Assembly (NCBI GenBank): GCA_963788655.1
Contig: CAWBHS010000059.1
Coordinates: 64,001-128,000 of the forward strand
Direction: 5' to 3'
DNA: 64,000 bases
DNA from: an uncultured Verrucomicrobiae bacterium
GTDB taxonomy: Bacteria > Verrucomicrobiota > Verrucomicrobiia > Limisphaerales > JAFGQR01
The notes under the pieces are model-generated. The model ran no database searches. It saw nothing but the letters and a program-made list of their open reading frames with translations, and had not been told where the DNA came from. A program made the translations under genes and the position numbers. Positions 1 through 64,000 of the stretch are shown here, piece after piece (within the stretch, counting starts at the first letter, position 1; every line of letters begins with the position of its first letter).

Positions 1-149
1 GTCGTATGGTTTCGGCATCGGCCTTTCGCTTGTCCTTGAGTGCTGATCGCCCAACGCCGGACTGACTAATCGGCGATGGGCGAGCACGTCAGGAACCAAC
101 TCGAGCCAGCAGTCAATTTCATGCTCGCGTAATGCTCCTGATTTTTGGC

Positions 150-746
150 ATCATCCAGGGTGCATGCAATGCGCGGTTGCTCCCGTCTTGGTCGGCGATA
201 TCCGGAGAGGCGCCAGCTTCCAACAGCGCTCGAACCATGTCCGCATGCCCCCTGTAGATGGCATGGCACAAAGCCGTCCCATGTCCAAAAACACAATCAC
301 GTTTACTCCGGCGGCCAACGCCCGCTGCAAGAAGAGAGCAACCTTTCCGGTGCGCGCTGCCGAGCTACAGGTCCTTCTCTCCTGCAGGACCTTCTCAGCC
401 TGCCGGCATGTGCCCCCCCTCGCTTGAGTAGCAAAACCATTTTCCTCATTACTTAAAGGTCTCGCGCAAAATCTCTAGGGTTCAACTTCGGCATTGGCGG
501 GGTTGAGTTCAGCGCCCTCCTCGACGAGACACTCGACCGCTTCCGTATCGCGGCGCATAACAGCGTCCATCAGTGGCGTATGACCATCCGCATTCACAAG
601 GTTCGGGTCGGCACCATCTGATATAGCTGCTTTAATATCGGCGACAACGCCTCGCCGCAATGCAGCGGCAAGTCGGCTTTAGCGGATTGGTTCATAAAAG
701 GCTATGGCTTGGTCGGATCTCTTGGAGTAACCTTTGATGCAGGCAT
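150..746 (-). pseudogene. Integron cassette 3 gene: ankyrin-repeat protein, frameshifted (left boundary uncertain)
   Basis: Starts just after the attC core GTTGGGC (minus strand, 759-753). ORF 475..660 has ankyrin motifs (GADPNLVNADGHTPLMDAV, VECLVEEGAELN), and further ankyrin-like segments (ALAAGVNV, LLEAGASPDIADQDG) continue in other frames. Confidence 0.6.
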
Positions 747-752
747 ATTAAT

Positions 753-843
753 GCCCAACGCCAAGGACCGATGAGCGGCACCCAAACCGCCTGAATTTCA
801 AACTGACGTGCTTGCCGCTCATTCGGTCACTGATTGGCTCGAC
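753..843 (-). mobile_element. attC site (degenerate)
   Basis: GCCCAAC (753-759) ... GACCGATGAGCGGCA / TGCCGCTCATTCGGTC inverted arms ... GCTCGAC (837-843). The right box is one mismatch from GTTCGAC, the core that opens this cassette at 1393-1387. Confidence 0.75.
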
Positions 844-844
844 A

Positions 845-1358
845 TTTCGTCATTTTCTATTGCGATACCTGCTCCCAATTCCAACTCCCGACAACCAATC
901 GCATCGTCTCGCCGTTGCACGTCACCACCACGGGCGGTCCGAGGCGGTAAAGGCCGTTCGCATGATCGTAATTCAAACCGATGCCAAGTCTGCGCCACGC
1001 TCGATCTCAAAAGGATAGCAGGCGTTGAGCGTCAGTGCCTCTAGGCCGACCGTAAAGTGTATTACAGTGGCAGAGAGCATCGTACCGCAGAAAGCATGGA
1101 GGCTCCAACATCACTGTGCCCTCGCGGGACTTGCCTGTGCTGCTGGAACCGTCCGACGCTGCCTCCGGCCCCTTGTTCCCATCGCAACTCTATCATACTT
1201 CGGCTGTTCGCGCTTCAATCTTCAGGTTTAGTACGCGACAGCCAGGGGCGTTTACGACTTCCACCACCGTAAGGCGAAATGAGTCCTCCGGGGGAGGTTG
1301 TGCGGCGTGTAAGCTGAAGGCAATGTGCAAGAATGCTGCAACTGGATATGATCTTCAT
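845..1358 (-). pseudogene. Integron cassette 2 gene: frameshifted hypothetical, probably secreted, protein
   Basis: Lies between two attC sites. ATG at 1358, then a signal-peptide-like segment (VAAFLHIAFSLHAAQPPPEDSFRLTVVEVV) in a shifted frame. No intact ORF. Confidence 0.45.
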
Positions 1359-1386
1359 AGCTATAAATGCAATACGTAACGTGCTT

Positions 1387-1479
1387 GTCGAACGTCCCGG
1401 CTCACCGACGCCGGGCCAACGGTGTCCGATAGTCAACTGAGACGCGATCCCGGCGTTCGGTGCAGCCGGTTTGTTCGGC
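1387..1479 (-). mobile_element. attC site
   Basis: Minus strand reads GCCGAAC-AAACCG-GCTGCACCGAACGCCGGG ... CCCGGCGTCGGTGAGC-CGGGAC-GTTCGAC, i.e. R''/L''/L'/R' with extrahelical bases. It is 93 bp and lies 16 nt after the cassette-1 stop codon. Confidence 0.92.
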
Positions 1480-1495
1480 ATCCTGTTTGGTGCTG

Positions 1496-1801
1496 CTACT
1501 GGCATAGCTCGTAGGTGATGCCGAGGAAATCCAAGGAAGCCGTGATCCGCTTGACGATCTGCTCTCGCTCGTCGTCCCCAATCAACTGGCCCTCATGTGG
1601 CGAATCCCAGTGCTTCGGAAAATAGCGGCCAGTGGAAATGGCGCGGTTCACTCTCCCCAGAAGCATCTCCGCGTAGATGGCGATTTGCCTCGGTTGGCCG
1701 TCCGCGAGGTGTTCAATGTAAACCAGATCGTCACGTCCGCGAAACGTAACCTCGAAGCCATTCGTATTCACCGCGTGTGAGTTGCCCTTTCGCTTGAACA
1801 T
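1496..1801 (-). CDS. Integron cassette 1 gene: ~101-aa protein resembling Imm74-type immunity proteins
   Basis: ORF 1496..1846 with likely ATG at 1801 (GAGG upstream, downstream of the attI crossover). Contains the pattern WDSPHEGQLIGDDEREQIVKRITASLDFLG. Family call by eye only. Confidence 0.6.
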   Translation of the reverse strand: MFKRKGNSHAVNTNGFEVTFRGRDDLVYIEHLADGQPRQIAIYAEMLLGRVNRAISTGRYFPKHWDSPHEGQLIGDDEREQIVKRITASLDFLGITYELCQ

Positions 1802-1821
1802 ACCGGTCTGTGCCTCATGTC

Positions 1822-1841
1822 GCCGAACGCTGTTTAGGCGT
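1822..1841 (-). mobile_element. attI simple site (crossover G|TTCGGC)
   Basis: Minus strand CGCCTAAACAGCG|TTCGGC resembles attI1 GCCCTAAAACAAAG|TT. The GTTCGGC core is complementary to R'' of the attC at 1473-1479. It sits upstream of and divergent from intI. Confidence 0.75.
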
Positions 1842-1854
1842 ACCAACGGGTGAA

Positions 1855-1922
1855 ATAACAGAATTAGGCAGAAAAAAGTTGCCTTTTACCGTGATAGGCA
1901 GAAAATTAGCATCCATAACAGA
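1855..1922. repeat. Direct repeats next to attI (candidate accessory IntI sites or regulator boxes)
   Basis: TAGGCAGAAAA at 1865-1875 and 1895-1905; ATAACAGA at 1855-1862 and 1915-1922. Confidence 0.55.
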
Positions 1923-2145
1923 GCAAGGAAAGGACAAGCTGATGACCATGTCAAATCAAAATGACGATAATGGGGAGAAATTTTCAGCCGCTTCCGGGGA
2001 TTCCCAGCGCCACCGTCCTACGGGCAAAGCGGCCCATGGCACGCCCCCGCCTTGGGTGCGCCGGCTGTTTGCCGCCCGGGGCCTGGTGCTGCAGGAGCGC
2101 CAGCTTTATTGGTATGGCGTTCATTGGGAACGGTAACGGAGGTAT

Positions 2146-3027
2146 TTGGAATGGGTGGGGCGATTTCTGGCCTGGCGTGGGGCAGGGTCGCTGGCCGAAG
2201 TGGAGACGCTGGATATTCGGCGTTACCTGGAGACCCTGGCGGTGGAGCGAAGGGTGAGCGCCAGCACGCAAAACCAAGCCTTCAGCGCGCTGCTCTATTT
2301 TTTCGAACAAGGGTTGCACCGGCCCTTGGGGGACTTGAAAGGGACGCTACGGGCCGCCCCCAACCGGCGGCTGTTTGTGGTGCTCAGCCGGGAGGAAGTC
2401 ACGCGTTTGCTGGCGGCGCTGGCGGGGACTTTTAACCTGATGGCGCGACTGCTCTACGGTACGGGCATGCGACTGATGGAATGCTGCCGGCTGCGCGTCA
2501 AAGACATCGACTTCGAACGCGGGCAAATCGTGATCCACGAGGGCAAGGGAAACAAAGACCGGGTGGTGATGTTGCCACAGAAGCTGGCCAGTCCGCTCGA
2601 ACAACACTTGGCGCGGGTCAAGTTGTTGTTTGATGCGGATCGGCGGGCGGGCCTGCCTGGGGTTTATCTGCCGGGCGCGCTGGAGGCGAAATACCCCAAC
2701 GCGGGCAAGGAATGGATCTGGTACTGGGTGTTTCCCGCCAAAAACCTCAGTGTGGATCCGCGGAGCCAAGTGCGTCGCCGTCATCATGTCCATGAGAATG
2801 GATTGCAAAAGGCCGTTCAGAGTGCGAAACGCCTGGCAGGAATCCCCAAGCGGATTGGCTGTCATACCTTAAGGCATTGTTTTGCCACCCATTTGCTGGA
2901 GGCGGGAGCCGATATCCGAACCGTGCAAGAGTTGCTGGGGCATGAGAGCGTGGAAACCACGATGATTTATTTGCACCTGATGCAGAAACCGGGGTACGGC
3001 GTGCGCAGCCCGTTGGATCAGGAGTAG
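2146..3027 (+). CDS. intI: Integron integrase (copy 1); N-terminal extension from ~1942 cut off by an in-frame TAA at 2134-2136
   Basis: Tyrosine recombinase motifs ([30 protein letters not shown]) plus the IntI-specific insertion ([23 protein letters not shown]...DPRS...RRHH). Confidence 0.93.
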
Positions 3028-3903
3028 CAAGAGCGCGGAATGGTGCGCCGGGCTTACGGAATGGCAACCGTTTCGGTTTATCCGGCGACGATGGGACGGC
3101 CAATTCCGAACGCCAATGGCCACCATTCACTTCCCCGATTAAGCCGAGCGGTTGGCTGCCGCCGACTTCCCCGAATGCCATAAATGCAGTTTCGCCATTA
3201 CCCTCCGCTGGCACCTCAACTTCTGCCGCCGGGGCCGGGGCGAGGTCACTCATGACTCGGCCCGCGACTTCATCGCCTGGGCCCAGGCCCACAAACAGCC
3301 CGAACCCTGGCAACTGGAAAGCTGGCGCGAGGCCATTCGCTGGTTTTTCCGCGCCGCCAAGGCCGCTCAGGATCGAGCCAGTTCGACGGCGTCGGCCCCC
3401 TCACCCCAGCCCTCTCCCCCGGTGGGGGCGAGGGAGCCGGAGGCTTCAGAAGCCACCCCAACTTCGGCGGTGCCCGCCTGGAAAACGGCCTTTCTGACCG
3501 TCCTCCGGCGCCGGCACTATTCGTATCGGACCGAGCAGAGTTACCTGGTTTGGCTGGAACGCTTTGCGCGGTTTTGCCAGACCGAAGACCTGGAACATCG
3601 GGGGACCGAGGACATCAAAGCGTTTCTGGATGCCCTGGCGCTGGACCAGCGATTGAGTGCCAGCAGTCAACGACAGGCGTTGAACGCAGTGGTGTTTTTG
3701 TTGCGCGAGGTCTTCGGCCAGGAACTGGGAGATTTTTCTGATTACCGTCGCTCGCGCTTGCGGCCGCGCGCCCGGACCTGGCTCACCCGCAACGAAATGG
3801 AAAAGCTGCTCGAGCAATTGGAGGGCGAAGGGGATTGGGCCTTGATGACGCGTGTGGCCTTCGGCGGGGGCTTGCGGCTGACGGAGTTGCTGCGCTTGCG
3901 GGT

Positions 3904-4187
3904 TCACCCCGTGAGATAACCGATCATGTCAACCTATTGCTACGTGTATGTTCTGCGTTCAGCCAAGGACGGTCAGTTTTACGTCGGCCTGACCAGAGAC
4001 CTACGAGCGCGGCTTCAAGCGCACAACCACGGACAGGTTCCCTCCACCAAAAGGCGCGCCCCGCTGGAACTGGTGTATTGGGAGGGTTGCCTCAACGAAG
4101 GCGATGCGGCCCAGCGCGAGAAATACCTGAAGAGCGCGTGGGGGAAGCGCTACATCAAGAATCGTTTGAAACAATATCTCACGGGGT
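3904..4187 (+). mobile_element. Minimal inverted-repeat-bounded element carrying a GIY-YIG nuclease gene, inserted in intI
   Basis: ACCCCGTGAGATA (3906-3918) and TATCTCACGGGGT (4175-4187) form a perfect 13-bp inverted repeat. GGGT is repeated directly at 3900-3903 and 4184-4187. Confidence 0.88.
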
Positions 4188-4189
4188 AA
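3926..4189 (+). CDS. Stand-alone GIY-YIG nuclease family protein (87 aa)
   Basis: YVYVL...FYVGLT..L..RL..HN.G...ST....P.ELVY.E......A..RE..LK is the GIY-YIG signature. Confidence 0.92.
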
Positions 4190-4859
4190 AGGACGTGGAT
4201 TTGGAGCAGGAAATCACCACCGTGCGCGCGGGCAAAGGCGACCGGGATCGACTGGTGCCGCTGGCCCATGTAACGGTGGACGCGTTGCGGACGCACTTGG
4301 CGGTCATTCGTCAGCTTTACGAGGCGGACCGCCGCAAACAGGTGGCCGGGGTGTGGTTGCCCGAGAGCTTGGCCCGCAAATATCCCAATGCCGGCAAGGA
4401 ATGGCCGTGGTTCTGGCTCTGGCCCGATGACCATTTGAGCACCGATCCGCGCAGTGGACTGAAGCGGCGGCATCACCTCTCGGACCGGCTGTACCAGATG
4501 CGCATCAAGGAGGCAGCGCAGCAGGCGGGATTGAACAAGCGGGTGACGCCGCACGTGCTGCGGCATTCCTTTGCCTCCCAATTGCTGGACCGGGGCACCG
4601 ACATTCGAACGCTGCAAGAGTTGCTCGGGCACAAGAGCGTGGAAACCACGATGATTTACACCCACCCGATGCGCAAGCCGGGCCTGGGCGTGCGCAGCCC
4701 GCTGGATCAGGAGGAAGAGGGTTGAGGGTTGTTGGTTGAGCGTTGAGGGACCAGCCCGCCGATAAAGTGACAGCTTGAAACTCGACCGAGCGTTCGTTCG
4801 GACCGGACCATGCGCGCTTCGCCAGCGACGGTTCGATGGAAACTTCTGCCTGTGGGGCG

Positions 4860-5150
4860 ATGGCGTGCGCCCTTTACGTGGAACGGGATGGCGCCTTTGT
4901 GCTCGATGTGGACGGCGCCGTCGAAAAGGCCCGGCTCAATGAGTTCCGCCAGAGCAATGTGGCCCTCCTGAAAGAGCGCGATGACCTCAAGCAGCGTTTC
5001 GCGGGGATTGACCCGGAGGAAGTCCGCAAGTTGGCCGAGGAAAAGCGTCAGTTGGAAGCCCAGCAATTGAAGGTCGGCGAGACCGAGAAAGTGATCGAAG
5101 GCCGGCTCAAGACGGTGAAGACGGATTTCGACCAGCAACTGGCCGCCCTA
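4860..5150 (+). pseudogene. Fragment resembling a phage head scaffolding protein
   Basis: LYVERDGAFVLDVDG followed by a coiled coil and FAGIDPEEVRKL. No neighbouring phage genes; the ORF runs into a repeat. Confidence 0.4.
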
Positions 5151-5169
5151 AGCCGTATCAATTCGATTC

Positions 5170-5324
5170 AACCACCAATGGACACGAATCAACACGAATG
5201 CAGACCGAAGCTTTGATCGCGGGCCGAATGAAAACGAATGGTCACCAAACAGTAACTCTCACCGTAATGCACCAAAAGCTCTGTTTTTCCAGCGATTCGT
5301 GTCGATTCGTGTGCATTCGTGGTT
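5170..5324. repeat. Inverted repeat built from ~10-bp ACACGAAT units
   Basis: AACCACCAATGGACACGAATCAACACGAAT (5170-5199) pairs with ATTCGTGTCGATTCGTGTGCATTCGTGGTT (5295-5324), 27/30. Confidence 0.8.
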
Positions 5325-5469
5325 CTTTCCCACATAGATCCAGATCGGTTTGAAGCCAACTTGAGGAACGGGCGTAACCAGCTCCGCCATTGACCTTCGG
5401 TGGTGGTTTTCCTACTGTCTCCCCGAAAACGAAAACGAAACGACCTCCCGAAACGAGAAAGGAATCAAG

Positions 5470-6636
5470 ATGAACGAACAATCTTTTGGGGAAAATGTGG
5501 TGGAATGGCTCAAGGTTCACGGAGTTGGCCTCTTGGTGATTATCGTTGCCACGCTCATCATTCTCAAAATCGCGGCGGTGCTGAACCGCAAGTTGTTTGC
5601 GCTGCTGTTCAAAGGCCGCGAAGACCCGGAATCACAGAAACTGGCGCAGACCTCGGTGACCGTGGTTCACCGGATTCTGATGATCGTCATCATCGCGGTG
5701 GCCGTGGTTCTGATCCTCGGTCAAATCGGAGTGAATACCAGTCTGATCTACGGGATGGTGCTGGGCTGGTTCTTGAGCAATGGCCTGGGCATTGCGATTA
5801 TTGTAGGGCTCGCTTTCGTGGCCCTGAAAGCCATCAGCATTCTCTCGGATCGGCTGACCGCGCTATTACACCGCGACAAGGACGACTTGGAGGCGAAAAA
5901 AAGAGCCCATACCTTGAGCGCCATTATTCGCTGGATATTGCGCACCGCTATTTTGATCATCGCCGCCATCATGATCCTGGGCAATCTGGGTGTGCAAATC
6001 GGGCCCATCATTGCCGCCGCCGGGGTGGTCGGCTTGGCCGTGGGCTTTGGCGCGCAGAACCTCGTGCAAGATGTCATCAGCGGTTTCTTCATTTTGCTGG
6101 AAGACCAGGTGCGGGTGGGCGACGTGGTGCAACTCGATGGCCGGGGTGGATTGGTCGAGCGTATCACCTTGCGGATGATCGTTCTCCGCGACCTGGCGGG
6201 CAACGTCCACTACGTGCGCAACGGCAAGATCGATGTCATCACCAACATGACCAAGGAATACTCGCGTTACGTCTTCGACATCGGCGTCGCCTACCGCGAG
6301 GATACCGACGAAGTGGTGGAAGTAATCAAGCAAGTGGATGAAGATCTCCGCCAGGATCCCGCTTTCAAGAGCGACATTCTGCAACCGATCGAAATCCTGG
6401 GCGTGGACCAGTTCGCCGACTCGGCGGTCATCATCAAGGCCCGCACCACCACCAAGCCCATTCAGCAATGGCGCATCGGTCGGGAATTCAACCGACGGCT
6501 CAAGAAGAAATTCGACGAAGTGGGCATCGAAATTCCGTTCCCGCACGTCACGTTGTACCCGGGCAAAGAAAAGAGCGGCAGTTCGCCAACCCTCCGCCTC
6601 GAGATGCAGGATGGCGAGAAGCCAGCGGCTTCCTAA
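5470..6636 (+). CDS. Small-conductance mechanosensitive channel (MscS family, YbiO-like)
   Basis: AGVVGLAVGFGAQNLVQDVISGFFILLEDQVRVGDVV; C-terminal GIEIPFP. Confidence 0.92.
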   Translation: MNEQSFGENVVEWLKVHGVGLLVIIVATLIILKIAAVLNRKLFALLFKGREDPESQKLAQTSVTVVHRILMIVIIAVAVVLILGQIGVNTSLIYGMVLGWFLSNGLGIAIIVGLAFVALKAISILSDRLTALLHRDKDDLEAKKRAHTLSAIIRWILRTAILIIAAIMILGNLGVQIGPIIAAAGVVGLAVGFGAQNLVQDVISGFFILLEDQVRVGDVVQLDGRGGLVERITLRMIVLRDLAGNVHYVRNGKIDVITNMTKEYSRYVFDIGVAYREDTDEVVEVIKQVDEDLRQDPAFKSDILQPIEILGVDQFADSAVIIKARTTTKPIQQWRIGREFNRRLKKKFDEVGIEIPFPHVTLYPGKEKSGSSPTLRLEMQDGEKPAAS

Positions 6637-6669
6637 ACTGCAACCCAGTGTTGTGCGGTGCCGTTACAG

Positions 6670-6939
6670 CGTGCTGTTGGCGTCCCGCCGACAGAATCGA
6701 ATGTCGCCGGCACGTCCGAAGGCCCATTTCCGTCGGGAGCGCCTACTTGGGTCCGCTCTGCCGGCAAGATGCCGGCAGCACGCTGGGGCAACGTGCTGTT
6801 GGCGTCCCGCCGGCAGAAACGAAAGCCCGAGGCCCCGGCGAACCGAGGCCGACTTCCGCGGCGCCTGGTGCGCTCGACGTTGCTTGCAATTCGTGGCGTC
6901 CTCTTCCGTTCGGTTTGCCGGCAAGATGCCGGCAACACG
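6670..6939. repeat. BIME-like cluster of four REP palindromes (two inverted doublets)
   Basis: CGTGCTGTTGGCGTCCCGCCGRCAGA at 6670 and 6792; TYTGCCGGCAAGATGCCGGCARCACG at 6757 and 6914. Related single copies near 32852, 47687 and 53960. Confidence 0.85.
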
Positions 6940-6991
6940 TTGGGGCTGGCGCCGAATCGTGGGTGCCCGTTTGGGAAAGGCGGTCAATGAG

Positions 6992-7140
6992 TCGCGCCAG
7001 CGTTTGGAGTGCGCGGAGCTTGCTCCCGCTTTCCTTTGGCGCCGGGGGACCGCAAAGAACCGAGTCGTGCGTCAGAAATTTGTTCCCTTGTTTCCAGCCG
7101 AAAACGCCGGCAAGCCGGGCGCACTCCAAACGCTTCGCGA
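6992..7140. repeat. REP doublet (CGTTTGGAGTGCG family)
   Basis: TCGCGCCAGCGTTTGGAGTGCGCGGAGCTTGCTCCCGCTTT ... CCGGCAAGCCGGGCGCACTCCAAACGCTTCGCGA. The same units recur at 56401-56502. Confidence 0.85.
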
Positions 7141-7294
7141 CGTTCGGAAGTCATCGGCGATTCGCGCACTGGTTGGACATCGTTTACCATCAGGGCCGCC
7201 ATGACCGCGCACCAACGGGTGACCTCAATTCGAACGCGCAGTTTCCGTTCGGCGTGGTATTGCCTGCCGCGTTGTAATTGGGCAATAGTCGGGC

Positions 7295-8584
7295 ATGTCT
7301 GAATCCAAATTGGACTTTGCAGTGACGCGCTTGGGCGAAGCCCGATTTTCTTCGCCCATGAAATTTGTCGAGTTTGCCGACGAACGCCGACGGGTGCTTT
7401 GCAGCGCCGACCTGGAAGAAATCAAAGCCGACCTGGACCAAGACTGCGAACCGCCGGCCTTCGAATTAGCGGGTCCTCGCGAACGCATCTTCTTTGATCC
7501 GGCGCAGGTCAAGTGCGGGATTGTGACGTGCGGGGGGCTCTGTCCGGGATTGAATGATGTGATCCGCGCGATTGTTCTGAGCCTGTATTTTCACTACGGC
7601 GTCCGAACGATTTACGGATTCCGTTACGGCTACGAAGGGCTCATTTCCCGTTACGGCCATCGGCCACTCGCGCTGGATCCGGAGGTCGTGGACCACATCG
7701 GTGACAAGGGCGGCACCATCCTGGGATCGTCGCGGGGCGACCAAAACGCCGCCGAAATGGTGACCAACCTCAAGCAGATGGGCGTGAGCATCCTCTTCAC
7801 CATCGGTGGCGACGGCACGCAGCGCGGCGCGAATGCCATTGCCACCGAAGCGTTGCGACGGGGGCTTGACCTGGCGGTGGTCGGCATTCCCAAGACCATT
7901 GATAACGACATTTCCTTTGTCCAAAACTCGTTCGGTTTTTACACGGCGGCCGCGGAGGCGGGTCGGGTGGTTACCACGGCGCACAACGAAGCCAAAGGGG
8001 CGCGCAACGGCGTGGGCCTGGTGAAACTGATGGGGCGCGAATCCGGTTTCATTGCCGCCTATTCGGCGCTGGCCTCCAGCGAAGTGAATTTCTGCCTGGT
8101 CCCCGAAGTGCCGTTCACCCTCGAGGCCTTCCTGACGGCGCTCAAAATCCGACTGGAACAGCGCGGCCACGCCGTGGTTGTGGCGGCGGAAGGCGCCGGC
8201 CAGGAATTGTTGCCGACCGCGACGGAACGCGATGCTTCGGGCAACCGTCGGCCGGGTGACATTGGCATTTTTCTGCGCGACCGGATCAAGGCTCACTTCA
8301 AGCAAATGGGGATGGAGATGAATTTGAAATACATTGATCCCAGCTACACCATCCGCGGCATTCCGGCCAACGCGTACGATTCGGCGTTCTGCCTGATGCT
8401 GGGCCAGAACGCCGTGCATGCGGGCATGGCCGGATGCACTAACATGATCGTAGGCAACTGGCGCGATGAATACACGCACGTGCCGATTCCGCTCGCCACG
8501 GCCCAACGCAAGAAGATCAATCCGCGGGGCTGGATGTGGAGCAACGTGCTGGCCTGCACCGGCCAACCCCGGGACATGCGTTGA
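7295..8584 (+). CDS. pfkA: ATP-dependent 6-phosphofructokinase
   Basis: TCGGLCPGLN, GGTILGSSRG, IGGDGT, IPKTIDND, KLMGRESG. Confidence 0.9.
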   Translation: MSESKLDFAVTRLGEARFSSPMKFVEFADERRRVLCSADLEEIKADLDQDCEPPAFELAGPRERIFFDPAQVKCGIVTCGGLCPGLNDVIRAIVLSLYFHYGVRTIYGFRYGYEGLISRYGHRPLALDPEVVDHIGDKGGTILGSSRGDQNAAEMVTNLKQMGVSILFTIGGDGTQRGANAIATEALRRGLDLAVVGIPKTIDNDISFVQNSFGFYTAAAEAGRVVTTAHNEAKGARNGVGLVKLMGRESGFIAAYSALASSEVNFCLVPEVPFTLEAFLTALKIRLEQRGHAVVVAAEGAGQELLPTATERDASGNRRPGDIGIFLRDRIKAHFKQMGMEMNLKYIDPSYTIRGIPANAYDSAFCLMLGQNAVHAGMAGCTNMIVGNWRDEYTHVPIPLATAQRKKINPRGWMWSNVLACTGQPRDMR

Positions 8585-8704
8585 AAGGCGGGACCACGAT
8601 CCGTCCGCGAACAATCCGACCCGATGAAACTCACTTCCACCAAGAGCCACGTTATATTTAGGCGTCTGAATCTGTTCGAATCGCAAAGACGTTTTGGGCA
8701 ACTC

Positions 8705-8790
8705 TGTTTCACCGCAAAGGCACGAAGAGCGCAAAGAGTCTCACCAACTCCCACCATCCTTTGTGCTCTCGGTGCCTTTGCGGTGAAACA
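8705..8790. repeat. Inverted repeat / hairpin element
   Basis: TGTTTCACCGCAAAGGCACGAAGAGCGCAAAG (8705-8736) versus CTTTGTGCTCTCGGTGCCTTTGCGGTGAAACA (8759-8790). Confidence 0.8.
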
Positions 8791-8900
8791 AGCCACCCAT
8801 TCCAAAGGGGGCTCACGTCCTTGGGTAGTTTTTCAGCTAAACAACCAGGACTCCACCAATAACCACGCAAGAGTTCATTCACCCACACCGTTTTGATCCT

Positions 8901-10460
8901 ATGGCCCACACCATCTTAAAAATCGGCAGCCTCGTTTTGCTCGGTTGGCTGTTGACCCTGGCACTTCCGTTGCGCGCGGCTTCGGCGACAGACCACGGCG
9001 CCAGTGTCAGCTCGGACACCACCTTTCCTCCGTCCTTGGAAAGCTACGGCGACGCGAACGTGGGCAGCTTATGGGAGGTATTGAAGCACCGCGTTGAGAA
9101 AGAACCGTTCAACCTCTGGGCCACTTTGCTCTTTCTGGCGGCGATCGTTCACACTTTCTTCACGCACAAGTTTCGCCATCTCTCCCACGTGCTCGAAGAC
9201 CGCAACAAGGAGCGCATCCGCCAAACCGGCCGAACCGCGGAAGCCAAACCCTACGTGGACGCCAAGGACGACGTGAGTATTCCGGCGCGCATCTTTCACT
9301 TCCTGGGCGAAGTGGAAGCAGTGTTCGGGATTTGGGTGGTTCCGCTGCTGGTGTTGATGTATCTGCGGGTGGGCGTCGGCCCGGCCAAGGATTACCTCGC
9401 GCACAAAGTCAATTACCAGGAACCGATCTTCGTGGTGGTCATCATGGCGATTGCCGGCACCCGGCCCATTCTGCGGCTGGCAGAAAAGTGCCTGCGACTG
9501 TTTGCCCGGGTGGGCAACGGAACGCCCGCCGCGTGGTGGCTGTCCATTCTCACGTTGGGCCCGTTGCTGGGTTCGTTCATCACCGAGCCCGCGGCCATGA
9601 CCATTGCCGCATTGCTGCTCGCCAAGCAGTTTTATGTCCTCAAGCCGCGGCCTCGTTTTGCATACGCAACGCTGGGCTTGCTCTTCGTCAACATCTCGGT
9701 GGGCGGCACCCTCACACATTTCGCCGCGCCGCCGGTGTTGATGGTGGCCAATTCGTGGAAGTGGGACACGGCGTTCATGTTCACGCATTTTGGCTGGATT
9801 GCGGTCATTGGCATCCTCATTTCCAACGCGCTTTACTTCTTCATATTTCGCAAAGACTTTGCCCGGCTGAATCCGGTGGGCGCCGATGAGAACGATGTGA
9901 AACATTGGAACGAACGGGACGAGCCGATCCCGCTCTGGGTGACCTTAACCCACGTGTTCTTCATGGCCATGGCGGTGATAAACGCTCACTACACGCCCCT
10001 GCTGATCGGTTGGTTCCTGTTCTTCATCGCCTTTTACGAAGTCACCGAGGATTACCAGGCGCATTTCCAGTTGCGCTCGCCAGTCCTGGTGGGCTTCTTC
10101 CTGGCGGGATTGGTGATTCACGGCGGATTGCAGCAATGGTGGATCGCGCCCGTGCTGGGACGCTTGAGCGAACTGCCACTTATGCTCAGCGCCATTGGCC
10201 TAACTGCGTTCAATGACAACGCGGCCATCACCTACCTGAGCACCCTCGTGCCGAACTTGTCGGAAGGCATGAAATACGCCGTGGTCGCCGGCGCGGTTAC
10301 GGGCGGGGGGCTGACAGTCATCGCCAATGCTCCCAATCCGGCTGGCCAATCCATCCTCAACCGACACTTCCCCGACGGCATTTCGCCGCTGGGTTTGCTC
10401 CTTGGTGCGCTGGCGCCCACTGCCATCATAACCCTATGCTTCATCCTGCTGGGCGGCTAG
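8901..10460 (+). CDS. Putative Na+/H+ antiporter (DUF1504-type membrane protein)
   Basis: Multi-TM protein; GSFITEPAAMT, NISVGGTLTHFAAPPVLMV, GGGLTVIANAPNPAG. Confidence 0.8.
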   Translation: MAHTILKIGSLVLLGWLLTLALPLRAASATDHGASVSSDTTFPPSLESYGDANVGSLWEVLKHRVEKEPFNLWATLLFLAAIVHTFFTHKFRHLSHVLEDRNKERIRQTGRTAEAKPYVDAKDDVSIPARIFHFLGEVEAVFGIWVVPLLVLMYLRVGVGPAKDYLAHKVNYQEPIFVVVIMAIAGTRPILRLAEKCLRLFARVGNGTPAAWWLSILTLGPLLGSFITEPAAMTIAALLLAKQFYVLKPRPRFAYATLGLLFVNISVGGTLTHFAAPPVLMVANSWKWDTAFMFTHFGWIAVIGILISNALYFFIFRKDFARLNPVGADENDVKHWNERDEPIPLWVTLTHVFFMAMAVINAHYTPLLIGWFLFFIAFYEVTEDYQAHFQLRSPVLVGFFLAGLVIHGGLQQWWIAPVLGRLSELPLMLSAIGLTAFNDNAAITYLSTLVPNLSEGMKYAVVAGAVTGGGLTVIANAPNPAGQSILNRHFPDGISPLGLLLGALAPTAIITLCFILLGG

Positions 10461-10691
10461 CGGTTGGGAGCTTGGAGCTCTTTGGCCCTCCGTTGGATTT
10501 GGGGCGAGCGGGAATGCCGAAGGGCAGCATCGTTTGCGCAGGTTCAGCCTCTGGGTCGCGACTCAGATGGGCCATTTATATCGAGGACCAGAGGGCAAAT
10601 ATTCAAGAAACTCAATTCGCCCTTGCCCCTCAAGATTTTCCGCGGCCCGACCAGTAAAGTTGCACGAAGGTCGCTCCGCCCACCCGGCTGC

Positions 10692-12641
10692 TTAAGCCGC
10701 TTCGGAGCTGATCTTCTTCGCGGTTTGCGGATCGCCACCGTCCAAACGGGTGCGGACGGTTTGCGCCAACACTTGCGGCCGGTAAGGCTTCTGGATGAAG
10801 TTCACCCCTTCGATCAACTCTTCCTCTGTCGCCCCCACGAGGTCCGCACTGTAACCGCTGGTGAAGATAACTTTCAGCTTCGGATTCTTGACGCGCAGCT
10901 TTTCAACCAGTTGGCAGCCGGTCAGGCCTTCCGGCATGACAACGTCGGTGACCAACAGATCCACTTTGCCGTCCAGTTCCTCCCAGACTTCCAGGGCATG
11001 CATGCCGTTGTTGGCGGTCACAATCCGGTAGCCGTAACGTTCGAGAATGCTTTGCACCAACGCCAGCAGACCGGGCTCATCCTCGACCAACAGGATTTTT
11101 TCCTTCCCGCCCACTTGAGTGAATGGTGCGGGTTTGGCCGATGGCGTCTCGGTTTCGGCAGCAACGTCGGTCGCCGGGAGAAAGATTTTGAAGGTCGTCC
11201 CCTGACCCGGCTGGCTGACCACTTCGATCCAGCCCTTGTGCTGCTGGACAATACCATAGGCGGTAGCCAATCCGAGGCCGGAACCCTTGCCAACGTCCTT
11301 GGTTGTAAAGAACGGTTCAAAGATTCGGTTCACCGCGCTTGGCTCCAGTCCGCGCCCGGTGTCGGCCACGGACAAACACGCGAAATTGCCAACCCGCGCC
11401 TCTGGTTTCAGGCGAACGTAGTGGGCATCGACCGCGAAAGCCGAAGTATGGACTGTGACCTGCCCGCCCTTGGGCATGGCATCGCGGGCATTCATCACCA
11501 GGTTCATGATGATCTGCTCGAGCATGCCGGTGTCGGCTTGGATCAAGGGCACGTCGCCCGAGAAATCGAAGCGCAAGGCGATGTCCTCGCCCAGGGTGCG
11601 CAAGAGCATGTTGGACATGCCGTGGATCACCAGGTTGAGATCGAGGGTGTTCGGTTTGATGACTTGTTTGCGGCTGAACGTCAACAGTTGGCGGGTGAGG
11701 TTGGCGCCCCGTTCGGCCGCGGTGGTGATTTGCTTCAAGGAGGTCAAACTACTGGGCTCCATCGTGGGCTCGGTTTGCAGCAGGCTGGTATGCCCCTGAA
11801 TCACACACAGGAGATTGTTGAAGTCGTGCGCAAATCCGGCGGCCAGCTTGGTGATGGCCTCCAGTTTCTGGGCTTGGCGCGCGTGGATTTCCCGGTTGGA
11901 CCGTTCCGTCAAATCGTAGCACGTCCACAAGACGCACTCCCGTCCGGCGAAGGTCACGACTTCCGCCGAGGCGGCCACGGTCAGCAGTTCCCCCGCCGAT
12001 GAACTTAAGGTGCATTCGACGTCCCGGACGGACCGTTGGTCGCGGACCAACTCCCACCAACTGTCGCGCGCATGGGTATCCGGCCACAATTTCAAATTCA
12101 AATCACTCTGCTCAATGACCTGCCCGCGTTCCCAGCCGATCAAGTTCAGAAAGCTCTCGTTGGCCTCGAGGCAACGCAATTCGTTCAAGGTGCAAATGCA
12201 GTGCGCCGCCGGGGACGCCGCAAACGCCCGCGCCCACTCGGAGGCGGCCTGGTGACCGGCGTCGTGCTTGGCTTGTGCCGACTGTTCGTTGGCCTGGGAA
12301 TTCGCCAGCTCCTCGCTCCTCCGGTTGAATTCGGCGGCCAGCTCGGCCACATCATCGTCCCCGGCGACCGGCACCGGATGGCTCCAATCTCCGGTTTCCC
12401 GTTGGTGGCGGATCGCCCGCAACAGGCAGCCGGTCCGCGCCAGCGCCAGCTCATTCAACAGCAGGATGGCCGTCAGCAGCAACCCACCGCCGCCAACCAG
12501 CAACCGGGACCATGTCCCCGCCGGTTGCGCGCCCGGCGCCGCTGTCGAACCGCCGAACTGGGCGAAAGCCACATAGAGCAATCCAGCCAAAGTGACGAGG
12601 GCCACCCCGGTCACACATGTAAGCCTCGTACTTGAAGTCAT
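10692..12641 (-). CDS. Hybrid sensor histidine kinase/response regulator (TM-HAMP-PAS-HisKA-HATPase-REC)
   Basis: AHDFNNLL H-box, NARDAM, DTGRG, FEPFFTTK, GSGLGL; receiver ILLVEDE...TDVVMP...FTSGY...KP. Confidence 0.92.
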   Translation of the reverse strand: MTSSTRLTCVTGVALVTLAGLLYVAFAQFGGSTAAPGAQPAGTWSRLLVGGGGLLLTAILLLNELALARTGCLLRAIRHQRETGDWSHPVPVAGDDDVAELAAEFNRRSEELANSQANEQSAQAKHDAGHQAASEWARAFAASPAAHCICTLNELRCLEANESFLNLIGWERGQVIEQSDLNLKLWPDTHARDSWWELVRDQRSVRDVECTLSSSAGELLTVAASAEVVTFAGRECVLWTCYDLTERSNREIHARQAQKLEAITKLAAGFAHDFNNLLCVIQGHTSLLQTEPTMEPSSLTSLKQITTAAERGANLTRQLLTFSRKQVIKPNTLDLNLVIHGMSNMLLRTLGEDIALRFDFSGDVPLIQADTGMLEQIIMNLVMNARDAMPKGGQVTVHTSAFAVDAHYVRLKPEARVGNFACLSVADTGRGLEPSAVNRIFEPFFTTKDVGKGSGLGLATAYGIVQQHKGWIEVVSQPGQGTTFKIFLPATDVAAETETPSAKPAPFTQVGGKEKILLVEDEPGLLALVQSILERYGYRIVTANNGMHALEVWEELDGKVDLLVTDVVMPEGLTGCQLVEKLRVKNPKLKVIFTSGYSADLVGATEEELIEGVNFIQKPYRPQVLAQTVRTRLDGGDPQTAKKISSEAA

Positions 12642-13002
12642 GGCATAATTCTTCCAAAGCCCGGAGCGCCACAAGGGCTAGTTGGTTGGCGGTTCCGTGC
12701 AGAGTTTAACCCGTTAATCCCCGACTCCAAAGGAAGTGCGGCTGCATCTCCCGGTGGAAGTCTTGATTATATGTCGGCGCCGCCGGGAATTCCTGAAGAC
12801 CTTGTTTGGCAGGCGAATTGGCGCGGGTGAGCCTTGGCCGACAGCCCCAAGCAATCCGGGTCGAAACCGCTCACGGTTGGCAAAAGCAGATTGCCACGTG
12901 GCCGCGAAGCAGCTATTTGTCTCGAAACGTTTTGATAACTCCGATGCTCTTCGCCGTCCAACTGCCTGACGCGCACGACTTACGTTGAATTGATTTACGC
13001 CT

Positions 13003-13506
13003 ATGACCTCATCGCAATTATTTGCCGCCATGCCGCCGACACTGGCGACGGAAATTCTGGAATTTGCCTTTGCCAACGACAAGCAGCTTTACCGGACCAC
13101 CCTGAACGCCGTGGCGCAAGCCCGCCGGGTGCGGCCCGTGTTCCTCGAGCGTCAACCGCGCGTCGAACGCTTTGCCAACATGGCCACCAGCTTGAGCCGT
13201 TCCCCGCTGATTCTGGCCGCTAACAGCCTGATTAGCACCTGGTTGCTCAAGAAACATGAGTCCATCCTGATCACCTTCCTGGATGCCCTCAAGATTCCGC
13301 ACGAAAAAGGGGTGGTGGAAGAATTGCCGTCCTCGGTGGACGACGAGGCCTTGAAAGCGGCGGTCAACCTACTGGTGGTCAAGTTCCCCGCGCAAATCGT
13401 GGCCATTTATCTGCACGCCTTCAACGAGATGAATGAAGCGCACTGGCCGAATCTCGAAACCATGCTTCAGGACGATTCGCGCCTCCAAATCCACCGCGAT
13501 CGGTAA
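13003..13506 (+). CDS. Hypothetical protein
   Basis: 167-aa ATG ORF with protein-like composition. Confidence 0.7.
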   Translation: MTSSQLFAAMPPTLATEILEFAFANDKQLYRTTLNAVAQARRVRPVFLERQPRVERFANMATSLSRSPLILAANSLISTWLLKKHESILITFLDALKIPHEKGVVEELPSSVDDEALKAAVNLLVVKFPAQIVAIYLHAFNEMNEAHWPNLETMLQDDSRLQIHRDR

Positions 13507-13763
13507 GGCCGAAGTAATGCCCAAGGACCAGAGAATGACCAAAGACCACGCTCTGGTCAGACGGCCGCGGCTCGTTCAAGTTTGAATTGGGTTTGGGGGA
13601 TTGGGTGTTCTTCCCGCACACTGTGGCTAACTCCGGGGATTTAGCGCTTCAGTCCTTCAACCCGAATAACACCTCCCTGCGCACGATATGCCGATTGCCG
13701 GCAAGCCAGGATGTGCAGGATGTTGTCCAAGATGGCATCAAGCCGTTTGCCCACCTTCGCCGC

Positions 13764-14069
13764 TCAGGCTCCCGGTCGCTTGTATTGCGGTATCTTGAGC
13801 GTCTCACCATCCCGGAGCGCTGATTGGTGCGCCACGAATTGGCACACTCCGTAACCGACAATACCGACGTGGACTTTGCGTTCCGAGAACGGCTGCCAGG
13901 GCCGCCGCTCGGCCGGCAAATCAGCCCCTTCCGTTTTACCGGCGAAGCCACCGACCAACAACGCGCCCAACGAACCGGCGCCGAACGTTCCCAGGAAATC
14001 ACGCCGCGGGATGGATGGTTGAGATGGGGAGGATTGCTCTCCGTTCAGGAATGGATTTGACCTGTTCAT
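13764..14069 (-). pseudogene. Internally deleted Tat-exported Gfo/Idh/MocA oxidoreductase
   Basis: Tat motif PRRDFL and Rossmann start KVHVGIVGYGVCQF are joined directly to a C-terminus-like VAHQSALRDGETLKIPQY. Confidence 0.6.
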
Positions 14070-14136
14070 ACCGCGCAATATGGGCGCGGTGCGGGCGGAT
14101 GAAAAGGAATAACCAGGGGGCGCCGCTCGGGCGCAG

Positions 14137-17100
14137 TCATTGAAACGTCAGTTCGCCCCAATGCTGCGGTTCCAGTTTCAGCTCGAACACGGCATCATCC
14201 ACGATGCCGGTGTGCTGGTTGTTCCAGTAGTTGCGCAACCGGGTGCGCTGGCCGGCGGGATCGCCGTACGTCACTCCAAAGTCGCCATGCAGACGCATCC
14301 CATCAGTCGGTTGCACATCCAGCAGCGATAGCGGAACCGCCGCCTCCACCAGATAGCTGTTCCGGCGCAAAGTGACTTTGATTTGGACTTCGGACAACAC
14401 CTCCACCCTGTCCACGATGTATTCCTTGACCACACCGGAGCTGAATGTTTTCGGATGCTTGATCTTGGCGATTGGACGATAAAAGACTGCCGTGGGCGCG
14501 CCTTTGAAATTGCCGATGGAAAGCCGCAGATCGCCCAACCCGGCTTGGTCCCGTTTTGGATCGGCATGGGCGTCCGTGCCGAGTTGGAAGTCCACGGTGT
14601 CGCCGCTCAAATAGAGGTTCTCCGGCGTTTGGGCGCCATTGATCCACGGTGTCTGGTCGTGAACGTCCCAGGCCAGATAAAGCGTCTGGTTATCCCACGC
14701 GGTGACGCTGCGAACGGCGGTATCGTCGGTCTTTTGGTAGCGGACGATTTCCGCGCCTTGGAAATCCCGGTCAAGATTTCCAGTGAACTTCGGCGTGAGC
14801 TTCTTCACGGCAAGCCGCCGCGTACCGACGGTCGTCTGCAACTGCTGTTCGCGAAGAGTCCGTGCCTTTTCCACGTCTGCGGCAGTAACTGTGATCGATC
14901 TTTCGCGCGAGGAGCCGGCATCTGATTGAGCGAGTTTCCGCACCGTCTCCAAGCCCGTGACCTCCAAGTTCCAAAACGCTGTCTTACCGGCCTGCACATA
15001 CAGTTTGCCATCCGGACCTTGGGCAATGCTGCCGCCAAAATCTTCGCCCCCCATGCCCGGCGGACAATGCGTCATGTCCGCGCCCGGCACCGCTCGCTCC
15101 GGCCACTTCACCTTCATCGGATCGCCCTCGAAGAGGCGGGTCAGATAGAAACCGTCTTCGGTCAGGAGGTGCCATTCCCCGACGTTGGTGGGAATGACCC
15201 ACACATTACCAATGGGCTTGGGCAACTGCGCCGTGCCGCACGGACCGTACGAACCGCGAATCATACCGACTGTGGGCGGGCAGGCATTGTGCGAGCCGTG
15301 AACGCCGTTGAAGTTGTCCGGATAGGTCCAGCGAATCTGCCCGCTCGCGATGTCGGCGCACGTGAACAAGGTGTGCGTTTCTCCATAGGCACCACCGCGC
15401 AGCACAAAGCGTCCATCGGCGGAGCCCATTCCACTGATGGGCATTTTCACCGGCTTCGCCAAATCGTACTTCGGCGCGCCACAGGCCGTGAAGCCGATGG
15501 CCTTGAATTGGTTCGCGCCGCTGTAGAGCGTGAGGTCCGGAGCCAGGTTCATATACCAACTGCTGAACCGCAGTTCGCCGTCCGTGCCGGAGATTTCTTC
15601 GGGCTGGCGTTGGCCGTCGCCATTGGCATCGGACCAAACCATCGTGTGCGCCGCCTTGCCGGTTTGGCCATGACCGGTCGTGCCGAACTCTTCGCCGGCT
15701 TTGTCCGTGTAAAAGATCGTCGTGCGCAACCGGTAATCCGCGTCGCCGAGGCGCTCGTAGATGTTCAACGGCCCGGTGTTGAACGCCCAGTTGCCCGCCA
15801 CCGCGAGATAGAGTCGTCCGTTTGCGCCCCGCGCAAAGCGCGAGTTTTCCATACCATTGCGGGTGATGACGGTCGTGCAGTGGGCGCGACCGGTTTGCGG
15901 GTCAAGCCGCCATTCGCAACCCTGGCCAACCATCACGTTCGGATCGGCCGGACAGATCGCACCACCCAGGGCACCGTAACTGGAAGGGCCGAAGAACTCC
16001 TTCACCAATTGGCCGGTTTGGGTGTCCCATACGCTGATGCGTTTCGGCGTGCCGTCGGCCTCCGCGACCCAAAGCTTGCCCTCCGCGTCGATGTCCATGC
16101 GGTTAAGGAACCGCATCCCGTCGGACTGCCAGAGGCCAAGCAATTGACGGCCTCCCGCCCGGCCAATGGTGAGGACGGTTTCCTGGCCTTGCTTGACGAC
16201 AACCTGGTTTTCGGGATCACGTTTGCCAAGGTAAACGCGACCATCTTTGATCAGCAGTTGCGGGGAGTTTTTCGCATTCTTGCCATAAGGCAATTGGTGG
16301 TTTTGGACGAGTTTGCCGGACGCCGGGTCCAATTCCATTAACACTTCCGCGACGTGGAATGCCAACCACAGCTTGCCGTGGTTGAAGAACATTTCGTCCG
16401 CTTTTTCAGGTTTCGTCGTGGCATCGGCCGGCCACAGATTCTTGATCTTCAAATCGGCGCTGTCGGTTCCATCCCATTTCAAGTAGCTGCCATCTTTGGC
16501 GCTGAGCTTGTAGAGGTTCGCGCCTTCCGCGTCCTTGCCGACATTGCCGCCGAGCACGTACAGCACGCCGGCGTCAGCGGCCAACGCCTTCACGCCGGCC
16601 ATGCCACCGCGATTGTTGCTCCACTGGACGCGGCCCTGGAGATCGCAAGCCAGCACGGACTTGCCGGCTTCGGCGCCGTTCCAACCGAGATAGACCTGCC
16701 GGTCGTCCGCGGTCACGGCCACGGGCACGCCATGGTCGCCGCCCCAATTGCCTTTGCCGTCGGGGCTGTCCCACGGTGACTGCCCGCCGTTGCACGCCCA
16801 ACCGCGTAATTTCAGGCCGATGCCGGTATGCACCAACGCACTCCACGTGTACTGGCCGGGCGGCACTGGTTCGCCGGGGCGCGTCCATGACCACGTGGTC
16901 AGGCCGTCCCATTTCACTTCGTGTTGGCCTTGGGTGAAGAACGCACAGTTGAGTAACTGCCGGACTACCTGGCCGTCGGCGTTTCTTAGGTTCAAGGAAA
17001 GGTAACCGTCGAAGGGCATGTTGAAGGGGATCGGGATGAAGCCAGGAAGTTCCTCCGTCTGCCTCAACCCGGACCAATCGACGACCAGTGTGTCTCCTGC

Positions 17101-17902
17101 GCTGTGAACCGGAAACTCGCGCGCGTCGGCCAGTCGAACGGGCTGCGGCACCACGTTGCGGCGGGCTTCCAACGTTGCCGTGCCCCAGCAACGACTTGCC
17201 ATGAACGTAAACACGCGATCCGGGGTGATCCCGGGCTTGAAAATGTCTTTGACCGAAAGGCGGCCCTTCGCGCCGATGGTGAAATTCGGCTCGATGGTCA
17301 GCGTGAAGGCATCGCCGGCCTTGAGCGGTTGGCCGTCGCGCGTGAGCAGTTTCCAGGGCAACGCGATTTCTTGAACATACCCTTTCCCATTCGCATCGAC
17401 GGTGAAGGCCTGCTGTGCGCCGCCTGTTTTCTTGGCGTCTTCGATCACGCCTTCCTTGAAATCGCGACCCTGCTCGAGCTTGATCACATCCGCCCCGTCA
17501 CGCCCTTTCCAACAGGTAAAATGCTGGCCACGTTCCTGCGGCGTGCCGGGCGCGGTGAGGGTGCGTACCTTGCAGACAGTCACCGGCGAAACCGTAATCG
17601 GCAATGGTCTGGCCGGGATTGTTCAGTGGTGTTTCGTCAATGAAATGGGCCAGGAGGTAAAGATTCTCCGCGTCATACATCGCGTGAAACCACAAGGCGA
17701 ATCGCGCACGCTGGTTCTGGACGTCGTCACAAGTGAAGATGCCGCCCGACAGATCCCAATCGTTCGCGTTGCCATCGATGGTCATGTTGCCCGGCGTCGG
17801 CAACACCCGGAGGCCAAGGTTTTCAGTGGGCGTCGCCCGGGCATAAGTCGCAAAGGACAGGCTGACGGACAAAGAGGAGAGTATGAGCAAATGTCGGTGC
17901 AT
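14137..17902 (-). CDS. Large secreted protein (sugar-binding-like ends, FlgD Ig-like domain, beta-propeller); one frameshift near 17569
   Basis: Signal peptide MHRHLLILSSLSVSLSFATYARA and IDGNANDW in ORF 17498..18028 continue (GDCLQ|VRT) into the 1155-aa ORF, which has FlgD-like VRQLL...HEVKWDG...PGQYTW. Confidence 0.7.
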
Positions 17903-18057
17903 AAACTGGTGCAACTTGTTTTGCCAGAACAGGCGTGTTTTCGCAGCAGGAAAGTGCAGGAGATCGCGACTGCGTGGCCAGTCACCTTGGTATAGGTGCC
18001 GCTTTTCCCCGAAACCTTTTGTCGTCACTGGTTATTTTTAGGCTATATTCGAAACCG

Positions 18058-19449
18058 ATGAAGCGATGGCACCAAAATTGGGTTCGGTGGTTGACCGGGG
18101 CGTTACTGGTGGTGGTGGGTATGGGCGCGACGGTGCTGCCGGCAACCGGGGATACTTTGAATTGGCGCAAAGCTCAAAACCGCGTCAATGCGGACATTTC
18201 TTCCTGGGATCTCAATCGATTGCTGGCCGAATTGGCGGCTGCGACGGACTGGCAAATCTTCGTAGAACCGGACGCCCGGCGCACCGTTTCCACCAAATTC
18301 AGCGACCGCACCACCGGCGAGGCGTTGCGCCTGTTGTTGGGCGATCTGAATTTTGCGCTGGTGCCGCAAACCAACGGCGCGGCCCGGTTGTATGTATTCC
18401 GCACCTCCCCCCAGGAAGCCACCCGCCAGATCCATCCGCATTCCCGGGCCAAACCCATTCCCAACGAACTCATCGTGACGCTCAAACCGGGCGCCGATAT
18501 TGACGAACTGGCCCGTTTGTTGGGCGCGAAAGTCAGCGGGCGCGTCGATAAACTGAATTTGTACCGGTTGGAATTCAAAGATGCCGCGGCGATGGCCGCC
18601 GCCCGCGACTACCTCAAGCAAAGCGACGATGTGGCGTCGGTCGATTTCAATTTCCCCCTCAAGCCCCAACCGTTGCCGGAACAACTGGCCTACAGTTCCT
18701 TTCCCCCGTTGAACCTCAAGCCGAACGTCACCAGCGACGGCAAACACATCGTGGTGGGCTTGATCGATACGGCTCTGGATGTCAAAGACAGTCCCTACGC
18801 GGATCTGTTGTTGCCAAGCATTTCGGTCGCCGGCGAGAGCCCTGCGTCCACCACCAGCACCGCGCTGACGCACGGCGATTCCATGACCCAAACCCTGTTG
18901 CGCGGTCTATCGGGGCTGGCCGATGGCAGCGAGGGCACACAAGTGCGCATCCAGCCGGTGGATGTCTATGGCAGCAGTGCTGCCACCACCAGCTTTCAAG
19001 TGGCCGAGGGCGTCTATGCCGCGATCAATTCCGGAGCCACGATCATCAACCTGAGCCTGGGCAGCGACGGCCCGATGGATTATCTGCACCAGATCATCCA
19101 GGACGCGCACCAACAGGGAGTGCTGTTCTTTGCCGCCGCGGGCAACGAACCCACAACCACGCCCTCCTTTCCGGCGGCGTATCCCGAAGTGATTGCGGTC
19201 ACCGCCGGCACGAGCAGCGGGGATATTGCTCCGTATGCGAACCGGGGTGATTTTGTCGATGCCATCGCCCCCGGCTCGATGATTGTCAAAGACAACCAGG
19301 GCGCCATGTTTCTGGTGTCGGGCACTTCAGTTTCCACGGCGTATGCGGCCGGAATGGCGGCGGGCTTGACGGAACGCAGCGGTGCCAGTCCGCAGAATGT
19401 CGAGGCTTCGATCCGCCTGAACCTGGCCCCCAAGAGCCTCGCCAAGTGA
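18058..19449 (+). CDS. S8 (subtilisin-like) serine peptidase with an N-terminal STN/secretin-N0-like domain
   Basis: VGLIDT (Asp), THGDSM (His), AAAGN (oxyanion Asn), SGTSVS (Ser); signal peptide. Confidence 0.85.
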   Translation: MKRWHQNWVRWLTGALLVVVGMGATVLPATGDTLNWRKAQNRVNADISSWDLNRLLAELAAATDWQIFVEPDARRTVSTKFSDRTTGEALRLLLGDLNFALVPQTNGAARLYVFRTSPQEATRQIHPHSRAKPIPNELIVTLKPGADIDELARLLGAKVSGRVDKLNLYRLEFKDAAAMAAARDYLKQSDDVASVDFNFPLKPQPLPEQLAYSSFPPLNLKPNVTSDGKHIVVGLIDTALDVKDSPYADLLLPSISVAGESPASTTSTALTHGDSMTQTLLRGLSGLADGSEGTQVRIQPVDVYGSSAATTSFQVAEGVYAAINSGATIINLSLGSDGPMDYLHQIIQDAHQQGVLFFAAAGNEPTTTPSFPAAYPEVIAVTAGTSSGDIAPYANRGDFVDAIAPGSMIVKDNQGAMFLVSGTSVSTAYAAGMAAGLTERSGASPQNVEASIRLNLAPKSLAK

Positions 19450-19491
19450 TTTGCGGCTTGAACCCGCCGCCGGCTCGTCTAAGCTGTTTTC

Positions 19492-20328
19492 GTGGTATCC
19501 CTGACGGACCGCAATGCTTTCGCCGTGGCCGTAGTCTTCTATGGCCTGAGCACGTTGTACTCGGTTTTCCTGTGGCGGAAAGGCTTTCGCCATCATAACC
19601 GGGTGACCTATCTTTTGCTCGCGGGCGGTTTCTGCTTTCACACCCTGGCCCTGCTCAAGCGCGGCTTCTCGCTCAGCCGGTGCCCGGTTACGAACCTCTA
19701 CGAAGCCACGACGTTTGTCGCCTGGACCATCGTCGCCGCCTACATTGCCACCGGTTGGTGGTCGCGGTTGCGGTTCCTGGGCGCATTCGCTTCCCCGGTG
19801 CTCCTCGCCATGGGCGTGTTTGCGTTGTTCCCGGATTTGGATAAGCACGGGCCGACGCCGCAGTTCAACCATGGACTCTTGAGCCTGCACGCTTCGCTCG
19901 TGTTGCTGTCCTACGGGGCCTTCGGCTTGAGTTGCGTGGCCGGCTTGATGTACCTGACCCAGGAACACAATTTGAAGTACAACAAACTTCGGGCGCTGGC
20001 GTCCCTGCTGCCGCCGATTCAACGCCTGGAAATGGTAATGAGCCGGTTACTGGTGGTGGGTATGATTCTACTAACCGCCGGCTTGGCGATCTCGCCGCTG
20101 CTGCTCGAGGAACTCGCGGCCCAACAGCCGGCAAGAGGTTTGTTTATCACGGACGCCAAGGTGATTTGGTCGGGCTTGATTTGGCTTTTTTACCTGGCCT
20201 TGCTGATTATGCGCTGGCGTTACGCGCGGGGAGGACGCCGGCTGGCCTGGGGTGTGGTCGGCACGTTTGGATTTATTTTGCTGACCTTCTGGGGCACGCA
20301 CCTCCTGTCCACGATCCATAATTCATGA
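19492..20328 (+). CDS. Cytochrome c assembly protein CcsA/HemX-like
   Basis: Multi-TM protein; CPVTNLYE, LHASL, DAKVIWS; first gene of the hem operon. Confidence 0.8.
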   Translation: MVSLTDRNAFAVAVVFYGLSTLYSVFLWRKGFRHHNRVTYLLLAGGFCFHTLALLKRGFSLSRCPVTNLYEATTFVAWTIVAAYIATGWWSRLRFLGAFASPVLLAMGVFALFPDLDKHGPTPQFNHGLLSLHASLVLLSYGAFGLSCVAGLMYLTQEHNLKYNKLRALASLLPPIQRLEMVMSRLLVVGMILLTAGLAISPLLLEELAAQQPARGLFITDAKVIWSGLIWLFYLALLIMRWRYARGGRRLAWGVVGTFGFILLTFWGTHLLSTIHNS

Positions 20329-20335
20329 AACGGCT

Positions 20336-21394
20336 ATGGCCCTGCTCGTCATTGGTCTGAACCATCGCACCGCGCCGGTCACGCTGCGCGAGCAGTTCGC
20401 CATTGCCGAGGCGCGCGTGCCGGCCACCGCGCAACTGTTGCGCCAGGAAAACATTGCGGACGAGATTGTTATCCTATCCACCTGTAATCGCGTCGAGTTT
20501 TACATTTCCACTTCGCTCGAACCACGACAAGCGTTCGAGGAATTGCAGGCCTTCCTGGTGCATTGCGCCGGCTACCGGGATCCGCTCACGGACGAAATCT
20601 ACCGCTGGTCAGAGCCCCAAAGCATCGAACACTTGTTCAAGGTGGCCTGCGGTATGGACTCGATGGTGTTGGGCGAAACCGAGATTTTGGGCCAGTTGAA
20701 AAAAGCTTACGACCTGGCCCTGCACCACAGTCATACGGGCCGGGTATTAAACAAGGCCTTCCAAAAAGCATTCAACGTCGCCAAGCACGTGCGCACCCAC
20801 ACCAACATCCAGCGGGGCAGTATTTCGGTGGCATCGGTGGCGGTCGAACTGGCGGAAAAGATCTTCAACAAACTGGCCGAGCACCAGGTCATGGTCATCG
20901 GCGCCGGCGACACCAGCGAGAAGGCCGCGCGCGCCTTGCTGTCCCGCGGCGCCCGAAGTGTCGTCGTGGCCAACCGATCCTTCGAGCGCGCCCTTGCGCT
21001 GGCCACCGAGCTGGGCGGACGAGCGGTGCGCTTTGACGATTGGGAGGCCGAGTTTGAACAAATCGACATTGCCATCAGCAGCACCTCCGCGCCGCATTAC
21101 GTATTGACGCCCGCCGTGCTGGAGCCACTGATGAAAGCGCGCCGGCATCGGCCGTTGCTGCTCGTTGACATCGCGGTGCCGCGGGATATCGATCCGGCCG
21201 TGAACTTTATTGACGACATCTATCTTTACAACATTGACGATCTGCAGGCCATTGCGGCGGACTCCCTCAAACGGCGCCAGGCAGAAATCGCGCAATGCGA
21301 GGCAATCATCCGCGAAAAAGCGCGTGGTTTGATCAAATCCCACCAACCGCCCACCATTCCTCCCGCGACCACTCCAGCATTCGGACACGAATAA
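20336..21394 (+). CDS. hemA: Glutamyl-tRNA reductase
   Basis: GLNHRTAPV, LSTCNRVE, DSMVLGETEILGQ, VDIAVPRDI. Confidence 0.95.
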   Translation: MALLVIGLNHRTAPVTLREQFAIAEARVPATAQLLRQENIADEIVILSTCNRVEFYISTSLEPRQAFEELQAFLVHCAGYRDPLTDEIYRWSEPQSIEHLFKVACGMDSMVLGETEILGQLKKAYDLALHHSHTGRVLNKAFQKAFNVAKHVRTHTNIQRGSISVASVAVELAEKIFNKLAEHQVMVIGAGDTSEKAARALLSRGARSVVVANRSFERALALATELGGRAVRFDDWEAEFEQIDIAISSTSAPHYVLTPAVLEPLMKARRHRPLLLVDIAVPRDIDPAVNFIDDIYLYNIDDLQAIAADSLKRRQAEIAQCEAIIREKARGLIKSHQPPTIPPATTPAFGHE

Positions 21395-21396
21395 CC

Positions 21397-22362
21397 ATGC
21401 CTGAAGACAAACACACCATTCGCATCGCCACTCGTGGGAGCGCCTTGGCCTTGGCCCAAGCCCGCTTGGTTATGGCGCAGTGCCAGGAAGCCTTTCCGGA
21501 ATTGTCGTTCGAATTGAACATCATCAAAACCACCGGCGACAAAGCCCTCGGAGCTTCCCTGGCAAACCCGGAGTTGCCCAAAGGATTGTTCACCAAAGAA
21601 CTCGAAGTGGCGCTCTTGAAGGGTGAAGCTGATCTGGCCGTGCATAGTTTGAAGGATCTGCCCACGGACCTGCCCGCAGGTTTGAAGCTGGGCGCCGTTA
21701 GTTCCCGCGAGGATGTGCGGGATGTCCTCATCTATCACACCGACGCCCTCGGCCCACTGACCACCTTGAGTGACCTGCCCGATGGCACCGTCGTGGCGAC
21801 CAGCAGCACCCGGCGCAGCGCCCAATTGCTCGAACACCGACCCGGTTTGAAAGTGATCCCCATTCGCGGCAACGTCGGTACCCGCTTGCGCAAGGTGGTG
21901 GAACAACCCGACTTGAGCGCCACCATTCTCGCCGCCGCTGGTCTGTCGCGGCTCGGCATCCACATCCAACCCGATGGGCAACTGACCGGTGAAGGCGTGC
22001 CCGCCGGCCTCCGGGCGATTCGCTTGGAACCGGAAGAGATGCTGCCGTGTGTCGGCCAGGCGGCTTTGGGGTTGGAAGTGCGCGAAAGAGACGAACGCAT
22101 CACCCCGCTATGTGACAAGTTAAACGATCCAGATACCTTTAGCTGCGTCACGGCAGAACGCGCATTTTTGCAGGCAATGGGCGGCGGATGCCATCTGGCC
22201 GTGGCTGCCTACGGCCAAATCCAATCCGGGCAACTTTACGTGCGGGCCGTATCCTTTCTTCAAGGTGCTCCCCGGCGAGGCGAAGGCAACAGTTCACCCG
22301 AAGCCGCAAGCGAACTGGGCCAGCGCCTGGCCAGGGAGCTTTTGGCAGGTCCAGCTTCCTGA
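21397..22362 (+). CDS. hemC: Hydroxymethylbilane synthase
   Basis: IATRGSALALAQ, KGLFTKELE, AVHSLKDLP, IRGNVGTRL, GGGC. Confidence 0.95.
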   Translation: MPEDKHTIRIATRGSALALAQARLVMAQCQEAFPELSFELNIIKTTGDKALGASLANPELPKGLFTKELEVALLKGEADLAVHSLKDLPTDLPAGLKLGAVSSREDVRDVLIYHTDALGPLTTLSDLPDGTVVATSSTRRSAQLLEHRPGLKVIPIRGNVGTRLRKVVEQPDLSATILAAAGLSRLGIHIQPDGQLTGEGVPAGLRAIRLEPEEMLPCVGQAALGLEVRERDERITPLCDKLNDPDTFSCVTAERAFLQAMGGGCHLAVAAYGQIQSGQLYVRAVSFLQGAPRRGEGNSSPEAASELGQRLARELLAGPAS

Positions 22363-22521
22363 ATTCTTCTTTCGCACGGAAATGATCGGCCGCTCGAGAT
22401 GCCACTTTCAAGATTGCGTTTCCAGTTCCCCCGGAGGAAGAAAATATTCGACCTGACGGCGAGAGCGTGTACGAATCGGTATCGCTATGGTAACTTGTTT
22501 GGCAAAGGAAACGTGGTCTGA

Positions 22522-24054
22522 ATGAAAGCAAAGGGCATAGTCTATTTGGTGGGGGCAGGTCCGGGCGACGCCGGACTCCTCACACTCCGGGGGGCTGAAT
22601 TGCTCGGCCGGGCCAACGTCGTGGTGTATGACGTATTGGTCAATCCCGCCTTGCTTCGCCTGGCACCGCCGTCCGCAGAACTGATCTGCCGCGGAAAATC
22701 AGCCAGCGACAAAGCGTTGTCGCAGGCGGACATGAACACCCTGATGGTAGCCCGCGCCAAGGCCGGGCAATGTGTCGTCCGTTTGAAGGGTGGCGATCCC
22801 TACATCTTCGGACGCGGCGGCGAAGAAGCTGAAGAACTGGCCGCCGCCGGCATCGGGTTCGAAGTGGTGCCCGGAGTTTCTTCCATCGTTGCCGGCCCGA
22901 ACTATGCGGGGGTGCCTTTGACCCACCGGGATTATTGTTCAAGTTTCACCGTGTTGACCGGCCATGGGAATCCGGAAGCGGGCGCGACCAAGCTGGAGTT
23001 GGATCAGATTGCCAACCTCCCCGGCACCAAAGTCGTGCTCATGGGGATGAAGCGTATGCGCGAATGGACCGCCAGTCTGGTTGAGCACGGCATGCCGGCC
23101 GCTACTCGCGTGGCGGTGGTGCAATGGGCCACGACCGGCCAGCAACAGTCGGTCGAAGGCACCCTGGCGACCATCGCTGAGCAGGTTGCGCAACGCGGCC
23201 TCACCCCACCGGCGCTGACGATCATCGGCGACGTCGTCAAACTGCGTCCGAAACTGAACTGGTTCGAACATCGTCCCCTCTTCGGGCAACGGTGTGTGAT
23301 CACCCGAGCCCGGCACCAGTGCGAGACTCTGGCTCGGCAACTCACTGAACTGGGGGCGGACGTGTTGGAAATTGCCTGCTTGAAAATCGTGGCTCCGAAG
23401 GACAAACAACCGCTGGCGGACGCGCTGCTCACGCTGGGAGAATACGATTGGATTGTGTTCACCAGCGTCAACGGCGTGAACGCTTTCTTTGACTATTTCT
23501 TCAAGGCGTTCGAAGACGTCCGCGATTTGGGCGCCGTACGGATCGCGGCCGTCGGCCCAGGCACCGCCGCGCGCTTGCGGGAATTGCACCTCAAAGTGGA
23601 CGTGATGCCCAAGGAGGCGTTGGGGGTGCGGATTGCCAAGGCGCTGAACGAATTTGAAAGCATTGAGAACTTGAAAATCATGCTGGCGCGCGCCGAGACC
23701 GCGAATTCGGATTTGCCCGCCGCCCTCAACGAAAGGCGGGCGATCGTGGATGACGTCCCCTGTTACCAGACGGTGCCGGAAACCGAAGACCGCACCGGGG
23801 CAGGCGCCCGCCTGCTGGCCGAGGGCGCTCAATGGATCACCTTCACGAGCGGCTCGACGGTGGACCATTTCCATGCCCGGTTTGACCTGCCCAAATTGCT
23901 CGCCCAATTTCCCGAGTTGAAACTGGCTTCGATTGGACCGGAAACCAGCAAGGTGTTGGGCAAATTGGGATTAAAGCCCACCGTCGAAGCCCGCGAACAC
24001 ACGATGGACGGTTTGGTCAAGGGCATCAGGGCGCACGTCAAGTCAAGAGCGTGA
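22522..24054 (+). CDS. cobA: Uroporphyrinogen-III C-methyltransferase / uroporphyrinogen-III synthase fusion (CobA-HemD)
   Basis: VYLVGAGPGD, RLKGGDPYIFGRGGEE; C-terminal HemD part (WIVFTSVNGV, FTSGSTV, SIGPET). Confidence 0.92.
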   Translation: MKAKGIVYLVGAGPGDAGLLTLRGAELLGRANVVVYDVLVNPALLRLAPPSAELICRGKSASDKALSQADMNTLMVARAKAGQCVVRLKGGDPYIFGRGGEEAEELAAAGIGFEVVPGVSSIVAGPNYAGVPLTHRDYCSSFTVLTGHGNPEAGATKLELDQIANLPGTKVVLMGMKRMREWTASLVEHGMPAATRVAVVQWATTGQQQSVEGTLATIAEQVAQRGLTPPALTIIGDVVKLRPKLNWFEHRPLFGQRCVITRARHQCETLARQLTELGADVLEIACLKIVAPKDKQPLADALLTLGEYDWIVFTSVNGVNAFFDYFFKAFEDVRDLGAVRIAAVGPGTAARLRELHLKVDVMPKEALGVRIAKALNEFESIENLKIMLARAETANSDLPAALNERRAIVDDVPCYQTVPETEDRTGAGARLLAEGAQWITFTSGSTVDHFHARFDLPKLLAQFPELKLASIGPETSKVLGKLGLKPTVEAREHTMDGLVKGIRAHVKSRA

Positions 24055-24076
24055 GATGAGCGGACGGCGCAACCCG

Positions 24077-24634
24077 TCATTGCTGGCAGAACCGTTCCAG
24101 CAGCAACTCAAATTCCAACGCCTGAATCGCCTTCAGAAGTCGCACGCGCGCATCGCCGGCAGGCCGGCCGGAGGCGACGTTGCAGGCGGTTACAAAGGCG
24201 TGCGGATCCCATTGGCCGGCAGGCAATAATTGCGAACCCAGCATAGTGTCGTTGTGCGACTGGAGCAGCGCAGCCACCCGATTAGCAAGTTCGGGATAGC
24301 ACGGATGCGTTCCGACCCGGCGAAACCAGTATTTGGAGTTCCAGTAATCCGGTTCGCGCCGGTGCATGAGGCCATGCACATAGCTTCCGTCGGCGTTGTC
24401 AATGCCCTGGGAGATTTTGTGGGACGCATCCAAAAGATCGTGCCACAACAGGACGGTGGCACGAATCAGATCGCCCTTGAGGTTGGACACGGCGTGCGTT
24501 GCCAAGGTCGCTTCGAGTTGCGGCTTCAAGACATCCAACGGCTGCGCGCCATCACGCGGACCCGGGCCCAAGTCGGCCGGGTTCGCCGTCGCCATCAATC
24601 CCTGAACTTGCTGAAGCAAGTTTGTCTCGCCCAT
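24077..24634 (-). CDS. Conserved hypothetical protein
   Basis: ATG at 24634 inside ORF 24077..25642; HGLMHRREPDYWNSKYWFRRVG motif. Confidence 0.7.
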   Translation of the reverse strand: MGETNLLQQVQGLMATANPADLGPGPRDGAQPLDVLKPQLEATLATHAVSNLKGDLIRATVLLWHDLLDASHKISQGIDNADGSYVHGLMHRREPDYWNSKYWFRRVGTHPCYPELANRVAALLQSHNDTMLGSQLLPAGQWDPHAFVTACNVASGRPAGDARVRLLKAIQALEFELLLERFCQQ

Positions 24635-24686
24635 GTCGGAACTATAATTCCCTACCGAGCGCAGGCCAGCACAAAACTGGGGCTGG

Positions 24687-26168
24687 TCAGACCGTGTACG
24701 TGCTGGAAGCCGTGGTGCCGCCGTGGCCGGTCCAGTTGGTGTGGAAGAACTGGCCGCGCGGCTTGTCCACGCGCTCGTAGGTGTGCGCGCCGAAGTAATC
24801 GCGCTGGGCCTGGAGCAGGTTGGCCGGCAGCACGTTCGCTGCGGTAGCCGTCGTAGAACGCCAGCGCGGTGCTGAACGCCGGCACCGGAATGCCCTTCTT
24901 GACGGCCGATGGCCACCACGTTGCGCCAGCGCTTTCTGGCAGCTCTTGATCTGCCTTCTGGAAGAATCGGATCGAGCAGCAGGTTGGCCAGTTTGGGTTC
25001 TTGTCGAAGGCTTCCTTGATCTTGCCGAGGAAGCGCGCTGCGGATGATGCAGCCGCCGCGCCACATGAGCGCGATGCCGCCGTAGTTCAGGTTCCAGCTC
25101 GTATTCCTGCGCCGCCGCGCGCATGAGCATGTAGCCCTGCGCGTAGCTGATGATCTTCGAGGCGTAGAGCGCGTCGCGGATGTCGTCGATGAACGCCTTT
25201 CTTCGCGGTCGCCGGCGACTTGATGGCTGGGCGCGGGCCTTTCAGTTTCTTGGCGGCCTCCACGCGCTCTTCTTTCAGCGCGGAGAGGCAGCGGCGAATA
25301 GACCGCCTCGGCGATCAGCGTGATCGGGAATGCCCAGGTCCTGCGATGATATGCACCGTCCATTTGCCGGTGCCTTTCTGGCCGGCGGTGTCGAGGATCT
25401 TGTCCACGAGCGGCTGCGCCGTCGGCGTCCTTGTAGGCGAGGATGTCGCGGGTGATCTCGATGAGGTAGGAGTCCAGTTCGCCCTTGTTCCACTCGGCGA
25501 AGACCTGCGTGCATCTCGTCGGCGCGTCATGCCGAGGCCGTTCTTCATAGATGTTGTAGGCTTCGCAGATGAGCTGCATGTCGCCGTACTCGATGCCGTT
25601 GTGGACCATCTTCACGTAGTGGCCGGCGCCGCTTTCGCCCACCCAGTCGCAGCAGGGCGATGCCGTCCTCGACCTTGGCGGCGATGGCCTGGAAGATGTC
25701 CTTCACGTGCGGCCACGCGGCCGGGCGAGCCGCCGGGCATGATGCACGGGCCGTGGCGCGCGCCTTCCTCGCCGCCGGACACGCCGGTGCCGATGTAGAG
25801 CAGGCCCTTGCTCTCGACATATTTGGTGCGGCGGATGGTGTCTTCGAAGAGCGAATTGCCGCCGTCGATGATGATGTCGCCCGGTTCGAGGTGCGGCAGG
25901 AGGTGTTCGATGAATTCGTCCACCGGCTTGCCGGCCTTGACCATGAGCATGACGCGGCGCGGGCGTCTTCAGCAGGCCGACCATTTCCTCGATGGAGTGC
26001 GCGCCGATGACGTTGGTGCCCTTGGCTTCGTTGGCGAGGAAATCGTCCACCTTGGAGACGGTGCGGTTGAAGGCCACGACGGTGAAGCCGTGGTCGTTCA
26101 TGTTCAGAATGAGGTTCTGGCCCATGACGGCCAGGCCGATCAATGCGATGTCAGCTTGTAGGTTCCAT
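24687..26168 (-). CDS. gnd: NADP-dependent 6-phosphogluconate dehydrogenase (many frameshifts, probably assembly errors)
   Basis: [77 protein letters not shown] spread over several frames. Confidence 0.9.
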
Positions 26169-26387
26169 GTTGTTTTCAGGTCAAAAGTTAAAGCAAGCCG
26201 CCACGATACCGAAGCAGATTGAGCTTGCCAGCAGAAATTTCGCAAGAAACCGTGGAAAATGACCGGTGAGCAAGGTCCGAGGACCAGAGACTCATCGCAG
26301 TAAAGCCCCGGTGTTGAACTGAATAAAGTCACGGTTGAAAGCCGCGCGATGCTTATTCCACTGCGCGTTCAAGAGGAGACTTCAAGC

Positions 26388-26455
26388 GGAGCACGGACAT
26401 TCCGGTTCGCTCGGTAGAAAAGGGCCGCACCAGCAGGCAGGAATGTCCGCGCTCC
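26388..26455. repeat. REP doublet (GGAGCRCGGACATTCC family)
   Basis: GGAGCACGGACATTCC ... GGAATGTCCGCGCTCC inverted pair. Confidence 0.75.
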
Positions 26456-26550
26456 AGTTCAAACCCGCTTTAGTCTCAACTTGAAAGCAAAATGGAATTA
26501 AGAGTTCAACCGGAGCGCAAGCCCGCGTCCATGGAACACTCCCTCTTCGA

Positions 26551-27600
26551 TTATTCGCGCTCGAGTGGCGGACGGAAGCCGTGCTTTTTTCCCGAGGCCA
26601 GGCACGCGCTGAGCGATTTCATGCCCGCGGTGCAAGTAGGGTCGGACAGTGACATAGCGGCAGCACAAACACCGATTTCCAGGCAACGGGCCAGTTCCCA
26701 GCCTTCGTGCAAACCCAGCAGCACGCCGGCACAAAAGGCGTCGCCGGCCCCTGCAGTTCCCGCCACCTTTTTTTCAGGCAGCTTCACCGAGGATTGCCAG
26801 ACATCTTCGCCTTTGCGGGTCCGGGCGAAGCCGCCTTCCGGAAAGTGAATGACCACCAGTTCCTGCACCCCTTGCTGGAGCAGGGCGCCGGCGGCGTGGC
26901 GCAAACTGACGGTGTCCAATTCGCCGTTGGGCTGGCGGATTTTGAAGCCGGTGGTGTTGCCGGCCTCGATTTCGTTCAGGATGCAATAGTCCACGTGCTT
27001 GAGCGCGGGCACTACGATCTTGGCGAAGCGGTTGCTGTCCTCGCTCACCACGTCCACACTGGTCTTGAGGCCGGCGGCCTGGGCCGCGGCGAGCAACCGG
27101 GCGGCTTTGGTGCCGAATTTGCCGTCCGCGCCGTCCAGCGAGTCCAAGAGGAGCAAATAGCCGAGGTGGAAAATCCGGGCTTTGGTTTTACCAAAATCCA
27201 AATCCTGCCCATCCCACAAGGCGTTGGCGCCCCGGTAATGGAAAAAAGTGCGCCGGCCGTTGCCGGTTTCGGTCATGACATCGGTGTAAGAGGTGTCAGC
27301 TTTGGGGGTGGTCCGAAGATGGCGGGTGTCAATCTGGTGGTCGCGGCAATCCTTCAAGATGACTTCGCCCAGCGGATCCTTGCCCACGAGGCCGGCGGCA
27401 TACAGCGGCAGTTCCGCCCCCATTTTGGCCAAATCAATCAAAACATTGTACGCTGCCCCGCCGGTGCCCTGATGTTGGCTGAGAATGTTGGCAAGCTGTT
27501 CGCGTTGCGGATACACGTCAATGAGCTTGACCTGGTCGATGATCCAATTGCCGCCGGCCAGCACGCCGCGGCGGTCTATTTTGTTTTTTTTGACTGGCAT
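26551..27600 (-). CDS. PfkB family carbohydrate kinase
   Basis: GTGGAAYNV, ILNEIEA, GTAGAGDAFCAG. Confidence 0.9.
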   Translation of the reverse strand: MPVKKNKIDRRGVLAGGNWIIDQVKLIDVYPQREQLANILSQHQGTGGAAYNVLIDLAKMGAELPLYAAGLVGKDPLGEVILKDCRDHQIDTRHLRTTPKADTSYTDVMTETGNGRRTFFHYRGANALWDGQDLDFGKTKARIFHLGYLLLLDSLDGADGKFGTKAARLLAAAQAAGLKTSVDVVSEDSNRFAKIVVPALKHVDYCILNEIEAGNTTGFKIRQPNGELDTVSLRHAAGALLQQGVQELVVIHFPEGGFARTRKGEDVWQSSVKLPEKKVAGTAGAGDAFCAGVLLGLHEGWELARCLEIGVCAAAMSLSDPTCTAGMKSLSACLASGKKHGFRPPLERE

Positions 27601-27862
27601 AGGGTGATGAGCATTCTGTTTTTGGGCGCAATCCACGTTACGGCCGGGTAATCAACTGGAATTGCCAGTTACCCGGATAGTGAATCGAAGGCGAGGGGCT
27701 TCTGGCAAGCCGAAAAAACGGGTCGGAGAGGAACCAGCGAAATGGCGGAGTCCCAAAGCCGAAATCCCAAGGGTTGCGGGTTTGGGGTGAAAACCAAACA
27801 GAGGGCTTGAATTCCAGACCCGCTTACTTTCTCTTTTCAAATGCTCGGTTTCAAAGTAAACA

Positions 27863-29651
27863 ATGCTCATGCCGAAAGCAGCGCGCGCAGGTGAACGCAT
27901 CCTTCGGGGCATACCGGTTTCTCCCGGCGTGTGCCGCGGGAAGCTGCTGGTGTTGCCCGATCCGCAGGACACCACCATCCCCCAGCTCCACCTGGAAGAG
28001 GAGGAATTGACCCCGCAAATCCAGCGTTTCGAACATGCCTTGATCGAAACCCGCCGTCAGATTCACGAGATTCAGCGCCAAGTCAGCGAAAACCTGGGGC
28101 TCAAAGACGCCAGCATTTTCGAAGCGCACGTCCTCGGTACTGGAAGATCCCATTTTGCTCGATGAAATCAGCCGCATGGTCACCGAGGAGAAGATCAATG
28201 TGGAATTTGCGGTCCAGCGATTTGCCGAAAAATACATCGCCACTCTCAGCGCCAGTGATGACCAGTACTTGCGTGAGCGGGCCGCAGATTTGCGGGATGT
28301 CGCGGCCCGGCTGCTGAACAACCTGCTCGGCCGGGCGGAGGAAGCTGATCTCCGTCACCTGCCCGAACCGTGCATTATCATCAGCCACGATCTCACCCCG
28401 TCTCGTACGGCATTGCTCGACAAGAAGATGGTAATCGGTTTCGGCACGGATATCGGCAGCCGAACCTCGCACACCGCCATCATGGCCCGCTCATTGGGCA
28501 TTCCCGCGGTGGTCGGTCTGCAAAATGCCCGCCACGAACTGGTCACCGGCGAATACGCGCTGCTGGACGGCTACAACGGCCAGATCATCATCAATCCCAC
28601 CGACCAGACGTTGTTCGAATACGGCCAGTTGGTCCGCAAACAAGTTACGCTCCAGGAAAAGCTGCTGGAATCGCGCGACCAACCGGCGATCACGCTCGAT
28701 GGCGTGCGTGTGATGCTGTTGGCCAACGTCGAGCAACCCAGCGACACCGAAGCAGTCTTCGCCAGCGGGGCGGAGGGGGTGGGGCTGTTCCGCACTGAAT
28801 TCATGTTCATCAACCGGAACTCGCTGCCCACCGAGGAAGAGCAATACCTGGCTTACCGTCAGGTGGCCGCGGCGCTGAATCCCCGGCCGGTGGTGATTCG
28901 CACGCTGGATCTGGGCGGCGACAAGTTCCTCTCCCAACTCGGTGTGCCGACGGAAATGAATCCGTTTTTGGGGTGGCGCGCCATTCGGTTTTGCCTGGAA
29001 CATCGCGAGCTGTTTCGCAGCCAGTTGCGGGCGATCCTCCGCGCCAGTGCCGAGGGCAACGTCAAAATGATGTACCCGATGATTTCGGGGCTGGAGGAAT
29101 TGAACCGGGCCAATGCGTTCGTCGAGGAATACCAAGAGGAATTGCGCAAACAGAACATCCCGTTCAACGAACACCTCGAAACCGGGGCTATGATCGAAAT
29201 TCCTTCCGCGGCCCTGGCGGCGGAGTCACTCGGCAAACGGATCAAATTTTTCAGCATCGGCACCAACGATTTGATCCAATATTCCCTGGCAGTGGATCGT
29301 TTGAACGAAAAAATCGCCCACCTCTACGAACCAACGCATCCCGCCATCTTGCGGCTCATCAAGATGACGGCCGAAGCGGGGCAGAAGCTGGGAATCCCGG
29401 TCGCTGTCTGCGGCGAAATGGCCGGCGACCCGGTGATGGTTCCCCTGTTGCTCGGCTTGGGCGTTAATGAGTTGAGTGTGGCCCCGCTCAATGTGCCTCA
29501 AATCAAACATTTGATTCGACGGCTCAAGTTGAGCGACGTCCGGGAATTGACCGAAAGTGCCCTGAACTGTGATTCCGGGAACGAGATCCTGGCCCGGTTC
29601 GAAGCCTACACCCGCCGAATCGCCCCGGCGCTGTTTGAATCCCAGAATTAA
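27863..29651 (+). CDS. ptsI: PEP-protein phosphotransferase (PTS enzyme I); one extra base near 28137
   Basis: GIPVSPG, IFEAH, SHTAIMARSLGIPAVVG, GLFRTEF, NPFLGWRAIR, SIGTNDL, VCGEMAGD. Confidence 0.92.
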
Positions 29652-29668
29652 ATGGTTAAATTGCCTAC

Positions 29669-30430
29669 ATGAAAGTTGTTATTCTTGCGGCCGGGTACGC
29701 CACCCGCCTGTATCCGCTGACGCTCACCCGGGCCAAACCACTGCTCCCGGTGGCCGGCAAGCCGATGATCGACCATGTGCTGGACAACTTGGCCCCCATC
29801 GGTGGTTTGGACCGCATTTACATCGTGACCAACGCGAAGTTCGCCGACCAATTCCAGGCCTGGGCGGATGATTACCGGGCGCACAAAGCGAAGTTGGATT
29901 TTACCATCGTCAATGACGGCTCCACCGATGACAGCAACAAGCTGGGGGCCATTGGCGATCTGCACCTGGTGCTGACCCGCGAGAACCTTGATGACGACCT
30001 GCTGGTGGTGGCCGGAGACAACCTGTTCAGCCAGAGCCTCGAGGCCTTCGGTCGTTTCTGCCGTGAAAAACAGGCACCGGTGTTGGCGGTTTACGACGTC
30101 GGCAACCTCGAACAAATCAAGAAATTCAACGCGATCACCATCAATCAGGAGGGCAGCATCGAATTTTTCGAGGAAAAACCGCCGCAGCCGAAAAGCACCT
30201 TGACGGGCATCGCCCTCTATTTTTACCCGCGCTCGATGTTGCCGCTGATTCGCCAGTATGTGACCGAAGGCAACAATCCCGATCAACCCGGTCGGCTGGT
30301 CCAGTGGCTCTACCCGCGGGTGCCGGTTTACACGTGGCGGGTGCCGGGGCTCTGGTTCGACATCGGTGGCAAAGAGTCGCTCGAAGAAGCCAACCGCGTC
30401 TTTGGGGCGTCAACCGCTCCTCAGAGATAG
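29669..30430 (+). CDS. Sugar-phosphate nucleotidyltransferase
   Basis: VILAAGYATRLYPLT...KPLLPV, WFDIG. Confidence 0.88.
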   Translation: MKVVILAAGYATRLYPLTLTRAKPLLPVAGKPMIDHVLDNLAPIGGLDRIYIVTNAKFADQFQAWADDYRAHKAKLDFTIVNDGSTDDSNKLGAIGDLHLVLTRENLDDDLLVVAGDNLFSQSLEAFGRFCREKQAPVLAVYDVGNLEQIKKFNAITINQEGSIEFFEEKPPQPKSTLTGIALYFYPRSMLPLIRQYVTEGNNPDQPGRLVQWLYPRVPVYTWRVPGLWFDIGGKESLEEANRVFGASTAPQR

Positions 30431-30434
30431 ACCC

Positions 30435-30803
30435 ATGGACTGGATTGGTATCGCGATCGTCCTGGCGTTCATTGTTGCGGTAATTGCTTGGAAGCTGGCC
30501 GGCCAAATCAGCGTTGAACGCGCTCAATCCTGCCTGGAACAGGGAGCTAAGGTGATCGATGTGCGCAACCCGTCGGAATACCGCGCAGGCCACTTGCCGG
30601 GCACGATCAATATTCCGTTGAGTGACCTGCGCGAACAAATCGCCGCGCAGGCACCGAACAAAGAGCAGGTGTTGCTGCTTCATTGCGCCAGCGGTGGCCG
30701 CAGTGGCATGGGGGCGCGGCTTCTGAAACAGGCCGGCTACGCCAATGCGTTCAATCTCGGCTCTTATGGTCGAGCGCAGAAGATTATGCACCGCGCGTTG
30801 TGA
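30435..30803 (+). CDS. Membrane-anchored rhodanese-like protein
   Basis: IDVRNPSEY..GH, HCASGGRS. Confidence 0.88.
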   Translation: MDWIGIAIVLAFIVAVIAWKLAGQISVERAQSCLEQGAKVIDVRNPSEYRAGHLPGTINIPLSDLREQIAAQAPNKEQVLLLHCASGGRSGMGARLLKQAGYANAFNLGSYGRAQKIMHRAL

Positions 30804-30969
30804 TATGTGACTTGGGCACGATTGGGGAACGGCGATCGTTACCGCCACGTTCCTCCGCACTGCTGCGGGCCGCAAATAACCTGACCCAGTGCTTGCATTT
30901 CGCGCGGGGCCGCCTCATTCTTAGCCTGCGAATTCTTCGTGACCCACAGAACCGCGTCACTTTGGATAC

Positions 30970-32838
30970 ATGAGTAATCAAGCGCCAGACGACAGCATAT
31001 TTAATCTCGAGCAGCACTTTTTGCCGGCTTGGGCCAAACAATCACCCGATGAAAACCGTTTCGCCAACTATGAGGGCGAAACGGAACGACGGGGTGACCG
31101 ACGACGGGACCGAGGTGACCGACGGGATCGCCCCGCTGAACGTCGTGACCGGCCGGCTGGCCGCGGGCCAGGGCCTTCGCAAGGTCCGCGTCGCCGAGAC
31201 CAACGAGGCCGCGATAATCGAGGCCCGGACGACCGGAGACGGGACGGGCCACGGCCACCGCGGCAGGATCGCCCCGCCCCGCAACCGGTGCCACTGCCGG
31301 AAATCAATGTGGCGTTCGTGCCCGATGACAAGGGCGTGGACTCGCTGGCCAAGCAAATCAAAATGACCGGCCGCGCGTATCCGCTCTTCGACATTGCCCA
31401 CATGATCCTGTCCAAACCGGAGCGGCACTCGGTAACGTTCAGCGTTTGCAAGAACGCGGAGGGCAATCCGATCAATCCGTTGTATCTGTGCGCGCTGGAT
31501 GAAACGTTGTGGTTGTCGGCGGAAACGGCCATGCAGCACCTGTTGGAGAAGCATTTCACCACGTTCTATCAACCGGAACGGACGCAGGTGGAGCCTCCCA
31601 AAGGCACCTACACGTTTGTGGCCCAGTGCGGGATGAGCGGCGTGATTTTGGGTCCACCCAACCATCACGATTATCAAAACCAGCTTCGGAAACTGCATGC
31701 GGAACGGTTTTCCCGCATGCCGTTCGACACCTTCAAAGCGCGCGTCAAAATCGTGCGCGAGGAAACGGTGGTCAAAAAATGGATCGACGATCAAAGCTAC
31801 AAGACCCATTACCTTTGTCTCAACATGCCGGAACCGCTCCGGTTGGAAACCCGGGAAGAAGCGGAACAACATTTTCGCGAAACGCACCTGCCAAACCTGG
31901 TGCAGTTGGTGGAAACCTTCCGCATGAGCGGTGTTGCCAGTCGCAATATTCGCGAACTTGGGCTGCGGCGCCTGGTGCGCCAAGTTTGGGAAGACCAACG
32001 GCGGTTCCCCATTCAAGTGGCCACGGTGCTGAGCCAACAGTTCGCGGCCAGCGGGCTCCAATTCTTCAAGGTCAACAAAACGGTGACGCATGTGGCCGTC
32101 GCCCGCCCGCATTACTTGGATTTGGAGGTCACGCCAGTGTCCGAAGGTGTGCGGCAGATTGTCAATTTCATCAATACGAACCCGAGGTGTACGCACAACC
32201 AACTTTTGGAGGCACTGGCCCCCGTACCGGGGGGTGATGACACAGTCGAGCCGACCCCGGAACGCACTGCCGTGATCGCTGATTTGCATTGGCTGGTGCA
32301 TGAGGGCCACGTCATTGAATTTGCCAATGGGGTGCTGGAAACCGCCAAGAAGCCGGTGGTCAAGCCACCCAAACCGGCCCCCGTTCCCACCGCTCCTCCG
32401 CCGGCTCCCCCGAGCAGCGAGTCCACAACTCCTGTGCCGACAGCCACCGAAGCCGGATCCGCAGTCACGGAGTCCGCTCCCGCTGCATCCCCAAGTCCGA
32501 AGCCTCAAGCGGGAGCGCCGGTGCCAGCCGAACTGACGACGGCTGGACCAACGCCAACCGCGATCGAGCCAGCGCCGCCGTCGGAACCGAAGTCGAGCGA
32601 ATCCACTCCGGTGGCCTCGGTAGAACCGCAGTCGGAAAGTCCGGCAGTGTCCGAATCTGAAACGGTCAAGTCACCGGAAGACCCGCCTGCTGCCGCGGTT
32701 TCGCCAGCAGGATCGGAGCCTGCGGTTGCGGATACAAGGGCTATGAAACCCACCTCGGCAACCAACGAGCCCAGCCCTTCCTCGGAGCCGGAGCAATCCC
32801 CGGCCGCCACCTCCTCTCCGGAAAAGAAGCAATCCTGA
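30970..32838 (+). CDS. Hypothetical protein with Arg-rich N-terminus and Pro/Ser-rich tail
   Basis: 622-aa ORF with a globular central region. Confidence 0.75.
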   Translation: MSNQAPDDSIFNLEQHFLPAWAKQSPDENRFANYEGETERRGDRRRDRGDRRDRPAERRDRPAGRGPGPSQGPRRRDQRGRDNRGPDDRRRDGPRPPRQDRPAPQPVPLPEINVAFVPDDKGVDSLAKQIKMTGRAYPLFDIAHMILSKPERHSVTFSVCKNAEGNPINPLYLCALDETLWLSAETAMQHLLEKHFTTFYQPERTQVEPPKGTYTFVAQCGMSGVILGPPNHHDYQNQLRKLHAERFSRMPFDTFKARVKIVREETVVKKWIDDQSYKTHYLCLNMPEPLRLETREEAEQHFRETHLPNLVQLVETFRMSGVASRNIRELGLRRLVRQVWEDQRRFPIQVATVLSQQFAASGLQFFKVNKTVTHVAVARPHYLDLEVTPVSEGVRQIVNFINTNPRCTHNQLLEALAPVPGGDDTVEPTPERTAVIADLHWLVHEGHVIEFANGVLETAKKPVVKPPKPAPVPTAPPPAPPSSESTTPVPTATEAGSAVTESAPAASPSPKPQAGAPVPAELTTAGPTPTAIEPAPPSEPKSSESTPVASVEPQSESPAVSESETVKSPEDPPAAAVSPAGSEPAVADTRAMKPTSATNEPSPSSEPEQSPAATSSPEKKQS

Positions 32839-33025
32839 TTTGACCGTCACCTTGCTGCCGGCATCTTGCCGGCGGTTTGGAATGGCGGCCAGACCTGAGC
32901 ACGACGTTGACGCATGGATTCGGAGCGGGTTCCATTGAGTTCTGGCCCGATTTGGATTTGCTGGTTTTTAGCTTTGCTTTCCTTTGGCTTTTTACGTATG
33001 GTTTGCGCAATAGCTTTCCAGCAAT

Positions 33026-34174
33026 ATGTCAGGGCAGTTTGCGTGCAGGATATGTATCGCAGGGATGGTGAATTGGTTCTTAATGTTCGGTTCGAGCTCC
33101 GCGCTTTGGTCGGCGGAAGAATTGGGGAACTCGGAGCCTACGCTTGAAGTAACCAACGATGAGCCGGCAACCGTGCAGAGCACGAATGCCGGTATCAGTG
33201 GCATTGAATTCTCCAATGCCGTGGACCGGGTGGTGGAGCAAACCCAGCGTTCCTTTCTGATCCTCCAGGAACAATTGCGCTCCTCGATGCAGATGCTCGA
33301 GCAAGCGCGCCAGGAATCTGAAGTGGCCTCCCGGTTGCACGCAGCGGCCATCTCGAACCGCATCTCCCTGCTGGAGCAAACTCTGACGGCCCAGCGCGCG
33401 AATGATCTGACCTTGGTCGAGAATGCCAATCGTCATCTGCTGCTTGTCATCGCCAGTTTTGCCGGCGTGCTGGTGCTGCTGGTGTTGGTCATCGTTTGGT
33501 TTCAAGTTCGTTCCCTCAATCGCCTGACGGAGGTGGTGACCCTGTATCGGGAGCCGTTGCCTTACAGTGCGCCGCCCGCAGCCGCACTGGCGATGGGAAG
33601 CGATCCGCCCCCGACTGTGCGCACTGAGCCCGATTCCAGCCAGCGGTTGCTGGGCGCCGTCGAACGGCTCGAACAGCGTATTCAGGAACTCGAGCACACC
33701 GCGACGCCGGAGCTGACTCCGACTACACCGCAATCGGACGGTGCCAAGGTTATCGAAGTGCCGTTACCCGTAGTTCGAGAACCTGTTCCAAGTGAGGAGT
33801 TCCCGGCAGAGACGGCGAGCAATTCAACCGAAGAAGAGGACGATCGTGTCAACTGGCTGCTGGGCAAAGGCCAATCGTTTCTCAATGCCGGCCAGGTGGA
33901 AAAGGCGATGGCCTGTTTTGACGAAGTGATCGTGCATGAGCCTCACCACGCGGAAGCCCTGATGAAAAAGGGGGTCGTGCTCGAACGGCAGGAACGATAC
34001 AAGGAAGCGCTCGATTATTACGACCGAGCCATTGAAGCCAACCGGTCGCTGACGTTGGCTTACCTGCACAAAGGCGGGGTATTCAATCAGTTGGAACGCT
34101 TCGACGAAGCGCTGCAGTGTTACGAGCAAGCTTTGCGGTTGCAACAATTGACCGGCAACAACCGGTCCGAGTAA
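33026..34174 (+). CDS. Membrane protein with C-terminal TPR repeats (start uncertain)
   Basis: One TM segment; TPR-like helices (KG..L....RY.EAL.YYDRAI, KG.VF....RF.EAL.CYEQAL). Confidence 0.8.
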   Translation: MSGQFACRICIAGMVNWFLMFGSSSALWSAEELGNSEPTLEVTNDEPATVQSTNAGISGIEFSNAVDRVVEQTQRSFLILQEQLRSSMQMLEQARQESEVASRLHAAAISNRISLLEQTLTAQRANDLTLVENANRHLLLVIASFAGVLVLLVLVIVWFQVRSLNRLTEVVTLYREPLPYSAPPAAALAMGSDPPPTVRTEPDSSQRLLGAVERLEQRIQELEHTATPELTPTTPQSDGAKVIEVPLPVVREPVPSEEFPAETASNSTEEEDDRVNWLLGKGQSFLNAGQVEKAMACFDEVIVHEPHHAEALMKKGVVLERQERYKEALDYYDRAIEANRSLTLAYLHKGGVFNQLERFDEALQCYEQALRLQQLTGNNRSE

Positions 34175-34256
34175 CGTTGCCGTGGACGTGGTTCCCTCGG
34201 TATTCGGCTGGCGCTGGAAATGGAGCTTGTATCGTGACGCACACGACAATGGCTAG

Positions 34257-34526
34257 TACCTGTGACAAAGAATTTTCGACACATGCGTTGCCTGGATTTC
34301 TTGGCGCTGCCAAGGCGCGAGAGACGAGCATACCCCTCAGCGGTCTGTAAGGAGCGAGCAACGCCGGCAGCGACGAAAAAGACGGCAACCCGGAGGGCTG
34401 CGCCAGATTTGAATTCTGGCTTCGTTGCTCCTCAGTCACAGAGCACTGCGGCTATGCTCCTTCGTCGCGCCTCGCCAGAATTCAAATCTGGCGCAGCGCA
34501 TGTATCGAAAATTCTTTGTCACAGTA
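34257..34526. mobile_element. 270-bp non-autonomous MITE-like element with CTAG flanks
   Basis: ~30-bp terminal inverted repeats (TACCTGTGACAAAGAATTTTCGACACATGCG / CGCATGTATCGAAAATTCTTTGTCACAGTA); CTAG at 34253-34256 and 34527-34530; internal perfect 24-bp inverted repeat at 34397-34420/34474-34497. Confidence 0.82.
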
Positions 34527-35978
34527 CTAGTCGATCTTGACCTTGAACAGTTCGTGTTCTTCGGCTTCTTTGCGAGCCAGTTGCTGCTCAAGCAGGGCAA
34601 TACGCTGTTCATAGGCGCGCAGTCTTTCGGTAAGGGGAGCCTGAACTTTGGCCAGGCGTTCCTCCAATTTGGCAAGGTCCGCAGCGGCCTGTTGTTGAGT
34701 AGCCAGCGAATGGTTGCGTTGCGCAAGCATTCCCTGCACCAGCCGGGTCTTGAGCCAGCGCGCCAGCAACGGCAGCAGCCCGGCGCGCATCATCGCGGTC
34801 GCCTGATCGGCCCGCCTTTCCGCCGTGAGGGCGCGCGCCTGCCAGGAGTCCGAAGCGGTCAATGCGGGAGCGACCACAGGGGTGGCGCAATTCGGGCAGA
34901 GCAATTGCCCAGAACCCGTGGATTCGATCAATAGCTGTGGGCTCCGCACTTGATGGCGTCGCCGCTTTACTAGGCGGGTTGCGGCCACCAACGCGACCAG
35001 GAAAATCACAATCAGGATGGGCATCAACCATTGGTTTAGTGCGGATCCGTTGGTCAGTTCTCGGCGAGCGTTCTCCATCCAGTCCGTCCAAGTACTCCCC
35101 TGGGATGCATCCTTCATCCGTTCCCTTAATTCATCCAAAGCGGCCTTGGTTCGGACGTCCACTCGTTGCCCGGCCGCCAGAATGACTTGGCCCGGAAAAT
35201 ATTCAGTGGCGGCGACAATCGCCATCGTGCGTGACTGCTGAAATTTCCGAATCAACACTTTATCCCGGATGCAATTGGGTTGCAGAAAGGCGGCAAGGAA
35301 ATCCGCGTCAGCCTGACCTTCGGGAGGAAATTCGCGACGCACTATTTGCCTCAGTTTGGACAAGGTGATGAGATTTGTGGCATCGACTCGCGAAGCCAAT
35401 CCTTGCCAGGCCGCCCAATCCGCGTTATCCGCCTTGGCCGCGGCCGGGAGAAGCCAGACATAGCCAGGGCCGGGGGCATTGGTTGCCGGCAACTCATCGC
35501 TGCTTATGTAATGGCTCATGAACGCCCGCAGCAGAATACTCCACTCGCTCCGCAGCATTTCATCCGACTGCTCCAAGGCCCAACGTTCCATAAAATGAGA
35601 GCTTGTCGGCGTGTCCTGATGCTGTTGCTGGAATAGGACAACATAGTTCGCGTACCGTTTTCCTTGTAACACGCTGGGATCCAACTGCTCCCGGTGGAAG
35701 AGGTATTTCAAGCCGAGAAGGAATTGGCTGCGCTGGTCATTCAGGGTCGAATGGAAATTGGTTTCTACTTCGCTGGCCGCAGTGGAATGGAACCGGAAGA
35801 TTACGGGTGTTTTTCGGACCTCGTTATGGTGCAGCAATTGCGTCCGTTCGGGATCCGGTACCAGCAAGTGGATCGGGGTGACAAGGTTCGACGAGGCCAG
35901 GTCGCCGACCTGGAGGTCCGGGAGGGCGGCGGAAGCGATCGGCAAGCCAATCATCAGGCCAGCGAGGCCAAATTCCAT
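34527..35978 (-). CDS. Hypothetical membrane protein with C-terminal coiled coil
   Basis: 483-aa ORF with one TM segment, a CPNC motif and a coiled-coil tail. Confidence 0.7.
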   Translation of the reverse strand: MEFGLAGLMIGLPIASAALPDLQVGDLASSNLVTPIHLLVPDPERTQLLHHNEVRKTPVIFRFHSTAASEVETNFHSTLNDQRSQFLLGLKYLFHREQLDPSVLQGKRYANYVVLFQQQHQDTPTSSHFMERWALEQSDEMLRSEWSILLRAFMSHYISSDELPATNAPGPGYVWLLPAAAKADNADWAAWQGLASRVDATNLITLSKLRQIVRREFPPEGQADADFLAAFLQPNCIRDKVLIRKFQQSRTMAIVAATEYFPGQVILAAGQRVDVRTKAALDELRERMKDASQGSTWTDWMENARRELTNGSALNQWLMPILIVIFLVALVAATRLVKRRRHQVRSPQLLIESTGSGQLLCPNCATPVVAPALTASDSWQARALTAERRADQATAMMRAGLLPLLARWLKTRLVQGMLAQRNHSLATQQQAAADLAKLEERLAKVQAPLTERLRAYEQRIALLEQQLARKEAEEHELFKVKID

Positions 35979-36238
35979 GACCTTCCGCCTTAACCCAGTT
36001 CGAATGGATGAATGCCTGTCGATGTCGGCCAGCGATAACGGGGATTTCTTTTAGAAGCAAGCCGGAAAACCGCTGGATACGCAAAACTCAGGACAACAAG
36101 CCAACGAAGTGCAGGTCGTCAATGTTTTGGCGCAAAAAACGCTGCCCAAGGCCCATCGAAAACTAATCGGACACTGGATTGGATTTCTGGATCCCAGAGC
36201 GTGTTAATCGACTGAACCCCGGTTATCGGTCAAAACGG

Positions 36239-37738
36239 ATGAGACTCACTTGCTGTTTGGTTTGGATAGGGATGTGCGCGGTTTTGGCCACTGATGGCGC
36301 CGTGTTGCAGACCAACCAACCCGCCCCCGGCGGGAACAAATTCCTTTTTATCGTGGACACTTCGAGTGCCATGAAAAAGGTCGCCTTGCCCAGCCGCCAG
36401 GCGGTATTTGACATGATTTACACCGGCCTCTACGACCAAATGAAAGCAGGCGATTCGTATGGTTTGTGGACTTTTAACCAGGAACCGTTCACGAGCATCT
36501 TCCCGATGCAAATCTGGCATCCGCAGCAAACCATGGCGCTGGCGAGCCACGCCGCCAAGTTTTTGCGGGACCAACCTTATCGTAACCGTGCCCGTCTCGG
36601 CCCTTTAATGGACAAAGTGTTGACCATCATCACGGGGGTAAAGGACGTGACTGTTTTCATCATTTCGGATGAGAACACACAAGTGCAAGGGACTCCGTTC
36701 GACAACCAACTTAAGGCAGCATACACGCTCAACGCCGAAGAAAGCGCCAAAGCCACCCAACCTCTCATCACCACCCTGACAGCCAGAGGAGGAGAAATCG
36801 TCAGTGCCTCGGTCCATATTGCCGGCAATCCGATCCTGCTCATCCAGCCGGCAGAAACAATTCCCAACCAGTACCAAGAACATCCACTGGCCAGCGGCAA
36901 GACGAACAGGCAAACCGTTGCCGTCACGAAGGTTCAATCGACCAATTCACCGGCGTCAACCTCGGCGCAATCTCGTGGCAACCAGGCCTCATCAAAGCCA
37001 CGTGAGCCGTTCGGCGGGAACCGGAAAGCCAAGGCATTCGGAACAAAAGCAGGCAACTCTGCCATGCGCAGTTTTGCGGATAGTGGAGCCAAGCAAGTGC
37101 CCAGCGATACTGCGTCTAAATCCGTAGGAAATGAAGTTGCCCTACCGCCAACTCACACCAATAACCAACGAGGGAGCGGTTCCATGAAGGATATCGTTGA
37201 CTCCAACCCGGCGATCCCGCGCGATTCAACTGCAGAAACGACGTCGCAGGCTGTGGTTTCGAGCGGTTCAAGGAAGAACAATTCAAACGTCGAACAGAGG
37301 GAGACCTCAGCCGCTACTCGTCCGAATCCCAAATTGGCGCCCGAGGTGGGAGCGCCCGCTCCATACCCGGCAACGGCGACTAGCTCCGAAGCTGCGGACG
37401 CAATCCCGAAAAATGCTGGGGATGAGGTCATGGAACCTTCATCAGCGAATGGGGTGACAGTCCCAAGTAAATTCGTTGCTATCGAAACCACCTCTGGAAT
37501 TCTGCCGGTGGCGGCTCGGGAACTCGCAGCAAACAGGAATACGCCGATACGGGATTCGCTGGTATTGGGCGATGGTGGACACCCCGCTCACGACAGCTTC
37601 AAACCCGGGACATTGCTGCTGATCGGTGGCGCTTTGCTGCTGGTCTTTTTGGCGCTTGTCCTGATTGGCTGGCAGAAGGCCCGCTCACAGCAGCCCCAGG
37701 AAAGCTATATCACGCGGTCCATGAATCGAATGCGATAA
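36239..37738 (+). CDS. Secreted or anchored protein with a vWA-like N-terminal domain
   Basis: Signal peptide, FLFIVDTSS (MIDAS-like), VFIISD, low-complexity linker, C-terminal TM segment. Confidence 0.65.
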   Translation: MRLTCCLVWIGMCAVLATDGAVLQTNQPAPGGNKFLFIVDTSSAMKKVALPSRQAVFDMIYTGLYDQMKAGDSYGLWTFNQEPFTSIFPMQIWHPQQTMALASHAAKFLRDQPYRNRARLGPLMDKVLTIITGVKDVTVFIISDENTQVQGTPFDNQLKAAYTLNAEESAKATQPLITTLTARGGEIVSASVHIAGNPILLIQPAETIPNQYQEHPLASGKTNRQTVAVTKVQSTNSPASTSAQSRGNQASSKPREPFGGNRKAKAFGTKAGNSAMRSFADSGAKQVPSDTASKSVGNEVALPPTHTNNQRGSGSMKDIVDSNPAIPRDSTAETTSQAVVSSGSRKNNSNVEQRETSAATRPNPKLAPEVGAPAPYPATATSSEAADAIPKNAGDEVMEPSSANGVTVPSKFVAIETTSGILPVAARELAANRNTPIRDSLVLGDGGHPAHDSFKPGTLLLIGGALLLVFLALVLIGWQKARSQQPQESYITRSMNRMR

Positions 37739-37795
37739 ACGCGCGATTCGTCGCCAGATGGTTTTGCCGGCAATCGGTCAATAACCAGCGAAAAC

Positions 37796-37823
37796 AAAAA
37801 ACCCCGCCGAAATCGGCGGGGTT
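37796..37823 (-). terminator. Rho-independent terminator of rplM-rpsI
   Basis: CCCCGCCGA-AA-TCGGCGGGG stem with a T-run on the minus strand, ~20 nt after the true rpsI stop. Confidence 0.85.
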
Positions 37824-37842
37824 GGAGAATACCCAAGCAAAC

Positions 37843-38245
37843 TTAACGTTTGCTGTACCTGAAATCGCTTACGGGCGCCAGGCTGGCCGTATTTCTTACG
37901 TTCCTTCATACGCGGATCCCGCGTCAAGAAACCGCCGGCTTTTAGCACGGGCCGAAGGTTGGGGTCGGCGTTGATGAGGGCACGAGCGATCCCGTGCCGC
38001 ACCGCACCGGCCTGACCGCTGGGACCGCCGCCGCGAACATTTACCCGAATGTCAAATTTGGTGGCCGTGTCCGTAGCGGTCAGCGGCTGCGAGGCTTGCA
38101 TGCGCAAGGTTTCGGTCAAAAAGTAATTTTCAAATGGGCGGCCATTGACAACGATCTTGCCGTTGCCCGAGGCGATCCGCACTCGAGCCACCGCTGTTTT
38201 GCGTCGGCCGGTGCCAAGCTGTTCCTGGGAAGTTGTGTTATCCAT
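37843..38245 (-). CDS. rpsI: 30S ribosomal protein S9 (one extra base near 37859)
   Basis: [39 protein letters not shown]; removing one base restores KRFQYSKR*. Confidence 0.95.
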
Positions 38246-38274
38246 TTGTCAAAAAATGTTGAGACTAGGGGCGC

Positions 38275-38709
38275 TCAGTTGGCGACTTTCAGCGGTTCCG
38301 GTCGTTGTGCGGAGTGCGGATGAGCTGGACCTTTGTAAACCTTGAGTTTGGTCAAGAGCACCTTGCCCAACCGGTTCTTCGGGATCATTCCCTTCACGGC
38401 GTGGGTAATCAGGCGCTCCGGATGGCGTCCGCGGATTTGAGGGACGGAACGGTATTTCTCGCCACCCCTCCAACCGGAGTAACTCATGTAGGTTTTGGTG
38501 GATTCTTTCTTGCCCGTGAGTCGCACTTTCTCCGCATTGACGACGATCACAAAGTCGCCGGCATCCAAGTGCGGCGTGAAGACCGCCTTGTTTTTGCCAC
38601 GTAGCGTGTTGGCAATTTGCGCCGCCAACCGGCCCAAAACCGCGCCATCGGCATCAATCACATGCCACTTGCGCTGGTCCAAATTCACTTTCGGAATCAA
38701 AGTTTTCAT
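38275..38709 (-). CDS. rplM: 50S ribosomal protein L13
   Basis: WHVIDA..LGRLA..IA..LRGK, FTPHLDAGDFVIVVNAEK, HPHSAQ. Confidence 0.96.
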   Translation of the reverse strand: MKTLIPKVNLDQRKWHVIDADGAVLGRLAAQIANTLRGKNKAVFTPHLDAGDFVIVVNAEKVRLTGKKESTKTYMSYSGWRGGEKYRSVPQIRGRHPERLITHAVKGMIPKNRLGKVLLTKLKVYKGPAHPHSAQRPEPLKVAN

Positions 38710-38807
38710 CAAATCCAATCAAAGGAACGCGAAGAGTATCAAAGCACAACGCCAAGTCAATAGACATTTTTGGCATTTTAAAATATCACTTCACGTATCG
38801 AAACTGA

Positions 38808-41139
<2,332 letters not shown>

Positions 41140-41294
41140 TCTCCGAGCTTTTTTCGAACATGACGACCCAGGGTGGCCTTACTGCAAGGCTGCCCTGGGT
41201 TGCGTGATGAAATCCCCTTGAAATTCAAGTCAACGGCAACCGCCAGGGCCGTGCATTGAGATCACGGAGGTGTAGGCCGGTCTGGGGCTCATAA

Positions 41295-41756
41295 TCACTT
41301 GTTCGGCGGCCATTCCACGCCGGCGAGTTCTTTAGGAAACTGGGACGGGTCCGTGGGATAGATGAGCGACATGTCGGGCTGGGTCGTTGCGCCGGGCAGG
41401 AATTCCAGTTCCTCCGGCGCGCCCATAATGAGCCAGAGCACTTCCGTGCCGGTATCGTTGAACACCTGACGTATCTGGTCCGGACCAACCAGCACGCCGC
41501 CGTATTGGGGCACGGTCAACGTCTCGTCGCCCACGCGCATCCGGCCGGTGCCTTCCAGCACAAAATAGAATTCCTCCTGCCGGACATGCTTGTGCAGCGT
41601 GCTCGCGCTCTTCCGCGGCAGCCGCCAGAGTCGCGCGCTGAGATTCTCGCTGCCCGTGCGCTCGAGAAAATCCGCGTTCGGGATTTTCATCAGGTTGGAC
41701 GGACGCCAGAAAAGATCTTCCGGCTTGATCAGATGGTAACCTTGAATCGGTTTCAT
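41295..41756 (-). CDS. Cupin domain protein
   Basis: LHKHVRQEEFYFVLEGTG motif. Confidence 0.82.
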   Translation of the reverse strand: MKPIQGYHLIKPEDLFWRPSNLMKIPNADFLERTGSENLSARLWRLPRKSASTLHKHVRQEEFYFVLEGTGRMRVGDETLTVPQYGGVLVGPDQIRQVFNDTGTEVLWLIMGAPEELEFLPGATTQPDMSLIYPTDPSQFPKELAGVEWPPNK

Positions 41757-41794
41757 GATTTTGCGGTTGAACAGTTCCTGGCGATTTGCGGTGG

Positions 41795-42403
41795 TCAACG
41801 CCCTGGTCGCTTAAATCGTTTTCGCGCGATATCGACTTTGGCCCTGATGACACAGCCCTCGACGTGATCGTTAATCAAGCCCATGGCCTGCATGAAGGCA
41901 TAGACGGTGGTCGGGCCGACAAATTTCCAACCCTGGTTCTTCAGTTCCTTGGAAAGGGCAATGGACTCCGTGGACACGGACGCCGTTTGCGGCTTCGCAA
42001 GTTGCTTGGCGTCCGGCTCGTAGCGCCAGATGAACGTGGCCAACGATCCCTCGCGCTTGACCAGCTCCAGCGCTTTCCGGGCATTGTTGATGACCGCCTC
42101 GATCTTGCCGCGATGGCGCACAATGCCCTCGTCTCGCAGGAGCCGTTCCACGTCACGCGCCGTGAAACGCGCCACCCGGGCAATGTCAAATTGGTGAAAG
42201 GCGGCGCGGAAGTGCTCGCGTTTGCCGAGGATGGTCCGCCAGCTCAGTCCGGATTGAAAGCCTTCAAGGCTCAGCTTCTCGAACAGCCGGTGATCGTCGC
42301 TGACGGGGAACCCCCATTCGGTGTCGTGGTAAGGCAGGAACTCCGGGACATCACCGCACCATCGGCAGCGCGGTCTTCCGTCCGGTCCGGCGATGGTGGG
42401 CAT
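41795..42403 (-). CDS. tag: DNA-3-methyladenine glycosylase I
   Basis: RCRWC, YHDTEWG, LEGFQSGLSW, FVGPTTVYAFMQAMGLINDH..C. Confidence 0.93.
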   Translation of the reverse strand: MPTIAGPDGRPRCRWCGDVPEFLPYHDTEWGFPVSDDHRLFEKLSLEGFQSGLSWRTILGKREHFRAAFHQFDIARVARFTARDVERLLRDEGIVRHRGKIEAVINNARKALELVKREGSLATFIWRYEPDAKQLAKPQTASVSTESIALSKELKNQGWKFVGPTTVYAFMQAMGLINDHVEGCVIRAKVDIARKRFKRPGR

Positions 42404-42445
42404 GGCAATTCGACTGACGTTCGGGTTGACGGTTGCGAAAGAGTT

Positions 42446-43582
42446 TCACTTCGTCGCCTCGTCCGCGGGCGAACCATCCTTAAGGTCATTCACCGTCGCC
42501 TCCGGCCAACCATCCGCATTCCAACGCAGCGGCATGATCGCCAGGGTGGCTCTTCCCCCCATTCGCAAGTCACCTTCGAAATCCGAGGTGAACCACTGCT
42601 TGCCTTCCGCGGTCAAAGTCCCCGCATGTCCCGGCCCGATCAACGGCCCGTTGGTCGTCGCCAGGAATAGAGTTCCGCCGCGTTGCAGCATGTTCACACC
42701 GGCTTTGTCCAAGTACGGCCCAGTGACCGTTTCGCTCCTCCCGATGCGAATGTTGTAAGTGCTCTTTGGCCCCTGGCAACAGGAATCCCAATTCACAAAC
42801 AGATAATAGTAGTCGTCATGCCGGCACAAATAGGAAGCCTCAATTGAGTCATTGTAGGCGAGGGGAACCATTTTCGAATCCGGTGCGATTCGCTTCCCGG
42901 TCTGCGGATCCAACTGAATCAGTTTGATGCCGGACCAATAAGAGCCAAAGGTCATCCACAGGCTTCCGTCGCGGTCATGAAATATGGCTGGGTCAATCGC
43001 ATTGTACGCCTCGCCTTGCTGGCCTTCCTGCGTCCGCACGACCAATCCTTGCTCGGTCCAAAGGTAAGCCGGATCGTCCGGGTCCAACGTGGGATTAGTC
43101 GCCAAGCCGATGGCCGAGGTCATTTTTCCGAAGGACGAAACCGAGTAATACAGGAGATACCGATCGCCCAGCTTGATGATGTCAGGAGCCCAATACGACA
43201 TGCGACGGTTTGCTGGGACGATCTTGGCAATCCATTCCGGTGGAGTTTTGAATACAGCCGGTCCGCGTTCCCATTTTACCAAGTCCTGGGAATGATACGA
43301 AGGAACGCCTCGGCCCGTGTAGAAGACCCAGTATTCATGGTTGCATTTCACGATGCTGGAAGGATCGCGAGCAACAACGCGGCGACTCGCGGATTCTTCC
43401 AGAGGCAGGCCGGTCATGGAGTTTCTGGAGTCGGATTTGGCGGAGTCAGCTTGCGCATTCGCTGCGGCGGAGTAAGCCAACGTTCCAATGAACATTGCCG
43501 CAAACACTATGTGCCGAAGAAAAACGGGGCAACGGCACACGTCACTCGGTGCCATAAGTTGAAGACTGTGGATTGGCTTCAT
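42446..43582 (-). CDS. GH43 arabinan endo-1,5-alpha-L-arabinosidase-like (start uncertain)
   Basis: RDPSSI, WAPDI, NAIDP, FGSYWSGI, IEAS, GPGH. Confidence 0.85.
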   Translation of the reverse strand: MKPIHSLQLMAPSDVCRCPVFLRHIVFAAMFIGTLAYSAAANAQADSAKSDSRNSMTGLPLEESASRRVVARDPSSIVKCNHEYWVFYTGRGVPSYHSQDLVKWERGPAVFKTPPEWIAKIVPANRRMSYWAPDIIKLGDRYLLYYSVSSFGKMTSAIGLATNPTLDPDDPAYLWTEQGLVVRTQEGQQGEAYNAIDPAIFHDRDGSLWMTFGSYWSGIKLIQLDPQTGKRIAPDSKMVPLAYNDSIEASYLCRHDDYYYLFVNWDSCCQGPKSTYNIRIGRSETVTGPYLDKAGVNMLQRGGTLFLATTNGPLIGPGHAGTLTAEGKQWFTSDFEGDLRMGGRATLAIMPLRWNADGWPEATVNDLKDGSPADEATK

Positions 43583-43660
43583 AAGACGAAATAGTTGACA
43601 CGAATTCCACAAACTTGCACGGATTAAATTTGGGTTAATTGGTGCAATTCGTGTCTGCGT

Positions 43661-44236
43661 TCAAACCCTTAGTGAGCCACGGAACGCCCGGGCGGCATAG
43701 TAAGACTGCGCGCCGTTGTGTCCCACGAAGACACGACCGTAGCGGCGATCACAATAGAGCGCGCCGCCGAGCTTTCTGATATCCGCCGGTGTTTTCACCC
43801 AGCTCGATGTTTTCGTATCGAACTCTCCCAGCTTTTGCAGTTCGAAACATTGTTCTTCCGTTAAAAGCTCAATGCCCATGGCCGCGGCCATATCCATGAC
43901 GCTGTTCTTGGGTTTATGTTCTTTCCGGGAATCCAGTGCTTCACGGTCGTAGCAAAGACTGGTGCGGCCGTTGGGACTTTGCGCGGAACAATCAAAGAAA
44001 ACGTATTCGCCCGACTTTTTGTCCTGACCCACCACATCCGGTTCCCCGCCGGTACGTTCCATTTCCTGGAGCGACCACAGCTTTTCAGGATTGGCTTCCA
44101 GCCTCGCCTGGACTTTGGCCCACTCCAGCCCTTTATGGCGGCTCAGGTATTTCTCAAAACGGGCTTTCAATGCTTTGAGTAGTTCTTCCCGTTGTTTTGG
44201 GGACAACTGCTTTCGATTGCTGGTGATGTTGTTCAT
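43661..44236 (-). CDS. DUF4256 family protein
   Basis: EMERTGGEPDVV, FDTKTSSW, HNGAQSYYAARAFRG. Confidence 0.8.
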   Translation of the reverse strand: MNNITSNRKQLSPKQREELLKALKARFEKYLSRHKGLEWAKVQARLEANPEKLWSLQEMERTGGEPDVVGQDKKSGEYVFFDCSAQSPNGRTSLCYDREALDSRKEHKPKNSVMDMAAAMGIELLTEEQCFELQKLGEFDTKTSSWVKTPADIRKLGGALYCDRRYGRVFVGHNGAQSYYAARAFRGSLRV

Positions 44237-44369
44237 AGGTTGGCGCTGTGATATCGACAGAATAACTGGCTTCCTTCGTGCGACAACCATAATTTGAAAA
44301 TACTCGGCTTGAATCCATAGCCACTCGACCCAAACTCCAACAAGCCTGACCGCTCTTTATCGCCTTACG

Positions 44370-44398
44370 TTGACACTCCCTGACCGGGTTCGTAGTTT
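44370..44398 (+). promoter_or_regulatory. Sigma70-type promoter of uvrB
   Basis: TTGACA (44370-44375), 17-nt spacer, TAGTTT (44393-44398); ATG follows 8 nt later. Confidence 0.65.
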
Positions 44399-44406
44399 GC
44401 CACCGC

Positions 44407-46455
<2,049 letters not shown>

Positions 46456-46502
46456 AGTGTCTGCCCGGATTTCACCGGCCCTGCCCGTTTTCGCGAATCA
46501 CT

Positions 46503-46621
46503 GGTAGGACAGGTGTCCCGCCTGTCCCGGATGGCAGGAAAAGTCCATTGGCAGCAGAACGATTCGTTAAAGAGACAAACGTTCTTTGGAAATCCGGGAC
46601 AGCCGGGATGGCTGTCCTACC
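46503..46621. repeat. GTAG-type REP doublet
   Basis: GGTAGGACAGGTGTCCCGCCTGTCCCGGA ... TCCGGGACAGCCGGGATGGCTGTCCTACC; related units at 56257 and 56606-56686. Confidence 0.8.
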
Positions 46622-46671
46622 GTTCGATTCGTTGCCTCTCCACCCCTTCAACTTTTTAACTCTGAAACGCA

Positions 46672-47613
46672 TTACAGCCGCTCGTACGCCAGGTCGCGGT
46701 TCTGTCGGCGGGCCAGTTCGTTGGAGTAGCGTAAGCCCAGCGTCTGGGCGTGTTCCCGGGCCCAAGCGGTCAACTTGGTATCGCCGGCGGGCTTCGAGCG
46801 AGTACACAACCGGTCCTGCATCAAGCCGGCAATTTCCTCGCGGGTGAGCAACACGTCACCGACCCTCCGGCCAATCCATCGGGCCGCCCAGTAGCCCAGC
46901 CACGGGGGAATCGGCATGATCGGTCGCCGCTTGCCAATGATTTCGCCGACGGTTCGGACCAGTTCGCGATACGTGAACGTCTCCGGCCCAATCGCGTCGA
47001 TGATACGGTTCTCCTGGACCTGCCCTTGCTCGACGGCCACCTTGGCGAAATCATCGACGTAAATGGGTTGCAACCGGTATTGGCCGTTGCCAAAAACCCC
47101 GAACACCGGGTAATGCCGCAGCGCCCAGGCAATATTGTTGATCAGCACGTCCTCGATGCCAAAGAGCACCGCCGGGCGAAGGATGGAGCAGGGGAGGTCC
47201 GATTCCAAAAGTGCCCGTTCGAGCCGGGCTTTGCCACGGAAATATTCCAGGAGCGACGCCTCGGAAGGATTCGTGATGCTCACGTGGACCACGCGTTTTA
47301 CGCCGGCGTGCTGCGCCGCTTCGAAGAGCCTCAGGGTGTTGTCCACCGCCATGGAATGCGAAAAATCGCCGTGATTGAAACGCACCCAGTACGTGTTGTA
47401 GAGCACGGTTGCACCCTGCAAGGACTCGGCCAGTTGGTCCGGTTTCTCCCAATGGAAGGGATGGGCTTCGACCTTGCCGCCAAACGGATTGTCGCGGTGC
47501 AGCGAGTTCGTGAGCGTGCGTACGCGATGGCCCGCCTTGAGCAGACGGGCCGCAATGTATTTTCCGGAAAAACCAAAGGCCCCGGTAACGATGTGCAATT
47601 CGGGCTCACCCAT
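46672..47613 (-). CDS. NAD-dependent epimerase/dehydratase (NDUFA9-like SDR)
   Basis: VTGAFGFSG, VVHVS, YFRGK, ILRP, LQPIYVDD. Confidence 0.85.
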   Translation of the reverse strand: MGEPELHIVTGAFGFSGKYIAARLLKAGHRVRTLTNSLHRDNPFGGKVEAHPFHWEKPDQLAESLQGATVLYNTYWVRFNHGDFSHSMAVDNTLRLFEAAQHAGVKRVVHVSITNPSEASLLEYFRGKARLERALLESDLPCSILRPAVLFGIEDVLINNIAWALRHYPVFGVFGNGQYRLQPIYVDDFAKVAVEQGQVQENRIIDAIGPETFTYRELVRTVGEIIGKRRPIMPIPPWLGYWAARWIGRRVGDVLLTREEIAGLMQDRLCTRSKPAGDTKLTAWAREHAQTLGLRYSNELARRQNRDLAYERL

Positions 47614-47769
47614 GCGCCCAACGTCTCAACCGAACTGGACGGCGTCAATACGCGAGGTGAACGAGGGATCGCCATGCTCCATTCGTTTCTGCCGGCGGGA
47701 CGCCGGCAGCACGTTGCCCGGCAGCACTGTCTTGGCGTGCCTGTGATCGGGAGCAGGGCAGGGAAGCGA

Positions 47770-48858
47770 TTACAGTTTCTTCAGCGCGTTGTCCAGGGCT
47801 TCGTAGAGGCGGTTCATCGATTCTTCGGTCTCGTCGCCCATGTTCGAAAGCCGGAAGGCCTTCCCTTTGATTTTGCCGTAGCCGCCATCGATGAGAATGC
47901 CCTGTTCTTTGACGAGGCTTTGCAACTTGGGCACATCCACGACCCGCCCGCCCGGTTTGGCGCCGTTGTTGATGCAAGTCAGCGTCACTGACTCGAAACC
48001 GGGCTCGGGAAACAGGGTGAACTCGTGCTTCGCGGCCCAGGCACGGGTCATTTCCGCCAGTTGTTGGTGGCGGGCAAAGCGAGCGTCAAGTCCCTCGGCA
48101 AAGATGTCTTCCAACTTCGATTCCAGGGCATACACATGCCCAATGCTCGGCGTGCTGGGGGTCATGTTATTGGCCGCATTCTTTTGGAACTCGACCAGAT
48201 CGAAATAGTAACCGCGATCGTTCATCGTCGCCGCTTTGGCCAATGCCGCCGGCGAGCAAACAAACACCGCCATACCCGGCGGCAGGGCGAACGCCTTCTG
48301 GGTGCCGGCGAGCATCACGTCGATGCCCAGCGCGTCAAATTCCAGTTTGGCGGCCGACATCGAGCTGACCGTGTCCACGATGAACATCACATCCGGATAT
48401 TTCTGCTTGAGCGCGGCGATTTCGGTGAGGGGATTCATCACGCCGGTGGACGTTTCGTTATGGACGAGCGTGATGGCATCGAACTGACCGGTGGCCAGTT
48501 GCTGGTCCACGGCTTCGGCGCGGATTGGCGAGCCCCACGGAACTTGAAGTGCTTCGGCGGCCTTGCCACAGCGTTTGGAGACATCGAACCATTTGTCCGA
48601 AAAAGCGCCGCACATGCAATTGAGCACTTTCTTGGCGACGAGGTTGCGGATGGCCCCCTCCATGATCCCCCACGCCGAAGAGGTGCTTAGAAAAACCAGT
48701 TGTTGCGTGTAAAGCAACGCCTGCAATTTCGGCATGATGCGGCCATACAAATCTTTGAACGCCTGGCTGCGATGCCCAATCATTGGCGTGCTGAACGCCG
48801 CGAAGGTCTTGGCGCTGACTTCAACCGGTCCGGGAATGTGCAATTTAAGGTGACCCAT
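47770..48858 (-). CDS. Class V PLP aminotransferase (alanine-glyoxylate/serine-pyruvate type)
   Basis: IPGPVEV, HNETSTGV, VDTVSS, GTQKAFALPPG. Confidence 0.9.
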   Translation of the reverse strand: MGHLKLHIPGPVEVSAKTFAAFSTPMIGHRSQAFKDLYGRIMPKLQALLYTQQLVFLSTSSAWGIMEGAIRNLVAKKVLNCMCGAFSDKWFDVSKRCGKAAEALQVPWGSPIRAEAVDQQLATGQFDAITLVHNETSTGVMNPLTEIAALKQKYPDVMFIVDTVSSMSAAKLEFDALGIDVMLAGTQKAFALPPGMAVFVCSPAALAKAATMNDRGYYFDLVEFQKNAANNMTPSTPSIGHVYALESKLEDIFAEGLDARFARHQQLAEMTRAWAAKHEFTLFPEPGFESVTLTCINNGAKPGGRVVDVPKLQSLVKEQGILIDGGYGKIKGKAFRLSNMGDETEESMNRLYEALDNALKKL

Positions 48859-49002
48859 AATTCGGGCGCCAAAATTTCACAGTCGGTTCGCCAAAGCAAG
48901 CGGGGAGTTGACGTGCCGTTTGAATCGGGGGTTTTGAGATTACCTGCACCAAAGCATTGTGCGGAGCTCGGCCATTCTTAAATGCAGCCACCACGGATTT
49001 GA

Positions 49003-49977
49003 TCAAAACTTAAAGACGGCCTGCATGGAACTGTAGGTGTCGCGTGTTTCCTGCCGCCGAAATTCCTTGGTCAGAAACGTTTGGGTGAAGGAAATCTCGA
49101 GTCGTTTAAGGACCAGCACCAGCCCGACTTTCCCTTTGCCTACCAGTAGCTCTTTATGCACCGAGTGACTGGATCGAAAGGTGTTGCCGTCCAAAAAAAT
49201 GTCGTGCCCGACTAACCGGCCTTCGACCCCGCTCAAGAAGTAGAAACCGAAACGGGGGGGCGTCCTGGCGTGGGGTACTTCGAACTCATTGGGCACATTC
49301 CAGCCAAACCGGACCAATGCTCCGCAGTTCAAACTGATGTTGATGTTGCCCAGCTTGGCTCCGCCGTAGGGAACAATGTCCACGCCCCAAGCGCGCGCCG
49401 ACCGCCAGGATACCAAGTATCGGCGATCATACCGCAATTCCAGGCCAGGTTCGGTTTTCAATTGATGGTCCCAGCCTTGCGGTGCTACGCCGTGAAACGA
49501 TTTCTGCGCTTGTTCGGCCAGGGATTCCGGGCCCACCACTCCCAAGTCCAGTCTCAAGGTTTCCATGGTTGGCCAGTCTGGCGAGGTAACGCCGCGTCGT
49601 TGGAGGATGAGGGAACCGTAGAGCCAACCCGCATAGGGCTGGTCGTCTTCCACAACCTCCGTGGCTAGCAAATTCTCGGGCGTGTAAATCTCTTGGCCGA
49701 TACCCCCGCCCAACTTGTCGGCTTGTTTCTGAAACGCTACGGTAGGCAGGTGGTTCGAAAGCCATTGCCCCCAACCGGGCAGTTGGTTGTCGTGGGACAG
49801 ATACTGGATCTTAATTCCTTGCGTATAATGCCGGTCAGCGCCGGCAAAAGCGTCATTTTCCCAATTGAGCGAAAAAATGCGTCCTTCCCACCCATTGTCT
49901 GCGTGACCCAATTCCGGGCCGCAGAACATCAACAAAACGAGCGCGGCCCCGATCCATCCATGACAAGTTTGGCTCAT
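49003..49977 (-). CDS. Lipid A deacylase LpxR family (DUF2219) outer-membrane protein
   Basis: WENDAF..DRHYTQG, GQEIYTP, PYAGWL, IFLDGNTF; terminal Phe. Confidence 0.85.
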   Translation of the reverse strand: MSQTCHGWIGAALVLLMFCGPELGHADNGWEGRIFSLNWENDAFAGADRHYTQGIKIQYLSHDNQLPGWGQWLSNHLPTVAFQKQADKLGGGIGQEIYTPENLLATEVVEDDQPYAGWLYGSLILQRRGVTSPDWPTMETLRLDLGVVGPESLAEQAQKSFHGVAPQGWDHQLKTEPGLELRYDRRYLVSWRSARAWGVDIVPYGGAKLGNINISLNCGALVRFGWNVPNEFEVPHARTPPRFGFYFLSGVEGRLVGHDIFLDGNTFRSSHSVHKELLVGKGKVGLVLVLKRLEISFTQTFLTKEFRRQETRDTYSSMQAVFKF

Positions 49978-50084
49978 GCGGTGAATAACAGGTTATTGGC
50001 AATCGCCGTGACCACTCCGGCGAGCAACCGAGCAATCGATACCCTTGTCCGTTCGCGTCCGATCCATAGTGCGCACCCAAGAAC

Positions 50085-50158
<74 letters not shown>

Positions 50159-50169
50159 AGCGCGAGCCC

Positions 50170-50197
50170 ATAGTAGCCCCGAGGCCGGATTTGTCAA
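50170..50197 (-). promoter_or_regulatory. Promoter of tRNA-Gly
   Basis: TTGACA (50197-50192), 16-nt spacer, TACTAT (50175-50170). Confidence 0.65.
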
Positions 50198-50208
50198 TAA
50201 CCCCGGGA

Positions 50209-50410
50209 GAAATCCGAAGGCCGAAATCCGAGAGCCGAAGGAAGACCGAAGCCTGAAGGACCCAACTCCAAAACGGCAGACGATAGTGGGCAATCCGGTC
50301 GGCCGTTTGGAGGAGTCAACCCCCTCAGAAAGGATGCGGTTTGGAAGCATCCATTTCGGATTTCGAGTTGGGGATTTCTTTCGGCTCTCGGAGTTCGGCT
50401 TTCGGATTTC
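50209..50410. repeat. Inverted element made of heptamer-like (AT)CCGAA / TTCGG(AT) units
   Basis: GAAATCCGAAGGCCGAAATCCGAG...; ...TTCGGCTCTCGGAGTTCGGCTTTCGGATTTC. Similar units at ~53032-53090 and ~54312-54485. Confidence 0.7.
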
Positions 50411-50462
50411 GTTTTGCTCACGCTTGCCAGCGGACAAGGTCCCTGTCTATGCTCCGCTTCAC

Positions 50463-51863
50463 ATGAGTTGCGTGCTTCTTTCTGGCGGACGGATCATCGA
50501 TCCCGCGCGATCGTTCGATGCGGTTGCTGATCTTCTTCTGCATGACGGCAAAGTGGCGGCGGTGGGCTCCGAGGCGGCGCAGCAAGCTCCCCCGGAGGCT
50601 GAGCGGTTGGATGTTCGCGGCTTGGTGGTTTGTCCCGGTTTGATTGACTTGCACGTGCATCTGCGCGAGCCGGGCCAAAGCGGCAAAGAAACCATCGCCA
50701 CCGGCACCCAGGCGGCTGCCCGGGGCGGTTTTACGTCTCTGGTATGCATGCCCAATACTTCGCCGGCGATTGACAGTCCGGCGACGGTGGCACTGATCAA
50801 TGATAAAGCCAAGCGGGCCGGCGTGGTTAACGTCTTTGTCGCCGGCGCCATCAGCCGTGACCTGGCCGGTGAAGAATTGGCGCCGATCGGTTCGCTCAAG
50901 CAGGCCGGGGTGGTAGCCATTACCGACGACGGGCATTGTATCCAGAATCATGAACTCATGCGCCGGGCGCTCGAATACGCGCGCATGTTTGATCTGCCGG
51001 TCATGGACCATTGTCAGGACTACTCACTGGTCAGCGACGGCGTGATGCACGAAGGCTATTGGAACATCGTGTTAGGACTGCGTGGCTGGCCGGCGGCGGG
51101 TGAGGAAATGATCGTGGCGCGCAACATCCGGCTGGCCGAATTGACCGGCGCGCACATTCATTGCCAACACCTCAGCGCGGCGGGCAGCGTCGCTTTGTTG
51201 CGCGAGGCCAAGAAGCGTGGCGTTCCCATTTCCGGAGAAGCCTGCCCACATCATTTCACGTTGACGGACGCGGCCCTGGCCGGCAGCGACAAATTCTGGC
51301 GGGCCGACGGCGCGGGAATTTTTGGATTCGACCCCAAGAGCGGTCCCTGGCCGGAATGGCCGGCGTATGACACCAATTTCAAAATGAATCCGCCCTTGCG
51401 CTCGGCCCCGGATCGGGAAGCCATTCTCGAAGGGGTGGCCGACGGTACCATCGAGATCATTGGCAGCGATCATGCCCCGCACCGTGGTTTCGAGAAGGAA
51501 GTGGAATTTGACTATGCGCCCTTCGGCATCATTGGTTTGGAAACGGAACTGGCCCTGGCCTTGGGGCAATTGGTGCATTCCGGACGCCTGGCCTTGCCGG
51601 AATTGCTGGCCCGGTTCACCACCGGCCCGGCCCGCTTACTCCATTTGGACAAAGGCACCTTGGTTCCGGGGGCCGATGCCGATGTGACCATCATCGATCC
51701 GGAGCGGGAATGGACCTATCACCGCCACGAGTCGGTGAGCAAGTCACAGAATTCTCCGTTTGACGGTTGGCGTTTAAAGGGCAAAGTTGTGGCCACGATG
51801 GTGGCCGGAAAAGTGGTTTGGCGTGAAGAAAATCTGACGGCGAGCGTCCAACCCCAAAGTTAA
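50463..51863 (+). CDS. pyrC: Dihydroorotase
   Basis: PGLIDLHVHLREPG, CMPNT, KMNPPLR, GSDHAPH, DADVTI. Confidence 0.93.
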   Translation: MSCVLLSGGRIIDPARSFDAVADLLLHDGKVAAVGSEAAQQAPPEAERLDVRGLVVCPGLIDLHVHLREPGQSGKETIATGTQAAARGGFTSLVCMPNTSPAIDSPATVALINDKAKRAGVVNVFVAGAISRDLAGEELAPIGSLKQAGVVAITDDGHCIQNHELMRRALEYARMFDLPVMDHCQDYSLVSDGVMHEGYWNIVLGLRGWPAAGEEMIVARNIRLAELTGAHIHCQHLSAAGSVALLREAKKRGVPISGEACPHHFTLTDAALAGSDKFWRADGAGIFGFDPKSGPWPEWPAYDTNFKMNPPLRSAPDREAILEGVADGTIEIIGSDHAPHRGFEKEVEFDYAPFGIIGLETELALALGQLVHSGRLALPELLARFTTGPARLLHLDKGTLVPGADADVTIIDPEREWTYHRHESVSKSQNSPFDGWRLKGKVVATMVAGKVVWREENLTASVQPQS

Positions 51864-51885
51864 ACATAAGCAAAAAAGAACCTGT

Positions 51886-52326
51886 ATGAAACGATACGCA
51901 ATCATGGTGCTGCTGAGCCTGCTGGTCCTCCCGTTGGCGGCGGCGGAACTGAACTGGCTGACCGATTTGCCCAAAGCGCAGGCGGAAGCCAAGAAGGATA
52001 ACAAGATGGTCTTGATCGATTTCACCGGCTCGGACTGGTGCGGTTGGTGCAAGAAGCTCAAGAGCGAGGTGTTCGATAAGAAGGAATTCGCGGACTACGC
52101 CGCCAAGAATCTGGTGCTGGTGGAGGTGGATTTCCCGCGGGCCAAAACTCAAAGCGACGCCTTGAAGAAGGCCAACAAAGAGCTGGCCTCCAAATATGAA
52201 GCGCGCGGATTTCCGACCATTGTCGTGCTAAACAGCTCCGGCAAAGAGGTGTGGAAGCAAGTGGGCTACATGCGCGGCGGGCCGGAGGCTTGGCTTGCCA
52301 AACTAAACGAAGCCAAGAAGAAGTAG
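51886..52326 (+). CDS. Exported thioredoxin-fold protein
   Basis: Signal peptide; DFTGSDWCGWC; GFPT. Confidence 0.88.
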   Translation: MKRYAIMVLLSLLVLPLAAAELNWLTDLPKAQAEAKKDNKMVLIDFTGSDWCGWCKKLKSEVFDKKEFADYAAKNLVLVEVDFPRAKTQSDALKKANKELASKYEARGFPTIVVLNSSGKEVWKQVGYMRGGPEAWLAKLNEAKKK

Positions 52327-52416
52327 AACCACCCGAACCAAGTGTTTCGCAGCGCGACCCATGACGGGCCGCGCTGTTTTTTTACGCCGGCCACAATACC
52401 CCAATCCGCACTTTGC

Positions 52417-52974
52417 CTAACGTTCGGTGAGTGGATGAGTCGGATGGGTGTGGAGCGAGGCCTCGGCGGCGAGATAGAAGCGCCACTGGCAAAAACAGTC
52501 CTTGGGATGCGGCTCCGGGGGAGCAAACAAACATTCCACGCGAATCCGGGGATCCACGGCTTGCGCGAAGTTGGTGAATTCCGCCCAGTGCATGTCCCGG
52601 CAATAATACTCAGCCTGACCGCGCTTGACACGGGCTTCTTGCGTCGGACAGGAGGGAACCGAGATGATGACTTCGTCTGGGCGTTCTTCGATGCGGTAAT
52701 CGATCAGCATGCACCACGGAAAACGCCGCAGCGTCTTTACGAAGCCGGCCAATCCCGTTTCCGTGATTTGAAACCGTTTCACCAGGTCTTTGGCTGCCAT
52801 GCTCGAAACCCGTGACCAGACTTTCTTGTTCAGCCGTTCCGCAGTGTGCTGATCAAAACTTTCGGTGGCGTAGATGAACCAGAACGAATCAACCACCCGG
52901 TAATGCCAGAGGAGGAATTCCACATAGCGGCGCAACTCCGGAGCCTCCATATCTTGAAATAGGTCGAGGTTCAT
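52417..52974 (-). CDS. Hypothetical protein (DUF6125-like, Cys-containing)
   Basis: VDSFWF, CPTQ.AR, C...H..EF..FA..VDP.I.VEC..APP, FC.W.F. Confidence 0.6.
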
Positions 52975-53158
52975 GACCGCATGCTAGGCCAATTCGGCTG
53001 GCGGTCAAGAAAAGGGAGGCGCAAAGCCTAAAGACCGAAATCCGAATGGCCTTATTCCGAACGTGTTGTTTTCTATGTTCGGTCTTCGGGTTTTGCCTCT
53101 TGCCTCGCTTACAATCTCCCTTGCCTTCAATCGCTGCCCGTCCTTAAATCAGGCCATT

Positions 53159-53911
53159 ATGAAAACAGCACACATATCCCTTCTTTTCGCTGCCGGTTCC
53201 CTGGCTTTCCTGACCGCGCTGGCCACGGCGCGCGCAGCCGACGACGGATTCGTCCCCATCTTCGACGGCAAAACCCTCGATGGCTGGCACGTCAGCGCCA
53301 AAACGGGGCATAGCCGAACCAGCGGAAACAAGACCGGCGGAAAGTGGGTGGTCGAGGACGGTGCCATTGTGGGCAGCCAGGATATTCCCGGCAACGGCGG
53401 GATCGTCATCACGGACGAGAAATTCGGTGACTTCGAGGTGGTGCTGGAAATGAAAAACGATTTCGGCCCGGACAGCGGCTTGTTCCTGCGCAGCACCGAG
53501 GATGGCAAGGCGTATCAGGCCATGATCGACTACCATTCCGGCGGCAATTTGATGGGCGTTTACGGCGAGGGTCTGGGCGGCTTCGGGTCACGGAATTTCA
53601 ATTTCCTGCAAACCCCCGAACAAATTCGGCCGGCGCCGTCTGAGTTTCCGTTGCCGGTGTTGCCGGAGGCCTGGCCCTTTTTCTGGCGGCACGGTCAGTG
53701 GAACGAACTGCGCGCCCGCATTGAGGGCAATCCGCCCAAAGTCACCACCTGGATCAACGGAGTTAAATTCATGGAATGGTCCGATACTCAAAAGCGGCTG
53801 CCAGATGACGGTGGCATCGCGCTCCAAGTCCATGGCGGCGGCGATTTGACGAAGCAGTTCGTGCGGTATCGGAATGTCCGCGTGAAGCGGCTGGGAACCG
53901 ACGAGAAGTAA
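53159..53911 (+). CDS. DUF1080 (3-keto-disaccharide hydrolase family) secreted protein
   Basis: IFDGKTLDGW, DSGLFLR, GQWN, GIALQVH, RYRNVRVK. Confidence 0.88.
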   Translation: MKTAHISLLFAAGSLAFLTALATARAADDGFVPIFDGKTLDGWHVSAKTGHSRTSGNKTGGKWVVEDGAIVGSQDIPGNGGIVITDEKFGDFEVVLEMKNDFGPDSGLFLRSTEDGKAYQAMIDYHSGGNLMGVYGEGLGGFGSRNFNFLQTPEQIRPAPSEFPLPVLPEAWPFFWRHGQWNELRARIEGNPPKVTTWINGVKFMEWSDTQKRLPDDGGIALQVHGGGDLTKQFVRYRNVRVKRLGTDEK

Positions 53912-54054
53912 AGGTCTATCCCACTCGTTTGCGGACCGTGGGAGAATATCCAAGGGCCAACGTGCTACCGGCATCTGGCCGGTAGCTTTGGAACGGAAAG
54001 TGCAAGTTACTGATCAGTCAGCAGCATAGGCTCAGAGATCCTGATGACCTATCA

Positions 54055-54251
54055 ATATACACGCCAAACCCAATGATTTTGGGCTCCAGCGCCAGTAGCT
54101 TTTCGGCAATGTCCAGCGGCTGCTGATTGATGTCGAACTCGGCCGGCGCCGCCCGCGGGCGCAATTCGTCCAGGTTGGCCAGCAGGTAGCGCAAGCCAAA
54201 GGCCGCGTGGATGTATTTCGCGTTCAGCGTCGTCAGGACAATTTCCGATAT
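54055..54251 (-). pseudogene. N-terminal fragment of a B12-binding-domain radical SAM protein
   Basis: IVLTTLNAKYIHAAFGLRYLLANL...EFDINQ...IIGFGVYI, then the similarity stops; start codon reads ATA. Confidence 0.7.
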
Positions 54252-54547
54252 ACCGCGAATAACGTAGCGGGATCGGGTTGATTTTTCACCGAAGAAAGCA
54301 ACGGCGGAGGAGAAATCCGAAATTCGATCCCTTTGGCTTGCGGCGGGAAGCGAAGCGCCGCACCGCTTTGGCTGTGTTCGGGAGTCCCCCGTTCGAAAGT
54401 GGTGTCGGCGCTTGGCTCTGCCACCGCACTCCATATTTCTCGTCTTACCCGGCGCATTCGGATTTCGACCTTCGGCCTTCGGTCTTTCCCACGACCGTTT
54501 TGACTTTCTTGTTGCCAATCCGTGCAACTTTGCAACAATTCGTCCTC

Positions 54548-56260
54548 ATGCAACGACAAGCTTCCACCCAAGGTCTTTCTGTCCGACGGATCCTTCTGTT
54601 CGCCCTCTCCGCCACGTTCCTGCTAGCATGGCTGTGCCCATTACTCGCTCAGGCAGCCGAATTTCGCCGGCTGCCGATCAAGGAATATCGCGACAAAATG
54701 AAGGGCGGCTGGATCGGCCAAATTGCCGGCGTGTCGTGGGGTGCGCCCACCGAGTTCAAATGGCGCGACCAAATCATTCCCGCGGACAAGATGCCCCAAT
54801 GGACGCCGGACATGATCAATCATGCCTTCGGCCAGGATGATCTTTACGTGGAAATGACCTTCCTGCGCTCGCTCGAACAATACGGCATCGACGTGCCCAT
54901 CCGGCAGGCGGGGATCGATTTTGCGAATAGTGGTTATCCCTTGTGGTGCGCCAACAACGCCGGTCGCAGCAACCTTCGCAAGGGCATTGCCCCGCCGGAT
55001 TCGAGCCATCCGCAGTTCAACAAATGTCCGAACGACATCGATTACCAGATCGAAGCGGATTACTCGGGACTGATTGCGCCGGGCATGCCGCAAGCAGCGA
55101 TTGACCTGGGCGAAAAGTTTGGCCGGCTGATGAATTACGGCGACGGCGTGTATGCCGGTCAATTCATGGGCGCCATGTACGCCGAAGCGTTTTTCGAAAC
55201 GGACCCGGTCAAGCTGGCCGAGGCGGGCCTGCGCGCCATTCCCGCCGAAAGCCAATACGCCGAGATGGTGCGGGACATGATCGCCTGGTACCACGCCGAT
55301 CCGAACGACTGGCAGAAATGCTGGCAAAAATGTGAGCAGAAATATCGGAACAACCCCGCCTACCAGAAAGCGTCCAACGGCGGCATCGACTGCAAAATCA
55401 ACGGCGCCTATGTCCTCATGGGATTGCTGTTCGGTCAGCGCGATCTGGACCAGACGATTCTGATTTCCTGCCGCTCGGGGATGGATTCGGATTGCAATCC
55501 CTCGAGTTCCGGCGGCGTGCTGTTCACGACCATCGGTTATGCAAAACTGCCGGCGCGCTTCAACACCGGTCTCGACGAGCAGAAGGAATTCAGTCACACC
55601 GCCTACAACTTTCCGCGGTTGCTGGATGTGTGTGAGAAACTGGCCCGCCAGTTCCTGGCGCGCTACGGCGGACGAGTGGAAACAGACGCCAACGGCGAGG
55701 AAGTGTTTGTCATTCCCGTGCGCCAGCCCAAGCCGAGCAAATTGGAACTGAGTTGGGCGCCCGGACGAATCGCCAATAGCCGGTTCACCCCCGCCGAGAT
55801 GGCGCAGATCACCGCAGGCAACCTCCCGCGGAACATGGCCAAAGCCGTGGAGAAGCTCGCGCCTGGCTGGACGATCAAGAATTGCGGTTCGGATATGGAC
55901 CCGGGGCTGCGAGCCGAATGGGCTGGCAAGAAGAACGTTTTGGTCACGCATCCGCTCGACCAGCAAACCGGCTGTGTGTTGTCCCGGACGGTGAAAATTC
56001 CCGCCGGCAAGCAGACTACGTTGAACCTGGTGGTCGGCCATGATCCCCAAGGCGACTTTGATCTGATCGTCCGCGCCGATGGTAAGCCATTACTTCGCAA
56101 GGCGGTCAGCGCCAAGACGGCCACCGCCCATTGGCTGACAGAGTCGATAGCCCTTTCACAATTCGCCGGAAAGACCGTGAAACTCGAGCTGGTCAACCAA
56201 CCCACCGGGTGGTCCTACGAAGCTGCCTATTGGGCGTCCATCGATTTGCGCAACCAGTAG
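54548..56260 (+). CDS. Exported ADP-ribosylglycohydrolase family protein with a C-terminal accessory domain
   Basis: GGWIGQ..G..WGAPTEF, QDDLYVE, GMDSDCN. Confidence 0.82.
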   Translation: MQRQASTQGLSVRRILLFALSATFLLAWLCPLLAQAAEFRRLPIKEYRDKMKGGWIGQIAGVSWGAPTEFKWRDQIIPADKMPQWTPDMINHAFGQDDLYVEMTFLRSLEQYGIDVPIRQAGIDFANSGYPLWCANNAGRSNLRKGIAPPDSSHPQFNKCPNDIDYQIEADYSGLIAPGMPQAAIDLGEKFGRLMNYGDGVYAGQFMGAMYAEAFFETDPVKLAEAGLRAIPAESQYAEMVRDMIAWYHADPNDWQKCWQKCEQKYRNNPAYQKASNGGIDCKINGAYVLMGLLFGQRDLDQTILISCRSGMDSDCNPSSSGGVLFTTIGYAKLPARFNTGLDEQKEFSHTAYNFPRLLDVCEKLARQFLARYGGRVETDANGEEVFVIPVRQPKPSKLELSWAPGRIANSRFTPAEMAQITAGNLPRNMAKAVEKLAPGWTIKNCGSDMDPGLRAEWAGKKNVLVTHPLDQQTGCVLSRTVKIPAGKQTTLNLVVGHDPQGDFDLIVRADGKPLLRKAVSAKTATAHWLTESIALSQFAGKTVKLELVNQPTGWSYEAAYWASIDLRNQ

Positions 56261-56400
56261 CATAGCCATCCCGACTGTCCCGAATGACCGAAAAGCGTGC
56301 GCGAACTTTGCAAGTCCTCGGATGATTGAATGTCTGCAGGACAGTTCAAGCCGTGCAAGCTTGTATGCTTGCTTCTTCTTTGCACGCGCCCGTTCCAACG

Positions 56401-56502
56401 AAAGCGGGAGCAAGCTCCACGCACTCCAAACGCTGCGCGATTTCCAATGCCAGTTCGATCCTCGCGCCAGCGTTTGGAGTGCGCCCGGCTTGCCGGCGCT
56501 TT
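56401..56502. repeat. REP doublet (CGTTTGGAGTGCG family), opposite arrangement to 6992-7140
   Basis: AAAGCGGGAGCAAGCTCCACGCACTCCAAACGCTGCGCGA ... TCGCGCCAGCGTTTGGAGTGCGCCCGGCTTGCCGGCGCTTT. Confidence 0.85.
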
Positions 56503-56767
56503 CGCATGGGGAAAGGCGATCAAATTCTTGTGGGGGTAGCCCTCTGCTGGGCACATGTGTAGTTTCGGGAACAGTAGCACAAAGCCAAGGATCGTTGCCT
56601 CCAACGTAGGATAGCCGTCTCGGCTGTCCCGAATGGCCGGAGACCGTCCTTTGGCACTTCGTGTCAGGCGGGAAGCTCGGTCCTACAGCCGCCACAAATT
56701 GGCTTTGCCCGCACGCCAAACTGCGCTAATCCTTTTGAAATAACCGCAGTGAAATGCCCGCACAACC

Positions 56768-58768
56768 ATGAACTCAGACATGTCGCAACTAAGCCAATTC
56801 CTGACCCTCTCCCTGCTCGGGATGTTGACCCTCACCCTCCACGCCGACACGCAAAGCTGGACGGTCGAGTCGCCCAATGGCCGCATCAAGTTCACCGCCC
56901 AATTGGCTGATCTTGGCGGCACCGCCGATTACCCGGCCGGCGAAGTGCGTTTGTATTACCGGGTCGAACAGGGTTCTGAGAAAGCGCGAACGGTGGTCAT
57001 TCACAATTCGCCGCTCGGCCTGTCGCTCAAAGGCCAAAGCTTTCTTGCAGGACTTCGTTTTGAATTGGCCAAGGGCCCGGTGCGCATCGAAGACGACTAC
57101 ACCATGACGCGCGGCAAACGCCGCCACCCGCACAACACCGCCAACGAGTTGACGCTGCGGTTTCGCAATCCGGACGGGGCCGTCCTCGAGTTGGACGTGC
57201 GCGCTTACAACGACGGCGTGGCGTTTCGCTATCGGCTGCCGGATCGCGATGAGGCGACGCATACGTTGGAAGCCGAAGCGACCGGCTTCGCGTTGCCGAT
57301 GGACGCCCGGTTGTGGATGCAACCGAATGACAAGGTCTCCACCTATGCGCCGGCTTACGAGACGTATTACGAGAACGGCATTGCCGTGAACACGCCGTCG
57401 CCCACCGGCATGGGCTGGGCGTTTCCGGTTCTGTTTCGCACGGCGGACGAACAACATTGGGGATTGATCACGGAGGCCAACCTCGGCCGGAACTATTTTG
57501 GCGGCCGGCTGGCCAGCACGGCGCCGAAAGGCGTTTATCGGCTGCGCCTCCCCGATCCGGCGGAAGGCAATGACTATGGTCCGCTGGAGCCGTCCTCGAC
57601 CTTGCCGTGGGAAATGCCGTGGCGGGTCATCATTCTGGGCGATTCGCCGGGGGCCATTGTCGAATCCACATTGGTGACCGACGTGAGCGCACAGTCCACG
57701 GTGAAGGATACGAGTTGGATTCATCCGGGCCGGGTGACTTGGAGTTGGTGGTCCGATCAGCCCAGTCCGCGCGACGGGGAAAAGCAGAAACGGTTTGTCG
57801 ATTTCGCCGCCGAGATGGGCTGGGAATACATCCTCGTGGACGCCAATTGGACGATTATGGACCACGGGACCATTCACGACGTGATCCGTTACGCCAAAAG
57901 CAAGGGCGTGGGCGTGTTGCTGTGGTACAACTCCGGCGGCCCGCACAACGTCGTCACCGAGAAGCCCCGCGGCAACATGTTCTTCCGCGAGGTGCGCCGG
58001 GCTGAATTCAAGATGCTCAAGGATTGGGGTGTGAAAGGCGTTAAGGTGGATTTCTTTCAGAGCGACAAGCCGGACATCATCGCGTTGTATCAGGACATTC
58101 TCAAGGATGCGGCTGATTTCCAAATCATGGTCAATTTTCACGGCTGCACGCTGCCGCGCGGGTGGAGTCGGACCTATCCGCACCTGATGTCGATGGAAGC
58201 GGTGCGGGGCGAGGAATGCTACATCTTCGATTCGCAATATCCGGACCGCGCGCCCGTGCAAAGCACTATCACACCCTTCACACGGAATGCCGTCGGGCCG
58301 ATGGATTACACACCCATGGGACTGTCCAATAACCGCTATCCGCACAAGACCACGTACGCCCATGAACTGGCGTTGACCGTGCTCTTCGAAACCGGCTGGC
58401 TTCACTTTGCCGATGATCCGGATTCGTATCGCAAGCTGCCGGATGCACCCAAGGATTTCATCAAGCACCTGCCGGCCACTTGGGACGACACGCGCTTTGT
58501 GGCCGGTTACCCTGGGAAAAACGTCGTGCTCGCCCGCCGGCATGATGACACCTGGTATGTGGCCGGGATCAATGGCCAGAACGAGCCGCAAACGCAAACG
58601 CTGGATTTGAGCAAAATTCTCGGACCGGGGAACTATCAGATGACGCTGATCACTGACGGCAACGATGCCAAACATTTTGCCAGCGACACGCGGCGCTTGG
58701 CCGCGAATGAGCCTCTGAAAGTGAAACTGCTTCCCTATGGCGGCTTTGTGGCAACGTTTGCGCGTTGA
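56768..58768 (+). CDS. Glycoside hydrolase family 97 protein
   Basis: RAYNDGVAFRY, PWRVI, GVKVDFF, VNFHG, RTYP, GPMDYTP, TWDDT. Confidence 0.92.
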   Translation: MNSDMSQLSQFLTLSLLGMLTLTLHADTQSWTVESPNGRIKFTAQLADLGGTADYPAGEVRLYYRVEQGSEKARTVVIHNSPLGLSLKGQSFLAGLRFELAKGPVRIEDDYTMTRGKRRHPHNTANELTLRFRNPDGAVLELDVRAYNDGVAFRYRLPDRDEATHTLEAEATGFALPMDARLWMQPNDKVSTYAPAYETYYENGIAVNTPSPTGMGWAFPVLFRTADEQHWGLITEANLGRNYFGGRLASTAPKGVYRLRLPDPAEGNDYGPLEPSSTLPWEMPWRVIILGDSPGAIVESTLVTDVSAQSTVKDTSWIHPGRVTWSWWSDQPSPRDGEKQKRFVDFAAEMGWEYILVDANWTIMDHGTIHDVIRYAKSKGVGVLLWYNSGGPHNVVTEKPRGNMFFREVRRAEFKMLKDWGVKGVKVDFFQSDKPDIIALYQDILKDAADFQIMVNFHGCTLPRGWSRTYPHLMSMEAVRGEECYIFDSQYPDRAPVQSTITPFTRNAVGPMDYTPMGLSNNRYPHKTTYAHELALTVLFETGWLHFADDPDSYRKLPDAPKDFIKHLPATWDDTRFVAGYPGKNVVLARRHDDTWYVAGINGQNEPQTQTLDLSKILGPGNYQMTLITDGNDAKHFASDTRRLAANEPLKVKLLPYGGFVATFAR

Positions 58769-58830
58769 GTTCAAAACGAACCATGAATGCACTCAAAAAT
58801 TCCTAATTGGGTCGAAATGCCCAGACGCTT

Positions 58831-60003
58831 ATGAAGATTCGTCTTTCGTTTTTCCTTGTCCTCGCCAGCGGAATGTTGACCGGCTGCCTATACGTCAACG
58901 ATTCGCGTAGTCACGGCTATTCGAGCGCTGATTACAAAGCGGTCACGAATATCACGCAGTCCGGCGTGGTTCCCGCGGACGTGAAACGCTTGGAAGTCGA
59001 TAACCGTTTCGGCCACGTTTACGTCACGGGAATTGACAACGGTCCCGGCGACTGGTCATGGACCTTAAATGTGCGGGCGCTGAACGACACTCTGGCGCAA
59101 GAAGCGGTTGAGGCCGCGAGTTGTTCGGTCGTGCAAACCGGCAGCCGCTTGCGCCTGGTGGTGACGCTGCCCGATACCGACGGCAAACAGATCTTTCAAT
59201 CGGACCTCGAAATTCGCGCTCCCAAGTCAGCCGCTGTCCACACGCAAAACCGGTTTGGCCGGACGCAAATTGCCAACTTCGAGGGTGACGTGGAAGCCAC
59301 CGGACAACATGGCGCCATGGATCTGACAACCATCGGCGGCAGCGTGCAGGCGCAAACGTCTTTCGGCACATTGAACGTCAACAGCACCGGTTCGGCCACA
59401 CTTTGCAATCACCATGGCGAGATTGAGGCGCTTGAAGTGCATGGCCCCTTGGATGCGGAAACCAGTTTTGCGAAGGTGGCCGCCCGCAACATATTCGGCC
59501 CTATCGCGGTACGAAACCAGCACGGGCCCGTGGAAGTTGCCAATGTTGGAGGGCATGCCAACCTGAGCACCTCATTCGCAGGGCTGAAGGCAGAGGGGAT
59601 CGAAGGCGACGCGGAATTAACCAATCAGCATGGCCGAGTGGCGGCAAAGGGCGTCACCGGTTCCATTCGGGCAAGCACCTCTTTCGAAACGATCGACATT
59701 ACGGCAGGCGGTTCCGATTTCACTTGCCGCAATCAACACGGTTCCATCCGCCTGCAAGCAACTTCCCCGACGCTGAAAATGATCGAAGCCAACACGAGTT
59801 TCGGTTCGCTGGAAGTGCGTTTGCCGGCGAGCCTGAAACCTGCCATTCAGGCGCGCACCAGTTTTGCCAACATCGAATCCGATTTCCCAGTGCTAATGAA
59901 ACCACGTGGCGAAGACCCGTTTGCCAACGCGGCACCCGACACCCCGCGAATCACACTCCAAAACGACCATGGAAAAATCCGCGTGATCTGCGAGCAGGAA
60001 TAG
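58831..60003 (+). CDS. Lipoprotein with DUF4097-like beta-strand repeats
   Basis: Lipobox LTGC; alternating (N)QHG and TSF(G/A) repeats. Confidence 0.78.
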   Translation: MKIRLSFFLVLASGMLTGCLYVNDSRSHGYSSADYKAVTNITQSGVVPADVKRLEVDNRFGHVYVTGIDNGPGDWSWTLNVRALNDTLAQEAVEAASCSVVQTGSRLRLVVTLPDTDGKQIFQSDLEIRAPKSAAVHTQNRFGRTQIANFEGDVEATGQHGAMDLTTIGGSVQAQTSFGTLNVNSTGSATLCNHHGEIEALEVHGPLDAETSFAKVAARNIFGPIAVRNQHGPVEVANVGGHANLSTSFAGLKAEGIEGDAELTNQHGRVAAKGVTGSIRASTSFETIDITAGGSDFTCRNQHGSIRLQATSPTLKMIEANTSFGSLEVRLPASLKPAIQARTSFANIESDFPVLMKPRGEDPFANAAPDTPRITLQNDHGKIRVICEQE

Positions 60004-60045
60004 ACTCGCCCGAGACAACCGAATCCTGAGTGAGAAGGACGGACT

Positions 60046-62403
60046 TCAGCGAAGCCCCGCTCTGGGGAATCGCCACAACAACGCCGGCAACAACACCAAC
60101 ACCGCAATCAACGCGCCGGCGAAGGCCACGGCGCACAGCACGCCGAAATGCACTACGGGCGGAAATGAAGAAAGTGCAAACAGCGAAAAAATGGCGATCA
60201 ACGCCGCACTGGTGGCGATGATCGGACGCCCTTTCACCCGGAACGTGGCCGACAAGGCTTCCGGCGACGCCAAACCGCGGGCCCGCGCCTCGCGCCAATA
60301 GGTCACGAAATGCACGGAATCGTCCACGGCGATTCCCAGCGCAATCGCCGCCACCATGACGGTGATCGAGTTTAAGGGTAACGTCGCAAAGCCGGCGACG
60401 GCCATCACCAGGCCGACCGGAATGGCATTGGTCAGCAACGCAAACAAGGCCAGCACCGGTGAGCGCCACAACAAGGCCAACACCAGACCGATCACCACGG
60501 CGGCCACGCCAGCCGTTTGCACCTGGCTTCGCACGATACGGCGGTCGGCTTCGAGAATCGAGTGAATGCCCGCGGTGGCCGAGACTTTTACCGCTGGCGG
60601 CTTGTTGGTCTTGGCAAAATCGACCACTTTGTGCAGCAAGTTCAGGTAACGTTCGGCGGGCATGTCGCGCGTGCGCATGACCAAGTAGGCCGTGCGCAAG
60701 GTTGGATCGGCCAGCGCGGTCAGGAAGGGGTAATCTTGTGACTGCAACGCCAGCGCAAAGAAGTTCAACAGGAGCGGATTCTTGGGCAGCGTCATGGCCT
60801 CCGGTTGGCCGCCTTCCCAGATTTGGTTCATCATCGCCATCAACTGCGCGTACGAATAAACGCCGGATACTTCGGAACGCGCCTCGGCGTAACGTTGAAC
60901 CCGGTCGATGTAACGCAGGAACTCCGGGTTGTTGACTCCGCCCTTCGCGCCGGAATCGAACTCAATTTGCACCACATTGATACCGCCATAGATTTGGTCC
61001 AGCATTTCCGCGGCGCGGCGCGTGGGACTGTGCGGGTTCAAGAACTCCACCGCCCGGATGTCCGTTCGAATGCGCCGGACGCCGAAGATCCCGGCGACTA
61101 CCGCCAGGAGCGCCACCACCATGATAACCTTGGCCTGCCCGCCGATGAAGCACGTCAACCGGCCCGGCCAACCTGAACGCCAATCGACCGGCGACACCGG
61201 AGGCTGGGCGCCCGGTTTTGCTGCGGTGGGCAACGCCGGAAGGTAGGGTGCGGCCAGTTGCATCAAAGCGAGACCCGGCCCGAACGTCATAAAGAAGACC
61301 AATGCGAGCCCCAATGATCCGAGCAGACCAAATTCCTGAACCTGACGAACCTCGCTCAGCATCAGCGAACCCAATCCAGCCACGGTGGTAATGGCCGCAA
61401 AAGCGCAGGACTTGAAGACCTGGTGCAACATCAGTTCAATGGCGGCCCGGCCCGTGGCGCCTTCACCCAGCGCCCGTTGAAATGCGGTATAAACGTGCGC
61501 CAGCAAGGTCAGATGGACTCCCGTCAGCAACGGCAGCAACATCACGGAAAATACCGTCAGCGAAAAGCCAAGTCCTTGGACCAACCCCGGCAACATCAAC
61601 AGCACGACCGCTTGGTTGGCCAGTACCAGAACCAGGTAGCGCCAGGATCGAAACGTGAACCACAGAATGATTGCCAGCAAGCTCAGCGCCGCTGGGAACA
61701 TGAGCTTCACATCCGAACGCAACGTGGCGCGGACTTCTTCTTCCACCAGCGGCAAGGCCAGCATTTGGAACCGCAAGCCTTCCTGGCGGAATGGACGCAG
61801 CACGCGGTCAATCTCCTGCCGCCAGGCTCGCTGCCGGGCGGGCGTGTCCAGGTCCCGCTGATACGTCACCAGAATGATCGTGTGCTTCGAATCCCCCGCC
61901 ACCATCAAATTGCGCACGAGCGGATGCGTCAGCGAAAATGTCTTCAGCTTCTTGAGTTTCTCGGCGGACAGTGGTTTTTCCGGGACGAACGGCACCATGT
62001 CAAAAGACAAGCCATGCCGCACCGGTATCGAGGAGTGCGTGAGGCTTTTCACGTCCGTCACGTCCGGTTCCTGCACGAAGGCATTGCTGACCCGGCGCAC
62101 GGCGTCGAGGCCGGACGGCGAAAACACCTCTGGCACCTCCAGGCTCAGGACCAGGACCTCGACGTTGGTCAGCATCTGCCGGACTTTTTCATAACTCTCG
62201 AGGTTTCGCCGATCGCCGGCGAGCAAGACGCGCAGTTCTGAGCTGACGCGAAACCGGGCCAGTTGCCAGAGCAAAGGCAGACAGAGCACCGCCGCGACGA
62301 TTAATGAAGTCCGCGGAAATCGCAGAAATGGATTCCATCGATGGATTGCCACTGTGGGGCAGGTGTACCGAATGCTTGGCGGCTTGTCAGTCCTGAAAGT
62401 CAA
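60046..62403 (-). CDS. MMPL/RND-family transporter (start uncertain)
   Basis: Two repeats of TM + periplasmic loop + 5 TM; IALGIAVDDSVHF. Confidence 0.85.
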   Translation of the reverse strand: MTFRTDKPPSIRYTCPTVAIHRWNPFLRFPRTSLIVAAVLCLPLLWQLARFRVSSELRVLLAGDRRNLESYEKVRQMLTNVEVLVLSLEVPEVFSPSGLDAVRRVSNAFVQEPDVTDVKSLTHSSIPVRHGLSFDMVPFVPEKPLSAEKLKKLKTFSLTHPLVRNLMVAGDSKHTIILVTYQRDLDTPARQRAWRQEIDRVLRPFRQEGLRFQMLALPLVEEEVRATLRSDVKLMFPAALSLLAIILWFTFRSWRYLVLVLANQAVVLLMLPGLVQGLGFSLTVFSVMLLPLLTGVHLTLLAHVYTAFQRALGEGATGRAAIELMLHQVFKSCAFAAITTVAGLGSLMLSEVRQVQEFGLLGSLGLALVFFMTFGPGLALMQLAAPYLPALPTAAKPGAQPPVSPVDWRSGWPGRLTCFIGGQAKVIMVVALLAVVAGIFGVRRIRTDIRAVEFLNPHSPTRRAAEMLDQIYGGINVVQIEFDSGAKGGVNNPEFLRYIDRVQRYAEARSEVSGVYSYAQLMAMMNQIWEGGQPEAMTLPKNPLLLNFFALALQSQDYPFLTALADPTLRTAYLVMRTRDMPAERYLNLLHKVVDFAKTNKPPAVKVSATAGIHSILEADRRIVRSQVQTAGVAAVVIGLVLALLWRSPVLALFALLTNAIPVGLVMAVAGFATLPLNSITVMVAAIALGIAVDDSVHFVTYWREARARGLASPEALSATFRVKGRPIIATSAALIAIFSLFALSSFPPVVHFGVLCAVAFAGALIAVLVLLPALLWRFPRAGLR

Positions 62404-62505
62404 TCAGGACCTCCGTGCCCTTACTCAGGATGCGCGGCGGAAAAATGATTTCGGTTTCCTGGAATTGGCGGCCATTTGTAGGTAGAAACTGAATAAGACT
62501 GAACC

Positions 62506-64000
62506 ATGACTGATGCCTGTTGGTTGGAGAAGTATTTGGAAGACGGCTCGGAAGCCGCCTTTCGCTCCGTGGTCGAGCGACATTTGGACCTGGTCTATGC
62601 GACAGCCTTTCGGCGCCTGGGCAATCAGACATTGGCAAAAGAAGCGGCGCAGGAGGTGTTCATCATGCTGGCACGGAAAGCCGGCACGCTGCGCGGGCGT
62701 GCCGATTTGTCGGGTTGGCTCTACAAAACCGCCTTGTTCAAGGCCAGGGAAATTGCTCGTGAGGAAGGGCGACGGGCCCGCCGCGAATCGCAAGCGATTT
62801 CGTTGGGCACCACCATGAAAGACGACGACTCACTCCTGAAATCGCTGGCCGGAGATTTGGACGAGGCGATGCTCGCCCTCCGGGAAAAGGACCGCCAAGC
62901 GCTGCTGCTCCGTTATTTCGAAGACAAAAGTCTCCGGGAGGTCGGCGAAGCTCTGGGCGTCGGCGAAGACGCCGCGCAAAAGCGGGTCGCGACCGCGCTG
63001 GAATCGCTGGCGCGGTCCTTTCGCAAGCAAGGCTATGCAGTGGGTGGTGTCGGCGCCCTCGCCACCGTCATGCGGGGTGCGATACAGGCCGCTCCTTCGG
63101 GATGGCTTGCGGTTATTTCCCAGACCGCCGTTAAGGAGGCCGTGGTCGGCGCCTCACTCGTCGGCGTGGGTGCGTTGCTCACCAAGCTGATGAGTTTCAT
63201 CAAGGCGCACACGGCTGCCGTATGCCTGGCGCTCGCCGCAGTCCCGGCCCTCTGGCAATGGCAGGCGCTCGCCACGGCGCGTAATCAACAACAGGATTGG
63301 CGAAGCAGCATCGCAGCCGTCGAAACTCGCCTGGCCCAATTCGAAGCGGAAAACCAACAAGTCCAGCGCCGGCTGAACACGGCCCGTGATGTCGCGTCCC
63401 GGCTGCAAGCGGCCCTCTACCGGCGTCAATCCGGTCTTGCCAATCCGTATGTCGCGGCCACCGATAGCGATCTTTATCGTTGGTCTGAACAGTCGGAGTA
63501 TGTGCGGGTGCCCAAAGCGGTCCTGGCCAAGATCGCATTGGTTGCAGTCCCACAAACGCCCAAGTATCAAAGGTCGTGGGAGGATGCGGAACGGCCGGCC
63601 CTGACGAAAGACGGGACGATTTCGCCGACGTTGGTCGCGGCGCTCGATTTATCAACTGACCAGGTAAAGGGCTTGCAGGATTTCCTGGTGGTCTTCAAAC
63701 GGGAATTCGAAGCGACGGCGCGGAAATACAGTGTTCTCACCAACGTGAGTTCGGACGCTCTGGGGTTCCCGCACACGCTGCTCACGCAGGATTCAAGTGG
63801 CCCTCCGGGCGAGCCCAAAACTCTTTACACGGCAGCCTTTCCCGCGGAAGGCGCCGTTCTGGAGCGGCAGTTTTATGAGACGCTGGAGACTCTCCTGGGA
63901 TCGGAGCGCGCCGGCGTCTTCTGGCGTCAAGCCCAGCATGACTTGGTGTATCAGTTCAACCGCTTCGGCCAATCGCCGAAAGTCGTCACCCTGGTTCGTC
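62506..64000 (+). CDS. ECF sigma-70 factor with TM segment and C-terminal extension (runs off the window)
   Basis: Translated by hand: AFRSVVERHLDLVYATAFRRL...AQEVFIMLARK...GWLY; region 4 LLRYFEDKSLREVGEALGV.EDAAQKRV; frame open to 64000. Confidence 0.88.
   Translation, partial: MTDACWLEKYLEDGSEAAFRSVVERHLDLVYATAFRRLGNQTLAKEAAQEVFIMLARKAGTLRGRADLSGWLYKTALFKAREIAREEGRRARRESQAISLGTTMKDDDSLLKSLAGDLDEAMLALREKDRQALLLRYFEDKSLREVGEALGVGEDAAQKRVATALESLARSFRKQGYAVGGVGALATVMRGAIQAAPSGWLAVISQTAVKEAVVGASLVGVGALLTKLMSFIKAHTAAVCLALAAVPALWQWQALATARNQQQDWRSSIAAVETRLAQFEAENQQVQRRLNTARDVASRLQAALYRRQSGLANPYVAATDSDLYRWSEQSEYVRVPKAVLAKIALVAVPQTPKYQRSWEDAERPALTKDGTISPTLVAALDLSTDQVKGLQDFLVVFKREFEATARKYSVLTNVSSDALGFPHTLLTQDSSGPPGEPKTLYTAAFPAEGAVLERQFYETLETLLGSERAGVFWRQAQHDLVYQFNRFGQSPKVVTLVR

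Follow-up and report, generated by a model that had tools for sequence, protein, structure and literature searches.

A 284-bp element with a GIY-YIG nuclease as its only gene interrupts an integron integrase and belongs to a family that appears to act as a previously undescribed kind of miniature transposon

In the 64,000-nucleotide stretch of DNA from an uncultured Verrucomicrobiae bacterium analysed here (the window), the second of two integron integrase genes is split by a 284-bp insert whose sole gene encodes an 87-amino-acid GIY-YIG nuclease, as a first-pass annotation of the sequence had reported. Comparison with related loci in public genomes suggests that the insert belongs to a family that behaves like a kind of miniature transposon not described before. 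The best reading, which we credit a little beyond an even chance, is that it is one copy of a family of IS/MITE-like elements of about 285 bp with terminal inverted repeats of 12–16 bp; the family, mobilised by its own 87-amino-acid GIY-YIG nuclease, includes gene-less miniature copies and also spreads between integrase paralogues; as part of this reading, the element would have inactivated integrase copy 2.

Integron integrase copy 1 (positions 2146–3027, forward strand) is uninterrupted and scores 391 bits against the profile TIGR02249 (cut-off 265); at the position of the insertion in copy 2 it reads CGC GTC AAA GAC, with no T[A/G]AA. Copy 2 consists of an N-terminal part (3116–3902, forward strand), delineated by profile match and comparison with relatives, and a C-terminal part (4187–4725, forward strand) whose frame is intact from KDVDLEQ to the stop codon. 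Along the 315 positions of TIGR02249, nucleotides 3152–3903 correspond to profile positions 8–139 (108 bits) and nucleotides 4189–4722 to positions 141–314 (222 bits), and the element separates Val from Lys in the motif LRV|KD. The sequence is continuous over this junction position in uninterrupted relatives (P0121–P0125; 423–451 amino acids), which their source databases annotate as integron integrases. The empty-site alleles anticipated by the first-pass annotation are represented by such proteins from other organisms, and no empty site turned up in DNA of the same species. Copy 2 also carries an in-frame TAA at 3140–3142, where relatives have Trp, and its N-terminal frame runs past the junction into the element to end at TAA 3917–3919. 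With regard to a complete integron, in which attI and an array of cassettes with attC sites adjoin intI, a repeat scan of positions 1–2200, the window containing only 2.1 kb upstream of copy 1, gave nothing decisive.

The element spans 3903–4186 on the forward strand (TTCA-CCCCGTGAGATA ... TATCTCACGGGG), as defined by restoration of the reading frame here and at other integrase sites and by 79 arrays in 80 further loci and the window. The length of 284 bp given earlier is retained, and the coordinates change from 3904–4187 to 3903–4186 (TTCA...GGGG), a choice that fits all loci. The left terminal inverted repeat, TTCACCCCGTGAGATA (3903–3918, forward strand), and the right one, TATCTCACGGGG (4175–4186, forward strand), covary with each other across the family, and the element lies immediately 5' of the target tetranucleotide TAAA (4187–4190, forward strand; host codons GT|A AAG). 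Taken as 16-nt arms, 3903–3918 (TTCACCCCGTGAGATA) and 4175–4190 (TATCTCACGGGGTAAA) are 94% complementary, which agrees with the repeats originally described (13 of 13 positions perfect, 15 of 16 when extended). The perfect 13-mer occurs in the window only at 3906–3918 (forward) and 4175–4187 (reverse), and no further copy was found there: matches with up to three mismatches numbered 11 against 10.8 expected, and tblastn and blastn searches agreed. The GGGT direct repeat formerly placed at both junctions did not survive this comparison, as GGGG on the right is the conserved end of the element and GGG on the left belongs to host Arg and Val codons; since the left flanks differ at other sites, the repeat is a coincidence of the window site.

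The nuclease reading frame (3926–4189, forward strand) has no stop codon of its own, and translation is ended by a TAA or TGA from the target, in this case TAA at 4187–4189. The frame reads through in P0086 and P0062, where the host allele is TCAA or CAAA, in keeping with a stop codon supplied by the target. The right repeat forms the last four codons of the frame, encoding the invariant C-terminus Y-L-T-G, while the left repeat contains stops in two frames (CCG TGA and AGA TAA), 1–9 nt upstream of the nuclease start codon, and so terminates upstream translation a few bases short of it. No promoter-like site was found in the element, terminator-like sites were at chance level, no Rfam family matched, and the folding energy is ordinary (z −0.06) except for the terminal stem; the ends pair with each other, not within themselves.

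Other delineations and identities were considered and rejected. An IS608-like delineation (target TTCA, element CCCC...TRAA) would put other residues in place of the conserved Lys of site A, Lys of site D and Leu-Asn of site C, all of which the chosen boundary restores. A duplication of TNA or TTNAA, or pairing of TTNA with TNAA, is contradicted by the N positions, which neither match nor complement each other and are unpaired in 18 of 29 sequences. The missing Rfam match and the absence of excess folding spoke against a group I intron or ribozyme. Integron cassettes carry attC at one end, with core sites RYYYAAC ... GTTRRRY; inspected by eye, the element has repeats at both ends, reading TTCACCCC... 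and ...CACGGGG, and both an attC-like cassette and a Xer/dif-like site processed by the integrase were discarded because the ends have no core motifs and no overlap in common with the targets.

By sequence profile and modelled fold, the nuclease is a member of the GIY-YIG superfamily (Pfam PF01541: E 7e-16, score 58.7 bits, cut-off 22.6), which is characterised by a domain of some 80–100 residues bearing the GIY and YIG motifs, an Arg in the middle and a Glu towards the C-terminus. Residues Y6, Y8, G21, R29, H33 and E65 are invariant in 30 nuclease sequences, and the AF2 model (pLDDT 92) has the expected order of strands and helices. Sequence-profile matches were to 1ywl and 1zg2, and the best Foldseek matches were the UPF0213 structure 1zg2 and Slx1 (6seh, 7cq2 and 6sei; E 5e-4 to 7e-3, rmsd 2.2–2.6), compared with E values of 0.33 for UvrC and 0.43 for I-TevI (0.3–0.5 overall); the predicted structure thus places the protein in the SLX1/UPF0213 branch, closer to it than to UvrC or I-TevI. 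This branch is described in PMC1564403. The 87 residues constitute the GIY-YIG domain alone, with no further Pfam or NCBIfam domain and only 17 bits against TIGR01453 (group I intron endonuclease; cut-off 56), and Pfam and NCBIfam profiles identified no enzyme of a known IS class, the GIY-YIG gene being, as the first-pass annotation had stated, the only gene. It is under purifying selection (pN/pS about 0.15–0.3), is kept at 84–90 amino acids in 54 of 70 copies and is broken in about 16 of the 70. The wider UPF0213/SLX1-like family comprises 7477 cluster representatives at E ≤ 1e-3; a plasmid collection yielded only distant housekeeping relatives (35–42% identity).

The family was delineated from 80 loci, the best 80 of 106 public-genome matches to two peptide patterns; as the patterns were drawn from close relatives, the sample is biased towards the subfamily of the window element. 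These best 80 of 106 loci and the window contain 64 full-length copies with the same inverted repeats and ends around the same reading frame, and a chance arrangement or the misassembly considered earlier can thus be excluded for the window element. The common ends (TTNA-CCCCGTGAGATA...TATCTCACGGGG) occur in about 45 flank contexts: the 79 arrays from the best 80 of 106 loci fall into 45 flank clusters which, as the first-pass annotation had foreseen, are unrelated except for a short target, here R^T[A/G]AA (T in 42 of 45, A or G in 45 of 45, A in 43 of 45 and A in 40 of 45, position by position). The element always lies directly 5' of T[A/G]AA, and a purine precedes the insertion point. No target duplication is produced, as removal of TTNA...GGGG restores the host codons with nothing doubled (V-K, G-K and L-N at sites A, D and L008, respectively).

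Conservation among 61 non-redundant copies reaches at least 95% in the repeat columns, the third codon positions of Y-L-T-G among them; the remainder of the element varies with codon periodicity, and third positions outside Y-L-T-G are variable. Pairing between the repeats is maintained in 93.5% of 460 cells, with changes on both sides in 6 of 16 pairs, a level reached by none of 500 shuffles and compared with 25–52% in slid controls. Covariation of the ends is equally expected if a protein reads both of them, and is no proof of a stem. Divergent protein lineages carry different yet complementary repeats (L058, L047/L039, L046/L053/L051/L031, L075 and L076/L077), and in L076/L077 the coding sequence overlaps both repeats. 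At the level of sequence, this covariation of protein lineage with repeat favours the nuclease as the putative mobilising enzyme rather than as cargo.

Gene-less copies with the same ends and target, which had also been predicted, amounted to 14 distinct sequences of 32–96 nt; those of L038 and L068 are homologous but sit in different genomes, each at a site of its own, and two near-identical ones occur in L032. Furthermore, L019 and L038, which belong to one genome and are sisters in the tree, have only a 289-nt unit in common. Tandem arrays occur (L003/4, L001, L023/25 and L068), 7 of the 120 best protein clusters enter a second left end, homologues often lie on very short contigs, and relatives from different phyla are 66–90% identical. 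Throughout the best 80 of 106 loci the repeats bracket only the nuclease reading frame or short non-coding DNA and never another gene; in L032, L033 and L062 a reading frame without repeats of its own merely adjoins a miniature copy. The family resembles insertion sequences in its terminal inverted repeats and in the occurrence of several copies, at sites unrelated to one another, and departs from them in encoding no transposase of a known class and in producing no target-site duplication.

An integrase match lies within 200 nt of the nuclease gene in 40 of the best 80 of 106 loci, co-oriented in 40 of 40, and the insertions occupy at least 8 positions, all in conserved motifs. Hosts of these insertions include soil Verrucomicrobiota, Acidobacteriota, Bacteroidota and others. 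As R^TRAA occurs 357 times in the window, the target rule cannot explain the preference for integrases, which is only partly explained. Two loci of one MAG (L066 and L067) carry elements identical at 222 of 223 nt, and their integrase flanks, after 17 identical nucleotides, are 57–74% identical. Similarity is likewise higher in the element than in the integrase flanks for L011/L013 (0.93 versus 0.67/0.83) and L002/L005 (0.84 versus 0.59), one clade of 10 elements in the tree mixes sites A, C and B, and L047 and L051 each have two copies within a single integrase gene. Junctions are displaced from the frame by 1 nt at site B (+1; L001, L011, L013, L021 and L036), at site C (−1; L002, L005, L018, L035 and L042) and in L039 and L072. 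The remaining loci lie exactly at the ends of housekeeping genes (metF, 2-hydroxyacid dehydrogenase, FtsY-type and sulfotransferase genes), and there the elements have diverged about as much as their flanks; from this divergence they look vertically inherited and long resident, with little movement.

Several of these observations would also suit a pure homing-endonuclease gene: its enzyme would cleave integrase alleles that have no insert, homologous repair would copy the gene into them, and the repeats would serve expression by ending the upstream frame and coupling translation. In its favour, insertions fall in the best-conserved integrase motifs, diverged paralogues within one MAG carry near-identical elements at one and the same site, and elements are often far more alike than their integrase flanks (L011/L013 and L002/L005); where the filled alleles read TCAA or CAAA, the position would be set by homology and not by TRAA, and the stop codons of the left repeat, 1–9 nt ahead of the start codon, suit a role in expression. 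We nevertheless judge this reading unlikely, because homing needs flank homology and R^TRAA is all that about 45 unrelated clusters have in common. Miniature copies that lack the gene and keep its ends at unrelated sites, compensatory changes that keep the ends complementary, an SLX1-type fold without the DNA-binding domain behind the long recognition sites of homing enzymes, and the lack of a co-conversion tract longer than 17 nt (L066/L067) weigh in the same direction. Less probable again is a non-autonomous MITE whose repeats are read by a transposase encoded elsewhere, with the GIY-YIG gene as a passenger. Against it, the gene ends in four codons formed by the right repeat, both repeats overlap coding sequence in L076/L077, and the repeat sequence shifts together with the protein lineage; the gene is under purifying selection, the repeats bracket only it or short non-coding DNA in the best 80 of 106 loci, and the absence of target duplication together with a fixed tetranucleotide is unlike DDE-type MITEs. 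What speaks for a passenger is that gene-less copies move without the gene, that gene and repeats are separable in L032, L033 and L062, and that we know of no strand-transfer chemistry in GIY-YIG enzymes.

A domesticated, REP/RAYT-like system, in which the nuclease is inherited vertically and works together with its hairpin repeats for the benefit of the host (processing mRNA or DNA structures, for example) and the integrase copies are by-products, has a lower probability still. It would account for elements that have co-diverged with their flanks at housekeeping gene ends with intact reading frames, for hairpin miniatures next to repeat-less nuclease genes (L032, L033 and L062) and for co-oriented, non-disruptive placement at gene boundaries, but not for several copies per genome at different sites, integrase genes destroyed repeatedly, a reading frame broken in about 16 of 70 copies, identities of 66–90% between cross-phylum relatives or the many copies on short contigs where assemblies break. 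Finally, we see very little likelihood that the integrase stays functional because the insert resembles an intron or is read through, or that the insert is a reversible switch. The integrase halves are intact around the insert, its removal restores the frame, and the C-terminal frame of the window copy is open through the whole insert; that frame, however, is open in no more than 3 of 64 copies, there is no Rfam match, folding is ordinary outside the terminal stem (z −0.06), and conservation is codon-periodic and not structural. The excisable off-switch proposed in the first-pass annotation finds no support: copy 2 has a second lesion (the nonsense codon TAA at 3140–3142), several related insertions lie 1 nt out of frame, and the elements at housekeeping gene ends have not moved since their host species diverged. 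The mobile-element reading it had offered is thus upheld in part: the checks on mobility bear it out, and the GGGT duplication and the off-switch are not supported.

If the nuclease is indeed the mobilising enzyme, as in the reading we prefer, it would recognise the stem formed by the two repeats, probably in single-stranded DNA or, in the miniature copies, as a cruciform; stem recognition is proposed because the protein is of the structure-specific SLX1 class and has no DNA-binding domain. With cuts at the foot of the stem (R^TTNA and GGGG^TRAA), the element would be released or copied and R-TRAA would remain as an intact site, and host repair or ligation would complete insertion at another R^TRAA. 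GIY-YIG nucleases act by hydrolysis and are not known to carry out strand transfer, and host factors would therefore be needed. A second route may be homing-like gene conversion following a break, by which copies would spread between integrase paralogues at conserved motifs.

We also advance, tentatively and with somewhat less than even confidence, a bolder proposal: the 87-residue SLX1-like nuclease would represent a chemically new class of transposase and the unit the smallest autonomous DNA transposon known, recognised by stem and not by sequence, excised without a scar, inserted 5' of T[A/G]AA with its stop codon borrowed from the target, riding on the transcript and translation of the host gene, and, with its preference for integron integrases in at least five bacterial phyla, acting as a natural silencer of cassette shuffling. 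Prokaryotic DNA is known to be moved by DDE, DEDD, HUH, serine and tyrosine enzymes, and the smallest known IS elements measure about 700 bp; a mobilising GIY-YIG nuclease would add an enzyme class to the former and reduce the minimum size of an autonomous element. One part of the UPF0213/SLX1-like family, which is large, bacterial and uncharacterised, would likewise gain its first biological role. The economy of the unit is unusual, with one repeat doubling as four codons, the other ending the host frame and the target providing the stop. Repeated knock-outs of integron integrases bear on the freezing of cassette arrays, and a nuclease this small, guided by structure and cutting at a defined position, could prove useful as a tool. 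The full-text literature searched, mostly outside subscription journals, contained no GIY-YIG element with terminal repeats and no GIY-YIG insertion in integron integrases, and the terms 'GIY-YIG transposase', 'transposon', 'insertion sequence' and 'mobile element' were not found in it.

Comparison with known systems reveals partial likenesses to several. IS200/IS605 elements, which use an HUH Y1 transposase and have a separate subterminal hairpin at each end, resemble the family in very small size, a fixed tetranucleotide, no target duplication, possible secondary structure at the ends, strict orientation and plausibly precise excision, whereas the element has no Y1_Tnp domain, its ends are complementary to each other, its enzyme is of the GIY-YIG type and it is less than half the size. 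In REP/REPIN-RAYT systems, RAYT proteins are HUH enzymes, mostly encoded by single-copy genes that the REPINs do not carry; shared with them are short hairpin repeat pairs at gene ends, a small nuclease gene flanked by presumed substrate repeats and many copies with apparently long vertical descent, and unlike them the family has a GIY-YIG enzyme, places the gene inside the repeat pair in most copies and lands inside genes. GIY-YIG homing enzymes such as T4 Seg and I-TevI, whose genes lie in group I introns or stand free between other genes, have a linker, DNA-binding domains and a long target, with neither terminal repeats nor miniature copies. The GIY-YIG domain, selfish spread into conserved homologous sequences and likely break-induced copying between integrase paralogues are nonetheless features in common with free-standing GIY-YIG homing genes. 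Unlike I-TevI or Seg, the element nuclease is a bare 87-residue domain between conserved terminal inverted repeats, with a fold nearer to SLX1 than to I-TevI. Fold and motifs are those of SLX1 and UPF0213 proteins (YazA, YhbQ, EF2693 and BH0048), and the titles of the Slx1 PDB entries describe a nuclease of branched and 5'-flap DNA. SLX1 requires the partner SLX4, and repeats of this kind have not been reported for the UPF0213 housekeeping genes, which are only 35–42% identical to the element nuclease. Classical MITEs are derivatives of DDE-type IS elements and produce target duplications, unlike the present family, which produces none; like them, it includes gene-less copies, here of 32–96 nt, that share its terminal inverted repeats and its target.

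The element at window positions 3903-4186 was recovered as the first-pass annotation had described it, with its inverted repeats, its GIY-YIG open reading frame (ORF) and the integron integrase gene that it splits. A repeat search of the window returned arms at 3903-3918 and 4175-4190 that are complementary at 15 of 16 positions; the perfect 13-mer of the repeat occurs in the window only as these two arms, and looser matches to it are at chance level (11 against 10.8 expected). The nuclease ORF (3926..4189; 87 aa) matches Pfam GIY-YIG (E 7e-16), and the integrase halves on either side match positions 8-139 and 141-314 of the TIGR02249 profile (length 315). In relatives that are 423-451 aa long, carry no insert and are annotated as integron integrase by their sources, the sequence reads straight across the junction. 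The interrupted gene is the second of two integron integrase genes lying head to tail on one strand (2146-4725); copy 1 (2146..3027) is intact, scores above the TIGR02249 family cut-off and lacks the N-terminal extension of ~130 aa (ITLRWYLSFCRR...) found in copy 2 and its 423-451-aa relatives.

Examination of region 3116-3151 placed the true start of copy 2 at ATG 3116 (MATIHFPD), with an in-frame TAA at codon 9 (3140-3142) in place of the Trp found in its relative P0121 (MKAIHFPDWAERLAAA). Unless translation is reinitiated at TTG 3152, this TAA is a second lesion in the interrupted gene; with copy 2 carrying it in addition to the insert, the earlier suggestion of an excisable off-switch found no support. 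A 296-aa ORF (3835-4725) runs through the entire insert in frame with the integrase C-terminal half, and we attribute it to chance, since only 3 of 64 related elements have that frame open. Several small ORFs just 5' of copy 1, on the minus strand (66-1846) opposite to intI, occupy the position expected for an integron cassette array, two of them being ankyrin-like by eye. Between genes at 6650-7140, imperfect repeats of 29-54 nt, both direct and inverted, form a cluster (including TCTGCCGGCAAGATGCCGGCAGCACGCTG) that resembles a REP-like array of palindromes and has no relation to the ends of the GIY-YIG element.

A word-indexed search identified 2095 homologues of the 87-aa protein (E <= 1e-5), the best 120 being 80-100% identical, nearly all 87 aa long and in many cases located on contigs of ~1 kb, a pattern typical of assembly-breaking repeats. 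Scanning a single genome for each species gave 154 matching stretches, 106 of which encode a relative; the best 80 of these were kept as loci, a sample biased to close relatives of the window's protein. These best 80 of 106 come mostly from Verrucomicrobiota, and also from Acidobacteriota, Bacteroidota, Ignavibacteria and Planctomycetota, with one from Desulfobacterales and two from Saccharibacteria. Two metagenomic homologues, P0262 and P0244, have C-terminal extensions, that of P0262 resembling an integrase C-terminus (...TTMTMIYTH...SPLD) and that of P0244 possibly likewise; both could represent additional copies embedded in integrases, beyond those of the 80 loci.

At nearly every locus the left end, TTNA-CCCCGTGAGATA, lies a few bases 5' of the start codon, and the right end, TATCTCACGGGG, forms the last four codons (Y-L-T-G) and is followed by T[A/G]AA. 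Across 61 non-redundant full-length copies, repeat columns are >=95% conserved, third codon positions included, and outside the repeats conservation follows the two-in-three pattern of protein-coding sequence. When 29 elements were aligned, 93.5% of the 460 cells in the repeats were paired and changes had occurred on both sides in 6 of the 16 repeat pairs (0 of 500 shuffles as high; slid controls, 25-52%). Ends belonging to more distant proteins differ in sequence yet stay complementary, as in locus L075 (CCCTGTTAAATA / TATTTAACAGGG) and, with another pair different from this one, L076/L077. Either base-pairing of the ends or one protein reading both could be the source of this covariation. 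Both the minimum-energy and the centroid fold predicted for the single strand contain the 13-bp stem, and no other unusual structure was found there. At L032 and L033 (Planctomycetota) and L062 (Opitutales), the nuclease ORF lacks inverted repeats of its own, takes its C-terminus from other codons and is directly followed 3' by a gene-less mini-element, a layout that recalls a nuclease gene lying next to its repeats.

Excising TTNA...GGGG in silico restored Val-Lys at the window site, Gly-Lys at a second and Leu-Asn at a third, so the four bases after GGGG are host DNA. Sequences of two metagenomic homologues, P0086 and P0062, confirm this origin: the host allele there is GTC or GCA, not GTA/GTG, leaving nuclease ORFs that lack a stop codon and run on into KDVD in another frame. 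The GGGT direct repeat previously noted is no duplication, as host CGG-GT merely adjoins the element's GGGG-T, and comparison of flanks among the loci revealed no target duplication at element junctions. The only features common to 45 flank clusters were a preceding purine (37/45) and a following T (42/45), A/G (45/45), A (43/45) and A (40/45). Copy 1 reads GTC AAA at the equivalent position and thus lacks the target. At some junctions the frame is off by one base, which could reflect later decay or imprecise insertion.

An integrase match lay <=200 nt from the nuclease ORF in 40 of the 80 loci, on the same strand in all 40, and Pfam added L018 and L063. At least eight integrase positions are used, every one within a conserved motif (caret, insertion point): RRF^I.FH, QA^LN, LRV^KD, DG^KG, about 180, GYDI^RT, LLGH^K and KDV^.TTM. 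Non-integrase sites are gene boundaries, where the element is also co-oriented with the gene; examples are the stop codons of two genes, one for a 2-hydroxyacid dehydrogenase and one of FtsY type, both reading frames then terminating at CCG TGA within the left repeat, and positions immediately 5' of the start codon (ATG) of metF, of a gene for a phosphorylase and of sulfotransferase genes. Since no promoter-like site was found near the element and the nuclease start codon follows the left repeat by 1-9 nt in most copies, expression is likely to proceed by read-through and translational coupling. An ORF just 3' of the element in L070 (3249-3731) has a weak, sub-threshold match to IS200-like Y1 transposases (E 1e-4; 22.8 bits against a cut-off of 23).

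Several observations point to movement of the element. Fourteen distinct gene-less copies of 32-96 nt share the ends and the target of the full element; homologous minis occupy different sites in different genomes, and L032 has two that are near-identical. Tandem arrays are present, with read-through into a second left end in 7 of the best 120 protein clusters. Two copies of one genome have a 289-nt unit and nothing else in common and are sisters in the tree. Two elements interrupt one integrase gene at different positions in L047 (2986-3265, 3441-3819) and L051 (2416-2711, 2967-3265), the latter pair again being tree sisters. At the same integrase site in one metagenome-assembled genome (L066/L067), the elements are identical at 222 of 223 nt, and integrase identity falls to 57-74% after 17 nt of flank. 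In one contig, a 1.78-kb block holding an integrase with a full element and an abutting mini occurs twice at 97.9% identity in unrelated surroundings (L003 2370-4153, L004 2368-4139); the interrupted integrase gene has itself been duplicated or moved.

The tree of 73 ORFs, whose short alignment leaves most branches weak, contains a supported clade of 10 that mixes three integrase sites, and the groups at housekeeping sites form single clades. At housekeeping sites the element has diverged as much as its flanks (pN/pS 0.15-0.3), and these copies look old, vertically inherited and still constrained. At integrase sites the element is often far more similar than its flanks, the L011/L013 pair being partly mosaic; a second, homology-guided route would carry copies between integrase paralogues. 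With 357 R^TRAA sites in the window and only one element, the target rule alone cannot account for the integrase bias. The bias could arise from local hopping, from gene conversion among paralogues, from integrases being transferred horizontally, or from integrase loss being selected for or tolerated; active integrases carry a cost.

The confident AF2 model of the nuclease (pLDDT 92) has bacterial UPF0213 proteins, Slx1 and plant HIGLE as its nearest solved structures, with UvrC and I-TevI far weaker matches; titles of Slx1 structure entries state that it acts on branched and 5'-flap DNA. The nuclease would act on the stem made by the element's own ends. Full-text literature searches returned nothing comparable to a repeat-bounded GIY-YIG element. 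Dunin-Horkawicz et al. (2006, PMC1564403) treat the Slx1-like domains that stand alone in prokaryotes as the fold's minimal form and mention a GIY-YIG domain recently inserted in a restriction-subunit gene; the relevant passages describe no repeat-bounded element. Taken together, the sequences fit an IS/MITE-like family whose sole protein would be a structure-specific nuclease.
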